NCBI GenBank assembly: GCA_963747235.1
Contig: CAVVEU010000031.1
Location: 1-64,000 of the forward strand
Direction of reading: 5' to 3'
Origin: an uncultured Candidatus Rokubacteria bacterium
GTDB lineage: Bacteria > Methylomirabilota > Methylomirabilia > Rokubacteriales > CSP1-6
DNA: 64,000 nucleotides
Part shown: positions 1-64,000 of the stretch, piece by piece
Layout of the letters: the number at the start of each line of letters is the position of its first letter
Position numbering within the stretch: the first letter of the stretch is position 1
The notes under the pieces: model-generated
The model's database searches: none
What the model saw: only the letters and a program-made list of their open reading frames with translations
Told to the model about the DNA's origin: nothing
Made by a program: the position numbers and the translations under genes

Positions 1-1
1 C

Positions 2-1120
2 ATTCCGGGAGCGGTCCTGCTGGTGGCGCGCCACGGCAAGATCGCCTTGTTCGACACGGTCGGGGTTCGCAATCCAGAGACCAGGGCGCCGATGACGAAG
101 GACTCGATCTTCCGCATCTACTCGATGAGCAAGCCGATCACTTCGGTGGCGGCGATGGTGCTCTTCGAGGAGGGCAAGTTCGCCCTGAACGAGCCCGTCT
201 CGAAGTACATCCCGCAGCTCGGCGGCCTCAAGGTGGGCGTCGAGAAGCCCGATCCCAGCGGGGGCAAGCCCACCCTCGAGCTGGTGGCGGCCCAGCGCGA
301 CATGACCATCCAGGACCTGTTTCGCCACACCTCGGGGCTGACCTACGGCTTCTTCGGCAATACCATCGTGAAGAAGATGTATGTCGACACCAAGGTCTGG
401 AACGACTACCCGTCGAATGCGGAGCTGGTCGACCGGCTCGCCAAGCTGCCCCTCGCCTCTCAACCGGGCACCATCTGGGACTACAGCCACTCGACCGACG
501 TGCTCGGGCGGCTCGTCGAGGTGATTTCCCGTCAGTCGCTCTATCAGTTCGAAAAGGAGCGGTTGCTCGACCCGCTCGGCATGACGAACACGAGCTTCTA
601 CGTGACCGATGCGGCCAGGCAGGAGCGCATCGTCGAGCCCTTCCGGGACGATCGCAATTTCGGCATCGACGCCGACTTCAACGATCCCCGCGTGGTCCAG
701 AAGTGGGAGTCGGGCGGCGGCGGCATGGTCAGCACCGCCATGGACTACGCGCGCTTCCTCCAGATGCTGCTCAACGGCGGCACCCTCGACGGCAAGCGGG
801 TGCTGGGCCCCAAGACGGTGGCCTACATGGCCGCGGACCACCTGGGCGGCGCGATCGCGCCGGGGCCGCTCTACCTGCCGGGGGTTGGCTTCGGTTTTGG
901 CCTGGGCTTCGCGGTGCGCAAGGATGCCGGCGTGTCCCCGATGGCCGGCTCGGTGGGCGAGCTCAACTGGGGTGGGGCGGGCGGCACCTACTTCTGGGTC
1001 GATCCGAAGGAGGACATGTTCGTGGTCTTCATGATGCAGTCGCCCAAGCGGCGGGTGCCGTACCGCACCGTGCTCAAGGACATGATCTACGCGGCGGTCA
1101 CCAGGCCCGTCGCGAAATAG
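2..1120 (+). CDS. Serine hydrolase, beta-lactamase class C/esterase family (5' truncated by window)
   Basis: Frame open from base 2 ([13 protein letters not shown]). SxxK motif in [32 protein letters not shown]. Confidence 0.9.
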
Positions 1121-1151
1121 TGTCGCCAGGGGACGGGTCTCCACGGGACCC

Positions 1152-2094
1152 ATGAGAGACGACGCGCTCGTCCGCTTCACCGACCACCAGCTCCCGCGCG
1201 AGGAGCTCCACGCGCTGATGGCGCGCTCCGACGGGCCGGCGCTGCTGCGCACCGCCTGGCACCTGGGCGTGCTCGCGCTCACCGGCACGCTGCTCTGGCG
1301 GCTCCGCGCCACGCTTCTGGGTCCTCCCGCTGCTGGTCGCGCACGGCTACGTGCTCGCGTTCATCTTCTGCGCCTTCCACGAGACCGCGCACCGCACGGC
1401 CTTCCGCACCCGCTGGCTGAACGCGGTGGTCGGCACGCTCGCCGGCTTCCTGACGTTCTGGCCGTACCGGAACTATCGCGTGTACCACTGGGAGCATCAT
1501 CGCCACACCCAGGATCCTTCGCTCGATCCCGAGCTCTTCTTCGCCAAGCCCGCGTCGCTGCCCGTCTACCTCCTCGTGCTGACCGGGATCCCGAACGCGA
1601 TCCGTCGCGTCGGGGACATGCTGCGGCTCGCGCGGGGGCGGGCGGACCGGCCGTGGATGGCGCCCGCGGAGCGCCGGCCCCTCATCCTGGAGGCGCGCGC
1701 CTATCTCGTGGGCTACGCGGTGGTGGCGGCGGCCTCGGTGCTGGTCGGCACGCCCATCGTGCTGCTCGTCTGGATCGCGCCGTGGATGGTCGGCCAGGCG
1801 TTCCTGCGCCCGTACCTGCTGGCCGAGCACACCGGCTGCGGGGTCACGCGGGACTGCCTCGAGAACACGCGCACCACGCTCACGCTGGCGCTCGTGCGGC
1901 TCTTCGCGTGGAACATGCCGTATCACTCCGAGCACCACGCCTACCCGGCGGTGCCCTTCCACGCGCTGCCCCGGCTGCACGAGCAGGTCCGGGGCCGGAT
2001 CGAGCACCTCGAGCCCGGCTACGTGGCAGCCACCGCGAAGGTGAACCGCCATCTCTTCGGCCGGGATCCTGGCATTCTTCGGCACCCCGGCTGA
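1152..2094 (+). CDS. Membrane fatty-acid desaturase family protein (one frameshift near 1316)
   Basis: His boxes HETAH, HWEHH and HSEHH in ORF 1351-2094. The N-terminus is in ORF 1152. Confidence 0.85.
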
Positions 2095-2130
2095 CAATAC
2101 CCGCCTGCACCTATCGCCCCTGCTTCGATG

Positions 2131-2177
2131 TAAGTAGCTGAGTCTAAATATGTCCACTCCATGGCGCGGGGTTTGCT
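2131..2177 (+). promoter_or_regulatory. Sigma54 (-24/-12) promoter with upstream IHF-like site
   Basis: TGGCGC-GGGGT-TTGCT at 2162-2177. Reverse complement of 2131-2143 (ACTCAGCTACTTA) resembles WATCARNNNNTTR. Confidence 0.65.
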
Positions 2178-2203
2178 CTTTCGCTCGGGCAGGTACGAAC
2201 ATC

Positions 2204-2596
2204 ATGACGCCGAGCGTGGTCACGTTGCAGGAGGTTCTGAGGCACCACCGGACGCTGTCCCGGCGGGGGCGGGAGTTCTACGAGAGCCTGCTCGCCCACG
2301 GCGACGTCCTGGCGGTCCGCCTCGACTACCTGCCGGGCGCCATGATGTGGCTCGTGACCACCCCCAACCAGGCGCGGCTGATGCGCAAGGCCCGCGAGGG
2401 CCGGCACACCTCGGATGTGTGCGTGATGAGCCTGGCCGAGGCGCAGGAGCTGTTCAGCACCCTGGGCGACCCGATGCCGAGCGGTCTCTACGAGGTGGCG
2501 GCGTGGCTGCTGGCCCCCGCGCCCGAAGACTTCTCGACCCCCGTGCAGCACGACTCCGTCGATCTCGACGACCCCGAAGACTCCGCCAGCTCGTAG
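2204..2596 (+). CDS. Hypothetical protein with acidic C-terminal tail
   Basis: Host-like codon usage from ATG 2204, which lies just downstream of the sigma54 promoter. Confidence 0.7.
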   Translation: MTPSVVTLQEVLRHHRTLSRRGREFYESLLAHGDVLAVRLDYLPGAMMWLVTTPNQARLMRKAREGRHTSDVCVMSLAEAQELFSTLGDPMPSGLYEVAAWLLAPAPEDFSTPVQHDSVDLDDPEDSASS

Positions 2597-2644
2597 CGCC
2601 CTCGCTTGACTCGCCGGGCGGGCATCCCTAGGATGCCGCCCAGG

Positions 2645-3358
2645 ATGCCCGCCGTTTTCGTCCACGGAGTCCCCGACACGCACCGCGTCTGGACCGCTCT
2701 CCTCTCGCGTCTCGCCCGGAAGGACGTCGTCACGCTGTCTCTGCCGGGATTCGGCTGCCCGGCGCCCGAGGGCTTCGACGCGACCAAGGAAGCCTACGTG
2801 GACTGGCTCCTGGGTGAGCTGGCGCGCCAGTCGGGCCCCATCGACCTCGTCGGCCACGACTGGGGCGCGCTGCTCGTGGTGCGCGCGGTGTCGCTGCGCC
2901 CCGAGGCGGTGCGGAGCTGGACGGTAGGCGGGGCGCCGCTCGATCCCGACTACGAGTGGCACCCGGCCGCGCGCGCCTTCCAGACGCCGGGCATGGGCGA
3001 GCGGGTGATGGAGAGCATGACGCCCGAGGCGCTGCAGCAGGCCCTGGCCGCCGCGGGGGTGCCGGCCGCCGACGCGGCGGAGGCGGGCCGTCAGGTGGAT
3101 CCCACCATGAAGCGCTGCATCCTCGCGCTCTATCGCTCGGCGGTGCACGTGGGGACGGAGTGGACCGACGACCTGCGGCGTGTCACCGCGCCGGGTCTCG
3201 TGCTCTGGGGCGAGCAGGATCCCTACGCGGCGCCGCGCTTCGGCGCGCGCCTGGCCGAGCGCACCGGCGCGCGGTTCGTCTCGTTCCCGAGCTGCTCGCA
3301 CTGGTGGCAGCTCGAGCGGCCGGACGACGTGGCCGACGAGCTCCGGCGTTTCTGGTAG
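2645..3358 (+). CDS. Alpha/beta fold hydrolase (epoxide hydrolase/dehalogenase-like)
   Basis: FVHGVP, SLPGFG, GHDWG nucleophile elbow, C-terminal HWWQLERP. Promoter-like TTGACT(2606)-17-TAGGAT(2629). Confidence 0.85.
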   Translation: MPAVFVHGVPDTHRVWTALLSRLARKDVVTLSLPGFGCPAPEGFDATKEAYVDWLLGELARQSGPIDLVGHDWGALLVVRAVSLRPEAVRSWTVGGAPLDPDYEWHPAARAFQTPGMGERVMESMTPEALQQALAAAGVPAADAAEAGRQVDPTMKRCILALYRSAVHVGTEWTDDLRRVTAPGLVLWGEQDPYAAPRFGARLAERTGARFVSFPSCSHWWQLERPDDVADELRRFW

Positions 3359-3428
3359 TATCCCCGGCGGTAGCTCCCGAGCCCGACTCCCCGCCCCAGC
3401 ACATGCCCACCCGGCAAGGAGGCCCGAG

Positions 3429-4867
3429 ATGGGGAGAGCCCTCGCGCTGATCACCGCGGTTCTGCTGTGCCTGCCCGTTCCGCCGTCGCCCAGGACGCGC
3501 GGGCCACGCTGCAGGGCGCCGCCCGGGCGCTCGGCGCCGACAGCCTGAAGTCGTTCACCTACACGGCCAGCGGCGTCAACTTCGCCATCGGGCAGAGCGC
3601 GCTGCCGGGCGCGGCGTGGCCGCGCTTCAACATCCCGACGTTCAGCCGAGCGGTGAACTACGAGACGGCCTCGCTGCGCGACGAGCAGGTGCGCTCGCGG
3701 GCCGAGATGCCGCCGCGCGGCGGCGGCGTGCCCGCGGTGGGCGAGGTGCGCCAGGTCCAGGTGGTGAGCGGTGATCTCGCGTGGAACGTGGCCGGCGAGA
3801 CGGCGGCGGCCGCCCCGGTGGCGCTGGTCGAGCGGCAGCTCCAGCTCTGGACCACGCCCCACGGCGTCATCAAGGCGGCCATGGCGAACAACGCCACCGT
3901 GCAGGGGCGCACCGTGGCCTTCGCGGTGCCCGGCCGCTACTCGATCAAGGCCACGCTGGACGATCGCGGCATGGTCGAGCGGGTCGAGGCGGTGCTCTCG
4001 AACCCGGTGGTGGGCGACATGCCGGTGGAGGTGACCTACGCCGACTACCGGGACTTCGGCGGGGTGAAGTTCCCGATGCGCATCCGCCAGGCCGCGGGCG
4101 GCTTCCCTGCGCGCGGACCTGACGGTGAGCGACGTGAAGCCCAATGCGCCGGTGGAGATCGCGGTGCCCGACAGCGTCCGAGGCGGCGACCATGCCCTAC
4201 GCGCGGGTCACGCAGCGAATCGGTCGCCGACGGCGTGTGGTACGTGACCGGCGGCAGCCACCACAGCGTGGTGATCGAGATGTCGGACCACACGATGGTG
4301 GTGGAGTCCCCGCTGAACGACGAGCGGGCGGTCGCGGTCATCGCGGAGGCGCGCCGGCTCGTGCCCGGCAAGCCCATCCGCTACGTGATCAACAGCCACC
4401 ACCACTTCGACCACTCGGGCGGCCTCCGCGCCTTCGCGGCGGAGGGCATCACCGTGATCACGCACGAGACCACCCGCGTCTTCTTCGAGGGCGCGCTGGC
4501 GGCCCCCGCGACCATGACGCCGGATCGTCAGCAGGCCGCGCGTCGGAAGGTCGCGGTGGAGGGCGTGCGCGACAAGCGCGTGCTCACCGACGGGGCGCGC
4601 AGCGTGGAGCTCCATCACATGGCGGGCAGCACGCACGCCGACGGGATGCTGATGGTCTACCTGCCGAAGGAGCGGCTCCTGATCCAGGCCGACGCCTTCA
4701 CCCCCGGTCCGCCGAACGCGCCGGTGCCCGCGATCATCAATCCGCTGAGCGTGAACCTGGCCGACAACATCGCCCGCCTCAACCTCGGGGTGGACCGGCT
4801 CCTGCCGCTGCACGGGCGCATCGTGCCGCTGGCGGAGCTGCACCGGATGATCGGCCGGAGCAACTGA
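3429..4867 (+). CDS. Secreted MBL-fold metallo-hydrolase (frameshifts near 3480, 4110, 4215)
   Basis: SD AAGGAGG before ATG 3429 and a signal-peptide-like start. HHHFDHSGG (HxHxDH) motif, later H-D-H ligands. Confidence 0.8.
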
Positions 4868-4876
4868 CCCGACCAC

Positions 4877-4911
4877 CCCCTCACCCTGCCCTCTCCCCTC
4901 AGGGGAGAGGG
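4877..4911 (+). repeat. BoxC/REP-like palindromic element, copy 1
   Basis: CCCCTCACCCTGCCCTCTCCCCTCAGGGGAGAGGG between convergent genes. A near-identical inverted copy lies at 52881-52915. Confidence 0.8.
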
Positions 4912-4926
4912 GGTGGGGGGCAGTTG

Positions 4927-5889
4927 CTAGCTCACTCCCGGCTCGAGCAGGGTGAGCGTGCCCGCGTCGGCGTCGAGCTCGGCCAGGCAGCCGAGCGGCA
5001 GTGTGGTCTGGTCCTCGATGTGGCCGAGCATGATGCCGGAGATCGCGGGCACGCCCAGGGCCCGGCAGCGCTCGGCCAGGATGTCGTCGAGCGGGCGATT
5101 CTGCAGGAAGAACGGCGACGGATTGCAGTTCGTGAATTTCCCGAACGCCACTCCCGCGACGCCCGCCAGCGCGCCCGACAGCCAGAGCTGGGTCAGCATC
5201 CGGTCGATACGGTAGTACGCCTCCTCGACGTCCTCCAGAAACAGGATCGCGCCGCGCAGGTCGGGGAAGTAGGGTGTGCCGCAGAGGTGCGACATCAGGC
5301 AGAGGTTGCCGCCGAGCAGGCGCCCGCGCGCCTTGCCGGGCACCAGCGTGGCCACCCGGTTCTCCCAGTCCACCCGGCCCTCGGCCCGCTCGAAGGGCGG
5401 GGGCCCGCCGAGGCGCACCGGCGTCTCCCCGGTCCACAGCACGCGCTTGAGCTCGCCCAGCGAGTAGGGCGTGAACGCGCGAAAGGCCACCGGCCCGTGG
5501 AAGGTGACGAGGCCGGCGTGGCGGTGGATCGCCACGTGGAGCGCGGTGATGTCGCTGTAGCCGATCAGCGCCTTGGGCTTGCGCTGCATGAGCGCGTAGT
5601 CGAGCGCGGGCAGGATCCGAGACGCCCCGTAGCCGCCCCGCACGCACCAGATCGCGTCCACCCCGTCGTCGGCGAACATGCCGTTGAGGTCGTCGGCGCG
5701 GGCGGCGTCGGAGCCGGCCAGGTAGCCGTCGCGATCGAAGAGATGCGCGCCGGGCTTCACCTTGAAGCCGAGCGACTCGATCGTGTCGATGGCGAAGCGG
5801 ATGCGCTCGGGCTCGTTGGGCGCCGCCGACGGCGCCACCATCCCGATGGTCTGACCCGGAGCGAGGCGGCGCGGGCGAAGGAGTGGCAT
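4927..5889 (-). CDS. LD-carboxypeptidase (peptidase S66, LdcA/MccF-like)
   Basis: RGGYG, GYSDIT (Ser), LLGGNL, ILFLEDV (Glu), GHIE (His). Confidence 0.9.
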   Translation of the reverse strand: MPLLRPRRLAPGQTIGMVAPSAAPNEPERIRFAIDTIESLGFKVKPGAHLFDRDGYLAGSDAARADDLNGMFADDGVDAIWCVRGGYGASRILPALDYALMQRKPKALIGYSDITALHVAIHRHAGLVTFHGPVAFRAFTPYSLGELKRVLWTGETPVRLGGPPPFERAEGRVDWENRVATLVPGKARGRLLGGNLCLMSHLCGTPYFPDLRGAILFLEDVEEAYYRIDRMLTQLWLSGALAGVAGVAFGKFTNCNPSPFFLQNRPLDDILAERCRALGVPAISGIMLGHIEDQTTLPLGCLAELDADAGTLTLLEPGVS

Positions 5890-5947
5890 GCGGGCATCTT
5901 ACCGCGCCTTGACTTTGTCCCGGGAGCGCGGCTAGTCTGCCACCTCC

Positions 5948-7392
5948 ATGAGCGCGACGAAGCGCACCGCGATCCGGGCCGGCTACATCCTCGCCTTCGA
6001 CGGCCGCGGCCACCGCCTGCTGCGGGACGGCGTCGTGGTGATGGAAGGCGACCACATCCTCCACGTCGGGCCCCGCTTCGACGGCACCGTGGACGAGACG
6101 GTGGACGCGCGCGACCGCGTCGTGACCCCCGGCCTGATCTCCACCCACGCCCACATCGGCGGCTCGCCGCTGGACCGCTCGTTCATCGAGGATCGCGGCA
6201 CCCCGCAGTTCTGGTACTCGGGCCTCTTCGAGATGCTGCCGGTGCGCAGCGAGGGGCAGGACGAGGAAGGCGGCCGCGCCTGCGTGGACTTCTCGATGGC
6301 CGAGCTGCTACGGGGCGGGGTCACCACCGTCATGGAGATCGGCGGGCTCGGGGAGTACGTGGTCGAGCGCGCCGCGCACTACGGGATCCGCGTGTACATG
6401 GGCCAGGCCTTCCGGTCCGGGCGCTGGCTCACCCGGGACGGCAAGCGCGTGGAGTGGGAATGGAACGAGGAGCAGGGCCGGCAGGGACTGCGCCGCGCGG
6501 TGGACTTCCACGCGAAGCACGATGGCGCCCACGGCGGCCTGGTGCGCTGCTTCGTCTCGCCCGCCCAGATCGATACCTGCACGCCCGCCCTGCTCCAGGA
6601 GGCGAAGCGCTTCGCGGACGAGGCGCGCGTGCCGTACCAGGTGCACACCTCGCAGTCGGTGGTGGAGTTCAACGAGATGGTGGCCCGCCACGGCAAGACG
6701 CCCATCGCCTGGATGCGCGAGCTGGGGGTGCTCGGCTCCAACACGATCCTCGGCCACGCCATCATCATCGGCGGCTCGTCCTGGACGAACTATCCGGCGG
6801 GCGACGTGGCCATCATGGCGGACGCGGGCTGCTCGGTGGCCCACGCGGTCTGGGTCTTCGCGCGACGGGGCGTGGCCATGGAGTCGTTCGCGCGCTACCG
6901 CGCGGCCGGCGTCAACATGTCGCTCGGCACCGACACCAACCCCCAGAGCGTGATCGAGGCGATGCGCTGGGCCGCGGTGTGCTCGAAGATGATGGAGCGC
7001 AATACCGAGGCCACCACCGCCGCCCACGCCTTCGACGCGGCGACGCTGGGCGGCGCGCGAGCGCTCGGGCGCGACGATCTGGGGCGGATCGCCCCCGGGG
7101 CCAAGGCCGACCTGGTGCTGTGGAAGGCCACCTCGTGGCGGATGACGCCGCTGCGCGATCCCGATCAAGAACCTGGTCTACAACGCGGCCGACGAGGACG
7201 TGGACCGCGTCTACGTCAACGGGCGCCTGGTGGTGGACGGTGGCCGCGTGCTCGCCGCCGACGAGGGCGCGATCCTGGCCGCGCTGCAGGCGGCGGGCGA
7301 CCGGATGTGGCCGCGCATGGCGAAGGGCGGACTGGGCCGGCCGCGACGCCGATCAGCTTTCCCCGCAGACCTACGCGGACTGGAGCGGCTAG
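5948..7392 (+). CDS. Amidohydrolase family protein (chlorohydrolase/deaminase-like; frameshifts near 7163 and 7330)
   Basis: PGLISTHAH, QVHTSQ, LGTD, GRIAPGAKADLV. The C-terminus continues in other frames to LSPQTYADWSG*. Confidence 0.85.
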
Positions 7393-7404
7393 GCCGAGCG
7401 GGAC

Positions 7405-8305
7405 CTAGCGGCGCTTGAGCAGCCAGTCCACCGCGGCGGAGCCGTCGGTGGCCTCGCGCTCTCGGCGCCGCGGGCCGGCTCCGCGGGCCGCGGAGCCGCG
7501 GGAGCGGGCGGGCGGACCGCCTCGACCGCGCGAGCCGGCTCGGGCGCGCGCGAGCCGTTCTCCGGGGCCGACACGTTGCGCGTGGGGGTCGTGGTCGACG
7601 CGCGCTGGGGCGGGGGAACGATCTCGACCGGCTGGGGCCTCGCCGGAGCCGGCGCGGGCTCGGGCCGCGGCGCCGGCCGGATCTCCGGCGCGGGCGTGGC
7701 GCTGCGGCGCGCGGCGCCGTGGCCGGCGCGGGCCGGGGCGTCGGGGCCACGACGACCGGCGGCGGGGGCGTCACGGGCATCGGCGCGGCGCCTGGGCGCG
7801 GCGGCCGTGGGGGCGTAGGCGGCGGGCGCTGCGGCGACCGTCGGGCGCGGGCGCGCTCGTGACCCGCTCGGCGTGGCGTGGGCGCCTCCGCGGGGCCCTT
7901 GACCTGCGGTGCGGCGCGCACCGGACGCCGCGAGCCCTCGTCCACGAGCAGCTCGACGCTCCGGGCGAAGCGTCGCCCGTGGTAGAGCTCGTAGGCGACC
8001 TTGACCTGGCCGCCGGGCCGGATGTCCTCGAACCAGCCGTCCTTGGCGCCGACGGTGATCCGCGTGGTCTTGGTCACCACCAGCGGTACCACGCCGCCCC
8101 CGAACGGTCCGGAGTTGACGTGGATGGTGTTGGCTTCGACCTTCGACACCCAGCCCACCGTCTCGCCGTCGGGCCGGTCCCGCCCCGGCGTGAACGCGTA
8201 GTCGCCCGGATCGGGCGGCCAGAGCATCAGCACGACCGCGGCCAGGAGCGCCAGGCTCCCGGCCGCGGCGCCGATCGAGAGAAAGCGGTTGCCGCCGGAT
8301 ACCAC
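7405..8305 (-). CDS. Membrane-anchored protein with small beta-barrel domain and long Pro/Ala-rich tail (frameshifted)
   Basis: N-terminal TM helix, beta-rich domain (TVGWVSKVE...VKVAYE), Pro-rich region, ends DGSAAVDWLLKRR*. Directly follows the TAXI gene. Confidence 0.6.
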
Positions 8306-8309
8306 GCGT

Positions 8310-9314
8310 CTACTCGTCAAGAAGTCCCTTGATCGCGTTGAAGACCGGATTCTCGTTCGCGGCGGGCTTGGCCGCGGTCGCGGGCGCCGCGGCGGCGGTG
8401 CCGATGTACTTCCGCACGCAGTCGTACTGCTCCCAGCCCTTCAGCGGATAGTTGAGATCGACCACCTTCCACTTCGGGTGGCCGTTCTGGAGCAGCGAGG
8501 GCATCTGCTTCTGTATCGTCTGGGCGAAGCGGCCGACGTTGTCGCAGTCCTTCCGGCGGAAATCGAACGACACGAGCACCGCCTTGACCGCCACGCTGTT
8601 GACCGGGGTCTTCTGCCACTCGTAGACGTTGGCGGGGATGTCGGCGCGCGGATAGAACTCGGTGATGCTCTTGTTCGTGATCGGGATCAGCTCGAGGCCG
8701 TCCTTCTCGGTGACGTCGTCCTTGAGCAGCTTCACCGGGTATCCGGCCACGTAGAACATCGCGTCGATGCGGCCGGCCTTGAGCTCGGCGAGCGCCTCGC
8801 CGGTGTCGATCGGCACCATCTCGGCGGGCACGACCTCGGAGAGCTTGAAGAGCAGCCGCGAGGTGAGATAGGTGCCGCTCCCGTCACGGCCGATGGCCAC
8901 GCGCTTGCCGGTCAGGTCGTCGAAATCGCGGATGCCCCGCTTGCCCAGCAGGTGGACTTCCTCGTTGTAGAGCGGGAACACCATGCGCGTCTTCTTGGCG
9001 ATGCGGGTCAGGACCGGGTCCGACTGCACCCGGGCCACGAACGCGAGCACGTCGGACTGCACGATGCCCATCTGCACGCCGGGGCGCTGGTACACCGCGA
9101 AGACGTTCTCGATGGAGCCCTTCGACGTGTGCACCGTCAGGTTCACGCCGGTCGGCTTCGTCAGCTTCTGCAGATCGAGGCCGAACTGGTAGTAGGTGCC
9201 CTTGTCGCCGCCGGTGATGATGCCCATGTCCTCCGCGGCCGGGCAGAGGCTGGCCGCGACCAGGAGCATCAGGATCGCCAGCGAGCTCTGGATGATCAAT
9301 TTCGATTTCGTCAC
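8310..9314 (-). CDS. TAXI family TRAP transporter solute-binding protein
   Basis: Signal peptide, ITGGDKGTYY, TSKGSIEN, GIVQSDV, PLYNEEVHL, GSGT. SD GAGGAG. Confidence 0.9.
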   Translation of the reverse strand: MTKSKLIIQSSLAILMLLVAASLCPAAEDMGIITGGDKGTYYQFGLDLQKLTKPTGVNLTVHTSKGSIENVFAVYQRPGVQMGIVQSDVLAFVARVQSDPVLTRIAKKTRMVFPLYNEEVHLLGKRGIRDFDDLTGKRVAIGRDGSGTYLTSRLLFKLSEVVPAEMVPIDTGEALAELKAGRIDAMFYVAGYPVKLLKDDVTEKDGLELIPITNKSITEFYPRADIPANVYEWQKTPVNSVAVKAVLVSFDFRRKDCDNVGRFAQTIQKQMPSLLQNGHPKWKVVDLNYPLKGWEQYDCVRKYIGTAAAAPATAAKPAANENPVFNAIKGLLDE

Positions 9315-9361
9315 AGGTTGTTCTCCTCTAGGCGAGAGTCGCCCCGCGAGCCTCGGATAGG

Positions 9362-9377
9362 GGCAAGCCCCGTACCA
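9362..9377 (-). promoter_or_regulatory. Sigma54 promoter of the TAXI gene
   Basis: Minus strand TGGTAC-GGGGC-TTGCC about 48 nt upstream of GTG 9314. IHF-like AGTCCAGGGGTTA near 9396-9408. Confidence 0.6.
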
Positions 9378-9653
9378 GTCGCCGAAATCGAACGGAGTCC
9401 AGGGGTTAGCGCTGACAATGCGAACCTTGCATGGGGAGCCACCTTCGATTTACTGGATACTCCGACTACCCAACCTGGCCTCCCGCGACCCTTCCGTTCG
9501 CCCGGGCCGCGTGCGCGGCTCCGGAGCCGCGACGATGACACAAGCCCGGGGGCCAGTCAACTCGGACCACGCGACGCGTCAATCGGCCCGGCGCGCGGCG
9601 GACTTGCGTGGAGCGCGCCACTCGGCGTACAGTCCCGCGCCGGAGGGAACACC

Positions 9654-10586
9654 ATGCCCGAGCGTCCGCTGCCGACCGAGCAGGAAGTGCGCGCCTTGAT
9701 CCATGATCGCCGCAACTGGGGACGCTGGGGGAAGGACGACCAGCTCGGCGCGATCAATCTGATCACCCCGGCCAAGCGCGCGACGGCCGCCCGGCTCGTG
9801 CGCACGGGACGGAGCGTGTCCCTGAGCCGCCCGTTTCCCAAGGAGCCCGGTCCCAACAACGCGCTGCCCGCGCAGCACTACATGCGGACGCTGGCGCGCG
9901 GCAAGGGCGGCTTCGCCGCCGACTACTACGGCATCTTCTATCACGGCATCGCCTCCACCCACATCGACGCGCTCTGCCACACGTGGGACGAGGAGGCGAT
10001 GTGGAATGGGCGCGATCCGAAGAAGGAGATCACGTTCGACGGCGCGACCTTCGGCTCCGTCGAGCACTGGGCCGAGGGCATCATCACGCGCGGGGTCTTC
10101 CTCGATGTGCCGCGCCACCGCGGGGTGCCGTCGGTGAGCTGGGACCGGCCCGTGCACGGCTGGGAGCTCGAGGACATCGCGCGGGCGCGCGGGCTCACGC
10201 TCGAGCCGGGCGACGCGGTGTGCGTCTATTCGGGACGGGAGGCCTGGCAGGAGGCGAACGGCGAGAAGCCCTATGGTCGGCCCTTCGGGCCCGGCCCCAT
10301 GGAGCGGCCCGGGCTGCACGTCTCCTGCCTCGAGTTCCTGCGTGACCACGACGTGAGCGTGCTCGTGTGGGACATGCTGGACCACCTGCCGGTCGGGTAC
10401 GACATCCCCTGGGCGGTGCACGCCGCCCTCTTCGCCTACGGGGTCGCGCTCGTGGACAACGCGCTCCTCGAGCCCCTCAGCCGCGCGTGCGTGGAGGAGA
10501 AGCGGGACGAGTTCATGCTGATCGTCGCCCCGCTCGTGGTGGTCGGCGGCACCGGCTCGCCCGCCAACCCGCTCGCGGTGTTCTGA
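9654..10586 (+). CDS. Cyclase family protein (kynurenine formamidase-like)
   Basis: NWGRWGKDDQLGAINLIT, HGIASTHIDALCH, GGTGSPANPLAVF. SD GGAGG. Confidence 0.9.
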   Translation: MPERPLPTEQEVRALIHDRRNWGRWGKDDQLGAINLITPAKRATAARLVRTGRSVSLSRPFPKEPGPNNALPAQHYMRTLARGKGGFAADYYGIFYHGIASTHIDALCHTWDEEAMWNGRDPKKEITFDGATFGSVEHWAEGIITRGVFLDVPRHRGVPSVSWDRPVHGWELEDIARARGLTLEPGDAVCVYSGREAWQEANGEKPYGRPFGPGPMERPGLHVSCLEFLRDHDVSVLVWDMLDHLPVGYDIPWAVHAALFAYGVALVDNALLEPLSRACVEEKRDEFMLIVAPLVVVGGTGSPANPLAVF

Positions 10587-10599
10587 GGGCGACGCCGGC

Positions 10600-11679
10600 T
10601 CAGCCCACGCGGTACTTCTTCTCCGCTCCCGGGGCCAGGGCCACGCCGTGGCCCGGCCGATCGGGGATGAGGAAGTCGCCGCCCTGCATGACCGGCATCT
10701 CGGCGAAGAGGTCCTCGGGCACCCAGTCGATCCACTCCACGAGGAAGCCGTTGCTCAGCGCGCCCGCCACCTGCAGCGACAGCTCGTGCACGACGTGGGG
10801 CGAGACGGCGAGCTGGTGGGCGGCGGCCAGGCGGCCGATCTTGAGCGTCTCGCTGAAGCCGTTGGCGCGGCAGAGATCGGGCATCAGGTAGCGCGCGGCG
10901 CCCCGCTCGATGAGGTCGCGGAACTCGAAGCGCGTGTAGTTGTTCTCGCCGGTGGCCACCGGGATGTTGATGCCGCGGGCCACCTCCGCGCACGCGGCGA
11001 GGTCGTCGGCCAGCACCGGCTCCTCGTACCAGACGAGGTCCAGATCCTCGAGCAGCCGCGCCTGGCGGAAGTTGCCGAGCACGTCGAGCTTCTGGTTGAC
11101 GTCCACCATGAGCCGGACGCCGTCGCCGACCGCCTTCTTCACCGCGAGCACGCGCTCCCGGTTGGCCCGCGGGTCGGGATCGTGGATCTTCAGCTTGTAG
11201 TAGCGGCAGCCTCGCGCCACGTACATCTCCGCCTCGCCGATCAGGTCGTCCAGCGAGTAGCTCGGCCATCCGCCGCTGCCGTAGGCAGGGACGCGGTCGG
11301 TGACCGCGCCCCAGAGCTTGTAGAGCGGCAGGCCCGCGGCCTTGCCGACGATGTCCCACAGCGCGATGTCGAGCGCGCTGAGCGCGTAGGCTGCGATGCC
11401 CTGCCGCTTGATGCCGCGATCCGCGCGGTACATGCGCTCCCAGAGCCGCTCCACCAGCAGCGGGTCCTGGCCCATCAGCAGCGGCGCGAGCCGCGTGTCG
11501 AGGTAGGCCTGGATGGACTCCACGCCCCCGCCGCCGAAGGCGAGCGTGTAGCCCAGGCCGGTGAGGCCCTCGTCGGTGCGGATGTGCGCGACGACCAGGC
11601 TGTGGTGCGGGAAGTCGAGCGCGATCGGCTTGCGGTTCGGGATGCGCAGCACGGCGCTATCGATGGCGGTGATTTTCAT
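10600..11679 (-). CDS. Mandelate racemase/muconate lactonizing enzyme family protein
   Basis: DIALWDIVGK, KLK, DVNQ, WYEEP, ATGEN, PH motifs. Confidence 0.9.
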   Translation of the reverse strand: MKITAIDSAVLRIPNRKPIALDFPHHSLVVAHIRTDEGLTGLGYTLAFGGGGVESIQAYLDTRLAPLLMGQDPLLVERLWERMYRADRGIKRQGIAAYALSALDIALWDIVGKAAGLPLYKLWGAVTDRVPAYGSGGWPSYSLDDLIGEAEMYVARGCRYYKLKIHDPDPRANRERVLAVKKAVGDGVRLMVDVNQKLDVLGNFRQARLLEDLDLVWYEEPVLADDLAACAEVARGINIPVATGENNYTRFEFRDLIERGAARYLMPDLCRANGFSETLKIGRLAAAHQLAVSPHVVHELSLQVAGALSNGFLVEWIDWVPEDLFAEMPVMQGGDFLIPDRPGHGVALAPGAEKKYRVG

Positions 11680-11866
11680 GGCCGTCATCCTAGGCTGGAC
11701 GGGTCCATGAGCGCAATGGGCGGTCGGCCCGCGATGGGTACCGGGTTGCCCTGAGTGAGCACCCGCGGCCTCTCACCGGAAGCGGCGAATCCCGCGCAAA
11801 TCCTGCCCGACGCGTCTCGTCCGCTTCAAGTACCGGAGTGATCTGGGATTTTCGCGTCTCGGCCCG

Positions 11867-11882
11867 TGGCATGGCCTTCGCT
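11867..11882 (+). promoter_or_regulatory. Putative sigma54 promoter of the PEP-CTERM gene
   Basis: TGGCAT-GGCCT-TCGCT, one mismatch in the -12 box. Confidence 0.5.
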
Positions 11883-11895
11883 ATTCCCTCTGGGC

Positions 11896-12633
11896 ATGCA
11901 GGACGCTGAACCTCTGCCCTCGCGTCACGGTCGACGGGGGCTGATTGCCCTCGCCATCCTGCTGCTGATCTTGCTGCCGCTCTACCTGTGGCCGCTCCGT
12001 GGCGGCCTGGGCGGCCTGCCGGGCGCCTCGGCGCTGCCCGGCCCGGTGCGCGATCCGCGCAGCGCGGCCGCCGTAGCGCAGATCCCGGGCGACGTGTGGG
12101 ACGCCCTGATGGGGCGTACCCACGCGCCGCCGCCGTCCCCTCCGCCGGCAAAGCCGCCGAGCAACCTGACCATGATCACCTCCGCGGAGGGCCTCCCGGG
12201 CAGCGGTCTCCCGGGCGATGAGAGTGACGCGACGCCCTCGGACAGCCCCACCGCTCTCGCGCGGGGCATGCTCGCCCAGCTCGGGTCATCGGATCTGTCG
12301 GATGGCAGTCCCGGGGGCGGGGCCGCGCCGTCCTCCCCGGTGGAGTTCGTGAGCACCCCCGGGGGCGGCACGGGGACTGGGGGCGCTCCGAGCGGGTTCG
12401 GGCCAGGCGGCTATCCCGGTCTCGGCAATCTCGGCCCTTGGCACGGCGGCGGGCCCGGTGGAGGGCCGCGCGTCTCGAGCCTGGCGCCGACGCTCGATCC
12501 GGGCGATCCGGGGGACCTGGCGCCGACACCCGAGCCGGCCACGCTTCTGCTCGTCGGGTCCAATCTCGCACTACTGGGTGCGGCCGCCTGGAGGCGCTGC
12601 CGCCGCCGGTTGGGGATTCTGCCGATCGGCTGA
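11896..12633 (+). CDS. PEP-CTERM sorting domain protein, Gly/Pro/Ser-rich
   Basis: C-terminal PTPEPATLLLVGSNLALLGAAAWRRCRRR (PEP, TM helix, basic tail). N-terminal hydrophobic helix. Confidence 0.8.
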   Translation: MQDAEPLPSRHGRRGLIALAILLLILLPLYLWPLRGGLGGLPGASALPGPVRDPRSAAAVAQIPGDVWDALMGRTHAPPPSPPPAKPPSNLTMITSAEGLPGSGLPGDESDATPSDSPTALARGMLAQLGSSDLSDGSPGGGAAPSSPVEFVSTPGGGTGTGGAPSGFGPGGYPGLGNLGPWHGGGPGGGPRVSSLAPTLDPGDPGDLAPTPEPATLLLVGSNLALLGAAAWRRCRRRLGILPIG

Positions 12634-12734
12634 CGCGATTTCGGTGACAAGATTTGGAGCTTCAGCAACCACCTTTTGGCGTCGGCCCCCGATCCTGAAG
12701 CGTGTAAGTCCCCGCCCGCATTGCAATCCTTCGA

Positions 12735-12750
12735 TGGCACACGCGTTGCG
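12735..12750 (+). promoter_or_regulatory. Sigma54 promoter upstream of the sigma54 activator
   Basis: TGGCAC-ACGCG-TTGCG, near-consensus. Confidence 0.7.
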
Positions 12751-12794
12751 TGGAACCGTCTGCGTAGCGCAAATCCTTCGAGGAGCGCAAAACT

Positions 12795-14253
12795 GTGAAT
12801 GTCCTGATTCTTGACGAGACCTTGGAGCTGTCGGCTCCGGTGCGCGGGCTCGCGACGCTATATGGGTGGGAGCCGCACTTCGTCGGCTCACTGCATGAGC
12901 TGGAGATGGCGATCCGGGCGCACGGGCGGCCGGCGCTGGTGATCGTGAACCTGCAGGCGCCCCTGACGGCCTGGGAGCTGGGCCAGCGGCTGCGCGGCCT
13001 CGAGGGCGACAGCCCGGTGGTGGTCCTGGGGCCTCGCGATAGCGCGGACGCCCCACCGCCTCTCCCCGGCGTGCAGTGGCTGGAGCGGCCGGCGGAGGAA
13101 GCGGAGCTGACGGCGGCGCTGGGGCGCGTGGTCAGTCGCCTGGGGCTTGGCGGTCGGCGGCTGGGATCCGGCGGCGGAGCGGCGGCCCACGGGCTGATCG
13201 GGCAGTCGCCGCAGCTGGCGGAGGTGCTGGCGAAGATCGAGAAGGTGGCGGCCGGGGACGCGAACGTGTGCATCTCGGGGGAGTCGGGGACGGGCAAGGA
13301 GCTGATCGCGCGGGCGATTCACGAGCAGAGCGCGCGGGGGGACCGGCCGCTGGTGACGCTGGACTGCACGGCGATTCCGGAGGGGCTGATGGAGAGCCAC
13401 TTGTTCGGGCACGTCCGGGGCAGCTTCACGGGGGCGGTGGAGCACCGGACGGGGTTCTTCGCGCTGGCGCACACGGGGACGCTGTTCATCGACGAGATCA
13501 GCGAGCTGTCGATGCCGTTGCAGGCGAAGCTGTTGCGGGTGATCCAGACGCGGGAGTTCGTGAAGGTGGGGGGGAGCAAGCCGACGCGGACGGACATTCG
13601 GCTGATCACGGCGTCGAACAAGGATCTGCGGCGGGCGGTGCGGGAGGGGCAGTTTCGGGAGGACTCTGTACTACCGGATCGCGGTGGTGATGATCGAGGT
13701 GCCGCCGCTGCGGGCGCGGCGGGGGGACATTGGGCTGCTGGTGGAGCATTTCCTGCGGAAGTTTGCGGCGGCGCACCACAAGCGGGTGCCGCGGCTGACG
13801 GGGCGGGCGACGGAGCTGCTGCTGGGGGCGGAGTGGCCGGGCAATGTGCGGCAGCTGGAGAACTGCATCGAGCAGGCGGTGGTCCTGAGCGAGAACGATA
13901 CCATCGACGTCGACGTGCTCCCGCTCGCGGAGGCGGCCGGCAAGCGCGGCGACTCCGGCAAGCCGGGGCTGCCGGCGGGGCTGACGCTGCGGGACCTGGA
14001 GCAGCAGTACATTCTCCAGACGCTCGACGGCGTGGGCGGCAATCGCACGCAGGCGGCGCGGCAGCTCGGGATCAGCCTGCGTTGCCTGCAGTACAAGCTG
14101 AAGGCCTACCGGCACGCGGAAGCGCTCACGCGCTCGGACGGGAGCGCGGCCGAGGGGTCGCGCATCACGCCCCCGGGCTCGTCGCGGCGCGCGGTGTCCT
14201 CGCTCAACGACGTGCTCTCCATCGGCGATCGCCGGCGCATGCTGATGTCCTGA
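12795..14253 (+). CDS. Sigma54-dependent Fis-family activator with degenerate receiver domain (frameshift near 13665)
   Basis: GESGTGKE, ESHLFGHVRGSFTGA, LFIDEI, WPGNVRQLEN, HTH GNRTQAARQLGIS. Confidence 0.9.
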
Positions 14254-14255
14254 GC

Positions 14256-14275
14256 GGCGGCCCTTCGGGGCCGCC
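14256..14275 (+). terminator. GC hairpin with cUUCGg tetraloop after the activator gene
   Basis: GGCGGCCC-TTCG-GGGCCGCC, with a weak U-tract. Confidence 0.5.
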
Positions 14276-14319
14276 CTCGGCTTGTCGCCCCGCCCTCACC
14301 GGGGTATTCTCGGCGGGCG

Positions 14320-15612
14320 GTGACCGGAGTCCTTCCCGCTCCACCCCACGAATCCGACGACGGCGAATCCTTCGCGCGCCGTCACGTCCGCCACAACGTC
14401 GTCACCCTGAGCGTCGATCTCGGCCTCTTCCTCGTCGGGCTATCGTTCGCGTCGCAGAGCACGATCCTGCCTGCCTTCGCCGCCCATCTGGGCGCCTCCA
14501 ACCTCGTCATCGGCGCGATCCCGGCGCTGATGACGCTCGGATGGAATCTCCCGTCGCTGTTCTGGGCGGGCTACACCGAATCGCTCGCCCGGAAGCTGCC
14601 CTTCGTGTTGCGCTACACGATCTGGGAGCGGCTGCCGTTCCTCGGCCTGGCCGCGGTCGCGTTCTTCCTGGCCCGCCCGGCGCCCGGGCTCTCGCTCGCT
14701 CTGATGCTGGGCATGCTGCTCCTGATCACCGGCGTGGGCGGCGTCCTGATGCCGGCGTGGATGGACATCGTGGCCCGCGCGGTGCCGGTGGGACTCCGCG
14801 GACGCTTCTTCGCCGTCTCGAACCTGCTGGGCGGCGCGGGCGGCCTGCTGGGCAGCGTGCTCGTCGCGTGGGTGCTCGCGCGGATGCCGGCGCCCGACGG
14901 CTACGCGGTGTGCTTCCTCATGGCGGCGCTGTGCGTGGGCCTGTCCTACGCGGCGCTCGCGCGGGTGCGCGAGCCGCGGGCGCCCGCGGTGGAGGGCGCT
15001 CCGCCGCTCGGCGCCTACCTGCGGCGCGCCGGCCGGCTGCTGCGCGAGGATCGGAACCTGCGCTGGTTCCTCCTCTCCCGCGCGCTCATCTACGTCGGCA
15101 TGATGGCGTCCGGGTTCTACACCGTGTTCGCCCTCCGCCACTACGCGGCGCCGGACTGGGCGGTGGGCGTGTTCACCACGGCCCTCCTCGCGGGGCAGAT
15201 GACCGGCAACCTGGCGCTGGGCGCCCTCGCCGATCGCGCCGGGCATCTGGCGTCGCTCGGCATCGGGGCGGGGGCGCTCCTGCTCGCCAATGTCGCGGCG
15301 CTGCTCGTGCCGTCGCTCGAGCTGTTCATCGTCGTGTTCGCCCTGCAGGGCGTCCACCTGGCCGCGATGAACGTCTCGGGCCTGAGCGTGCTGCTCGAGT
15401 TCGCGCCGAGCCCGGCCGCGCGGCCCACCTACGTGGGGCTCGGCACCACCCTGCTGACGCCGGTGGCCTTCGGCGCCCCGCTCATGGCCGGGCTCATGGC
15501 CGACGCCCTCGGGTTTCCGGCGGTGTTCGTGGTGGCGGCGCTGGGGAGCCTGGCCGGGCTCGCCCTGCTGCTGGGACGGGTGCGCGAGCCCCGGCGGCCC
15601 GCCCTGCCGTGA
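14320..15612 (+). CDS. MFS transporter
   Basis: About 12 hydrophobic segments, GALADRAGH loop motif. Confidence 0.85.
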   Translation: MTGVLPAPPHESDDGESFARRHVRHNVVTLSVDLGLFLVGLSFASQSTILPAFAAHLGASNLVIGAIPALMTLGWNLPSLFWAGYTESLARKLPFVLRYTIWERLPFLGLAAVAFFLARPAPGLSLALMLGMLLLITGVGGVLMPAWMDIVARAVPVGLRGRFFAVSNLLGGAGGLLGSVLVAWVLARMPAPDGYAVCFLMAALCVGLSYAALARVREPRAPAVEGAPPLGAYLRRAGRLLREDRNLRWFLLSRALIYVGMMASGFYTVFALRHYAAPDWAVGVFTTALLAGQMTGNLALGALADRAGHLASLGIGAGALLLANVAALLVPSLELFIVVFALQGVHLAAMNVSGLSVLLEFAPSPAARPTYVGLGTTLLTPVAFGAPLMAGLMADALGFPAVFVVAALGSLAGLALLLGRVREPRRPALP

Positions 15613-15671
15613 TATCTTCGGCGGGCCGGGAACCTCGGAGTCCAATCGATGGTTTTGAGGCATAACGTGAG

Positions 15672-16553
15672 ATGGCGCCCATACTCTATCTTTCGGTCCT
15701 GCTGCTGATGGTCGCCGCCTCGGACGCGGCCGCCCAGACCACTCGGGAGCAGATCGCCCGGGGCAAGTACGTCTTCGGCGCGGCGGCGGGCTGCGGCTGC
15801 CACACCGTGGCGAAGCAGCCGCTCAACGCGGGCGGCCGCAAGTACGACGGGCCGTTCGGGACCGTGTACTCCTCGAACATCACGCCGGACCCCACCACCG
15901 GGATCGGCAAGTGGACGGACGAGCAGATCATCACCGCCACGCGGCTGGGGCGCCGGCCGAACGGCGAGCGGCTCATCCCGGTGCATCCCTACACCGTGTT
16001 CAACGGCATGACCGAGCAGGACCTGAAGGACGTGGTCGTCTATCTGCGCTCGGTCCCCCCGGTCAATCGCGCGACGCCGGCCAAGAAGATCTCGGTCCCG
16101 CTGTTCGAGAGCGTGTTCCTGCCGGCCTGGCTGGCCACCTTCGCGGCGGTCGAGACGCCGCCCAAGTCGGCGGCGACCTCGGGGGTCGCGCGCGGGGAGT
16201 ACCTGACGCGCGCGGTATCCCACTGCGGTGAGTGCCACACGCCCCGGACCATGACGATGGCGGTGGACAATACCCGCTTCCTGGCCGGGAACCAGAAGGG
16301 CAAGGGCCCGGAAGGCTCCGCGGTGCCGAACATCACGCCGGATCGCGAGACGGGACTCGGGAGCTGGACCGAAGAGCAGATCACCGACTACCTCGAATCG
16401 GGGAACAAGCCCGATGGAGACGTATCGGGCGGGCTGATGATGGAGGTCATCCAGGGCTCTTCGGCGGGCTACAAGGACCTGACCAAGGCCGATCGGCAGG
16501 CCATCGCCAAGTACCTGAAATCCATCCCGGCCATCAAGAACAGGATCGAGTAG
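15672..16553 (+). CDS. Periplasmic dihaem cytochrome c (dehydrogenase cytochrome-subunit-like)
   Basis: Signal peptide, ARGKY..GCGCHT and ARGEY..HCGECHTPR, two NITPD..TG.G.WT repeats. Confidence 0.9.
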   Translation: MAPILYLSVLLLMVAASDAAAQTTREQIARGKYVFGAAAGCGCHTVAKQPLNAGGRKYDGPFGTVYSSNITPDPTTGIGKWTDEQIITATRLGRRPNGERLIPVHPYTVFNGMTEQDLKDVVVYLRSVPPVNRATPAKKISVPLFESVFLPAWLATFAAVETPPKSAATSGVARGEYLTRAVSHCGECHTPRTMTMAVDNTRFLAGNQKGKGPEGSAVPNITPDRETGLGSWTEEQITDYLESGNKPDGDVSGGLMMEVIQGSSAGYKDLTKADRQAIAKYLKSIPAIKNRIE

Positions 16554-16618
16554 GGTCAACCTTCACCAGCCGGACGGCCAGCCGCGGAAGCGCGCCCCGA
16601 TCCGCCAGAGGAGGCACG

Positions 16619-17111
16619 ATGAACGGACGACTGAGACTCACCGCCAGCGTGATCGTCACTGCCAGCTTGGTCATCGGAGTCGCCGCCGGATGCGCCACCC
16701 AGTCCGCGTCGAAGATGGGGAGCGGCGACGTGGTCGCGGATCGCCAGCGCCTGATGAAGTCGGTCGGGCGCCAACTGGGGAGACATCCAGGCCAAGGCGA
16801 AGGCCGGCAACATCGAGGGTGTCGCGGTGAACGCGGAGGTGCTCGCCCTCTACTCGCAGCAGATCGCGGCCCTGTTCCCGGCGGGCTCGGGCACCGAGAA
16901 GTCGAAGGCGAAGCCGGAGGTCTGGCAGAAGTGGCCCGAGTTCGAGGCCGCGGCCAAGAATCTCGGCGTGCAGGCCGAGAAGCTTCGCGACGCGGCCCGG
17001 GCCAAGAACGAGCAGCTCACGCAGGATCTCGTGAAGGACTTCGGCCGCCAGGCCTGTGGCACCTGCCACACTCCGTTCCGCCAGCCTCCGCCGGCCGCCC
17101 CGCGCTCGTAA
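16619..17111 (+). CDS. Class II cytochrome c (c'/c556-like), probable lipoprotein (frameshift near 16765)
   Basis: SD GAGGAGG, lipobox VAAGC, RQRLMK, LFPAGS, AKPEVW, C-terminal CGTCH. Confidence 0.85.
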
Positions 17112-17133
17112 CGCTCCGTTCCGCCGCATTCAT

Positions 17134-17182
17134 CGGGGCCGGCGCCACCCGCCACCAGGGTGGGCCGGCCCCGTGGTTTGTC
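17134..17182 (+). terminator. Probable intrinsic terminator
   Basis: CGGGGCCGGC-G-CCACCC/GGGTGG-GCCGGCCCCG stem followed by TGGTTTGTC. Confidence 0.55.
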
Positions 17183-17204
17183 TGCTAGACTCGCCGATAG
17201 ACAG

Positions 17205-18278
17205 ATGGCGCACCCGTTCAAGGTGCTCGTCGTCGACGACGAGCCGGAGATCGTCAAGTACGTCGAGCACGTCCTCCGCCGGCTCGGCTATGAGCCGATC
17301 GGCGCCGCCAACGGCGAGGAGGCCGTCCAGAAGGCGATCAACGACCCGCCGGACCTGGTCATTCTCGACGTCATGATGCCGCGCATGGACGGCTTCGCGG
17401 TCTGCCGGACCCTGCGGGAGCGCGAGGCGACCCGGCTCGTGCCGGTGATCATCATGACCGCGCTGCAGGGCGTGGAGAATCGCGTGAAGCTCCTCGAGCA
17501 CGGCGCCGACGACGTGCTCACCAAGCCGGTGGACGAGCGCGAGCTGATCGCCCGGGTGCAGGCCGTGCTGGCCCGCAAGCGCGACGTGGATCAGCGCCTG
17601 GGCGAGGTCACGCGCGTCCGCGACCACTTCGCCAAGTTCGTGCCCGACGCGGTCAAGCGCTTGGTCGCGGCCAATCCCGACGCGCCGGAGCTGGCCAAGC
17701 AGGAGCTCGACGTCACCGTGCTCTTCGTGGACATCAGCGGCTACAGCCGCCTGGCCGAGCGCGTCTCCCCGTGGATCTCAACGCGCTCGTGGAGCGGTAC
17801 TTCGGCAGCTTCCTGGACCGCATCACCGACGCGGGCGGCGACATCAACGAGACGTCGGGCGACGGCTTCATGGCGATCTTCCAGGACGGCGACCCCACCG
17901 CCCACGGCGCGCGGGCGGTGAACGCGGGACTGATGCTGCTCGCCCTCACCGAGGCGCTCAACCAGAAGGAGGCTCGACAATCCGCTCGCGATCCACATCG
18001 GGATCAACTCGGGGCCGGCCCTGGTCGGCTCCACGCGCTTCGAGGGCCGCCGCGGCACCCGGTGGACCTTCACCGCGAGCGGCATGGTCACCACGCTGGC
18101 CGCGCGGCTCGCCGCCGCGGCGGGCGACGGCGAGATCCTGGCGGGCCCGGAAACGGTGCGCCGCCTCGGCGGGCGCTACCGCCTCGAGCGGGTGGGGAAC
18201 GAGCGGCTGAAGAACATCACCGAGGCCATCGAGGTCCACCGCATCATCTCGCCCCCCTCGAAGGCCGTGCTTCACTGA
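17205..18278 (+). CDS. Response regulator fused to class III nucleotide cyclase (frameshifts near 17770 and 17975)
   Basis: REC (VVDDE, LDVMMP, TKP), then LFVDISGYS, NETSGDGFMA, HIGINSG, LAARL. Confidence 0.85.
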
Positions 18279-18723
18279 CCCATTCCTGCGGCTCGAAGCC
18301 CGAGGATGAGCGGGCGGGAAGCGAGAGGACGCGCACTCTGACCGGGATGACGCCGGGGCCCACCGCGCCCAGAAGGCGGCCGGCCGCGTAGGAGACGTCG
18401 AGGATGCGGCCCTCCACGAAGGGGCCGCGATCGTTGACCCGCACCTCGGCGGACTGGCTCGTGTCGCGGTTGGTCACCAGGAGGCGCGTGCCGAAGGGCA
18501 GCGTCCGGTGCGCGGCGGTGAGCCGGTTCATGTCGAACACCTCTCCGCTGGCCGTCCGGCGGCCGTGGTGGGCCGCCCCGTACCAGGAGGCCATCCCCAC
18601 CTCCTCCATGCCCGCGGCGGGCGGGACGGAGGGCGTGGTCATGACCGCGCGGGAGCAGCCGGCCAGCCAGGCCAGCGCCGTGAACGCCACCACCAGCGGG
18701 AGATGCCCCCGGGCGCTTGCCAT
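18244..18723 (-). CDS. rlpA: RlpA family lytic transglycosylase lipoprotein
   Basis: Lipobox LAGC, GMASWYG, TASGE, TAAHRTLPFGT, VNDRGPF, DVSYAA. Confidence 0.9.
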   Translation of the reverse strand: MASARGHLPLVVAFTALAWLAGCSRAVMTTPSVPPAAGMEEVGMASWYGAAHHGRRTASGEVFDMNRLTAAHRTLPFGTRLLVTNRDTSQSAEVRVNDRGPFVEGRILDVSYAAGRLLGAVGPGVIPVRVRVLSLPARSSSGFEPQEWVSEARPSRGAR

Positions 18724-18867
18724 GGCAGTCCTATCCTGCCATCGGGGTCGGGTCTAGGCCAGGGGCCGTCACCGGCCGGGTTGGGGGCCTTGTCTTGATC
18801 GGGGTTTCCTGATACTCAAGTAGCCCAGCTTTCAATGGCCAGAATCATCCGGCAGGCGGCCTGAATC

Positions 18868-19065
18868 GTGCGGCTCAAGCGCCAGGACGTGGAGCGCATG
18901 ATGGACGAGCGGCCGGCCGGCAGCTCGCTCGAGGAAGCGCTCGAGGTGTTCGAGGTCTTCGCCAGCGGTAGCCTCGCGGACGAGGTCTACGTGCTCGACG
19001 ACGTCGGGGGCAAGCGCATCGCCATCGCCCCCGCCGCGCTGAAGGCGAAGTACCGGAAGGAGTGA
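18868..19065 (+). CDS. Small hypothetical protein
   Basis: 65 aa with host codon usage. Its end carries the SD of the next gene. Confidence 0.65.
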   Translation: MRLKRQDVERMMDERPAGSSLEEALEVFEVFASGSLADEVYVLDDVGGKRIAIAPAALKAKYRKE

Positions 19066-19071
19066 CACGCC

Positions 19072-19899
19072 ATGGCCATCATCACCATGTCTCACGAGAT
19101 CGGCGCGGGCGGACCGGAGATCGGCCAGCAGCTGGCGGACCGGCTGGGTTACCGCTACGTGGACCAGGACCTCGTCTCCAACGCGGCCCAGAAGTACGGG
19201 CTGCTCGAGGAGAAGCTCTCGCATCTCGATGAGTCGAAGCCCTCGCTCTTCGAGCGCTTCGACGCGGAGACGCGCCGCTACATCACGGTGATCCAGACCG
19301 CGCTCTACGATTTCGCCGAGAAGGACAACGTGGTGCTGATGGGGCGCGGCGGGCAGTGGCTCCTGCGCGGCATCCCCCACGTGCTGCGCGTGCGGGTCAT
19401 GGCGCCGTTCGACGTGCGGGTCAAGCGGCTCACCAAGAAGCTGGCCGGGCCGATGGGCGAGCAGACCAACCCGCGCACCGTCTCGGAGCTCGTGCGCCGC
19501 GACGACGCCGAGAAGGCCGGGCGCATGCGGTACCTCTACGAGGTCGGCATCACCGATCCGGCGCTCTATGACCTGGTCGTCAACACCGAGAAGCTCCTGA
19601 CGACGGCGGTGGTGGGCCTGCTCGCGGGTGTGGTGGGTCAGCCCGAGCTGGCCGCGACGCCGGCGAGCTCGCAGCTCGTGGCCGACCGCTCGCTCGCCTC
19701 CCGGGTGCAGGTGGCGCTGGCCACGCATCCGGAGACGCGCAAGTACCGCATCTCGGTCGAGGCGCGCGCCGGTGTGGTGACTCTCGAGGGCACCGCGGTC
19801 ATGGACGAGGCGATGGACGTGGCTCGCGGGGTCGAGGGCGTGCACGAGGTGAAGGCGCGGCAGATGGAGCTGCCCCCGATCCCGCCCTTCGTCGCGTAG
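19072..19899 (+). CDS. Cytidylate kinase-like family protein with C-terminal BON domain
   Basis: IITMSHEIGAGG, VVLMGRGG, YDLVVNT, then ISVEARAGVVTLEG. Confidence 0.85.
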   Translation: MAIITMSHEIGAGGPEIGQQLADRLGYRYVDQDLVSNAAQKYGLLEEKLSHLDESKPSLFERFDAETRRYITVIQTALYDFAEKDNVVLMGRGGQWLLRGIPHVLRVRVMAPFDVRVKRLTKKLAGPMGEQTNPRTVSELVRRDDAEKAGRMRYLYEVGITDPALYDLVVNTEKLLTTAVVGLLAGVVGQPELAATPASSQLVADRSLASRVQVALATHPETRKYRISVEARAGVVTLEGTAVMDEAMDVARGVEGVHEVKARQMELPPIPPFVA

Positions 19900-19903
19900 C
19901 GCG

Positions 19904-21100
19904 TCAGGGCTTGGGGGGAGGGCCGGGACGCCGGGTGGTCTCGTCCGGCACCTCGGCGATGGTGACCGCGACGTCCATCTTCTGCTTCTTCCGCACGATC
20001 TGGAGCGTCACGCTCTTGCCCACCCGCGTCTCCGCCACCAGCCGCTGCACATGCCGGTAGTCGTCCACGGGCGTGCTGTCGTAGGCGACGATGACGTCGC
20101 CCTGCTGGAGGCCGGCCTGCGCCGCCGGGCTCCCGGTGATCGTGGAGCCCACCACCGCGCCGTTGGTGCCGCCCAGGCCCAGGCTCTGGGCGAGGTCGGG
20201 AGAGAGCGGCTGCAGCGCCACTCCGAGCCAGCCGCGCACCACCTTGCCCTTGTCCACGAGCTGGTCCACCACGCGCTTCACCATGTTGATCGGGATGGCG
20301 AAGCCGATGCCCTGGCCCGCCGCCACGATGGCGGTATTGACCCCGATGACCTGCCCCCTGAGGTTGACGAGGGGCCCACCGGAGTTGCCGGGATTGATGG
20401 AGGCATCGGTCTGGATGAAGTTCTCGTAGGTGGCGATGCCCACGTCCGAGCGCCCGGTGGCGCTGATGACCCCCACCGTCACCGTCTGATCCAGGCCGAA
20501 CGGGTTGCCGATGGCGATGGCCCATTCGCCGACCCGGAGCGCGTCCGAATTGCCCAGGGTGGCCACCGTGAGCTCGTGGTCCGGCTGGAACTTGACCACC
20601 GCGAGGTCCGTTTTCGGGTCGGTTCCAAGGATCTGTCCGCGGTATTCTCGCTTGTCGGAGAGCCGGATCAGGATCTCGTCGGCGCCCTTGACGACGTGGA
20701 AGTTGGTGAGGACCAGGCCCCGCTTGTCGATGATGACGCCGGAGCCCAGGCCGGGCCGGCGGAACTCGGAGCGGTTGTCGGGCCCTTCGGAGCCGAAGAA
20801 CTGATTGAAGAAATCGCGGAAGAAGGGATCATCGTTGCCCTGCGGCACGTTGGGGCCACGCCGGCTCTTCGCCCGCTGGATCGTCCCCAGGTGCACGACG
20901 GCAGGGCGGACATGCTGGGCCACGTCCACGAAGCCGAGCTGCAGCGCCTCGGCGAGCGCCAGGCCGCTGGCGGCCTGCGGGCTGCTGGGCACCGGCGCGG
21001 CCACGCTACGGCCCAGGCGATCGCGAAGCAGATACCCGCCCCCCCCCGCGGCGACCAGGAGGATGGCAAGCACGGCGATCAGTATCGGGCGGCGGCTCAT
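19904..21100 (-). CDS. HtrA/Do family serine protease with one PDZ domain
   Basis: TNFHV, TDLAV, QTDASINPGNSGGPL, PDZ (GSPAAQAGLQQGDVI). Confidence 0.92.
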   Translation of the reverse strand: MSRRPILIAVLAILLVAAGGGGYLLRDRLGRSVAAPVPSSPQAASGLALAEALQLGFVDVAQHVRPAVVHLGTIQRAKSRRGPNVPQGNDDPFFRDFFNQFFGSEGPDNRSEFRRPGLGSGVIIDKRGLVLTNFHVVKGADEILIRLSDKREYRGQILGTDPKTDLAVVKFQPDHELTVATLGNSDALRVGEWAIAIGNPFGLDQTVTVGVISATGRSDVGIATYENFIQTDASINPGNSGGPLVNLRGQVIGVNTAIVAAGQGIGFAIPINMVKRVVDQLVDKGKVVRGWLGVALQPLSPDLAQSLGLGGTNGAVVGSTITGSPAAQAGLQQGDVIVAYDSTPVDDYRHVQRLVAETRVGKSVTLQIVRKKQKMDVAVTIAEVPDETTRRPGPPPKP

Positions 21101-21189
21101 GTATGTACTCTACCAGTGGGCCCCGGCGCAACGGACCTCTGGGGCGACCGGATGATAGCGACTGCCGTCTTGGACTGTCAAGGAAGCCC

Positions 21190-22065
21190 GTGAGATACCG
21201 TCACGTCTGGCCGGGGTTTCTCCTGCTCGCGGCGCTGGCGCTGCTGCTCGTGGGCCTGCTGCGATGGGGGGATCACTTCCTGTCGCCCGGGCCCACGGGG
21301 GGCATCCACCGGCTCCTGCAGCTCTGGGCCGCTTCGCGCCCCGCGGAGGAGTCCATCGCGCCGCCCGCGGCCGCGGCGCCGTCACCGGCCATGGACGCGC
21401 CGGCTAATCCGCCGGCGGTCGCCGCACCCTCGGTGATCGTCCCGGTGACGCCGGAGCCTTCCGGGCCGGCCGCTCCGCCCGCACCGGCGCCGTCTGCGGT
21501 CGCGACCACGCCGGTCGCGCCTGTCCCCGCTCCGGTCGTCAAGACGCCGCCACCGGAGCGCCCCGAGGAGTCTCGCGAGATAGCTGCCGCCCCGACCACT
21601 CCGCCGCCGGTTCGCTACGCTCTGGCTCTCGGTACCTTCCCTTTGTCCGAGGATGCCGAGCGCGTGGAGGCCAAGCTCAACCAGGCCGGCTTCTCCACGG
21701 TGCGCTTCCGCCTGCAGACGCCCGCCAAGCTCTTCGCGGTGCAGGTGTCCTCCCTGAAGGACCCGGAGGAGGGCCAGGCGACCGTCGAGCGCCTGCAGAA
21801 GGAGGGCCATCCGCCCAGCGTGCTCCTGGTCGGGCGCACGGGGGTGACGGTGCGGGTGGGCCCGCCGCTGCCCCTGCGGACCGCGGTGCAGCTCGCCGAG
21901 AAGCTCCGGGCCGGGGGCTACGACGCCCGGGTGGCCACCGAGCCCACGCGCGCGGGCCAGGTCAGCCTCCGGCACGGCAACTTCGCCTCGCGCCCCGAGG
22001 CGGAGGCGGCCAGCCGCGAGGTCGCCCGCCTGGGCGTCCCCAACGAGGTCATCCAGGTCCGCTAA
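21190..22065 (+). CDS. SPOR domain protein with Pro-rich linker
   Basis: N-terminal TM, Pro/Ala linker, SPOR-like repeats (YALALGTF...AERVEAKL, HGNFASRPEAEAA). Confidence 0.75.
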   Translation: MRYRHVWPGFLLLAALALLLVGLLRWGDHFLSPGPTGGIHRLLQLWAASRPAEESIAPPAAAAPSPAMDAPANPPAVAAPSVIVPVTPEPSGPAAPPAPAPSAVATTPVAPVPAPVVKTPPPERPEESREIAAAPTTPPPVRYALALGTFPLSEDAERVEAKLNQAGFSTVRFRLQTPAKLFAVQVSSLKDPEEGQATVERLQKEGHPPSVLLVGRTGVTVRVGPPLPLRTAVQLAEKLRAGGYDARVATEPTRAGQVSLRHGNFASRPEAEAASREVARLGVPNEVIQVR

Positions 22066-22098
22066 CCGCGCGGGCCGTTGACTCGCGCGGCAGTGGCC

Positions 22099-22162
22099 TG
22101 GCGAGGTGCAGCCGAAGGCGAGCCGAGCGAATACAAAAAGCGAAGCTCCGGCTGCACCGCCA
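22099..22162. repeat. Intergenic palindromic element
   Basis: GGTGCAGCCG (22105-22114) and CGGCTGCACC (22149-22158) flank an A-rich loop. An adjacent hairpin lies at 22066-22090. Confidence 0.55.
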
Positions 22163-22226
22163 AGACCCGTCGCCCGGTCTCCCACGGACCTTGGAGATAA
22201 ATCGGCCCGGAGAGTAGTATCGGGGC

Positions 22227-22601
22227 ATGCCTGGGAAGAAGATCCTCGTAGTGGACGATGAGCCGGAAGTGCGCCAGCTCATGGAGCATTTCCTCACTCA
22301 GCGGGGCTACGAGGTGCGCATCGCCGAGAACGGTCAGCTGGCCCTGGCGGCGCTCGACACGTTCATGGCCGACGTCGTGCTGCTGGACATGCACATGCCG
22401 GTGATGGACGGCCTCGAGACTCTCAAGCGCCTGGCCATCCGCTCGCCCTCGCTGCCCGTGATCATGATCACCGTCAACGACGACATCGACACGACGGCGC
22501 ACCTGCTCCAGCTCGGCGCGGCCGACTACGTCCCCAAGCCGTTCTCCCTCGATTACCTCGAGCAGGCGATCAACATCCAGCTCTCCGCTGCGCGCGAGTA
22601 G
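22227..22601 (+). CDS. Single-domain response regulator
   Basis: ILVVDDE, LLDMHMP, VPKPF. Confidence 0.9.
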   Translation: MPGKKILVVDDEPEVRQLMEHFLTQRGYEVRIAENGQLALAALDTFMADVVLLDMHMPVMDGLETLKRLAIRSPSLPVIMITVNDDIDTTAHLLQLGAADYVPKPFSLDYLEQAINIQLSAARE

Positions 22602-22653
22602 CTCCGCTCGCCACGCTACCTGCCGGGTCTACCGGCGCTTACCGGTGGTGTTG

Positions 22654-24771
22654 CTAGGCGTGGGTGGTCAGGGTTTCCAGGGTGGCGCGGGTGGCGGGGG
22701 AGAGGTCGAGGAAGCGGAGGCCGGCGGTGTCCTTGCGCGCCCACATCACCTCGGCGCGCTCGATGTTCAACGGCTCCGGGTGATCGCGCAGGGCGATCAG
22801 CAGGGAGACCATCTCGCCCGGCTCGAGCCGGCGGGGCACCGCGTGGACCGCGATGCCGGTGCGGGAGAGATCGCTCGCCTCGGCCACCACGGTCAGCTCG
22901 CCGTCCGAGATGGACACGTGGCCCTCTATCATGCGGCGCGGGGCGGAGCGGGAGTTGAACGTGGCCGCTCCCGCGCCGGCCTCGACCGCGCTCGCCCCCG
23001 GCTTCAGCAGGGGGCCGAGCACCGCGTAGATCTTCACCGGGATCACCTTGCCCTTGACCGTGACCTCGCCGAGGTCGCGGACCCCGAAGTGCTCGCGCAC
23101 CTCCGCGTAGGTGGCCTCGCTGATGATGATGGGCACGCTGAACTCCTTGGTCAGCCCCTCGAGCCGCGAGCCCAGGTTGATGGTGTCGCCGATCGCGGTG
23201 TACTCGAGGCGCTGCTCGGAGCCGATGGTGCCCACGACCGCGTCGCCGGTGTGGATGCCCACGCCGCAGGCCAGCGTGCCGCCGTGCTTCGCGGCGAAGC
23301 GCTCGGCCAGCGGGTGCAGGCGCTCCTGGAACTCGAGCGCGGTTCGCACCGCGCGGAGCGCGTGGTCCGGCGCCTCGAACGGCACGTTGTAGAGCGCCAT
23401 GATGGCGTCGCCGATGTACTTGTCCACGGTGCCCCCGTGCTTGAACACCGCCTCGGTCATCACGGTGAGGTACTCGCGCAGGAACGTGACGACCTCTTCC
23501 GGCTGCATCTTCTCCGACATCGAGGTGAACCCGCGGATGTCGGAGAAGAGCACGGTCATGCGCCGCCGGTTGGCCGCGAGCTTGGCGTCGTCCTTGTGCC
23601 GCACGATCTCGGCCACCACGTCGGGCGAGAAGAAGCGTGAGAGCCGCCGCTTCTCCCGCTGCTCCTGCGTGAAGTTCTTGGCCACCGTGCCCGCGTAGGT
23701 GATGAAGAGGGCCAGCGGCACCGGCACCACCTCCATCCAGTAGCGGCCCCACAGGAAGGCCCCGTGGCTGGCCCCCAGGTAGGCGCCCACGCCCGCCGCG
23801 ACGACGCCGAAGGCGGGCAGCGGCCGGAGCGCGGTGGCCGTCCACGCCGCCGCCGCGCCCGCGAGGACCGCCACCACCGGTACCAGGAAGCGCCAGGCCC
23901 GGCGCAGCGGGATGCCCTGGAACAGGGTCTCGAGGGTGTGGGCGTGGATCTCGACCCCCGACATGCCCGACTGCGCCGCGAACGGGGTGGGGAAGATGTC
24001 GTGCAGCGTCGGCGTGGTGGCGCCCACCAGGACGATCTTGCCCGCGAAGACCTCCGACGGGATCTCCCCGGTCACCACGCGGTGGTAGGCGATCATCGGG
24101 AAGGTGTTGGGGCCCCCGCGGTAGTTGACCAGCAGCTCGCTGCCCGCGGGCGCGGCCCCGCGGGCCAGCCCCGCGCGCTCCCCGAGCCGATAGATCAGGA
24201 GGTCGAAGCCCGGCCACTCCCGGTCCTGGAAGTTGCGCTTGAGCGTCGCGCGGCGGACGAAGGCGTCGGCGTCGGAGTCGTAGTCGGCGGAGCCGAAGGC
24301 GGCCTTGCCCCGGATCTCGGGGATCGGCGGGTTCAGGGCCTGCTTGACGAAGGAGGCGTCGCCCACCGTGGTCAGGGCCGCCGCGAGCACGATCCGATCG
24401 CGCACCCGATCCACCGCGGCGCCCAGCGCGACATCGTCGGCGGGTCCCCGGGACGACGGCTCGGTGAACAGGATATCCATGCCGATCGCCACCGGCCCGC
24501 CGCGGCCCACGATGTCGAGGAACTTGGCGTGGACCGCCCGCGGCCACGGCCAGGCCAGGTTGAGCCCGTCGAACGAGTCCTCGTCGATGGTGACCACCAC
24601 GATGGGCGACTGCGGCTCGCGGGGCCCGCGCAGGGTGAACTGCGCGTCGAGGGCCTTGAGCTCGGCGATCTCGAAGAAGCTGAGCGGGTTGGCGGCGGCC
24701 AGCACCACGATGGCAAGGCCGGCCAGGCTTCCTGCGAGGAGGACACGCCAGGAGGCGGCGAGGGATCGCAC
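22654..24771 (-). CDS. CHASE2 sensor - adenylate cyclase - PilZ domain protein
   Basis: CHASE2 (IDEDS..WPWPR, GVEIHA), 3 TM, LFSDIRGFT, DKYIGD, YTAIGDTINLGSRLE, PilZ RSAPR...DLSRTG. Confidence 0.9.
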   Translation of the reverse strand: MRSLAASWRVLLAGSLAGLAIVVLAAANPLSFFEIAELKALDAQFTLRGPREPQSPIVVVTIDEDSFDGLNLAWPWPRAVHAKFLDIVGRGGPVAIGMDILFTEPSSRGPADDVALGAAVDRVRDRIVLAAALTTVGDASFVKQALNPPIPEIRGKAAFGSADYDSDADAFVRRATLKRNFQDREWPGFDLLIYRLGERAGLARGAAPAGSELLVNYRGGPNTFPMIAYHRVVTGEIPSEVFAGKIVLVGATTPTLHDIFPTPFAAQSGMSGVEIHAHTLETLFQGIPLRRAWRFLVPVVAVLAGAAAAWTATALRPLPAFGVVAAGVGAYLGASHGAFLWGRYWMEVVPVPLALFITYAGTVAKNFTQEQREKRRLSRFFSPDVVAEIVRHKDDAKLAANRRRMTVLFSDIRGFTSMSEKMQPEEVVTFLREYLTVMTEAVFKHGGTVDKYIGDAIMALYNVPFEAPDHALRAVRTALEFQERLHPLAERFAAKHGGTLACGVGIHTGDAVVGTIGSEQRLEYTAIGDTINLGSRLEGLTKEFSVPIIISEATYAEVREHFGVRDLGEVTVKGKVIPVKIYAVLGPLLKPGASAVEAGAGAATFNSRSAPRRMIEGHVSISDGELTVVAEASDLSRTGIAVHAVPRRLEPGEMVSLLIALRDHPEPLNIERAEVMWARKDTAGLRFLDLSPATRATLETLTTHA

Positions 24772-24832
24772 CGAACCCAGCCTAGCACAAGGGAAGTTGC
24801 CGCCGCCGTGGGGAAACGTCTACACTCGACCC

Positions 24833-25243
24833 ATGCGGGTCCGCACGATCCTCCTGGTCTCGTTCTGGGTGGCCGTGTTCCTGTGGGTCGGCTACAACGG
24901 CATGCAGGCCATCTACTCCTACTTCCAGACCAACGACCTGACCGAACAGGCGTTCACGGGGGCCTGGGAGCGGCAGCGGCAGCGCAACGCCTCCGACCTG
25001 TACTCGGCCGAGTTCCTGACCGACCTCCGCAGCAGCGTGCTGATGGGCGCCCGCCGGGCGGGCATCCAGGTGGATCCGGCCAGCATCAAGGTCTTCGCGG
25101 AGGGCGGGCTCGTGCGCGTCGGGCTGAGCTGGACCTACCGGACCGAGCCGAGGAGCACGTGGGGCTTCGATACCGGGTTGCCGGTGCCGCTCTGGCTGGG
25201 GCGGAGCTTCGACCCGCAGCTCGGCGCCCGGCGGATGTTCTGA
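24833..25243 (+). CDS. Hypothetical membrane-anchored protein
   Basis: N-terminal TM, TACACT 6 nt before ATG. Confidence 0.7.
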   Translation: MRVRTILLVSFWVAVFLWVGYNGMQAIYSYFQTNDLTEQAFTGAWERQRQRNASDLYSAEFLTDLRSSVLMGARRAGIQVDPASIKVFAEGGLVRVGLSWTYRTEPRSTWGFDTGLPVPLWLGRSFDPQLGARRMF

Positions 25244-25265
25244 GCTTCCCCGTGACCCTCGCGTC

Positions 25266-26660
<1,395 letters not shown>

Positions 26661-26698
26661 GTTCCTTTTCCCCTGCGCCTCGTGTATCGTCGGATTCG

Positions 26699-27562
26699 AT
26701 GAAAGTGAGGAAGGCCGTGTTCCCCGCCGCCGGTCTCGGCACCCGCTTCCTGCCCGCCACCAAGGCGCAGCCGAAGGAGATGCTCCCGCTCGTGGACAAG
26801 CCCACCATCCAGTACGTGGTGGAGGAGGCGGTGGCCTCCGGGCTCGAGGAGATCATCCTCGTGACGGGGCGGAACAAGCGCGCGATCGAGGATCACTTCG
26901 ACGCGGCCTTCGAGCTCGAGTACTACCTGAACGACCGCGGGAAGCTGGAGGAGCTCGCCCAGATCAAGACGATCTCCGAGCTCGCGTCGGTCTCCTACGT
27001 GCGCCAGAAGGAGCCGCTCGGGCTCGGCCACGCCATCCTCTGCGCCCGGCCCCTCGTGGGCGACGAGCCCTTCGGCGTGTTCCTGGGCGACGACATCATC
27101 GTCTCGCGGGTGCCGTGCATGCGCCAGCTCCTCGACGTGTACGAGCGCCACGACGGCCCGGTGCTGGCGGTGATGCGGATGCCGCGCGAAGAGATCGGCC
27201 GCTACGGCGTGATCGCGGCCCGCGGCCTCGGGGCGAACGTCTACGAGGTGCAGGATCTCGTGGAGAAGCCGGACCCGCGCGACGCGCCCTCGGACCTGGC
27301 CATCATCGGGCGCTACGTGCTCACCCCCGACCTGTTCCCGATCCTGCAGGAGACCGTGCCCGACTCCCGCGGCGAGATCCAGCTCACGAACGGGCTCCGC
27401 GCGCTGCGCGGCCGCCGGCCGATCTACGCTGTCGAGTTCGAGGGCAAGCGCCACGATACCGGCGAGAAGCTCGGCTTCCTCAAGGCCACCGTGGAGTTCG
27501 CCCTGGCCCGGCCGGACCTGGCCGACGCCTTCCGCGCGTATCTCAAGACCCTCAAGCTGTAA
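26699..27562 (+). CDS. galU: UTP--glucose-1-phosphate uridylyltransferase
   Basis: KAVFPAAGLGTRFLPATKAQPKEMLP, LGLGHA, VEKP, GEIQLT. Confidence 0.95.
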   Translation: MKVRKAVFPAAGLGTRFLPATKAQPKEMLPLVDKPTIQYVVEEAVASGLEEIILVTGRNKRAIEDHFDAAFELEYYLNDRGKLEELAQIKTISELASVSYVRQKEPLGLGHAILCARPLVGDEPFGVFLGDDIIVSRVPCMRQLLDVYERHDGPVLAVMRMPREEIGRYGVIAARGLGANVYEVQDLVEKPDPRDAPSDLAIIGRYVLTPDLFPILQETVPDSRGEIQLTNGLRALRGRRPIYAVEFEGKRHDTGEKLGFLKATVEFALARPDLADAFRAYLKTLKL

Positions 27563-27623
27563 CCGCCCGGACGAAAGACCTTGTGGGGCGGTACTTTGCC
27601 ACGCACGACGGGCTCCCCATTGA

Positions 27624-27652
27624 TTGACTTCCCCGGGGCTTTCTGGGACAAT
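27624..27652 (+). promoter_or_regulatory. Sigma70-type promoter of pncB
   Basis: TTGACT-17 nt-GACAAT. Confidence 0.5.
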
Positions 27653-27705
27653 CCGTCCACTTTTTTATTGTCCTTATTGCCGGGCCGGGAGGTGTCTGCA
27701 TCCCT

Positions 27706-28920
27706 ATGAAGAGCCAGCCCAAGCGCGCCTTCCACATGGCCTCCGAGCCCGAGATCAAGGCGGGCGAGGTCTCCGACGTCTACTTCGAGCGCACCGTCGA
27801 GATCCTGCGCGCGAAGGGCCTCAACAAGCGAGTCAAGGCGGAGATCCGGCTCAAGAGCTTCCCGCAGACCGACTGGACCTTCGGCGTCCTCGCGGGCATC
27901 GAGGAGGCGGCGGCGCTGCTCGAGGGCCTGCCCGTCGACGTGTGGGCGATGGACGAGGGCACCCTCTTCGGTCCCGAGGACACCGTGCTCCTCATCGAGG
28001 GCATCTACCCCGAGTGGGCCAAGTACGAGACCGCGCTCCTCGGCTTCCTCTGCCAGGCTTCCGGCATCGCGACCAAGGCCGCGCGCTGCAAGCGCGCCGC
28101 GGGCGAGCGCCAGGTGATCTCCTTCGGGGCGCGGCGCATGCACCCGGCGCTGGCCCCGATGATCGAGCGCAACGCCTTCGTGGGCGGCTGCGACGGCGTC
28201 GCGGTGACCAAGTCCGCCGAGCTGATCGACGCCGATCCCACCGGGACCATTCCCCACGCGCTGGTGCTCCTCTTCGGCGACACGGTGGAGGCGCTCCGGG
28301 CCTTCCACGAGGTCATCGACCCCAAGGTGCGGCGCGTGGCCCTTATCGACACGCTCCAGGACGAGAAGTTCGAGGCGATCCGGGTGGCGAAGGCCCTCGG
28401 CCGCGAGCTCTACGCGGTGCGCCTCGACACGCCGTCCTCGCGGCGCGGCGACTTCTTCAAGATCCTCGAGGAGGTGCGCTGGGAGCTCGACCTGCGCGGC
28501 TTCAATCACGTCAAGATCCTGGCCTCGGGCGGCATCGACGAGTACGAGATCCTCCGGCTGAACCCGCTGGTGGACGGCTACGGCGTCGGCACCTCGATCG
28601 CCAACGCCCCGGTGCTCTCCTTCGCGCTCGACATCATGGAGATCGAGGGTGAGCCGATGGCGAAGCGCGGCAAGCGCTCCGGGGCCAAGCAGGTGTGGCG
28701 GTTCCCGGGAGCGGTCCACAACATGGTGCTCCCCGCCGGCGCGCCCGCGCCGGTGGGTCCCGACGGCCGGCCCGCGGAAGCGCTACTGAAGCCGCTGATC
28801 GCGGGGGGCCGCCTCGTGCGCGACATGCCGCCGCCGCGCACGCTGCGCGAGTACGTGATGGAGCAGATGGCGCGCATCGACATCACGGGGCGGGATCACG
28901 GGCTGCGCGGCGACTACTAG
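27706..28920 (+). CDS. pncB: Nicotinate phosphoribosyltransferase
   Basis: SDVYF, SFGARRMHP, GTIPHAL, VRLDT, ASGGID, GYGVGT, KRGK. Confidence 0.88.
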   Translation: MKSQPKRAFHMASEPEIKAGEVSDVYFERTVEILRAKGLNKRVKAEIRLKSFPQTDWTFGVLAGIEEAAALLEGLPVDVWAMDEGTLFGPEDTVLLIEGIYPEWAKYETALLGFLCQASGIATKAARCKRAAGERQVISFGARRMHPALAPMIERNAFVGGCDGVAVTKSAELIDADPTGTIPHALVLLFGDTVEALRAFHEVIDPKVRRVALIDTLQDEKFEAIRVAKALGRELYAVRLDTPSSRRGDFFKILEEVRWELDLRGFNHVKILASGGIDEYEILRLNPLVDGYGVGTSIANAPVLSFALDIMEIEGEPMAKRGKRSGAKQVWRFPGAVHNMVLPAGAPAPVGPDGRPAEALLKPLIAGGRLVRDMPPPRTLREYVMEQMARIDITGRDHGLRGDY

Positions 28921-28924
28921 CCGC

Positions 28925-29710
28925 ATGGGCGTCCTCGATGAGATCGTCGCCCACAAGCGCTCGGAGCTGGCCGAGCTCAAGCCGCGCCGTCCCCTCCCGG
29001 ATCTGATCGCGGCCTGCCGCGGGCTCGCTCCCGCGCGCGACTTCGAAGCGGCCCTCCGCCCCGCGCCGGGCGAGCGAGTACGCCTGATCGCGGAGGTCAA
29101 GCGGGGCTCGCCGTCCCGGGGGCTCTTCCGCGCCGACCTCGATCCGGTGGCCCAGGCCGGGATCTACGCGGGGGCCGGCGCGGCCGCGGTGTCGGTGCTC
29201 ACCGACGCCCGCTACTTCCACGGCAGCCTCGACGATCTGGTCAACGTGCGGGCCGCCGTCTCCGTCCCGGTGCTCCGGAAGGAGTTCATCGTGGACGAGT
29301 ACCAGCTCTGGGAGGCGCGCGCCGCCGGCGCCGACGCGGTGCTGCTGATCGTGGCCGCGCTCGAGGACGCGGCCCTGCGCGACCTGCTCCACGCCGCCAA
29401 GGGCGCCGGGCTCGCCACCCTCGTGGAGGTGCACACCGCGGGCGAGCTCGACCGCGCCCTGCGGCTCGGCGCGCCGGTGATCGGCGTCAACAACCGCGAT
29501 CTCCAGACGCTGACCACGAGCCTCGAGCCCTCGCTCCGCCTGCTGCCGCAGATCCCGCCCGGCCCGCTGACCGTGAGCGAGAGCGGGCTCGCGAGCGGCG
29601 CCGACGTGGCGCGGGTCGTGGCCGCGGGCGCCCACGCGGTGCTGGTGGGGGAGACGCTGCTGCGGGCGGGCGACGTGGCCGCGAAGGTCCGCGAGCTGTC
29701 GCTGCGATGA
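28925..29710 (+). CDS. trpC: Indole-3-glycerol phosphate synthase
   Basis: [31 protein letters not shown]. Confidence 0.95.
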
Positions 29711-30328
29711 AGATCAAGATCTGCGGGATCACCAACCTCGACGATGCCCAGGCTCTGCGTGGCCGCGGGCGCCGACGCGCTCGGCTTCATCTTCGTGGAG
29801 GGCACCCCGCGCCACGTCACCCCCGAGACGGCGGCCCGGATCGTGGCGGCCCTGCCGCCCTTCGTGACGCCGGTGGGCGTCTTCTGGAATCACGCCGCGG
29901 GTCACGTGAAGGCGGTGGCCGAGCAGTGCGGGCTGGCCGCGCTCCAGTTCCACGGCGACGAGACCCCCGAGGACCTGCACGAGTTCCGGCTGCCCGTGAT
30001 CAAGGTGCTCAAGGTGGCGGGTCCCGCCGATCTCGACCGGATGGCCGGCTACCGCGTGGCCGCGTTCCTGCTCGACTCGCCCGCGCGCTGGAGCGAAGGC
30101 CTGGCCCGCCCGGTGATTCCCTGGGACGTGGCCGCGGAGATGGCGCGCCGGCATCCGGTGCTCCTCTCGGCCGGCCTCACCCCCGACAACGTGGGCGAGG
30201 CGGCGCGCCGCGTCCGCCCCTACGGCGTGGACGTCAACTCCGGCGTCGAGGCCCGCCCGGGGCGCAAGGACGCGGCGCGGGTGATCCGCTTCGTGGCCGA
30301 GGCGCGTGCGGCGGCGGCCGCCCCATGA
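29707..30328 (+). CDS. trpF: Phosphoribosylanthranilate isomerase (frameshift near 29745)
   Basis: [36 protein letters not shown]. Confidence 0.92.
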
Positions 30329-31563
30329 GCCCGACGCGCCTGCGGCCCGCGTCGCTCCCGGACGCCAACGGCCACTTCGGCCGCTTCGGCGGGCGCTTCG
30401 TGCCCGAGACGCTGATGCAGCCGCTCGTGGATCTCGAGCGCGCGTACCGCGCCGCGCGCGCGGACACGCGATTCCGCCGGCGGCTGCGCGAGCTGCTGTC
30501 CAGCTACGCGGGCCGGCCGACGCCGCTCTACTTCGCGGAGCGGCTGACCCGCCACGTGGGGGGCGCGCGCATCTACCTCAAGCGCGAGGATCTCTGCCAC
30601 ACCGGCGCCCACAAGATCAACAACGTGCTCGGCCAGGCCCTGCTCGCCCAGCGGATGGGCAAGAAGCGGATCATCGCGGAGACCGGCGCGGGCCAGCACG
30701 GGGTGGCCTCCGCCACCGCGGCCGCGCTGCTGGGCCTCGAGTGCGAGGTCTACATGGGCAGCGTGGACATCGAGCGCCAGGCCCTCAACGTCTTCCGCAT
30801 GAAGCTGCTGGGCGCGCGGGTGATCCCGGTGGAGAGCGGCTCGAAGACGCTCAAGGACGCGGTCAACGAGGCCCTGCGCGACTGGGTCACCAACGTGCGC
30901 ACGACCTACTACCTGCTCGGCTCGGTGATGGGACCGCACCCGTATCCGATGCTGGTGCGCGATTTCCAGCGGGTGATCGGCGACGAGGCGCGCGCGCAGT
31001 CGCGCCGGGTCATCGGCCGCCTGCCCGACCTGCTCGTGGCGTGCGTGGGCGGCGGCTCCAACGCGATGGGTCTCTTCTGGCCGTTCATCGGAGACCGGCG
31101 CGTGCGCATCGTCGGGGTCGAGCCCGGCGGCCACGGCATCAAGAGCGGCAAGCACGGGGCTTCCCTGGGCTCGGGCGCGGTGGGCGTGCTGCACGGGAGC
31201 ATGAGCTACGTGCTCCAGAACGACGACGGCCAGGTCGCGGAGGCGCACTCGATCTCGGCCGGCCTCGACTACCCGGGCGTGGGGCCCGAGCACTCGTACT
31301 ACAAGGACCTGGGCCGGTTCGAGTACGAGTCGGTGACCGACCAGGAAGCGCTCGAGGGCTTCAAGGCCCTCACGAGGCTCGAGGGCATCATGCCCGCGCT
31401 CGAGTCCTCGCACGCGGTGGCCCACGCGATGCGCGTGGCCGCGCGCATGAAGAAGACCCAGAGCGTGCTGATCGGGCTGTCCGGCCGCGGCGACAAGGAC
31501 GTGCACACGGTGGCCCAGGCCCTCGACGGCGCGGCCGCCAACGGGCACGGCGGCCACCGATGA
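30325..31563 (+). CDS. trpB: Tryptophan synthase beta chain
   Basis: [43 protein letters not shown]. Confidence 0.97.
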
Positions 31564-32393
31564 CGCGCCCGGCCGCCTCCCCGCGCCCGGTCTCGCGGCT
31601 CGCCGCCACCTTCGCGGCGCTCCGGGCGCGTCGCGAGCGCGCGCTCGTCGCCTACTTCACGGCGGGCGATCCCTCGCTCGCGATGACGCGGCGCCTGGTG
31701 GGGGAGGCGGCCCGGCGCGGCGCCGACGTCATCGAGCTGGGCATCCCGTTCTCGGACCCGCTCGCGGACGGCCCGGTGATCCAGCGGGCCACCCAGCGCG
31801 CGCTCGCCGCGGGCGTGACCCTGCCGCGCGTGCTCGAGCTGGTGCGCGAGATGCGGGGCGAAGTGTCGACGCCGCTCGTGTTCCTGACCTACTACAACCC
31901 GATCCTCGCCTTCGGGCTCAAGGCCTTCTGCCGGACCGCGGTGGAGGCCGGCATCGACGGCGTGATCGTGGCCGACGTGCCGCCCGAGGAGGCGGCGCCG
32001 CTGCGCGCGGAGGCCGAGCCGGCCGGCCTCGACGTCGTGCACCTGGTCGCGCCCACCTCCACCCCGGAGCGGATGCGCAAGATCGCGCGCGCCAGCCAGG
32101 GCTTCATCTACATGGTCTCGCTCACCGGCGTCACCGGCGAGCGCAGCACGCTCGCGCCCGAGCTGGCCCAGCAGCTCCGCGCCCTGCGCAACATCACGAC
32201 CAAGCCGATCTGCGTGGGCTTCGGCATCAGCACCCCGGAGCAGGCGGCCGAGGTCGGCCGTGCCGCCGACGGCGTCATCGTGGGCTCCGCCATCGTGCGC
32301 CTCGTCGAGCGGTACGGTAGCTCGGCGGAGCTTCTCGCGCGCGTGGGCGATTTCATCGCCGCGCTGAAGGCGCCCCTTCGGAGCGTTTCGTGA
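31560..32393 (+). CDS. trpA: Tryptophan synthase alpha chain
   Basis: [35 protein letters not shown]. Confidence 0.96.
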
Positions 32394-32448
32394 TCACGGT
32401 CGGATCCACCCGGAAGCCGGCTGTCGGTCGGATCCGCTTCTTTATTGA

Positions 32449-32487
32449 ATGCGGGGGCCCAGACATGGCCCCCGCACTCCCCCAGTC
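32449..32487 (+). repeat. 39 bp hairpin repeat, copy 1
   Basis: ATGCGGGGGCCCAGACATGGCCCCCGCACTCCCCCAGTC, identical to 52996-53034. Confidence 0.9.
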
Positions 32488-32534
32488 CGCGGACATTCCG
32501 CGTTCGGCGGACAACCGCCTGTGACCCGCTGACC

Positions 32535-33401
32535 ATGGCCTGGTTCTGGAAGAAGAAGGAAGCCGGCGAGGACGAGCGGCCGAAGAAGGTCGTCATCGCC
32601 GAGGGCCTGTGGGTCAAGTGCGACTCCTGCAAGGAGATCGTGTATCGCGCCGAGGTGGAGCGCGCGGGCCGCGTCTGCCCCAAGTGCGGCTACCCGTTCC
32701 GCATCTCCGCGCGCGAGCGCATCGCGCTGGTGGCCGACGACGGCTCCTTCGAGGAGCGCGAGACGGGGCTGCGCTCCAAGGATCCGCTCAACTTCAAGGA
32801 CACCAAGAAGTACACCGACCGGCTGAAGGCCGCACGCGGCAAGACCGACGCGGGCGAGGCGGTGATCACCGGCACCGCGCGCATCGGCGGCTACCCGGTC
32901 GCGATCGCGGTCTTCGAGTTCGCGTTCCTGGGCGGCAGCATGGCCTCGGTGGTGGGCGAGAAGCTCACGCGCACCATCGAGCTGGCCCTGCAGAAGCGCA
33001 TCCCGCTCCTCATCATCTCCGCCTCGGGCGGGGCGCGCATGCAGGAAGGCATCCTCTCGCTCATGCAGATGGCCAAGACGTCGGCCGCGCTCCAGCGCCT
33101 CGACGCGGAGCGGATTCCCTACATCTCGCTTCTCACCGATCCCACCACCGGTGGCGTGACGGCCAGCTTCGCGATGCTGGGCGATCTCATCCTGGCCGAG
33201 CCGCGCGCGCTCATCGGCTTCGCGGGGCCGCGGGTGATCGCGGAGACCATCCGCCAGCCGCTGCCCGACGGGTTCCAGCGCTCGGAGTTCCTGCTCGAGC
33301 ACGGCCAGCTCGACATGGTCGTGGAGCGGCGGGAGCTGCGGGCCACGCTCCGACGCATCCTCGCCTTCTTCGGCGGTCGCGCCCCCACGCCCACTCCATG
33401 A
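32535..33401 (+). CDS. accD: Acetyl-CoA carboxylase carboxyltransferase beta subunit
   Basis: Zn finger CDSC..CPKC, GGSMASVVGEK, SGGARMQEG, PTTGGVTASFA. Confidence 0.96.
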   Translation: MAWFWKKKEAGEDERPKKVVIAEGLWVKCDSCKEIVYRAEVERAGRVCPKCGYPFRISARERIALVADDGSFEERETGLRSKDPLNFKDTKKYTDRLKAARGKTDAGEAVITGTARIGGYPVAIAVFEFAFLGGSMASVVGEKLTRTIELALQKRIPLLIISASGGARMQEGILSLMQMAKTSAALQRLDAERIPYISLLTDPTTGGVTASFAMLGDLILAEPRALIGFAGPRVIAETIRQPLPDGFQRSEFLLEHGQLDMVVERRELRATLRRILAFFGGRAPTPTP

Positions 33402-34690
33402 CGTATGCGGAGGCCGTGGCCCGCATCCTCGCGCTGCGCGGCGGGGAGCGGGCGGGCATGCGCCCCGGCCTCGAGCGCATCGAGGCGATCCTCGACGCCA
33501 TCGGGCGGCCCGAGCAGGCCTTCACCATCGCCCAGGTGGGCGGCACCAACGGCAAGGGCTCGATCTCGGCCATGCTCGCCGCGATCCTCCAGGCCGCGGG
33601 CCGCCGCGTGGGCCTCTACACCTCGCCGCACCTCGCCCACTACCGCGAGCGCATCCGGGTGGACGGCCGGCCGATCTCCGAGTCCGATTTCGTCGACGGC
33701 GTGGACGCCCTCGGCACGCTCATCACCCGGCTCGATCTCACGGTCTTCGAGGCGGGGACCGCGCTCGCGCTCGACCACTTCTGCCGCGAGCGGGTCGACG
33801 TCGCGGTCCTCGAGGTGGGCCTCGGGGGCCGGCTCGACGCCACCACGGTGGGCCGGCCGCGCGTGGTCGTTCTCGGGCCCATCGACTACGACCACCAGCA
33901 TGAGCTGGGCGACACCCTGACCCTCATCGCGGCCGAGAAAGCCGCCATCATCCGGAGCGGCGTGGCCTTCTCGGCGCGGCAGGATCCGGAAGCGGCGGCG
34001 GTCATCACCCGCCGCGCCGCGGAGACCGGGGTGCCGCTCTCGCTCGAGGGGCGCGACCTGCGTGTCACCCCGCTCGGCTTCACCCTCGAGGCCCAGCGGC
34101 TCGACCTGGAGGGGCCGGACTGGCAGATCCGCGACGTGGCCTGCGGGCTGCTGGGCGTCTACCAGCCGGGCAATGCCTTGCTCGCGGCCGCGGCGGCGCG
34201 GGCGCTGGGGGCGGACGAGGGCGCGATCCGTGCCGGCCTGCGCGGCGCCCGCTGGCCCGGGCGGTTCCAGATCTTCCGCCGCGACCCGCTCGTCATCCTC
34301 GACGGGGCCCACAACCCGGCGGGGGCCCGGGCCCTCGCGGCGTCCCTGCGCGCGTATTTCCCGGGGCGGCCCGTCACCTTCGTGATCGGCGTCCTGGCCG
34401 ACAAGGACGCGGGCGGGATCCTGGCCGCGCTCCGGCCGCTGGCCGCCCGCGTCATCCTGACCGCCTCCGCGAATCCGCGGGCGGCCCCGCCGGATGCGCT
34501 GGCGGCCCTGCTGCCCGCGGGCACGCGCGTGGCCACCGCGCGGTCGCCGCAGGCCGCGCTCGCCATGGCCATCGCGGAGGATCCGCACGGGATCGTGTGC
34601 GTGGCCGGCTCGCTCTCGCTGATCGGGGACGTCCTGGCCGCCGCGGACGACGGGCAGGATGTTCTTTTCACGGCCGGAGCCCGCTGCTAG
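33398..34690 (+). CDS. folC: Folylpolyglutamate synthase/dihydrofolate synthase
   Basis: GGTNGKGS, TSPHL, EVGLGGRLDAT, WPGRF, DGAHNP. Confidence 0.95.
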   Translation: MTYAEAVARILALRGGERAGMRPGLERIEAILDAIGRPEQAFTIAQVGGTNGKGSISAMLAAILQAAGRRVGLYTSPHLAHYRERIRVDGRPISESDFVDGVDALGTLITRLDLTVFEAGTALALDHFCRERVDVAVLEVGLGGRLDATTVGRPRVVVLGPIDYDHQHELGDTLTLIAAEKAAIIRSGVAFSARQDPEAAAVITRRAAETGVPLSLEGRDLRVTPLGFTLEAQRLDLEGPDWQIRDVACGLLGVYQPGNALLAAAAARALGADEGAIRAGLRGARWPGRFQIFRRDPLVILDGAHNPAGARALAASLRAYFPGRPVTFVIGVLADKDAGGILAALRPLAARVILTASANPRAAPPDALAALLPAGTRVATARSPQAALAMAIAEDPHGIVCVAGSLSLIGDVLAAADDGQDVLFTAGARC

Positions 34691-34701
34691 CATGGGCACT
34701 C

Positions 34702-36937
34702 ATGTCGGCCCCCCGGTCCCCCGTCCGCTCGATGTCCGGCCCTAGCGGCCTCACGCGCGGCGCCCGGATGGGCCTGCTCGCGATCCTGTTCGCGGCGGGG
34801 ACCTGCATCGGGCTCGCCGCCGGCCCGGCCTGGGCGCAGCCGGGCGGCGTGAAGGTCCGCGCGGGCGGCGAGGAAGCCACCGTGATCGCCGACCAGCTCC
34901 AGCAGGTGGGCGGCGCGACCGATCTGCTCATCGCGACCGGCAACGTGGAGATCATCCGGGGCCAGACCCGCCTGCTCGCCGACCGCGTGGAGCTCAATCG
35001 CGACACCGGCCAGGCGGTGGCCCAGGGCAAGGTGGTCTTCTACGACGGGCCGGACCGCCTCGTGGGCGAGCGCATCGACTACAACCTCAAGACCGGCACC
35101 GGGGTGGTCTACAAGGGCTCCGCGGTCTCGGCGCCGTTCTACCACCTCTCGGCCGAGCGGATGGACCGCGTCGGCGACAGCGTCTACGAGATGCGGCGCG
35201 GCGTGTTCACCACCTGCGAAGGCGACGACCCGCCGTGGTCGTTCCGGTTCGGCTCGGGCACCGCCGATCTCGACGACATCGTCTACGGGCGCGACGCCTC
35301 GTTCTGGGTGAAGGGCATCCCGGTGCTGCCGTGGGTGCCGTTCTTCGCGGCGGCCCTGCGGCGCGAGCGCCAGTCCGGCTTCCTCTTCCCGGAGTTCGGC
35401 CAGTCCTCGCGCAAGGGCGTCTTCTCGAGGGTCCCGTACTTCTGGGCGATCGACGACAGCCAGGACCTCACGGTCAGCCTCGACGCCTACAGCCGGCGCG
35501 GCGTCGGGCTCGAGGGCGACTACCGGTACGTGATGTCGCGCGAGCAGCGCGGCGAGCTGGCCGCTCTTTGGCGTCAACGAGTTCCTTCGCGACGATCCAC
35601 GGCTGGAGGAGAACCGCGGCTGGGCTTCGTTCCGCCACGACTGGCAGGTCACTCCTCGGCTGTCGTTCAAGGTCAACGCGAACGTCACCAGCGACGACCT
35701 CATCTTTCGCGACTACGGCAACCGGCTGGTGGATCGCGCCAACCAGCGGTCCGAGACGAACGTGTTCGTCACCCAGAACTGGGACGCCTGGAGCCTGGTC
35801 GGCAACGTGAAGTGGTACCAGGACCTCACCACCGCGCGGCCGATCGAGCTGCAGCGAGTGCCGGAGATCAAGCTGGTGGGCATCCGGCAGCCGGTGCCCG
35901 GTGTGCCCGGGCTGCTCTACGAGACCACCGCGAGCTTCGTGAACTTCATCCGCGACGTGGGTCCCGACGGCGTCCGGGCCGACTTCCACCCGCGACTCCT
36001 GATGCCGCTCCCGGTCGCGGGGCTGTTCACGGTCACGCCGTTCGCGGGCGGCCGGCTGACCTACTACGACGAGCGCGTGGTGGACCAGCGGATCACCCGC
36101 GTGGGTGTCCTCTCGGTGGAGGAGTCGGTCTACGATCCGCGCGTCCGCCGCCAGGTCGAGTGGGGCGTGGAGGCGGAGAGCCGCGTCTCCCGCGTCTACA
36201 CCAGCGACGGCGGCGGCGGGGTCGCCGCCTACCAGCACGTGATCGAGCCGCGGGTGCGGGTCATCCAGATCCGCGGTGTCGAGCAGAAGGACTTTCCGCA
36301 GTACGATCCGGGCGCGAGCACCGCCACCGGCATCGATCCCGGCTACGAGCGGCGTGTCGGCATCGATCGACTCGGCAAGGCCAACGAGATCACGTACTAC
36401 TTGACCAATTCACTGAACGCGAAGACGGTGTCGGGTCCGGACCAGCAGCCGGTGCGCTGGGAGATGATGCGCTTCACGGTGAGCCAGACCTTCAAGATGG
36501 ACCCGGTCTCCGAGCCCCTGAAGGATCTCTACGCCGATCTCACGGTCAGCCCCAACCAAAGAATCGGCTTCCACGCCGATGCCCGGTACAATGTGTACGA
36601 CCGGGGCCTGCGAGAGGCCAACGCGGATATTCGCCTCACGTATCCGCGCTTCGTGGTGGCGGTGGGTCCCCGTTTCAACGAGCAGGGCGAGAGCCGATAC
36701 GCGAAGGCGGAGGCGCTGGTGAAGGTGTTCAGCAACGTCGACGTCCGCGGCTCCACCGCCTGGGACGTCCTGAGAGGGCGGTCGATCGAGAATCGGGTCG
36801 GCGTGGACTGGCGCTTCAGCTGCTGGTCCATCATCGCCGAGTACGTGAACCGCAACGGCGGCGAGAGCGAGTTCCGCGCCTCGATCAACCTGCTGGGCCT
36901 GGGCCAGCTCGGCACCTCGGCCCGCCCGGGCTTCTGA
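34702..36937 (+). CDS. lptD: LPS-assembly protein LptD (frameshift near 35565)
   Basis: Beta-jellyroll N-terminus (TGNVEI, ADRVEL, FTTC..PPW, RQSGFLFP), C-terminal beta-barrel ending CWS...INLLGLG. Confidence 0.85.
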
Positions 36938-38041
36938 TGATTCCCCAGATCGACCTCAAGCGGCAGCACGAGTCCCTGCGCGCCGAGCTGATGGCCGCGG
37001 CCGCGCGCGTGCTCGACTCCTGCCGCTTCATCCTGGGGCCCGAGGGGCAGGGGCTCGAGCGCGAGCTGGCCGAGCTCTGCGGGGCGCGCCACGGGGTGGG
37101 GACGGGCTCCGGCACCGACGCCCTGCTGCTCGCGCTCAAGGCGGTGGGGGTCAGGCCGGGCGACGAGGTCATCACCTCCGCGTTCTCCTTCGTCGCCTCC
37201 GCCACCACCATCGTGATGGCGGGCGCCACGCCGGTCTACGTGGACATCGAGCCGGACACGTTCAACCTGGATCCGGCCCGGGTGGAGCGCGCGATCACCT
37301 CGCGGACCCGCGCCGTCCTGCCGGTCTACCTCTACGGGCAGGTGGCGGCGATGGACGCCCTCGGCGATCTGGCCCGGGCGCGCGGCCTCGTGATCGTGGC
37401 CGACGCGGCGCAGGCGGTGGGCGCCTCCTACGCGGGCCGCCCGGTGGCCGCGTGGGCCGACGCCACCACGCTGTCGTTCTACCCGACCAAGAACCTGGGC
37501 GGCCTGCGGCGACGGCGGCATGGTGCTGACCACGCGCGACGACGTGGCCGAGCGCGTCCGGCTGCTCCGCGACCACGGCGCGCCGCGCCGGTACACGCAC
37601 GTCGAGCTGGGCGGCTGCAGCCGGCTCGACGAGCTGCAGGCCGCGCTGCTGCGCGTGAAGCTCACGCGCCTGGCCGGGTGGAACGAGCGGCGCCGCGCGA
37701 TCGCCCGGCACTACGACACCGCGCTCGCCGGCCTGCCGCTCACGCTGCCGGTGGAGCGGTCGCCCGCGCGCCACATCTACCATCAGTACACGGTGCGGTC
37801 GGCCAAGCGGGAGGCGCTCGCGGCGGCCCTGGCCGGGCTGGGTGTCGGCACGTCGATCCACTACCCGAGCACGATCCCCGCGCAGCCGCTCTTCTCGCAG
37901 CCGAACGCGGACCGCGACTTCCCGGTGGCCACCCAGGCCGCCGCCGAGGTGCTGTGCCTGCCGTGCTTCCCCGAGCTCCTGGATCCGGAGGTGGACCAGG
38001 TGGTGGACGCGATCAAGCGGGCGCTCGCCCAGGTGATGTGA
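36937..38041 (+). CDS. DegT/DnrJ/EryC1/StrS aminotransferase (frameshift near 37503)
   Basis: SGTDAL, DAAQA, SFYPTKNLG, SRLDELQAA, HYP. Confidence 0.92.
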
Positions 38042-38042
38042 G

Positions 38043-39365
38043 GTGACGTCGCTCGGCGCGCTCGGGTCCCGGCTCGAGGAGCGCCTGAAGAGCCGCGCCG
38101 CGACGGTGGGCGTGGTGGGCCTCGGGTACGTCGGGCTGCCGCTCGCGGTGGCCTTCGCGCGGGCCGGCTTTCAGGTCATCGGGGTGGACGCCGATCCCGC
38201 CCGCACCACGCTCCTGGCCGGCGGCCTGAGCCCGGTGGAGGACGTGCCCGCCGCGGAGCTGGCGCCGCTGGTGCAGAGCGGGCGCCTCGCGATCCACTCC
38301 GCCCCGGACGCGCTGGCCGAGGCCGACGCCATCGTGATCTGCGTGCCCACGCCGCTCGGGAAATCCAAGGAGCCCGACATCTCCTTCATCGTGGCGGCGG
38401 CCGACGGGGTGGCCCGCGTGCTGCGGCCCGGCACGCTCGTGGTGCTCGAGTCCACCACCTATCCCGGCACCACCGACGAGGTGCTGCTCCCGCGCATGAG
38501 CGCCCGCGGGCTCCGCGTCGGCGAGGAGTTCTTCCTCGGGTTCTCGCCGGAGCGCATCGATCCCGGCAACCAGACCTGGGGGCTCTCGCGCATCCCCAAG
38601 GTGGTGGGCGGCGTCACCCCGGTGTGCCGCCACCTGATCGAGACCCTGTACCGCCAGATCATCGACCGCGTCGTCCCGGTCTCCTCCACCCAGGTCGCGG
38701 AGATGGTGAAGCTCTTCGAGAACACCTTCCGCAGCGTCAACATCGCGCTGGTCAACGAGCTGGCCATCATGTGCCGCCGGCTCGGCATGTCGGTCTGGGA
38801 GGTGATCGGGGCGGCCGCCACCAAGCCGTTCGGGTTCATGGCCTTCTCCCCGGGGCCGGGCATCGGCGGCCACTGCCTGCCGAGCGACCCGCACTACCTC
38901 TCCTGGCGGACGCGCCTCGCCGGCTACGAGGCCAAGTTCATCGCCTTCGCCGACGAGATCAACGGCGGCATGCCGCGCTACGTGGTGCAGCTCGCCATCG
39001 ACGCCCTCAACGACCGGGCGAAGGCGGTGAAGGGCTCGCGCATCCTGGCGCTCGGGGTGGCCTACAAGGCGGGCGTCGGCGACATCCGCGATTCGCCCGC
39101 GCTCGAGATCATCGAGGACTTCCTGGCCCGCGGCGCGCAGCTCGAGTACGCCGATCCCCGGGTGCCGCAGATCCAGGTGGGCGGCCAGCTCCTCAAGAGC
39201 GTGGCGTGGGCGCAGGCCGATCTCGCCGCCTACGACCTCGTGGTGCTGCTCACCGCGCATCCCGAGTTCGAGCCGGCGCGGCTGGTCCGGGACGCGCGGC
39301 TCGTGCTGGACACGCGCAACGCCACCGGCGCGCTGGGAGACGTCCGTCACGTCATCAAGATCTGA
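38043..39365 (+). CDS. Nucleotide-sugar dehydrogenase (UDP-GlcNAc 6-dehydrogenase WbpA/WecC-like)
   Basis: GLGYVGLP, ESTTYPGTT, SPERIDPG, KLFENTFR, GIGGHC, DIRDSP. Confidence 0.92.
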   Translation: MTSLGALGSRLEERLKSRAATVGVVGLGYVGLPLAVAFARAGFQVIGVDADPARTTLLAGGLSPVEDVPAAELAPLVQSGRLAIHSAPDALAEADAIVICVPTPLGKSKEPDISFIVAAADGVARVLRPGTLVVLESTTYPGTTDEVLLPRMSARGLRVGEEFFLGFSPERIDPGNQTWGLSRIPKVVGGVTPVCRHLIETLYRQIIDRVVPVSSTQVAEMVKLFENTFRSVNIALVNELAIMCRRLGMSVWEVIGAAATKPFGFMAFSPGPGIGGHCLPSDPHYLSWRTRLAGYEAKFIAFADEINGGMPRYVVQLAIDALNDRAKAVKGSRILALGVAYKAGVGDIRDSPALEIIEDFLARGAQLEYADPRVPQIQVGGQLLKSVAWAQADLAAYDLVVLLTAHPEFEPARLVRDARLVLDTRNATGALGDVRHVIKI

Positions 39366-39371
39366 GGCCTC

Positions 39372-40283
39372 GTGCGCCTCCTGATCGCCGCGCTCGTCTC
39401 GCTCCGCCCGCGGCAGTGGGTGAAGAACCTCTTCGTCTTCGCCGGCCTCATCTTCTCGCAGAACCTGTTCAGCCCGCTCGTCTGGCCGGCGCTGGGCGCG
39501 TTCCTGATCTTCTGCGCGCTCTCCGGAGCCATCTACGTCTTCAACGACGTGGCCGACGCGGAGAAGGACCGGCTGCATCCCGCGAAGCGCTACCGGCCCA
39601 TCGCGCGGGGCGCCCTGCCGGTGCCCGTCGCGCTGGGGCTCGGCATCGCGCTGCTGGTGGGCAGCCTCATCGCCGCCTTCTCCCTGTCGCTGGGCTTCGG
39701 GCTCGCGGCCGCCGCCTACGCGGCGCTCCTCACCGCCTACTCGGTGTGGCTCAAGCACCTGGTGATCCTCGACGTGCTCACGGTGGCCGCGGGCTTCGTG
39801 CTCCGCGCGGTGGCGGGCGCCGAGGCCATCGAGGTGGAGATCTCGGGCTGGCTCGTGATCTGCACGATCCTGGTCGCGCTCTTCCTGGCCCTGGGCAAGC
39901 GCCGGCACGAGTACCGGACGCTCAAGGGGGACGCGGCGGCGCATCGGCCCATCCTGGCCGAGTACAGCGAGAGCTTCCTCGACCAGATGGTGGCGGTGGT
40001 CACCGCGTCCACCGTGACCGCCTACGCGCTCTACACGATGTCGCCGGAGACGGTCGCCAAGTTCAACACGCGGCTCCTGCCGGTGACGCTGCCCTTCGTG
40101 CTCTACGGCGTCTTCCGGTATCTCTACCTGCTCTACCGCCGGGACATGGGCGGCAACCCCTCCGACCTCCTGCTCAACGACCGCGCGCTGCTCGTCAATA
40201 CCGGCCTCTGGATGCTGGCGCTCCTCGTCATCATCTACGGGCCGGTCTGGGGGCCCACGTGGCTCGCGCGATGGGCGCCGTGA
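39372..40283 (+). CDS. UbiA-family polyprenyl-phosphate phosphoribosyltransferase (DPPR synthase-like)
   Basis: LRPRQWVKN, NDVADAEKDRLHPAKRYRPIA, GFVLRA, KRRHE. Confidence 0.9.
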   Translation: MRLLIAALVSLRPRQWVKNLFVFAGLIFSQNLFSPLVWPALGAFLIFCALSGAIYVFNDVADAEKDRLHPAKRYRPIARGALPVPVALGLGIALLVGSLIAAFSLSLGFGLAAAAYAALLTAYSVWLKHLVILDVLTVAAGFVLRAVAGAEAIEVEISGWLVICTILVALFLALGKRRHEYRTLKGDAAAHRPILAEYSESFLDQMVAVVTASTVTAYALYTMSPETVAKFNTRLLPVTLPFVLYGVFRYLYLLYRRDMGGNPSDLLLNDRALLVNTGLWMLALLVIIYGPVWGPTWLARWAP

Positions 40284-41621
40284 GCGAGCTGCCCCTGGAG
40301 GAGGTCGCGGGCTGGGGCCGCCATCCGGTGGGCACGCGCGCGGGTGGACCGGTCGGGCGAGCCGGCGCTGCCGCCGGGCGGCGAGCCGGTGATCGCGCGC
40401 GGCCTGGGCCGCGCCTACGGCGACGCGGCGATGCCGGCGGCGCCGGGCGGGCTCGTGGTGGAGTGCACGCGGGCCGATCGCATCCTGGGGTTCGACGGCG
40501 ACACCGGGCGCCTCACCTGCGAGGCGGGGCTGAGCCTCGCCGAGATCCTGCGCGTGTTCGTGCCGCGCGGCTGGTTTCCCCCGGTCACGCCCGGCACCAA
40601 GTTCGTCACGGTCGGGGCGTGCGTGGCCTGCGACGTCCACGGCAAGAACCACCACCGCGACGGCTCCTTCGGCAAGTTCGTCGAGCGTCTCGTGCTGGTC
40701 ACCGCGGACGGCCGGCGCGTGGCGTGCGGGCCCGCGCTCGAGCGCGAGCTCTTCCTCGCCACCGTGGGCGGCATGGGCCTCACCGGGCTCATCGTGGAGG
40801 TCACGCTGAGGCTCCGCCGGGTGGAGTCGCCGTGGATCGTGCTCGAGACGGTGGGCGTGGAGGGACTCGAGGCCATGCTGGCCGGGCTCAAGCGCAGCGC
40901 GGACGACTGGCCCTACACCGTCGGCTGGATCGACTGCCTGGCCCAGGGGAGCGCGGTCGGGCGCGGCATCCTCATGCGCGGGCGTCACGCCACCGCGATG
41001 GAGGCGGCCGGGCGCCGGCTGCCGCGCGGCCTGCCGCTCACCGTGCCGGTGGACGCGCCGGAGTGGCTGCTGAACCCGCTCTTCATGCGCTGGTTCAACT
41101 ACGGCTACTACCGGCTGCACGGCGGGACGCTCAAGCGGCGCGTGGTCTCCTGCGACCGCTTCTTCTACCCGCTCGACGCGGTGGGGCAGTGGAACCGGCT
41201 CTACGGCCGCCGCGGATTGCTCCAGTACCAGTGCGTGCTGCCGCGCGCGGCGGGCGCCGCGCCGCTCGCCACGATCCTCGACCGGCTGGGCACGGCCGGC
41301 GCGGCCTCGTTCCTGGCCGTGATCAAGGACTGCGGCCCCGCCTCCGACGCCTATCTCTCCTTCCCGATGGAAGGCACCACGCTGGCGCTCGACCTGGCGT
41401 ACCGCGGCGCGGCCTCCGAGGCCCTGATCCACGAGCTGAACGCGCTGGTGATCGCCCATGGCGGGCGCGTCTACCTCGCCAAGGACGCGGTGACGCGGGC
41501 CGAGGACTTCGCGCGCATGATGCCGCGCCTGGCCGAGTGGCGCGCGGTGCGCGACCGCTGGGATCCGGGCCATCGCTTCCGCTCCGCCCAGTCCGTCCGG
41601 CTCCTCGGGGACCGCGCGTGA
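40271..41621 (+). CDS. dprE1: FAD-linked oxidoreductase, DprE1-like (frameshift near 40340)
   Basis: GWGR, ARGLGRAYGDAA, VTPGTKFVTVG..DVHGKNHH, FFYPLD, QYQ, GGRVYLAKD. Confidence 0.85.
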
Positions 41622-42355
41622 AGGTGGCCTTCGTCGGCGGGACCCGCGGCATGGGCCGCGCGCTGGCGCGGGCGCTCGCCGAGCGCGGCGACGCGCTCTT
41701 CCTGCTGGGCCGCGACGCGGCCGAGATGGCGCTGTCCGCGCGCGACCTGGAGGCGCGCGGGCCGCGCGCGCCGGTCGGCCACGCCCCGCTCGACCTCGGC
41801 CGGCCGGCCGGGTTCGCGGAGGCGCTCGACGCGGCCGATCGCGCCCTGGGCGGCCTCGACGCGCTCGTGGTGACCGGCGGCGCCTTCGGCCGGCAAGAGG
41901 ATCTGGCCGCCGACCCCGCGCGCCTGGCCGCGCTGCTCGAGGTCAACTTCACCGGCACGGTGCTGCTCTGCCAGCAGGCCGCCGTGCGATTGGCCGCGCG
42001 GGGCGGGGGACTCATCTGCGCGTTCAGCAGCGTGGCGGGCGACCGCGCCCGGCGCGGCAACTATCTCTACGGGGCGTCGAAGGCCGGGCTCTCGGTGTTC
42101 CTCGACGGCCTCGATCTGGCGTATCGCGAGCGCGGCGTGCGCGTGCTCTGCGTCAAGCCCGGCTTCGTCCGCACCGCGATGACCGCGGGGCTGCCCGTCC
42201 CGCCGTTCGCGGGCGAGCCGGAAGCGGTGGCCGCCGCGGTGGTGCGGGCCATGGACCGGGGCCGCCACCAGGTCTACGCCCCGGGCATCTGGCGGTGGAT
42301 CATGCTGGTCATCCGCGCGCTGCCGCGCGCCGTCCTGCGTCGCGTGCAGTTCTAG
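41618..42355 (+). CDS. dprE2: Short-chain dehydrogenase, DprE2-like
   Basis: SSVAGDRARRGNYLYGASKAG, KPGFVRTAMT, W.WIMLVIRALP. Directly follows dprE1. Confidence 0.8.
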   Translation: MKVAFVGGTRGMGRALARALAERGDALFLLGRDAAEMALSARDLEARGPRAPVGHAPLDLGRPAGFAEALDAADRALGGLDALVVTGGAFGRQEDLAADPARLAALLEVNFTGTVLLCQQAAVRLAARGGGLICAFSSVAGDRARRGNYLYGASKAGLSVFLDGLDLAYRERGVRVLCVKPGFVRTAMTAGLPVPPFAGEPEAVAAAVVRAMDRGRHQVYAPGIWRWIMLVIRALPRAVLRRVQF

Positions 42356-42394
42356 CGCCACTCCTCACGAAACTCTCCTACCGAAAGGGATCGC

Positions 42395-42760
42395 ATGCCG
42401 AAGATCTGGCGGGTCTACAGCGGCGCGGACGGGAAGTCGCATGTCGAGGAGATGCCGCTCGCCATGAAGCCCTTCACCGACACCGAGGGCGCGCACGGGG
42501 AAGGCACGCCGATGCAATCCGTCGCGGGCCTCGCGTTCCGCGTGGCCCCGCCCGGCTACGTGCTCGACTGGCACTGCGCGCCACGGCGGCAGTACTCGAT
42601 CACGCTCTCCGGGCAGGCGGAGATCGAGGTCGGCGACGGCACGGTGGTGCGCGTCGGGCCGGGCGACGTCCTGCTGGCCGAGGACCTCACCGGCCAGGGC
42701 CACGTCACCCGCGCGGTCGGGACGACGCCCCGCTTCTACGCGATCGTCCCGCTGGCCTAG
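42395..42760 (+). CDS. Cupin-domain protein
   Basis: DGKSH, DWHCAPRRQ, GDVLLAEDLTGQGH. Confidence 0.8.
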   Translation: MPKIWRVYSGADGKSHVEEMPLAMKPFTDTEGAHGEGTPMQSVAGLAFRVAPPGYVLDWHCAPRRQYSITLSGQAEIEVGDGTVVRVGPGDVLLAEDLTGQGHVTRAVGTTPRFYAIVPLA

Positions 42761-42771
42761 ACCGCGCCGCG

Positions 42772-43512
42772 TCAGGGCTTCTCGGGCGGGGCGACCGGGA
42801 CGCCGCGCACGCCGGACTTCTCCAGGGCCTGCGCCACGAACCCGGAGGCCTTCATCTCCTCGATGAAGGCCTTCGCGTAGGCGAGGCCCGCGTCGCGGCC
42901 CTTGGGCAGGCCCATCGCCTGCTCGATCACCATGAAGCGGTCGTCGAGCACCTTCGAGCCCGGCAGCTTGGCCTGGTCCATCAGCAGCAGCTGGCGTACG
43001 CCCGCGATCACGTCGGCCTTGCCGCCCTGCACGAGGCCGACCCCGGCGCTGTTGCCCGGTGCGCGCACCAGCGTGGCCTGCTTGATGTTGCGGGTGAGGA
43101 AGTGGTCGTAGGCGCTCTTCTCGGAGACCGCGATCCGCACGCCGGCCTGATCGACATCGGGAACGCGGGTGTAGGGCGCCCCGGCCGGGATCAGATAGGT
43201 GCCCTCGATCAGCAGGTGCGGCGCGGTGAAGCCGATCTCGCCCGCGCGTCCCGCCTCGCGGGCGAGGAAGGCCACGTCCCACGCGCCGGTCGCGAGCGCG
43301 TCGGTCATCTGGCCGGCCGAGCCGTACTGGACCAGCGCGACCGGCACGCCGAGCCGGCGGCCCAGCTCGTGGGCCAGGTCCACCGCGACGCCCTTCACCT
43401 CGCCGGTGGTGGCGTTCTTCTGGGCGAGGACCAGATTGCCGTGGTTGATGCCGACGCGCATCGTGCCGGTCGGGGCGAAGTCGGAGCGGACAGCCGGAGA
43501 GATCGATGCCAT
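42772..43512 (-). CDS. Family 3 solute-binding protein (no signal peptide evident)
   Basis: APTGTMRVGINHGN, GVAVDLA, WDVAF, EEMKASGFV. Confidence 0.8.
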   Translation of the reverse strand: MASISPAVRSDFAPTGTMRVGINHGNLVLAQKNATTGEVKGVAVDLAHELGRRLGVPVALVQYGSAGQMTDALATGAWDVAFLAREAGRAGEIGFTAPHLLIEGTYLIPAGAPYTRVPDVDQAGVRIAVSEKSAYDHFLTRNIKQATLVRAPGNSAGVGLVQGGKADVIAGVRQLLLMDQAKLPGSKVLDDRFMVIEQAMGLPKGRDAGLAYAKAFIEEMKASGFVAQALEKSGVRGVPVAPPEKP

Positions 43513-43564
43513 GGTGGCGCAGGCTCCTAGCGGGTAGAGGGTGGCGAGAGCTCCGTGAGGGCTC

Positions 43565-44752
43565 TCAGAGAACGCATTGTCCATTCCGGGCGATGACGCG
43601 GCCGCCGCTGATCACGAAGGCGCGGGGCGGGCGCATCGCGACCAGCTCGCCGAGCGTCTCGCCCGGGAGCACCACGAAGTCGGCGCGGTCGCCGACCGCG
43701 AGGCCGTAACGCGTGAGGCCGAGCACCGCCGCGTTGCCCCGCGTGACGACGTCGAGCGCGCCGTGCACCAGCGCGTCGGTGCGGAAGCCGTTCCGGTAGG
43801 CGATCAGCATCGCGCGCTCGAGCATGTCCGCGTTGCCGAAGGGCGTCCACGCGTCCCGCACGCCGTCCGAGCCCGCGCCCACCGTGACGCCGGCCTCGCG
43901 CAGCCGCCGCACCGGCGGCGTCGGCCGGTCGCCGGGCGCGGTGGTCATGATCGCGATGCGCTCCTCGCGGAGCAGGTCGATGAGATGACCGACCTCGGGC
44001 TCGTCCACCATGCCGAGGCAGAAGGCGTGGCTGACCGCGACCTTGCCGCCGAGCCCCAGCGCGCGGGTCCGCTCGGCGATCATGCGGATCTGCGCGGCGC
44101 CCTGCTCGCCGGGATCGTGCAGGTGGATGTCCACGCCCGCCCCGTAGCGCCCCGCGATGCCGAAGACCACGTCGAGCTGGCCCTTCGCGTCCTGATCGAT
44201 CCCGGCGGGATCCACGCCGCCGATCAGCTCGGCGCCGTCCTTCACCGCGCGCTCGAGCAGCTCCGCGGTGCCCGGGCGGGTGACCACGCCGCTCTGCGGG
44301 AACGCCACCACCTGGATCGAGACCGCGTCGCGGAGGCGGCTCCGCGCGGTCATGACGCCCTCGAAGTTGCGCAGGCCGATCTCGGTGTCCACGTCCACGT
44401 GGGTCCGGATGTGCACGGTGCCGCGGCTCACCGCCTGGCGCACCAGCCGCTCCGCCTGCACGTCGGCCGGCAGCCCCAGCTCCCGCCGCAGGCGCCGCTC
44501 GTTCTCGATCCGCTCGAGCGTGGTGGGCCCGGCCTCGTGCGGCCGCCACGGCTGCCCCCAGAAGGTCTTGTCGAGATGCATGTGGGCGTCCACGAGGCCC
44601 GGCAACAGGATGCCGTTCTCCCCGTCGATCACGGTGACACCCGGCGCGGCCTCGATGCCGGGGCCGACCCGCGCGATCGTCCCGTCGCGCGCCAGCACGT
44701 CGACGACGGGGCCGCCCATCGGTCGCACGTTGCGGAGGATCAGCTCGGCCAT
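43565..44752 (-). CDS. Amidohydrolase, cytosine deaminase-like
   Basis: DAHMHLDK, RTHVD, AFPQSG, DIHLHD, SHAF, GSDGVRDAW. Confidence 0.88.
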   Translation of the reverse strand: MAELILRNVRPMGGPVVDVLARDGTIARVGPGIEAAPGVTVIDGENGILLPGLVDAHMHLDKTFWGQPWRPHEAGPTTLERIENERRLRRELGLPADVQAERLVRQAVSRGTVHIRTHVDVDTEIGLRNFEGVMTARSRLRDAVSIQVVAFPQSGVVTRPGTAELLERAVKDGAELIGGVDPAGIDQDAKGQLDVVFGIAGRYGAGVDIHLHDPGEQGAAQIRMIAERTRALGLGGKVAVSHAFCLGMVDEPEVGHLIDLLREERIAIMTTAPGDRPTPPVRRLREAGVTVGAGSDGVRDAWTPFGNADMLERAMLIAYRNGFRTDALVHGALDVVTRGNAAVLGLTRYGLAVGDRADFVVLPGETLGELVAMRPPRAFVISGGRVIARNGQCVL

Positions 44753-44858
44753 GACCGGGCGAGTGTACGGCCGAGCCCCGGCCGCTTCAAGCCCGGGAGG
44801 CCGGCTGCCCCCGCGCGGCAATTCTGCCCGGGTGGGAATTCTGGTAGTGTATGGCGCC

Positions 44859-45609
44859 ATGGACCTCAAGGATCGCGTCGCCCTGGTGGCGGGCGGCACC
44901 GGAACGCTCGGCATCGCCATCGCGCGGGCCCTCGCGAAGGAGGGCGCTCACGTCGCCATCACCTACCTCGAGCGCAAGGACGCCGCGAAGGAGACCTGCG
45001 CCGCGGTCGAAGCGCTCGGGCGGAAGGCGTGGAGCATCGCGCTGGACCAGACCGACGCCGCCGCGATCGCGCCCGCGATCGAGGCGGTGGTGAGGCAGTT
45101 CGGCCGGCTCGACGCGCTCGTCAACAACGCGGCGTGGAACATCAGCATCCCGTTCCCCGATCTGGAGGCGCTCGACGCCCCGACCTGGGACCGGCTCTTC
45201 TCCACCAATCTGCGCGGGCCGTACCTGCTCTGCCGGGCGGCCGCCCCGCACCTGAAGGCGAGCGGCTCGGGCCGCATCGTGAACATCGCCTCGGTGGCCG
45301 GGCTCAATCCCGGCGGCAGCAGCATCGCCTACGCGACGAGCAAGGCCGGGCTCATCCACCTCACGCGCTGCCTCGCGGTGGCGCTGGCGCCCGCAGGTCA
45401 GCGTGAACTGCGTGGCGCCGGGGCTGATGGAGGGGACGCGCATGACCTCACGGCTGCGGCCCGAGCTGGCCGACGGGGCGCGCCAGCGCGCCGTGCTCAA
45501 GCGCGCGGCCAGCGTGGAGGACGTGGCGGATCAGGTCGTCGCGTTCTGCCGGACGGACAGCGTCACCGGCCAGGTGTTGAATATCGACGGGGGCGTGTTC
45601 TTCCACTAG
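44859..45609 (+). CDS. SDR family oxidoreductase (frameshift near 45393)
   Basis: GGTGTLG, VNNA, YATSK, NCVAPG, TGQ..IDGG. Confidence 0.88.
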
Positions 45610-45644
45610 CGGGGCGCTGAAACAGCCCTGCGGCGCGTCGGCGC

Positions 45645-47325
<1,681 letters not shown>

Positions 47326-47363
47326 GGCTCTGATCCTAACATCGGTTATACAATAAGGTTCTT

Positions 47364-48786
47364 ATGCCCGAGCCGGTCCGCGTTCGCTTTCCGCCCAGCC
47401 CGACGGGCCATCTCCACGTGGGAGGCGCCCGCACCGCGCTCTTCAACTGGCTCTACGCGCGCCATTACCAGGGCGTCTACGTGCTCCGGATCGAGGACAC
47501 CGACCGCTCGCGCTCCACCGAGGAGTTCACCCAGTCGCTCCTCGAGGCGCTGCGCTGGCTCGGGCTCGACTGGGACGAGGGGCCGCCCACGCCCGGCTAC
47601 CGCCAGACCGAGCGCTTCGAGATCTACCGCGCCCACGCCGAGCGGCTGCTCGCGGAGGGGAAGGCCTACCGCTGCCGGTGCACCCCGGAGACGCTGGACG
47701 CGCTGCGGAAGACCGCGGAGGCGCGCAAGGAGACGTTCCGCTACCCGGGCACCTGCCGCGCGGCCAATGTGCCCGCCTCCGAGCCCCACGCCCTGCGCCT
47801 GGCGATCCCGCGCGAGGGCGAGACGGTGGTGGACGACGTGAACCGCGGCCGGGTGGTCTTCAGCCACGCCGAGCTCGACGACTGGATCCTCGTGCGGACC
47901 GACGGCACGCCGACCTACAACTTCTGCGTGGTCGTGGACGACGTGACCATGAAGATCACCCACGTCATCCGCGGCAGCGATCATCTCTCGAACACGCCGA
48001 AGCAGGTGCTCTGCTACCAGGCGCTCGGCTACCCGCTGCCGGTCTTCGCCCACATCCCGATGATCCTGGCCGCGGACAAGACACGGCTCTCCAAGCGGCA
48101 CGGCGCCACCTCGGTGCTCGCCTTCCGCGACATGGGGATCCTGCCCGAGGCCATGCTGAACTACCTGGCGCGCCTCGGCTGGTCCCACGGCGATCAGGAG
48201 ATCTTTTCCCGGGACGAGCTGGTCCAGCACTTCGACCTGGCCCACGTGGGCGCGGCCGACGCGGTCTTCGATCTGGAGAAGTTCAAGTGGGTCAACCACC
48301 AGTGGATCAAGCGGCTGCCCGCCGCGCGTCTGGCCGCGGAGCTGACGCCCTTCCTCGAGCGGGCCGGCCTGCCCGCCCCGCGCGACCTCGCCTGGCTCGC
48401 GCGCGTGGTGGACACGCTGAAGGAGCGGGCGCGCACCCTCGTCGAGATGGCCGAGCAGGCCGCGTTCTACCTGCGCCCACCCGACGCCTACGATCCGCAG
48501 TCCACCGCGAAGTTCTGGAAGGAGCAGGCCGCCGAGCGCTACGCGATCCTGATCAAGCGCCTCGAGGCCCAGGACGCGATGGACCCGCAGGCGCTGGAGG
48601 AGCTCTACCGCTTCCTCGCCGCCGACCTCGAGCTCAAGCTCGTGGACCTGGCGCAGCTCACGCGCATCGCGCTTGACCGGCAAGACCGCGAGCCCGTCGA
48701 TCTTCGAGGTGGTGAGCATCCTCGGCAAGCCGGAGACGCTCGCCCGCCTCAAGGCCGCCGCGGCCGCGGTGGAGGCCCGCCGGTGA
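47364..48786 (+). CDS. gltX: Glutamate--tRNA ligase (frameshift near 48672)
   Basis: RFPPSPTGHLHVGG, RIEDTD, THVIRG, RLSKRHG. Confidence 0.95.
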
Positions 48787-49416
48787 GACGGCTCCTGCTC
48801 GCGCGCCACGGGCAATCCGTCTCCAACGCGGTGAGGCGGTTCCAGGGCGCGCAGGACGTGGCGCTCTCGCCGCTCGGCATGCGCCAGGCGGAGGCGCTGG
48901 GCCTGGCGGTGGGCCGCCGGCCGATCGCCCACGTCTACGCGAGCCCGCTCGAGCGCGCCCGGCACACCGCCGAGATCGCCCTGGCCGGCCTCGACCTCCC
49001 GCTGACGACGGTGGACGACCTGCGCGAGCTGTCGCTGGGCGAGTGGGAGGGCTGCACGGTCGAGGAGATCCGCACCCGGCCCGGCGATCCCTATGCCCGC
49101 TGGGTGCGCGATCCGGTGCAGTGCCTGCCGCCGGGCGGCGAGCCGCTGGCCGACGTGCAGGCGCGCGTGGTCCAGGCGGTGGAGCGGATCGCCGCCGCGC
49201 ATCCTGAACGGCGACGACGTGTTGATCGTCTCGCACGGCGGCGTGATCAGCGCGCTGCTCGCCCACTGGCTCGGCCTGCCGCTGTCCTCGATCTGGCGGA
49301 TCGCGGTCGCCAACTGCTCGCTCTCCGAGATCGCCCCGCCGCGGGTGGTGTCGGTGAACGAGACCGGCCACCTGCGCGACATCGACGTCGCGGTCACCGC
49401 CCCGCTGAGCCCGTGA
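48783..49416 (+). CDS. Histidine phosphatase (phosphoglycerate mutase-like; frameshift near 49200)
   Basis: LARHGQS, SPLERA, ELSLGEWEG, VSHGG. Confidence 0.9.
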
Positions 49417-49417
49417 C

Positions 49418-52869
<3,452 letters not shown>

Positions 52870-52880
52870 GCTTTCTCTCA

Positions 52881-52915
52881 CCCTCTCCCCTTTGGGGAGA
52901 GGGCAGGGTGAGGGG
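52881..52915 (-). repeat. BoxC/REP-like palindromic element, copy 2
   Basis: CCCTCTCCCCTTTGGGGAGAGGGCAGGGTGAGGGG, the reverse complement of the 4877-4911 element apart from the loop. Confidence 0.8.
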
Positions 52916-52995
52916 CCGGAAGGTGAGGGGCTCTGGGTTTCTGTGCCGTCGACCGTTTCGACGCGGGCTACCGTTTACTTCTTCAAGCTCTCCAT

Positions 52996-53142
52996 ATGCG
53001 GGGGCCCAGACATGGCCCCCGCACTCCCCCAGTCGGCGGACAACCGTTCCGAACCCGGCTTGGCTCCGCACTCCCCCAGTCGGCGGACAACCGTTCCGAA
53101 CCCGGCTTGGCTTCCGCACTCCCCCAGCTAGCGGGCAACCGG
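52996..53142 (+). repeat. 39 bp hairpin repeat copy 2 running into a 47-48 bp tandem repeat (about 2.6 units)
   Basis: Units start at 53019, 53066 and 53114: CCGCACTCCCCCAGTCGGCGGACAACCGTTCCGAACCCGGCTTGGCT. Confidence 0.9.
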
Positions 53143-56100
53143 TGAAGGACTTGCTGGCGGCCGCGCCCGATGATCGGGCGCGCTGCGGCGAGCTCAAGCG
53201 GCCTGGGCTTCGCGGATCCCGCCGCGGCGCTCCGCAATCTGCACGCGCTGACGCCCACGCCGCGCGAGGCCGAGCTGCTCGCGCCCGCGCTGCCCCGCCT
53301 GCTCGCCGAGCTGGCCGCGGCCCCCGATCCGGACATGGCGCTCAACAATCTCGAGCGCCTGGCCTCCCAGGGCGAGCTCGCCGCGTTCCTCCGCCTGCTG
53401 GGCGCGCATCCGGGCGCCATCCCGCTGCTCGCGCGCCTGGGCGGCACCAGCCAGTTCCTGGCCGACACCCTTCGCCGCTATCCCACGCTGCTGCCCTGGC
53501 TGCTCGAGCCGCGGACGATGCGGCAGTGGCTCGCCGATGAGCTCACGGAGGATCTCGCCGCGAGCCTCAAGGCCGTCGAGCGGCCCGAGGCGCGGCTCAA
53601 CGCGCTCCGCCGCTTCAAGTACCGCCAGCTCCTGCGCATCGGCTGCCGCGACATCCTGGGCGACGCCGATCTCACCGTGACCACCGAGGAGCTGTCCCAC
53701 ATGGCCGACGTGTGCCTGGCCGCGGCCTGGGACTGGGCCCGGGAGCGGCTCGAGCGGCTCTACGGGGCGCCGATCGGCGCCGACGGCGCGCCCACCGGCC
53801 TCGCGGTCATCGGCATGGGCAAGCTCGGCGGCGAGGAGCTCAACTACTCCTCGGACATCGATCCGATCTTCGTCTACGGCGAGGACGGGGAGACCGCGGG
53901 CGGCGAGTCGGGCCGCATCGCCAACGGCGAGTTCTTCACCCAGGCGGTCCGGTCCATCGTGGACACGCTCGAGTCGGTCACCGAGGAGGGCCACGTCTTC
54001 CGCGTGGACCTGCGCCTGCGCCCCGAGGGACGCTCGGGCGCGCTCATCCAGTCGGTGGCCGGGTATCGCCACTACTTCGCGGACCGCGCCGAGCTCTGGG
54101 AGCGCCAGGCCCTCATCAAGGCGCGCGCCTGCGCGGGGGACGAGGCGGTGGCCGCGCGCTTCTTCGAGGCGGTGCGCCCGTTCGTCTACCGGCCCGGGCT
54201 CGACCCGGCCATCGTGCGCGCGGTGCGCGAGATGAAGGCCCAGATCGACCGCTCGCTCCGGGGCAAGGACGCCTCGCACCGCAACGTCAAGCTCGGTCGC
54301 GGCGGCATCCGCGAGGTGGAGTTCCTCGTCCAGGCGATGCAGCTCCTCTACGGCGGCGACGACCCGTGGCTGCGCGAGCGGAACAGCCTGCGCGCGATCT
54401 TCCGGCTCACCGAGCGGGGCTACCTGTCGCACGCCCTCGGGCGCGAGCTGGGCGACGCGCTCGTCTATCTGCGCACCGTCGAGCACCGCCTGCAGCTCCT
54501 CCACGAGTTCCAGACCCACACGCTCCCGGAGGAGCCGCGCGCGCTCGGGCTCCTGGCCCGCCGCATGGGCGTGGCGCAGCCGCCCGCCGCGGCGGCGCGG
54601 CGCTTCATGATCGAGCACCGGCGCGTGACCGCGCTGGTGCACCGGGCCTTCCGCGAGTTCTTCGCCGCGCCGCCCGCCGCCGCGGCGCGCCCGCTGCGCA
54701 TCCCGAGCTACACCGCGCTCAAGGCGACCGGCTTCACCGACCCGGACCGCGCGCGCCAGAATCTCCGGCTGGTCCTCGAAGGCCGCCCGCTGATCCCGTA
54801 CCCGGCCGCGGCCGGCCGCGCGGTGGCCCGCCTCTTCCCGGTGCTGCTCGACGCGCTCTGGCAGAGCCCGGACCCCGACGAGGCGCTGGGCCAGTTCGAG
54901 CGCTTCGTCTCTGCGGCGGGACCGAGGACGGCCTACCTCGAGCTCCTGGCCGACCGGCCGGATCTGCTCGCGAACCTGGTCCGGCTCTGCGCGCGGGGCG
55001 AGCTGCTGACCGAGCTCCTGATCGCCCAGCCGGAGCTGCTCAACGGGCTGGCGAGCTCGGAGACGTTCGCGGCGCGCAAGCGCGCGCCCGACTTCCGGCG
55101 CGAGCTGGCACCTGTGCTCGCGCCGCGCCTGGCGATCGCCGAGCGCGCGGACATCCTGCGGCGGCTCAAGCAGGCGCAGGAGCTCGGGATCATCTGGCGC
55201 ATGCTGCTCGGGGTGACGGACGCGGAGCGCTTCTCGCTCGAGATGACCGCGCTCGCCGAGGCCACCCTCGCGGTCGCGTGGATGCTGGCCCTCGAGCAGA
55301 CGGTGGCCCAGCACGGCGGCGTCCCGCGCGACGCGAAGGGCCGGCTCGTGCCCGCCGCGATCATCGGCCTCGGCAAGTTCGGCGGCCGCGAGCTCACCAC
55401 CGGCTCGGATCTCGACCTCTTCGTGGTGTACGGCGGCGCCGGGTTCACCGACGGAGATCCGCCGGTCGAGGCGCACGTGTTCTACGACCACGCGGTGGAG
55501 GCGCTGAGCGGCCTCCTGAGCGACATCACCGCGGCCGGCGTGGCCTTCGCGGTGGACCTACGCCTGCGCCCCGGCTCCAAGGGCAGCGGCTTTGCCTCGA
55601 GCGACGACGCGCTCGAGCGCTACTACCGCGAGTGGGCGGACCCGTGGGAGCGCCAGACCCTCACCCGCGCCCGGCTGGTGGGCGGCGATCCGCGCCTCGG
55701 CCGCGCGGTGCGCCGGCGCATCCGCGGGCTGCTCTACGGGCCCGAGGCGCCGCCGCCCGACCTCAAGGAGATGCGCGCCCTGCGCGAGCGCATGGAGCGC
55801 GAGCTGGGCAAGGAGACGCCCGGCCGGTTCCACGTGAAGTTCGGGCGCGGCGGGCTCGTGGACGTGGAGTTCATCACCCAGGCCATGCAGATGCGCCACG
55901 GGGCCCGGCATCCGGGGTTGCGTCGGGCCAACACGCTCCACGCCATCCGCGAGATCGCGGCGGCCGGGCTGCTCCCGGCGGAAGACTGCGCCACGCTCGC
56001 CGAGCAGTACCGCGTCCTGCGCCGCGTGTCGCTCGGGCTCCGGCTCTTCGGCACGCGGCCGTCGGACACCCTGGAGCTGGCGGGCCCGAACCCGGCCCGG

Positions 56101-56205
56101 CTCGCCAAGACCCTGGAGTATCCGTCGCGGAAGGAGTTCCTGGAGGACTACCGCCGCCGCACCGCGTGGGTGCGCGCGCTCTACGACCGCGTCGTGCCGA
56201 AGTGA
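53142..56205 (+). CDS. glnE: Bifunctional glutamine synthetase adenylyltransferase/adenylyl-removing enzyme (probable frameshift near 53200)
   Basis: Two nucleotidyltransferase domains (GMGKLGGEELNYSSDID, GKFGGRELTTGSDLD), VDLRLRP twice, KLGRGGIREVEF. Confidence 0.95.
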
Positions 56206-56256
56206 GCCGGCCGCGTCAGGCGCCCGGCTCGCGGGTGATGCGCGCGCCGCGAGCGC
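56144..56256 (+). repeat. Left copy of ~115 bp direct repeat (glnE 3' end + vestigial murA 3' end)
   Basis: Matches 61836-61951. Identical blocks are 56168-56208 = 61860-61900 and 56215-56249 = 61908-61942. Confidence 0.95.
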
Positions 56257-56590
56257 CTGCGGCGCGACGTCGCGTCGCGCCCGGGGGCGCGAGCGAGTGG
56301 TCGCACACGGACCGATGGCGCCCGAGCCCACGGCCTCGACGGCGCCGCTGGCCGCAGGGCCGGCCGGCACCGACCGGTTCACTTACCGGCGGCGGTGTGC
56401 CGACCATAGCATGCCGCTCAGCGGGCGTGGTCGGCGCGCGAGGAGGCCGCTAATGTGCGCTGTGGTATCACACGCCAGGACGACGGCTGCCGGAGGGCGG
56501 GCATGTTGCCTATCCTCGGTTCTGATCTCGCCCGACGGGATCACGTGGAGCCGGAGGACCCCACCAACTGACGGGTTCGAACCAGAAGCC

Positions 56591-57844
56591 TCACGCCCTG
56601 GACTCTCCGAGCGTGAAACAGAATGTCGCCCCCTTTCCCTTTTCGGCCTCGGCCCAGATGCGGCCGCCGTGACGATTCACGATGCGCTGCACGATGGCCA
56701 GGCCGACGCCCGTGCCTTCGAACTCGTCCTGGCGATGCAGCCGCTGGAATACGCCAAACAGTTTCTCGGCGTGCTTCATGTCGAAACCGACGCCGTTGTC
56801 CTTCACATAGATCGCTTGCTCGCCGTTCTCCAAGCGGCAGCCGATCTCGATTTCCGGGCGCGGCTGCTTGCGCGTGTACTTGAGTGCGTTGCCGAGCAGG
56901 TTGACGAACACCTGCTCGAGCAGCGCCGAGTCGGCGCGGCACTCCGGAAGCTCCCCGACAACGACCTCGGCCTTGCGGTTGGCGATATCGTCGCGAAACG
57001 TCTTCAGGCATTGGTTCACGAAGCTTTTCAGGTCGATCGTCCGTTTGGCGAGCGGTTGGCGCGCCGTCCTCGCGAAGTTGAGCAAATCGTCGATAAGCCG
57101 GGTCATCTGCTGCGCGCCCTCGCGCACTAGGCCGAGATGGCGCCGGCCCTCGGCAGGCAGCGAATCGGCATGGTCGCACAATACGATGCTGGAGAAACCG
57201 GCGATCGCACGCAGCGGCGCGCGCAGATCGTGCGACACGGAATAGGAGAAAGCTTCGAGTTCCTTGTTTGCGCTCTCCAGCTCCGCCGTGCGCTGCTGGA
57301 CACGGGACTCCAGGCACCGGTTCAGTTCGACAATGTCCCCGTGTGCCGCCCGAAGCGCATCGAGCGCCTTCTGCAGCTCGGCGTTCTTTTCCTCCAGCTT
57401 GCGCACCAGCGCCTCGTTGTATTGCCCGAGGACATACGTCTCGTCCCGTCCGGCGGCCGGATGCGGCGAGGTGTCGCGCGTTTTCTGCGCGGCTTCGCGC
57501 AGCGCTTCGAGGATCACCGGCATGGGAGCCGGCTTGATGATGTATTGATCGGCTCCTACGGATTGCGCCAGCTCGCGGTCCTCCGACGAATTGTAGGTGC
57601 TGGTGTAGAAGACGAACGGGAGCGAGCGGAGCTTGCCGAGCTTGCGGATTTCCAGGCATAGCCGGAAGCCGTCCATGTTCGGCATCAGAATGTCCGAAAT
57701 GACCGCATCCACAGATTCACGCTCGAGCAACCGCAGCGCCTCGACGCCGTCAGAGGCGTCGAGCACGGTATGCCCCTCGGCCTCGAGCTGCACGCGGAGC
57801 AGCTTCAGGTTGGTCTGGTTATCGTCGACGATGAGGAGATTCAC
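56591..57844 (-). CDS. Receiver domain - histidine kinase hybrid
   Basis: LIVDDN, SDILMP, then SYSVSHDLRAPL, NLLGNALK, DNGVGF, GTGVGLAIV. Confidence 0.92.
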   Translation of the reverse strand: MNLLIVDDNQTNLKLLRVQLEAEGHTVLDASDGVEALRLLERESVDAVISDILMPNMDGFRLCLEIRKLGKLRSLPFVFYTSTYNSSEDRELAQSVGADQYIIKPAPMPVILEALREAAQKTRDTSPHPAAGRDETYVLGQYNEALVRKLEEKNAELQKALDALRAAHGDIVELNRCLESRVQQRTAELESANKELEAFSYSVSHDLRAPLRAIAGFSSIVLCDHADSLPAEGRRHLGLVREGAQQMTRLIDDLLNFARTARQPLAKRTIDLKSFVNQCLKTFRDDIANRKAEVVVGELPECRADSALLEQVFVNLLGNALKYTRKQPRPEIEIGCRLENGEQAIYVKDNGVGFDMKHAEKLFGVFQRLHRQDEFEGTGVGLAIVQRIVNRHGGRIWAEAEKGKGATFCFTLGESRA

Positions 57845-57857
57845 TGCGTCCGGGGGT

Positions 57858-58229
57858 CTAGTTGATCTTGTTCTGCGTTGTCTCCTCCAGCTGTTTCGAC
57901 AAGCTTCGGGTATCGATGGGCTTGGTGATGCACGCATCGCAGCCGGCTGCCGCAATGTCCTCGCGGCGGTAGCGGTCGGTGTAGGCCGTGACCGCAACGA
58001 TCGGGATCAGGCTGGTGGCAGGGTGTGCCTTGAGCTGGCGGACGAGCGTCAATCCATCCATGCCCGGCAGTTGCAAATCCAGCAGGATGACGTCGGGCTT
58101 ATCCGTCGCGATGGCGTCCACGGCCTCCTCGGCCGACGTTCTCTCGCGCACGATGTGTCCGCTCATCTTCAGCACTTCGCCCATCAGTTTCAAGTCGGTC
58201 GGATTGTCTTCGATGACCAGGACTTTCAC
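57858..58229 (-). CDS. Single-domain response regulator (DivK-like)
   Basis: LVIEDN, LLDLQLPGMDG, ITKPIDTR. Confidence 0.9.
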   Translation of the reverse strand: MKVLVIEDNPTDLKLMGEVLKMSGHIVRERTSAEEAVDAIATDKPDVILLDLQLPGMDGLTLVRQLKAHPATSLIPIVAVTAYTDRYRREDIAAAGCDACITKPIDTRSLSKQLEETTQNKIN

Positions 58230-58241
58230 GTCGGTCTCTCC

Positions 58242-58622
58242 CTATGTGCCCTTGTTGTCCCGCAACGACTGCGCCACCCGGTGCGGCAAGGTGCGCGTAT
58301 CGATCGGTTTGGTGATGTAGCCGTCGCAGCCCGCGTCGTACGCCTTCTGTTCGTCGCCGGTCATCGCAAAGGCCGTCAGGGCGATCACCGGGATGTGCTT
58401 TAGCCGTGTGTCGGCCTTCAGCTTGCGCGTGAGGGTCAGGCCGTCCATTCCCGGCAGGGCGATATCCATGAGAATCAGGTCGGGCTTGGTGTGCTCGAGG
58501 AGTTCCTGCGCCGATTCGGCATCCGCCGCCCTTACGACGGCGTAGCCCTCGGCCTCCAGGACGTCGGAAGCCAGTTTCAGGTTGACCGGATTGTCGTCGA
58601 CGATGAGGATGCGGGCGGTCAT
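58242..58622 (-). CDS. Single-domain response regulator (DivK-like)
   Basis: LIVDDN, LMDIALPGMDG, TAFAMTGD, ITKPIDTR. Confidence 0.92.
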   Translation of the reverse strand: MTARILIVDDNPVNLKLASDVLEAEGYAVVRAADAESAQELLEHTKPDLILMDIALPGMDGLTLTRKLKADTRLKHIPVIALTAFAMTGDEQKAYDAGCDGYITKPIDTRTLPHRVAQSLRDNKGT

Positions 58623-60559
58623 GCGGGCATCAGTGGGTTAAGGTGGTCAGGATCTGTGTCAGCTACGAGCGGCAGGATCACCGAAAAGGTGCTCCCCTTG
58701 CCCGGCTCGCTTTCGACGGAGACGCTGCCGCCCTGGAGCTCGACGAGCTTGCGCGTGAGCGCGAGCCCCAGGCCCGTGCCCCCGTGGCGACGCGCCAGGC
58801 GCGATTCGAGCTGCTGGAACTGCGCGAACAGTCTGCCGATGTCTTCGGGCTTGATCCCGATGCCGGTATCGCGCACCTGCAGTGTCAACAGTCCTGGATC
58901 GCGCTGACCGACGATGATGTCCACCTGCCCCCCGTCGTCGGTGAATTTCACGGCGTTGGAGAGCAGGTTGAAGAGCACCTGCTTGAACTTCTGCCGGTCG
59001 AGCGTGACGCTGGTGATCGATGCGGCGATGTGTCTGCGGACGGCGATCTTCTTCTTCTCCGCCATCTGCGAGAGGACGGAGCAGACTTCCTCGACGGTCT
59101 TGGGCAGCGCAAAGGCTTCGGGGGACAGCTCCATCTTCCCCGCCTCCACCTTCGACAGGTCGAGGACGTCGTTGATCAGGTGCAGCAGGTGCCGCCCGCT
59201 GTTCAGGATGTCGTTCAGGTAGTCCTTCTGCTTGGCATTCAGTGGTCCTGGTTTCTCGTCGAAGAGGAACTCGGAGAAGCCGATGATGCCGTTCAAGGGC
59301 GTGCGCAATTCATGACTCATGTTTGCGAGGAACTCGCTCTTCATGCGGTTCGATTCCTGGATGCGCAGGTTCTGGGCTTCGAGCTGAATACTGTTGACCC
59401 GCATCTCCCGCATCCTTCGCTCCTCGGTTCGGTCGCGAAAGACCAGGACGACGCCGCGGATCTCTCCGGTCGGATCCCGGATGGGTGCGCCGCTGTCCGC
59501 GATCGGTCGCGCGGTGCCGTCGCGGGAACACAGGACCGTGTGGTTCGCAAGGCCCACGACCACGCCTTCGCGCAGGACACGGACTACCGGACTCTCTACC
59601 GGACGGCGAGTGTCCTCATCGAGAATGCGAAAGACCTCGGCGAGCGCCCGCCCCTTTGCCTCTTCGAGGGGCCAGCCGGTCAGTTGCTCGGCAACCGGAT
59701 TCATTCGGATGACCCGCCCCTCGATGTTTGTTGCGATCACCGCATCGCCGATGCTGTTGAGGGTGATGGCTAGATTCTGTTCGCTCTCCCGCAGCGCTTC
59801 CTCGGCGCGCTGTCGTTCCGCGATTGTTCCCTTCAACGTGCCCGTCATTTCGTCGAACGCGCGCGAAAGGTCCCCGATCTCGTCCCTGGCGGTAACGTCG
59901 AGCCGAAAATCGAGGTTGCCGGCGCCTACGATCGCGGTGCCTTCGCGCAGGTGTGCGAGCGGCCGGGTTACGCTTCTGAGTGTTAGAAGCAACATCGCGG
60001 CGACGGCCAACACGACGATGCCGCCGGACGACACCACCGCGAAACGTGCCCGTTGTTGAGCCTCCAGGACACCCGCCCGGCTGCGCTCGGCGAGACCCTC
60101 CGCGTCGGAGATCATCGTCTGCGTCTTGTTCGTGATCTGCCCGGTCAGCCTGGTCTCCAACTCCGTGAGCGCCGCGCTGTGTTCCCTGTGGTGTTCACGG
60201 TTGTGGTGGTTCGTCACGAGTTGGGCGAATAGAGTGCTGACGCTGTCGTGGGTGTGGCGGAGCCCGTCTACGATTGCTTGGCCCTCGGTGCCGGTAAACT
60301 CCGTGGAGTTCGCAAGCAGTGTCGAGAGCGACGCGTGCCTCAGCCGCCACTGGGCCTGCGCCCGCTCTTCGTGGTGCAGCACATATTCGAGCGTCAGGTA
60401 TCTGACGGCGGTGGCTCCTTTGAGCACTTCCGCGGCCACCTCGTTCTTGGTGAGCTCTTGCCTCACCTGCTGCGTGGTGGATAACAGCACCGCGGAGATG
60501 ACGGCAACGGCTCCCACGGAGAGCAGTCCGGCAAGCTTGAGACGGGAGGAAATTCTCAT
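58619..60559 (-). CDS. Membrane sensor histidine kinase (2 TM, HAMP, PAS, HisKA, HATPase)
   Basis: DEIGDLSRAFDEM, SIGDAVIAT..MNPVAE, FLANMSHELRTPLN, NLLSNAVKFT, GTGLGLAL. Confidence 0.93.
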   Translation of the reverse strand: MRISSRLKLAGLLSVGAVAVISAVLLSTTQQVRQELTKNEVAAEVLKGATAVRYLTLEYVLHHEERAQAQWRLRHASLSTLLANSTEFTGTEGQAIVDGLRHTHDSVSTLFAQLVTNHHNREHHREHSAALTELETRLTGQITNKTQTMISDAEGLAERSRAGVLEAQQRARFAVVSSGGIVVLAVAAMLLLTLRSVTRPLAHLREGTAIVGAGNLDFRLDVTARDEIGDLSRAFDEMTGTLKGTIAERQRAEEALRESEQNLAITLNSIGDAVIATNIEGRVIRMNPVAEQLTGWPLEEAKGRALAEVFRILDEDTRRPVESPVVRVLREGVVVGLANHTVLCSRDGTARPIADSGAPIRDPTGEIRGVVLVFRDRTEERRMREMRVNSIQLEAQNLRIQESNRMKSEFLANMSHELRTPLNGIIGFSEFLFDEKPGPLNAKQKDYLNDILNSGRHLLHLINDVLDLSKVEAGKMELSPEAFALPKTVEEVCSVLSQMAEKKKIAVRRHIAASITSVTLDRQKFKQVLFNLLSNAVKFTDDGGQVDIIVGQRDPGLLTLQVRDTGIGIKPEDIGRLFAQFQQLESRLARRHGGTGLGLALTRKLVELQGGSVSVESEPGKGSTFSVILPLVADTDPDHLNPLMPA

Positions 60560-60569
60560 TGGGGCGGTC

Positions 60570-61586
60570 TCAATGGATGACCGTGACCGCGGCGGGCGCC
60601 ACTGCTTCCAACGCATCGAGATAGAAGTAGTTCAGGTAGTTCGGCATATCGGTCCTGGCGGTGAGCTTGTGCTTTATCGCCCATCGCGTTTCGTCCTCCA
60701 GGGCGAGCACCAGGCTTTGGCCGAGGGTAATCGCGAATCGGTACGATGCCCAGGAGTCCTTCAACTGTGTCGCGTCTGTCCGGATCGCCTTGGCAACGAT
60801 TTCGCGCGCCGCATCCGGCGCGTCCCTGCAGAACCGTGCGCCTCGAATCAAGGCCCGGAGGACTCGCTTTATGGTCTCGGGATGGCTGACGACGTAGTCC
60901 CGTGTTCCGCCGAGGATGAACACCGGATCGTAGACGCCCGCGCCTGAGAAGGTCGCGGCGTTGGCGCCGAGCTGTTCTTTCAACGTGCCGACATACGGCT
61001 CCCAGGTCGAGGCGGCGTCGATGTCTCCGTTCGCCAGTGCCTTGGAGAGCTGCTCCGGCTTGACGTCGAGCACCGTCACGTCACGTGCCGACAGCCGCTC
61101 CCGTATGAGAAACGCGTCGAGTAAGAAATGGCCGGACGTGCCCAATGTAACGCCGATGCGTTTGCCCTTCAGGCTGGCAGGGGCGGCAATGCCCTTATCC
61201 CTTCTGCCGACGATTCCTTGACCTTGTTCTGTCGTGGAGATTGCCGCTACGATCGATACCGGCTGGCCGTTCATCACCGCGAACATGATTGGAATGTCGA
61301 GCATGCTCCCCAGATCGGCCTCTCCCTGTAGGGCGGAGTACAAAGCGGCCTTTCCGGTGCTGTGAGGCTGAAGAGCGACGAGGAGGCTTTCGCGCGAGAA
61401 ATAGCCTTGCTGCTGCGCCACGAATATCGGGCACGATCCTACATATTCGGTGGTCGCAATTGTCACCGGCTCGAGGGGACCCCGCGGCGGTGACGGTGAC
61501 GTCCGGTCGATCCACGCGTAACCTCCGACGACCAGCGCGGCCACAACTAGGAGGCCGGCCATCGCGGAAAGCGAGGGTGTTTCCAC
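60570..61586 (-). CDS. NrtA/SsuA/THI5-like substrate-binding protein
   Basis: N-terminal TM/signal, FVAQQQGYF, LKGKRIGVTLGT, IDAASTWEP. Confidence 0.85.
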   Translation of the reverse strand: METPSLSAMAGLLVVAALVVGGYAWIDRTSPSPPRGPLEPVTIATTEYVGSCPIFVAQQQGYFSRESLLVALQPHSTGKAALYSALQGEADLGSMLDIPIMFAVMNGQPVSIVAAISTTEQGQGIVGRRDKGIAAPASLKGKRIGVTLGTSGHFLLDAFLIRERLSARDVTVLDVKPEQLSKALANGDIDAASTWEPYVGTLKEQLGANAATFSGAGVYDPVFILGGTRDYVVSHPETIKRVLRALIRGARFCRDAPDAAREIVAKAIRTDATQLKDSWASYRFAITLGQSLVLALEDETRWAIKHKLTARTDMPNYLNYFYLDALEAVAPAAVTVIH

Positions 61587-61835
61587 TGAACAGCCTTGTC
61601 GTCTTTTGTGTCATCGTGAATCCGCCCCAACCCGCTAAGACTGCTTGAGCCGCCTAGCGGCACCGTGTAGTTCGTACCCGGAGCGTGGTGCCCGCGATGC
61701 ACCCGCATTCAAGGTTGGCGGCAAGCGAATATGCTCACTATTGGACCAAAGGCCAATGCGCCGGAGCCGTGGCATCGGCTCCTGAGGCGGCCAGCGTCCG
61801 GGTCTGGGGAGGTTACATCACGGTGACGGGATGCA

Positions 61836-61951
61836 AGGACTACCACCGCCGCACCGTGCGGGTGCGCGCGCTCTACGACCGCGTCGTGCCGAAGTGAGCC
61901 CGGCCGGGTCAGGCGCCCGGCTCGCGGGTGATGCGCGCGCCGAGCGAGCGC
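61836..61951 (+). repeat. Right copy of direct repeat (vestigial glnE 3' end + functional murA 3' end)
   Basis: Translates as DYHRRTVRVRALYDRVVPK*, versus GlnE DYRRRTAWVRALYDRVVPK*. Confidence 0.95.
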
Positions 61952-63203
61952 AGGCGCTCGTCGATCCGCTCGTAGCCGCGGTCCACCTGGTGCGCGTTCA
62001 TGATCGAGGAGGTGCCGCGCGCGCACAGCGCGGCGCCGATGAGGGCCATGCCCGCGCGGATGTCGGGGGAGACCATCGGCGCGGCCCGCAGCTCGGTGGG
62101 GCCGACCACCACCGCCCGGTGCGGATCGCACAGGATGATCCGGGCGCCCATCGCGATGAGGCTGTCCACGAAGAAGAGGCGGCTCTCGAATAGCTTCTCG
62201 TGGATGAGCACGGTCCCGCGGCTCTGGGTCGCCAGCACGAGCGCGAGGGAGGTCAGGTCGGCGGGGAAGCCCGGCCACGGCGCGTCGTCCACCTTGGAGA
62301 TCGCCCCGTCCGCGTCGGCCGCGACCGTCGAGCTCCTGCGGGCCGGGGACGACCAGCGTGGTGCCGTCGAGCGAGGTCTCGACGCCCAGCCGCCGGTAGG
62401 CCAGGCGGATCATGCGCAGATCCTCCGGGATCACGTCGCGGATGCGGAGGTCGCCGCCGGTCATCGCGGCCAGGGCCACGAAGGAGCCGATCTCGATGTG
62501 ATCGGGGCCCAGGCGGTGCCGGCCGGGCCCGAGCTCGCGGACGCCCTGGATGCGGAGCTGGTTCGTCCCGATGCCGCTGATCCGGGCGCCCAGCGTGTTG
62601 AGGAAGCGGCACAGGCCCTGGACGTGCGGCTCGCTGGCCGCGTTCAGGATCACGGTCTCGCCCTCGGCCAGCACCGCGGCCATCACCGTGTTCTCGGTGC
62701 CGGTCACGCTCATCTCGTCCAGGAAGACCTCGGTGCCCCGGAAGCGGCCCTCGAGCGTCAGGTGGAGCGACGGGCCGGACGCGACGCGCGCGCCCAGCTC
62801 GCTCAGCGCGAGCAGGTGGGTGTCGAGCCGCCGCCGGCCGATCCGATCGCCGCCGGGAGGCGGCAGCACCGCCTGGCCCGTCCGTGCGAGCAGGCCCGGC
62901 GCGAGCAGCACGGAGCCGCGGAGCTGCGACATCACCGCGGGGTCGGGGTCGCGGCCCTTGAGCGTGCTCGCGTCCAGGCGCACCGTGCCGTGGTCGTCCA
63001 CCTCCACCCGCACGCCCAGGTGGCGGAGCCCCTCGAGCAGCGCGGTCACGTCCCGGATGCGGGGCACGTTGTCCACGACGACCTGGACCCGCGACGAGCA
63101 GGCAGGCCGCGAGCACGGGCAGGGCCTCGTTCTTGTTGCCGGCCGGCGTCACCGTCCCCCGCAGGGGATGGCCGCCCTCCACCAGGAAGCGATCTCCGGT
63201 CAC
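61909..63203 (-). CDS. murA: UDP-N-acetylglucosamine 1-carboxyvinyltransferase (frameshifts near 63090 and 62333)
   Basis: [60 protein letters not shown]. Confidence 0.93.
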
Positions 63204-63299
63204 GTGAGCCTCCTCGTCAATACTAACCGAGCGTGCGGACATTAAAGGCACGGGAGAGGCGGTCGCCCGGAGGCCGGTGTATGATCCGGGCGAGTCCGC

Positions 63300-64000
63300 A
63301 TGACCGAGCGCTTGTTCATCCTCGACGGCCCCGGCTTCCTCTTTCGCGCTTACCACGCGATCCCGTTCCTCTCCACCTCGAAGGGCGTGCCGAGCCACGC
63401 GGTCTTCGGCATGTCCACGATGCTGTGGAAGCTGCTGCGCGAGGACAATCCGGAGTACTTCGCGGTCGCGTGGGACCCGCCCGGCCCGACGTTCCGGGAG
63501 GAGAAGTTCGCGGCCTACAAGGAGACCCGGGCCCCCACGCCCGACGATCTCCGCACCCAGATCCCGCTGGTGAAGACGCTCTTCGAGGCCCTGCGCCTGC
63601 CGCTCCTGGAGGTGCCGGGCTTCGAGGCCGACGACGTGCTGGGCACCGTGGTGGACCGCACCCGCGATCTTCCCATCGACCTCGTCCTGGTCACCTCCGA
63701 CAAGGACATGCTCCAGCTCGTGAGCCCGCGGGTGCGCGTGTTCTCGACCACCGGCCGGGGCGGGGACCGCGTGATCTTCGACGAGGCCGCGGTGAAGGCC
63801 AAGTGGGGCGTGGAGCCCGCGCAGATCCCCGACATCCTGGCCCTCATGGGCGACTCCATCGACAACATCCCGGGCGTGCCGGGCGTGGGCGAGAAGACCG
63901 CGGCCAAGCTGATCGGCCAGTTCGGCGGCGTGGCCCGCCTCTACGAGAACCTCTCGCTGGTGCCGGGCAAGCTGCGCGAGACGCTGGCCGCCAACCGCAA
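63300..64000 (+). CDS. polA: DNA polymerase I, 5'-3' exonuclease domain (3' truncated by window)
   Basis: [54 protein letters not shown]. Confidence 0.9.

Follow-up and report, generated by a model that had tools for sequence, protein, structure and literature searches.

Islands between orphaned glnE and murA ends in an uncultured Candidatus Rokubacteria bacterium and its relatives

In one clade of an uncultured bacterial genus, the junction of the convergent genes glnE and murA is, on balance, probably a hotspot at which genes are gained and lost without an integrase, and the direct repeats that flank an island at this junction in the genome described here (G000, an uncultured Candidatus Rokubacteria bacterium) are then the eroded remains of a duplicated junction. 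The analysis covered a 64,000-nucleotide stretch of contig C31 (the window, in whose coordinates positions are given unless noted), the rest of the G000 assembly, and a comparison set of 21 genomes of the genus (~71% GC), G000 included.

The duplicated junction and the island in G000

The junction is present at both ends of the island (Table 1), and the two copies are 94% identical over 116 nt. Sequence and alignment agree with the sequence-only reading of the window, which had located both copies and had described each as a glnE 3′ end, a spacer and a murA 3′ end. A repeat search divides the duplication into 56144-56208/61836-61900 (95%) and 56207-56256/61900-61949 (92%), and blastn against the whole 5.57-Mb assembly of G000 aligns the copies at 93.97% over 116 columns (E 1e-43) and finds no third copy, leaving a total of two. 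In a global alignment of the 113-nt and 116-nt copies, the glnE part shows three substitutions, the spacer one substitution and a 1-nt indel, and the murA part a 2-nt indel; the differences first reported between orphan and working ends (three substitutions in the glnE end, an orphan murA end 2 nt shorter) are thereby reproduced. Single-base indel errors occur in this assembly, and both small indels that separate the copies could be artefacts. The 10-nt palindrome described in the right spacer is indeed there; neither the left copy nor any other aligned junction sequence has it, and it is therefore incidental. Both neighbours, glnE and murA, retain complete 3′ ends, as had been claimed. Identical uninterrupted runs of ~35-40 nt persist within the aligned repeats of G000, and clean excision of the island through recombination between them is possible in principle. 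Contigs of four public runs, compared with 55500-63300, gave no listed empty-site or circular joint, a result that at their short length and low depth carries no weight either way. No tRNA or tmRNA was found at the island ends with aragorn.

Table 1. Features of the glnE/murA junction and the enclosed island in G000 (window coordinates)
Feature	Position	Strand	Basis or remark
glnE, glutamine synthetase adenylyltransferase, intact, 1011 aa	53170..56205	+	Pfam GlnE 2.6e-119, GlnD_UR_UTase 3.3e-45
Left junction copy, 113 nt	56144..56256	.	Working glnE end, 10-nt spacer, orphan murA end
glnE stop TGA	56203-56205	+	Left copy sequence
Left spacer, 10 nt	56206-56215		
Orphan murA 3′ end, 41 nt	56216..56256	-	Stop and ~13 codons; sequence and alignment
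Filler, 130 nt, 79% GC	56257..56386	.	
Upstream box U and partial S repeat	56387..56520	+	Alignment with intact copies on C29, C2 and relatives
Foreign cassette, 5.2 kb, 62.6% GC, two-component operon	56521..61768	-	GC, GC3
Hybrid receiver-histidine kinase, REC-HisKA-HATPase_c, 468-aa ORF	56591..57997	-	Pfam
Single-domain response regulator RR1, 123 aa	57858..58229	-	Pfam Response_reg 8.9e-26
Single-domain response regulator RR2, 126 aa	58242..58622	-	Pfam Response_reg 3.7e-31
Sensor histidine kinase, HAMP-PAS-HisKA-HATPase_c, 665-aa ORF	58619..60616	-	Pfam
Periplasmic solute-binding protein, NMT1/THI5-like, 338 aa	60570..61586	-	Pfam NMT1 6.3e-29, NMT1_2 1e-25
S repeat 5′ half (S1)	61769..61835	+	Natural 5′ end; cut where it abuts the orphan glnE end
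Right junction copy, 116 nt	61836..61951	.	Orphan glnE end, 11-nt spacer, working murA end
Orphan glnE 3′ end, 62 nt	61836..61897	+	~19 codons and stop; 3 substitutions versus working end
Right spacer, 11 nt	61898-61908		
murA, UDP-N-acetylglucosamine 1-carboxyvinyltransferase	61909..63201	-	Pfam EPSP_synthase in two frames
murA stop (TCA)	61909-61911	-	Right copy sequence

The murA gene of G000 occupies three reading frames in a three-frame translation because of two single-base insertions, near 63087 and 62327. Both extra bases are private to G000 in an alignment with seven relatives, contigs from relatives lack them, and other low-contig assemblies in this alignment show private murA insertions of their own. 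To judge from these comparisons, the two frameshifts are most likely indel errors of the assembly. A true murA pseudogene was considered and rejected, given the private nature of the insertions and an essential aminoacyl-tRNA synthetase gene that is split likewise in G000 and G013.

The foreign composition attributed to the enclosed DNA is confirmed, with 63% GC against ~74% in the flanks. GC3 is 0.75-0.87 in the cargo genes versus 0.97-0.98 in glnE and murA, and the only 1-kb bins below 66% GC in the window are the five at 57-61 kb. The island is composite: the filler is followed by a repeat of the S type, the 5.2-kb cargo and then one half of S. The filler belongs to the old, host-like part of the island, and blastn against the G000 genome and the loci of relatives returned no significant homologue of it. 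In agreement with the sequence-only reading, which had seen no integrase or transposase, the Pfam matches of the 13 ORFs in the region are limited to GlnE and MurA, domains of two-component systems and a solute-binding protein, and the island is without mobility functions of its own. A recombinase search of the G000 genome gave five integrase-family (PF00589) matches, all on other contigs (C8, C18, C14 and C2), one of which is a fragment ~2 kb from copies of S on C2. The genome also encodes Ku.

By its domains and composition, the cargo is a predicted five-gene two-component operon from a lineage of ~60% GC. The module has two kinases (HisKA and HATPase_c) and three receiver domains in Pfam, and no DNA-binding output domain was found in the cargo ORFs. 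The receiver domain of the hybrid kinase starts at residue 55 of its ORF, and the true start of this gene is probably near 57850. The sensor kinase is 646 aa long in its database copy (P0001), as compared with the longer ORF listed in Table 1. The same gene order is found on metagenome contigs of ~60-61% GC. A close homologue of the cassette is absent from the 40 relatives searched, and the donor was not found among species-representative genomes (best cargo match 35%), a large protein collection (best kinase match 71% over 70% of the kinase), metagenome contigs (53-84% to short contigs) or plasmids (none covering more than 10% of the cassette).

S is a dispersed repeat of ~120 nt, of which two partial copies bracket the cargo exactly, one meeting it with a natural 3′ end and the other with a natural 5′ end. 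The left partial copy has the first ~10 nt joined to the 3′ half (S2, 56470-56520) and lacks a ~58-nt core of the 5′ half; a comparable short variant occurs in G019. All copies of S in G000 lie within island-like DNA. Both partial copies break at the same internal position of S, next to a GTCAC-N-GTGAC palindrome, which hints at a specific cut. As evidence for site-specific cutting, this common breakpoint was set aside, because variants consisting of the promoter and 3′ half of S occur elsewhere; other truncated copies end at variable positions, and no integron attC-like core was seen in S by eye on the alignment. Two functions were considered for S and rejected. As a structured RNA, S has no Rfam match at E up to 1 and a weak RNAalifold consensus fold (−3.75 kcal/mol), and the covariation of two hand-proposed hairpins is no better than in shuffles, 103 of 500 of which reached the score. 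As for S as a promoter-bearing gene, a TTGAC-N17-TAGCAT box can be discerned by eye upstream of some copies, and a promoter scan of 56000-62100 gave 0 sites. Possible short overlaps at joints were noted by eye only, namely CTCGAC at the joint of S and the orphan glnE end in G001 and G020, and GG.ATC in the left S copy of G000.

Empty and occupied junctions across the genus

The glnE/murA junction is single and uninterrupted in 11 of the 21 genomes (G002, G003, G004, G006, G007, G008, G009, G010, G012, G017 and G019) and occupied in nine, each by different genes; the remaining genome, G016, has only a ~230-nt palindromic insert. The comparison of relatives that the sequence-only reading had proposed has therefore yielded both empty sites and different cargo, and its suggestion of a hotspot with exchangeable cargo is upheld. 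The left flank of the G000 island aligns to ~56199-56256 in all 11 empty-site relatives (to 56256 in six of them) and the right flank from ~61836-61854, again in all 11; therefore, the repeated segment is single-copy in the empty site. Among 55 island ORFs from eight relatives (36 + 19), Pfam gave no match to an integrase, a serine recombinase or any other recombinase or transposase family. Beside unrelated cargo in relatives stand the same orphan ends and, next to them, the same S repeat. In the glnE tree, eight of the nine occupied genomes constitute one clade (support 99/96) with G016 as its sister, and the ninth, G018, is placed outside this clade beside the empty-site G012.

There is considerable variability in the extent of the orphans, which ranges across the occupied genomes from ~20 nt to >220 nt for the murA end and from ~10 to >330 nt for the glnE end. 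In the coordinates of an empty-site reference, the left copy ends at 1634-1843 (G005, 1634; G000, 1656; G020, 1713; G011, 1843; and G001, 1710 with two further murA pieces), and the right copy starts at 1273-1600 (G001, G011 and G020, 1512; G000, 1545; G005, 1546; G013, 1565; and G018, in two pieces from 1273). The orphan murA of G001 is an internally deleted, near-full copy, the pieces of which reach within ~95 nt of the murA start, and internal deletions are observed in the orphans of G018 as well. Length differences and internal deletions mark the orphans as eroding remnants instead of fixed attachment sites. Two proposals of the sequence-only reading are not supported by this comparison: that the insertion itself had made a ~115-bp duplication of its target in the manner of tRNA-targeting islands, as the duplicated extent differs from one occupied genome to another, and that the repeats are att-like, in view of the variable and internally deleted orphans, the unrelated cargo and the lack of a recombinase match in the ORFs scanned. 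The orphan glnE starts of G000 and G005, which adjoin dissimilar sequences, agree to within 2 nt, and this agreement, which would not be expected from random erosion, counts against the reading of the orphans as eroded remains.

The orphans of G000 are near-identical to the working copies (a 2-nt gap and three positions), and donor and recipient segments are assigned here for G018. The orphan glnE fragment of G018 is 95.4% identical to the glnE of G014 as compared with 85.5% to its own. The first ~300 columns of its working murA are 94% identical to G000 and 63-85% to G012, whereas murA beyond ~300 columns is ~96% identical to G012. Its orphan murA end is native and contiguous with its own glnE, as seen in a 133-nt identical overlap of contigs. 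The donor-type parts are thus the glnE orphan, the spacer and the working murA over its final ~300 nt, a pattern indicating that the island entered together with a piece of the junction via a crossover inside murA. On sequence grounds, the comparison shows that the island of G018 came from another lineage by a homologous crossover ~300 nt inside murA, with the native murA end pushed aside instead of being replaced. In G000, the 400 nt of murA on the island side match G014 at 97-99%, G001 at 94-99% and G015 at 92-96% identity; in four of the five 100-nt windows that follow inward, G015 is closest (94-98%). This sliding-window impression is suggestive of a mosaic murA like that of G018, but a weaker one.

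Explanations for the orphaned gene ends

If the junction is an integrase-free hotspot, islands would pass from one relative to another as linear DNA, with homology in murA as the anchor. The other end would be joined illegitimately, a process termed homology-facilitated illegitimate recombination, for which the primary papers are said to be those of de Vries and Wackernagel in 2002, Prudhomme et al. in 2002, and Meier and Wackernagel in 2003. Each illegitimate join would strand the resident gene end as an orphan, later deletions would trim the orphans, and the neutral DNA between them would then tolerate further insertions. Once an island exists, an ordinary double crossover in the flanks could alternatively transfer it. 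Besides the glnE start shared by G000 and G005 and the common breakpoint of the partial S copies, rarity counts against this explanation: homology-facilitated illegitimate recombination is put at orders of magnitude below homologous recombination where one study discusses it (PMC5361080).

The repeats might instead serve as the working parts of a Campbell-type, RecA-driven cassette, in which they recombine to release a circle with the cargo and one junction copy, and, after transfer, a single homologous crossover at a relative's junction puts the circle back and recreates the repeats on both sides, with no integrase. Such a cassette would account for the direct repeats of a homologous junction around the cargo and for the duplication of both gene ends in one event; the ~5% divergence between the copies resembles the divergence between members of the clade, and the identical runs left in the repeats also speak for it. 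However, when a single crossover falls at a position c inside murA, the orphan end that it leaves has to be at least c long. The donor tract is ~300 nt in G018 and the orphan ~95 nt, and the suggestive tract is ~400 nt in G000 and the orphan 41 nt, so that extra deletions are needed in both genomes. The duplication has a different extent in nearly every genome, and therefore no single propagating circle explains all of them. A cassette of this kind is considered unlikely.

A similarly low probability is assigned to a local origin, that is, one ancestral tandem duplication of at least 1.5 kb over the junction, into the neutral joint of which foreign DNA was end-joined while the orphans were trimmed. 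Eight of the nine occupied genomes do fall in one clade, and the length of the duplication is in keeping with the murA pieces of G001 and with the orphan glnE of G018, which extends to ~330 nt upstream of the stop. Boundaries common to subsets of genomes (1512 in three, 1545/1546 in G000 and G005) and the presence of Ku are also in its favour. The position of G018 outside the clade and its foreign orphan glnE end argue otherwise, since at least this island was not locally made, and a local origin does not address the exchange of cargo. As the source of the first duplication, it can be combined with the hotspot explanation. A quite small chance is given to a self-addressed cassette, in which a junction circle released by RecA would re-insert by one crossover in any relative with the junction and the S repeats would be joints for swaps of cargo modules.

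It is very unlikely that the island is a decayed or trans-mobilised site-specific element with the repeats, or S, as attachment sites for a tyrosine or serine recombinase encoded elsewhere. Repeats that restore both gene ends do resemble the attL and attR of islands at gene 3′ ends, the partial S copies break at one position by the palindrome, and other contigs of the genome have five integrase-family matches, including a fragment close to the S copies on C2. Nevertheless, the ORFs scanned from nine islands lack a match to a recombinase family, the repeats have no fixed extent and the orphans are internally deleted, the cargo is unrelated between genomes, and S itself offers variable ends in its other truncated copies, natural short variants and no visible attC-like core. 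Finally, a chimera, produced by a false join of the island to C31 at a repeated sequence, is highly improbable: the assembly does have indel errors, and among contigs of the four best public runs compared with 55500-63300, which are short and of low depth, one run covers interior parts identically and the borders are unspanned, but C31 is 147 kb long, orphan ends lie on both sides of the cargo on single contigs of the independent assemblies G011, G013 and G005, and the orphan copies differ from the working ones in a way that an assembler collapsing repeats would not create.

Relation to known systems

Some genomic islands and prophages insert into a tRNA or protein gene at its 3′ end, for which they supply a replacement. 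The G000 island is similar in that direct repeats flank it and its target remains complete at the 3′ end. It differs in having no integrase, in a repeat length that is not fixed between genomes, in the joint “restoration” of two genes, and in the decay of the orphan ends. A closer likeness is to the horizontal-transfer hotspots without mobile-element genes whose diversification, according to Oliveira, Touchon, Cury and Rocha (2017, PMC5635113), proceeds through homologous recombination in flanking core genes. As in those hotspots, the same pair of core genes surrounds different accessory genes, empty sites are present, integrases and transposases are absent, and one flanking core gene shows recombination tracts (clear in G018, suggestive in G000). 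Unlike in those hotspots, orphaned 3′ ends of both flanking genes lie within this one. A plain double crossover in the flanks yields no orphaned ends, and thus an illegitimate join occurred in at least some of the events.

Orphaned 3′ ends are also known from Rhs, CDI and T6SS effector-immunity loci, where homology-facilitated illegitimate recombination is proposed to leave strings of them, as stated by Kirchberger et al. (2017, PMC5361080). Shared with these strings are an incoming end anchored by homology (here in murA), a mosaic built by repeated events, and a resident 3′ segment that, instead of being replaced, is moved downstream and persists as an orphan (here in G018). The main differences are that the anchors at the present junction are housekeeping genes, that two convergent genes have orphans which point towards each other, that arbitrary cargo takes the place of a matching module, and that possible microhomologies at the joints were noted by eye only. 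The G000 junction is best classed as a hotspot of a known kind, integrase-free and with orphaned gene ends, and not a new mobile element.

For annotation, direct repeats that “restore” gene ends are insufficient evidence of a site-specific element, and frameshifts or small indels in low-contig metagenome assemblies are not to be taken as biology. For the genus, the junction provides a natural example, from an uncultured soil and sediment lineage, of accessory genes gathering at one address without a dedicated mobility enzyme. The orphaned ends of both housekeeping neighbours record the history of recombination there, and in G018, by the sequence comparison given above, an island has crossed lineages together with a piece of its address.

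Duplication of the glnE/murA junction

The junction at which glnE and murA converge is present twice in the source genome, G000, as the direct repeat described in the sequence-only reading (56144-56208 with 61836-61900, 95% identity; 56207-56256 with 61900-61949, 92%). The copies share 93.97% identity over 116 columns (E 1e-43), and blastn found no third copy in the whole 5.57-Mb, 42-contig assembly. When the 113-nt and 116-nt copies are globally aligned, their glnE parts differ by three substitutions, their spacers by one substitution and a 1-nt indel, and their murA parts by a 2-nt indel. The palindrome reported for the right spacer occupies 10 of its 11 nt; neither the left copy nor any other aligned junction sequence has it, and it is therefore regarded as incidental.

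Positions of features in G000 (window coordinates unless a contig, C, is named) and of related copies in other genomes
Feature	Position	Description
glnE	53170-56205	intact
Left junction copy	56144-56256	working glnE end, stop 56203-56205; 10-nt spacer; orphan murA end 56216-56256
Filler	56257-56386	130 nt, 79% GC, no detectable homologue
Upstream box and partial S	56387-56520	first ~10 nt of S fused to S 3' half (56470-56520)
Cassette	56521-61768	62.6% GC
Receiver paralogues	57782-58609	66-73% DNA identity
S 5' half	61769-61835	cut where it adjoins the orphan glnE end
Right junction copy	61836-61951	orphan glnE end 61836-61897; 11-nt spacer; working murA end, stop complement 61909-61911
Other S copies, C29	30800-30910 and 31895-32009	stretch of 65.7% GC
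Other S copies, C2	106109-106227	weaker copy 105790-105869
tRNA cluster, C2	103531-104124	tRNA-His, tRNA-Arg, tRNA-Lys
S copies, G020 C38	294-369, 3290-3395, 14905-15012	same orientation
Box copies	56387-56450; C29:31817-31904; C2 about 106030-106100; G019:C57 about 4900-4960 (locus L066)

In the G000 assembly, murA is spread over three frames. Alignment with seven relatives places two single-base insertions, at ~63087 and ~62327, in G000 alone; among the other low-contig assemblies aligned, G013 has one private insertion and G008 two, and the five many-contig assemblies have none. Both extra bases are missing from all related contigs of public sequencing runs. An essential class-I aminoacyl-tRNA synthetase gene (C8:737555-739185) likewise lies in three frame-shifted pieces in G000, is also split in G013, and is unbroken in G001 and G015. 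The private insertions, the related contigs that lack them, and the similarly broken synthetase gene indicate that the murA frameshifts are most likely indel errors of the assembly. Such errors may also account for the two small indels that distinguish the repeat copies, and other frameshifts in this genome are to be taken as probable assembly errors. In a murA search, 19 of the 20 other genus genomes gave at least two matches, 18 with a listed second copy of ~40-42% identity; the sole match in G000 is the copy adjoining glnE. Since the G000 assembly is 88% complete and the search covered all of it but 16 kb, a second copy may simply have been missed.

Occupancy of the site and extents of the orphan ends

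We located glnE and murA in 40 relatives and compared the junctions, as the sequence-only reading had proposed, and found empty, small-insert and occupied states. The genus is represented by 21 genomes, counting G000; in 11 others, the two genes are directly convergent (G002, G003, G004, G006, G007, G008, G009, G010, G012, G017 and G019). At these 11 empty sites, alignment with the left flank of the window extends to ~56199-56256 (in six cases to 56256), and alignment with the right flank begins at ~61836-61854. The segment that is repeated in G000 is therefore present once there. A third state is observed in G016 (C251 ~1-270, locus L027), where a ~230-nt, MITE-like spacer insert has long terminal inverted repeats and the gene ends are not duplicated. 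The remaining nine sites are occupied by cargo that is unrelated between genomes; common to G013 and G015 are a racemase and the sequence adjoining the right junction. None of the 55 island ORFs scanned in the relatives had a match to a recombinase or transposase family. With unrelated genes at 9/21 sites and 11/21 empty, the earlier suggestion of a hotspot with exchangeable cargo is supported.

Cargo and orphan gene ends at the nine occupied sites (extents in empty-site reference coordinates; junction near 1610-1620)
Genome	Cargo	Orphan murA	Orphan glnE
G000	two-component signalling operon	to 1656	from 1545
G001	cytochrome c, MscS channel, collagen-like/OmpA proteins	to 1710, plus pieces 1866-1901 and 2741-2819	from 1512
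G005	3 kb; methyltransferase and unknowns	to 1634	from 1546
G011	1.5 kb; AHSA1-family protein	to 1843	from 1512
G013	15.6 kb; racemase, monooxygenase, aldolase, peptide ABC transporter, others	essentially nil	from 1565
G014	luciferase-like monooxygenases, Uma2 nuclease, L-PSP	essentially nil	absent
G015		essentially nil	from ~1600
G018	2 kb; PIG-L-family protein	to at least 1721	two pieces, 1273-1424 and 1576 onward
G020	>15 kb; cyclases, glycosyltransferase, Usp, citrate-type transporter	to 1713	from 1512

The insertion had also been likened to tRNA-targeting islands, which restore the 3' end of their target gene. A reading of the repeats as attachment sites of this kind is not supported, because the orphan ends differ in extent from genome to genome and a site-specific recombinase would not yield such variability. 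The pattern is as would be expected if the orphan ends were eroded remains of longer duplicated segments. In G001, the orphan murA is a near-full-length copy with an internal deletion.

Cargo of the G000 island and the dispersed S repeat

The G000 island is a composite. The enclosed DNA carries five minus-strand genes, encoding an NMT1-like solute-binding protein, a HAMP-PAS histidine kinase, two single-domain receivers, and a hybrid receiver-kinase. The 13 ORFs scanned in this region encode no integrase or transposase, as previously claimed, and no DNA-binding output domain. The foreign composition is confirmed by GC3 values of 0.75-0.87 for the cargo genes versus 0.97-0.98 for glnE and murA, and within the 64-kb window GC falls below 66% only in the five 1-kb bins at 57-61 kb. 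Searches of the 40 relatives and of species-representative genomes gave no close homologue of the cargo kinase (best ~45%, partial, and best 35%, respectively); a large protein collection yielded a top match of 71% over 70% of the kinase length. Three metagenome contigs of 60.5-60.9% GC have the same gene order, with 53-84% protein identity, and no plasmid covers more than 10% of the cassette. By these comparisons, the cassette looks like an operon native to a lineage of ~60% GC. At the DNA level, the three receiver domains, two stand-alone and one belonging to the hybrid kinase, are paralogous and lie 385-387 nt apart, which suggests tandem duplication within the donor operon.

The cassette lies between two partial copies of S, a dispersed ~120-nt repeat. 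Of the 21 genus genomes, 13 have S, and a single genome has as many as nine hits (relatives' copies at loci L039-L068). The ends of S are sharply conserved, the flanks of its copies are unrelated, and it often lies in island-like DNA. The repeat includes a GTCAC-N-GTGAC palindrome; it matches no Rfam family, and covariation does not support an RNA fold. In G001, G020, and G018, the orphan glnE end has an intact S next to it; a remnant is present in G011, and G014, where the orphan glnE end is absent, has S ~4.4 kb from murA. S is thus an old resident of the site. Relatives' contigs join window ~56461/56469 directly to ~61769/61786, as expected of an intact box-plus-S unit. S may simply provide homologous stretches for rearrangement inside islands and from one island to another.

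Several S copies lie just upstream of same-strand genes (for a PLP-dependent enzyme, a PEMT-type methyltransferase, and an unknown 360-aa protein), as does the G014 copy with a luciferase-like monooxygenase gene. On C2, a tRNA-His/Arg/Lys cluster is followed by a 91-aa tyrosine integrase fragment, accessory genes, and two S copies; the cluster and the fragment are ~2 kb away from S, and the region looks like a decayed tRNA-targeting island. Three same-orientation copies on the island contig of G020 suggest that, in large islands, S marks the divisions between gene modules. The box preceding some S copies is promoter-like by eye (TTGAC, 17 nt, TAGCAT or TAGGAT); a consensus promoter scan called no promoter at the window copy.

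The public-run contigs are all short. In one run they match stretches of the island interior with no difference; no contig of any run crosses an island border. One related contig (run X4) comprises an orphan murA end (to 61970), 17 nt, and an orphan glnE end from 56144, a boundary identical to that in G000 and G005; it represents a minimal form of the site in a related organism.

Proposed spread of islands between relatives

Trees were built from the 3' part of glnE and the middle part of murA. A single clade, to which G016 is sister, holds eight of the occupied genomes (99/96, glnE tree); the ninth, G018, falls outside it, beside the empty-site G012 (100/99, murA tree). The orphan glnE fragment of G018 is 95.4% identical to the working glnE of G014 versus 85.5% to its own, and its terminal codons are of the clade type rather than the G018 type. 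The first ~300 aligned columns of the working G018 murA, counted from the stop, are 94% identical to G000 and only 63-85% to G012; beyond them, identity to G012 is about 96%. The ~95-nt orphan murA end is joined to the genome's own glnE (133-nt identical overlap of two contigs). A foreign-type orphan glnE, a chimeric working murA, and a native orphan murA beside native glnE show that an island from the clade entered G018 with a piece of the junction, with a crossover inside murA and displacement of the native murA end. In G000, the island-side 400 nt of murA show 97-99% identity with G014, 94-99% with G001, and only 92-96% with G015, but over the following five 100-nt windows G015 is the closest in four; these sliding windows, the only basis for the comparison, are suggestive of a similar, weaker mosaic.

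Insertion of a circle carrying the junction by a Campbell single crossover would also leave flanking repeats. By this model the orphan murA should be no shorter than the donor tract, whereas in G018 the orphan is 95 nt and the tract ~300 nt; in G000, suggestively, the values are 41 nt and ~400 nt. The simplest reading is that islands spread between relatives as linear DNA, for which homology in murA would provide the anchor, the far end being joined illegitimately; alternatively, a double crossover could replace the region once both flanks match. The first duplication could have arisen locally, in tandem, or when homologous DNA came in and was joined illegitimately. G000 encodes Ku, so end-joining is available. 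The proposed mechanism combines two described phenomena: hotspots without mobile-element genes, for which excess recombination in flanking core genes is described (PMC5635113), and homology-facilitated illegitimate recombination, which leaves orphaned 3' regions and is proposed there for Rhs, CDI, and T6SS loci (PMC5361080). The glnE/murA locus is here well documented as an integrase-free hotspot with orphaned gene ends, a kind already known.
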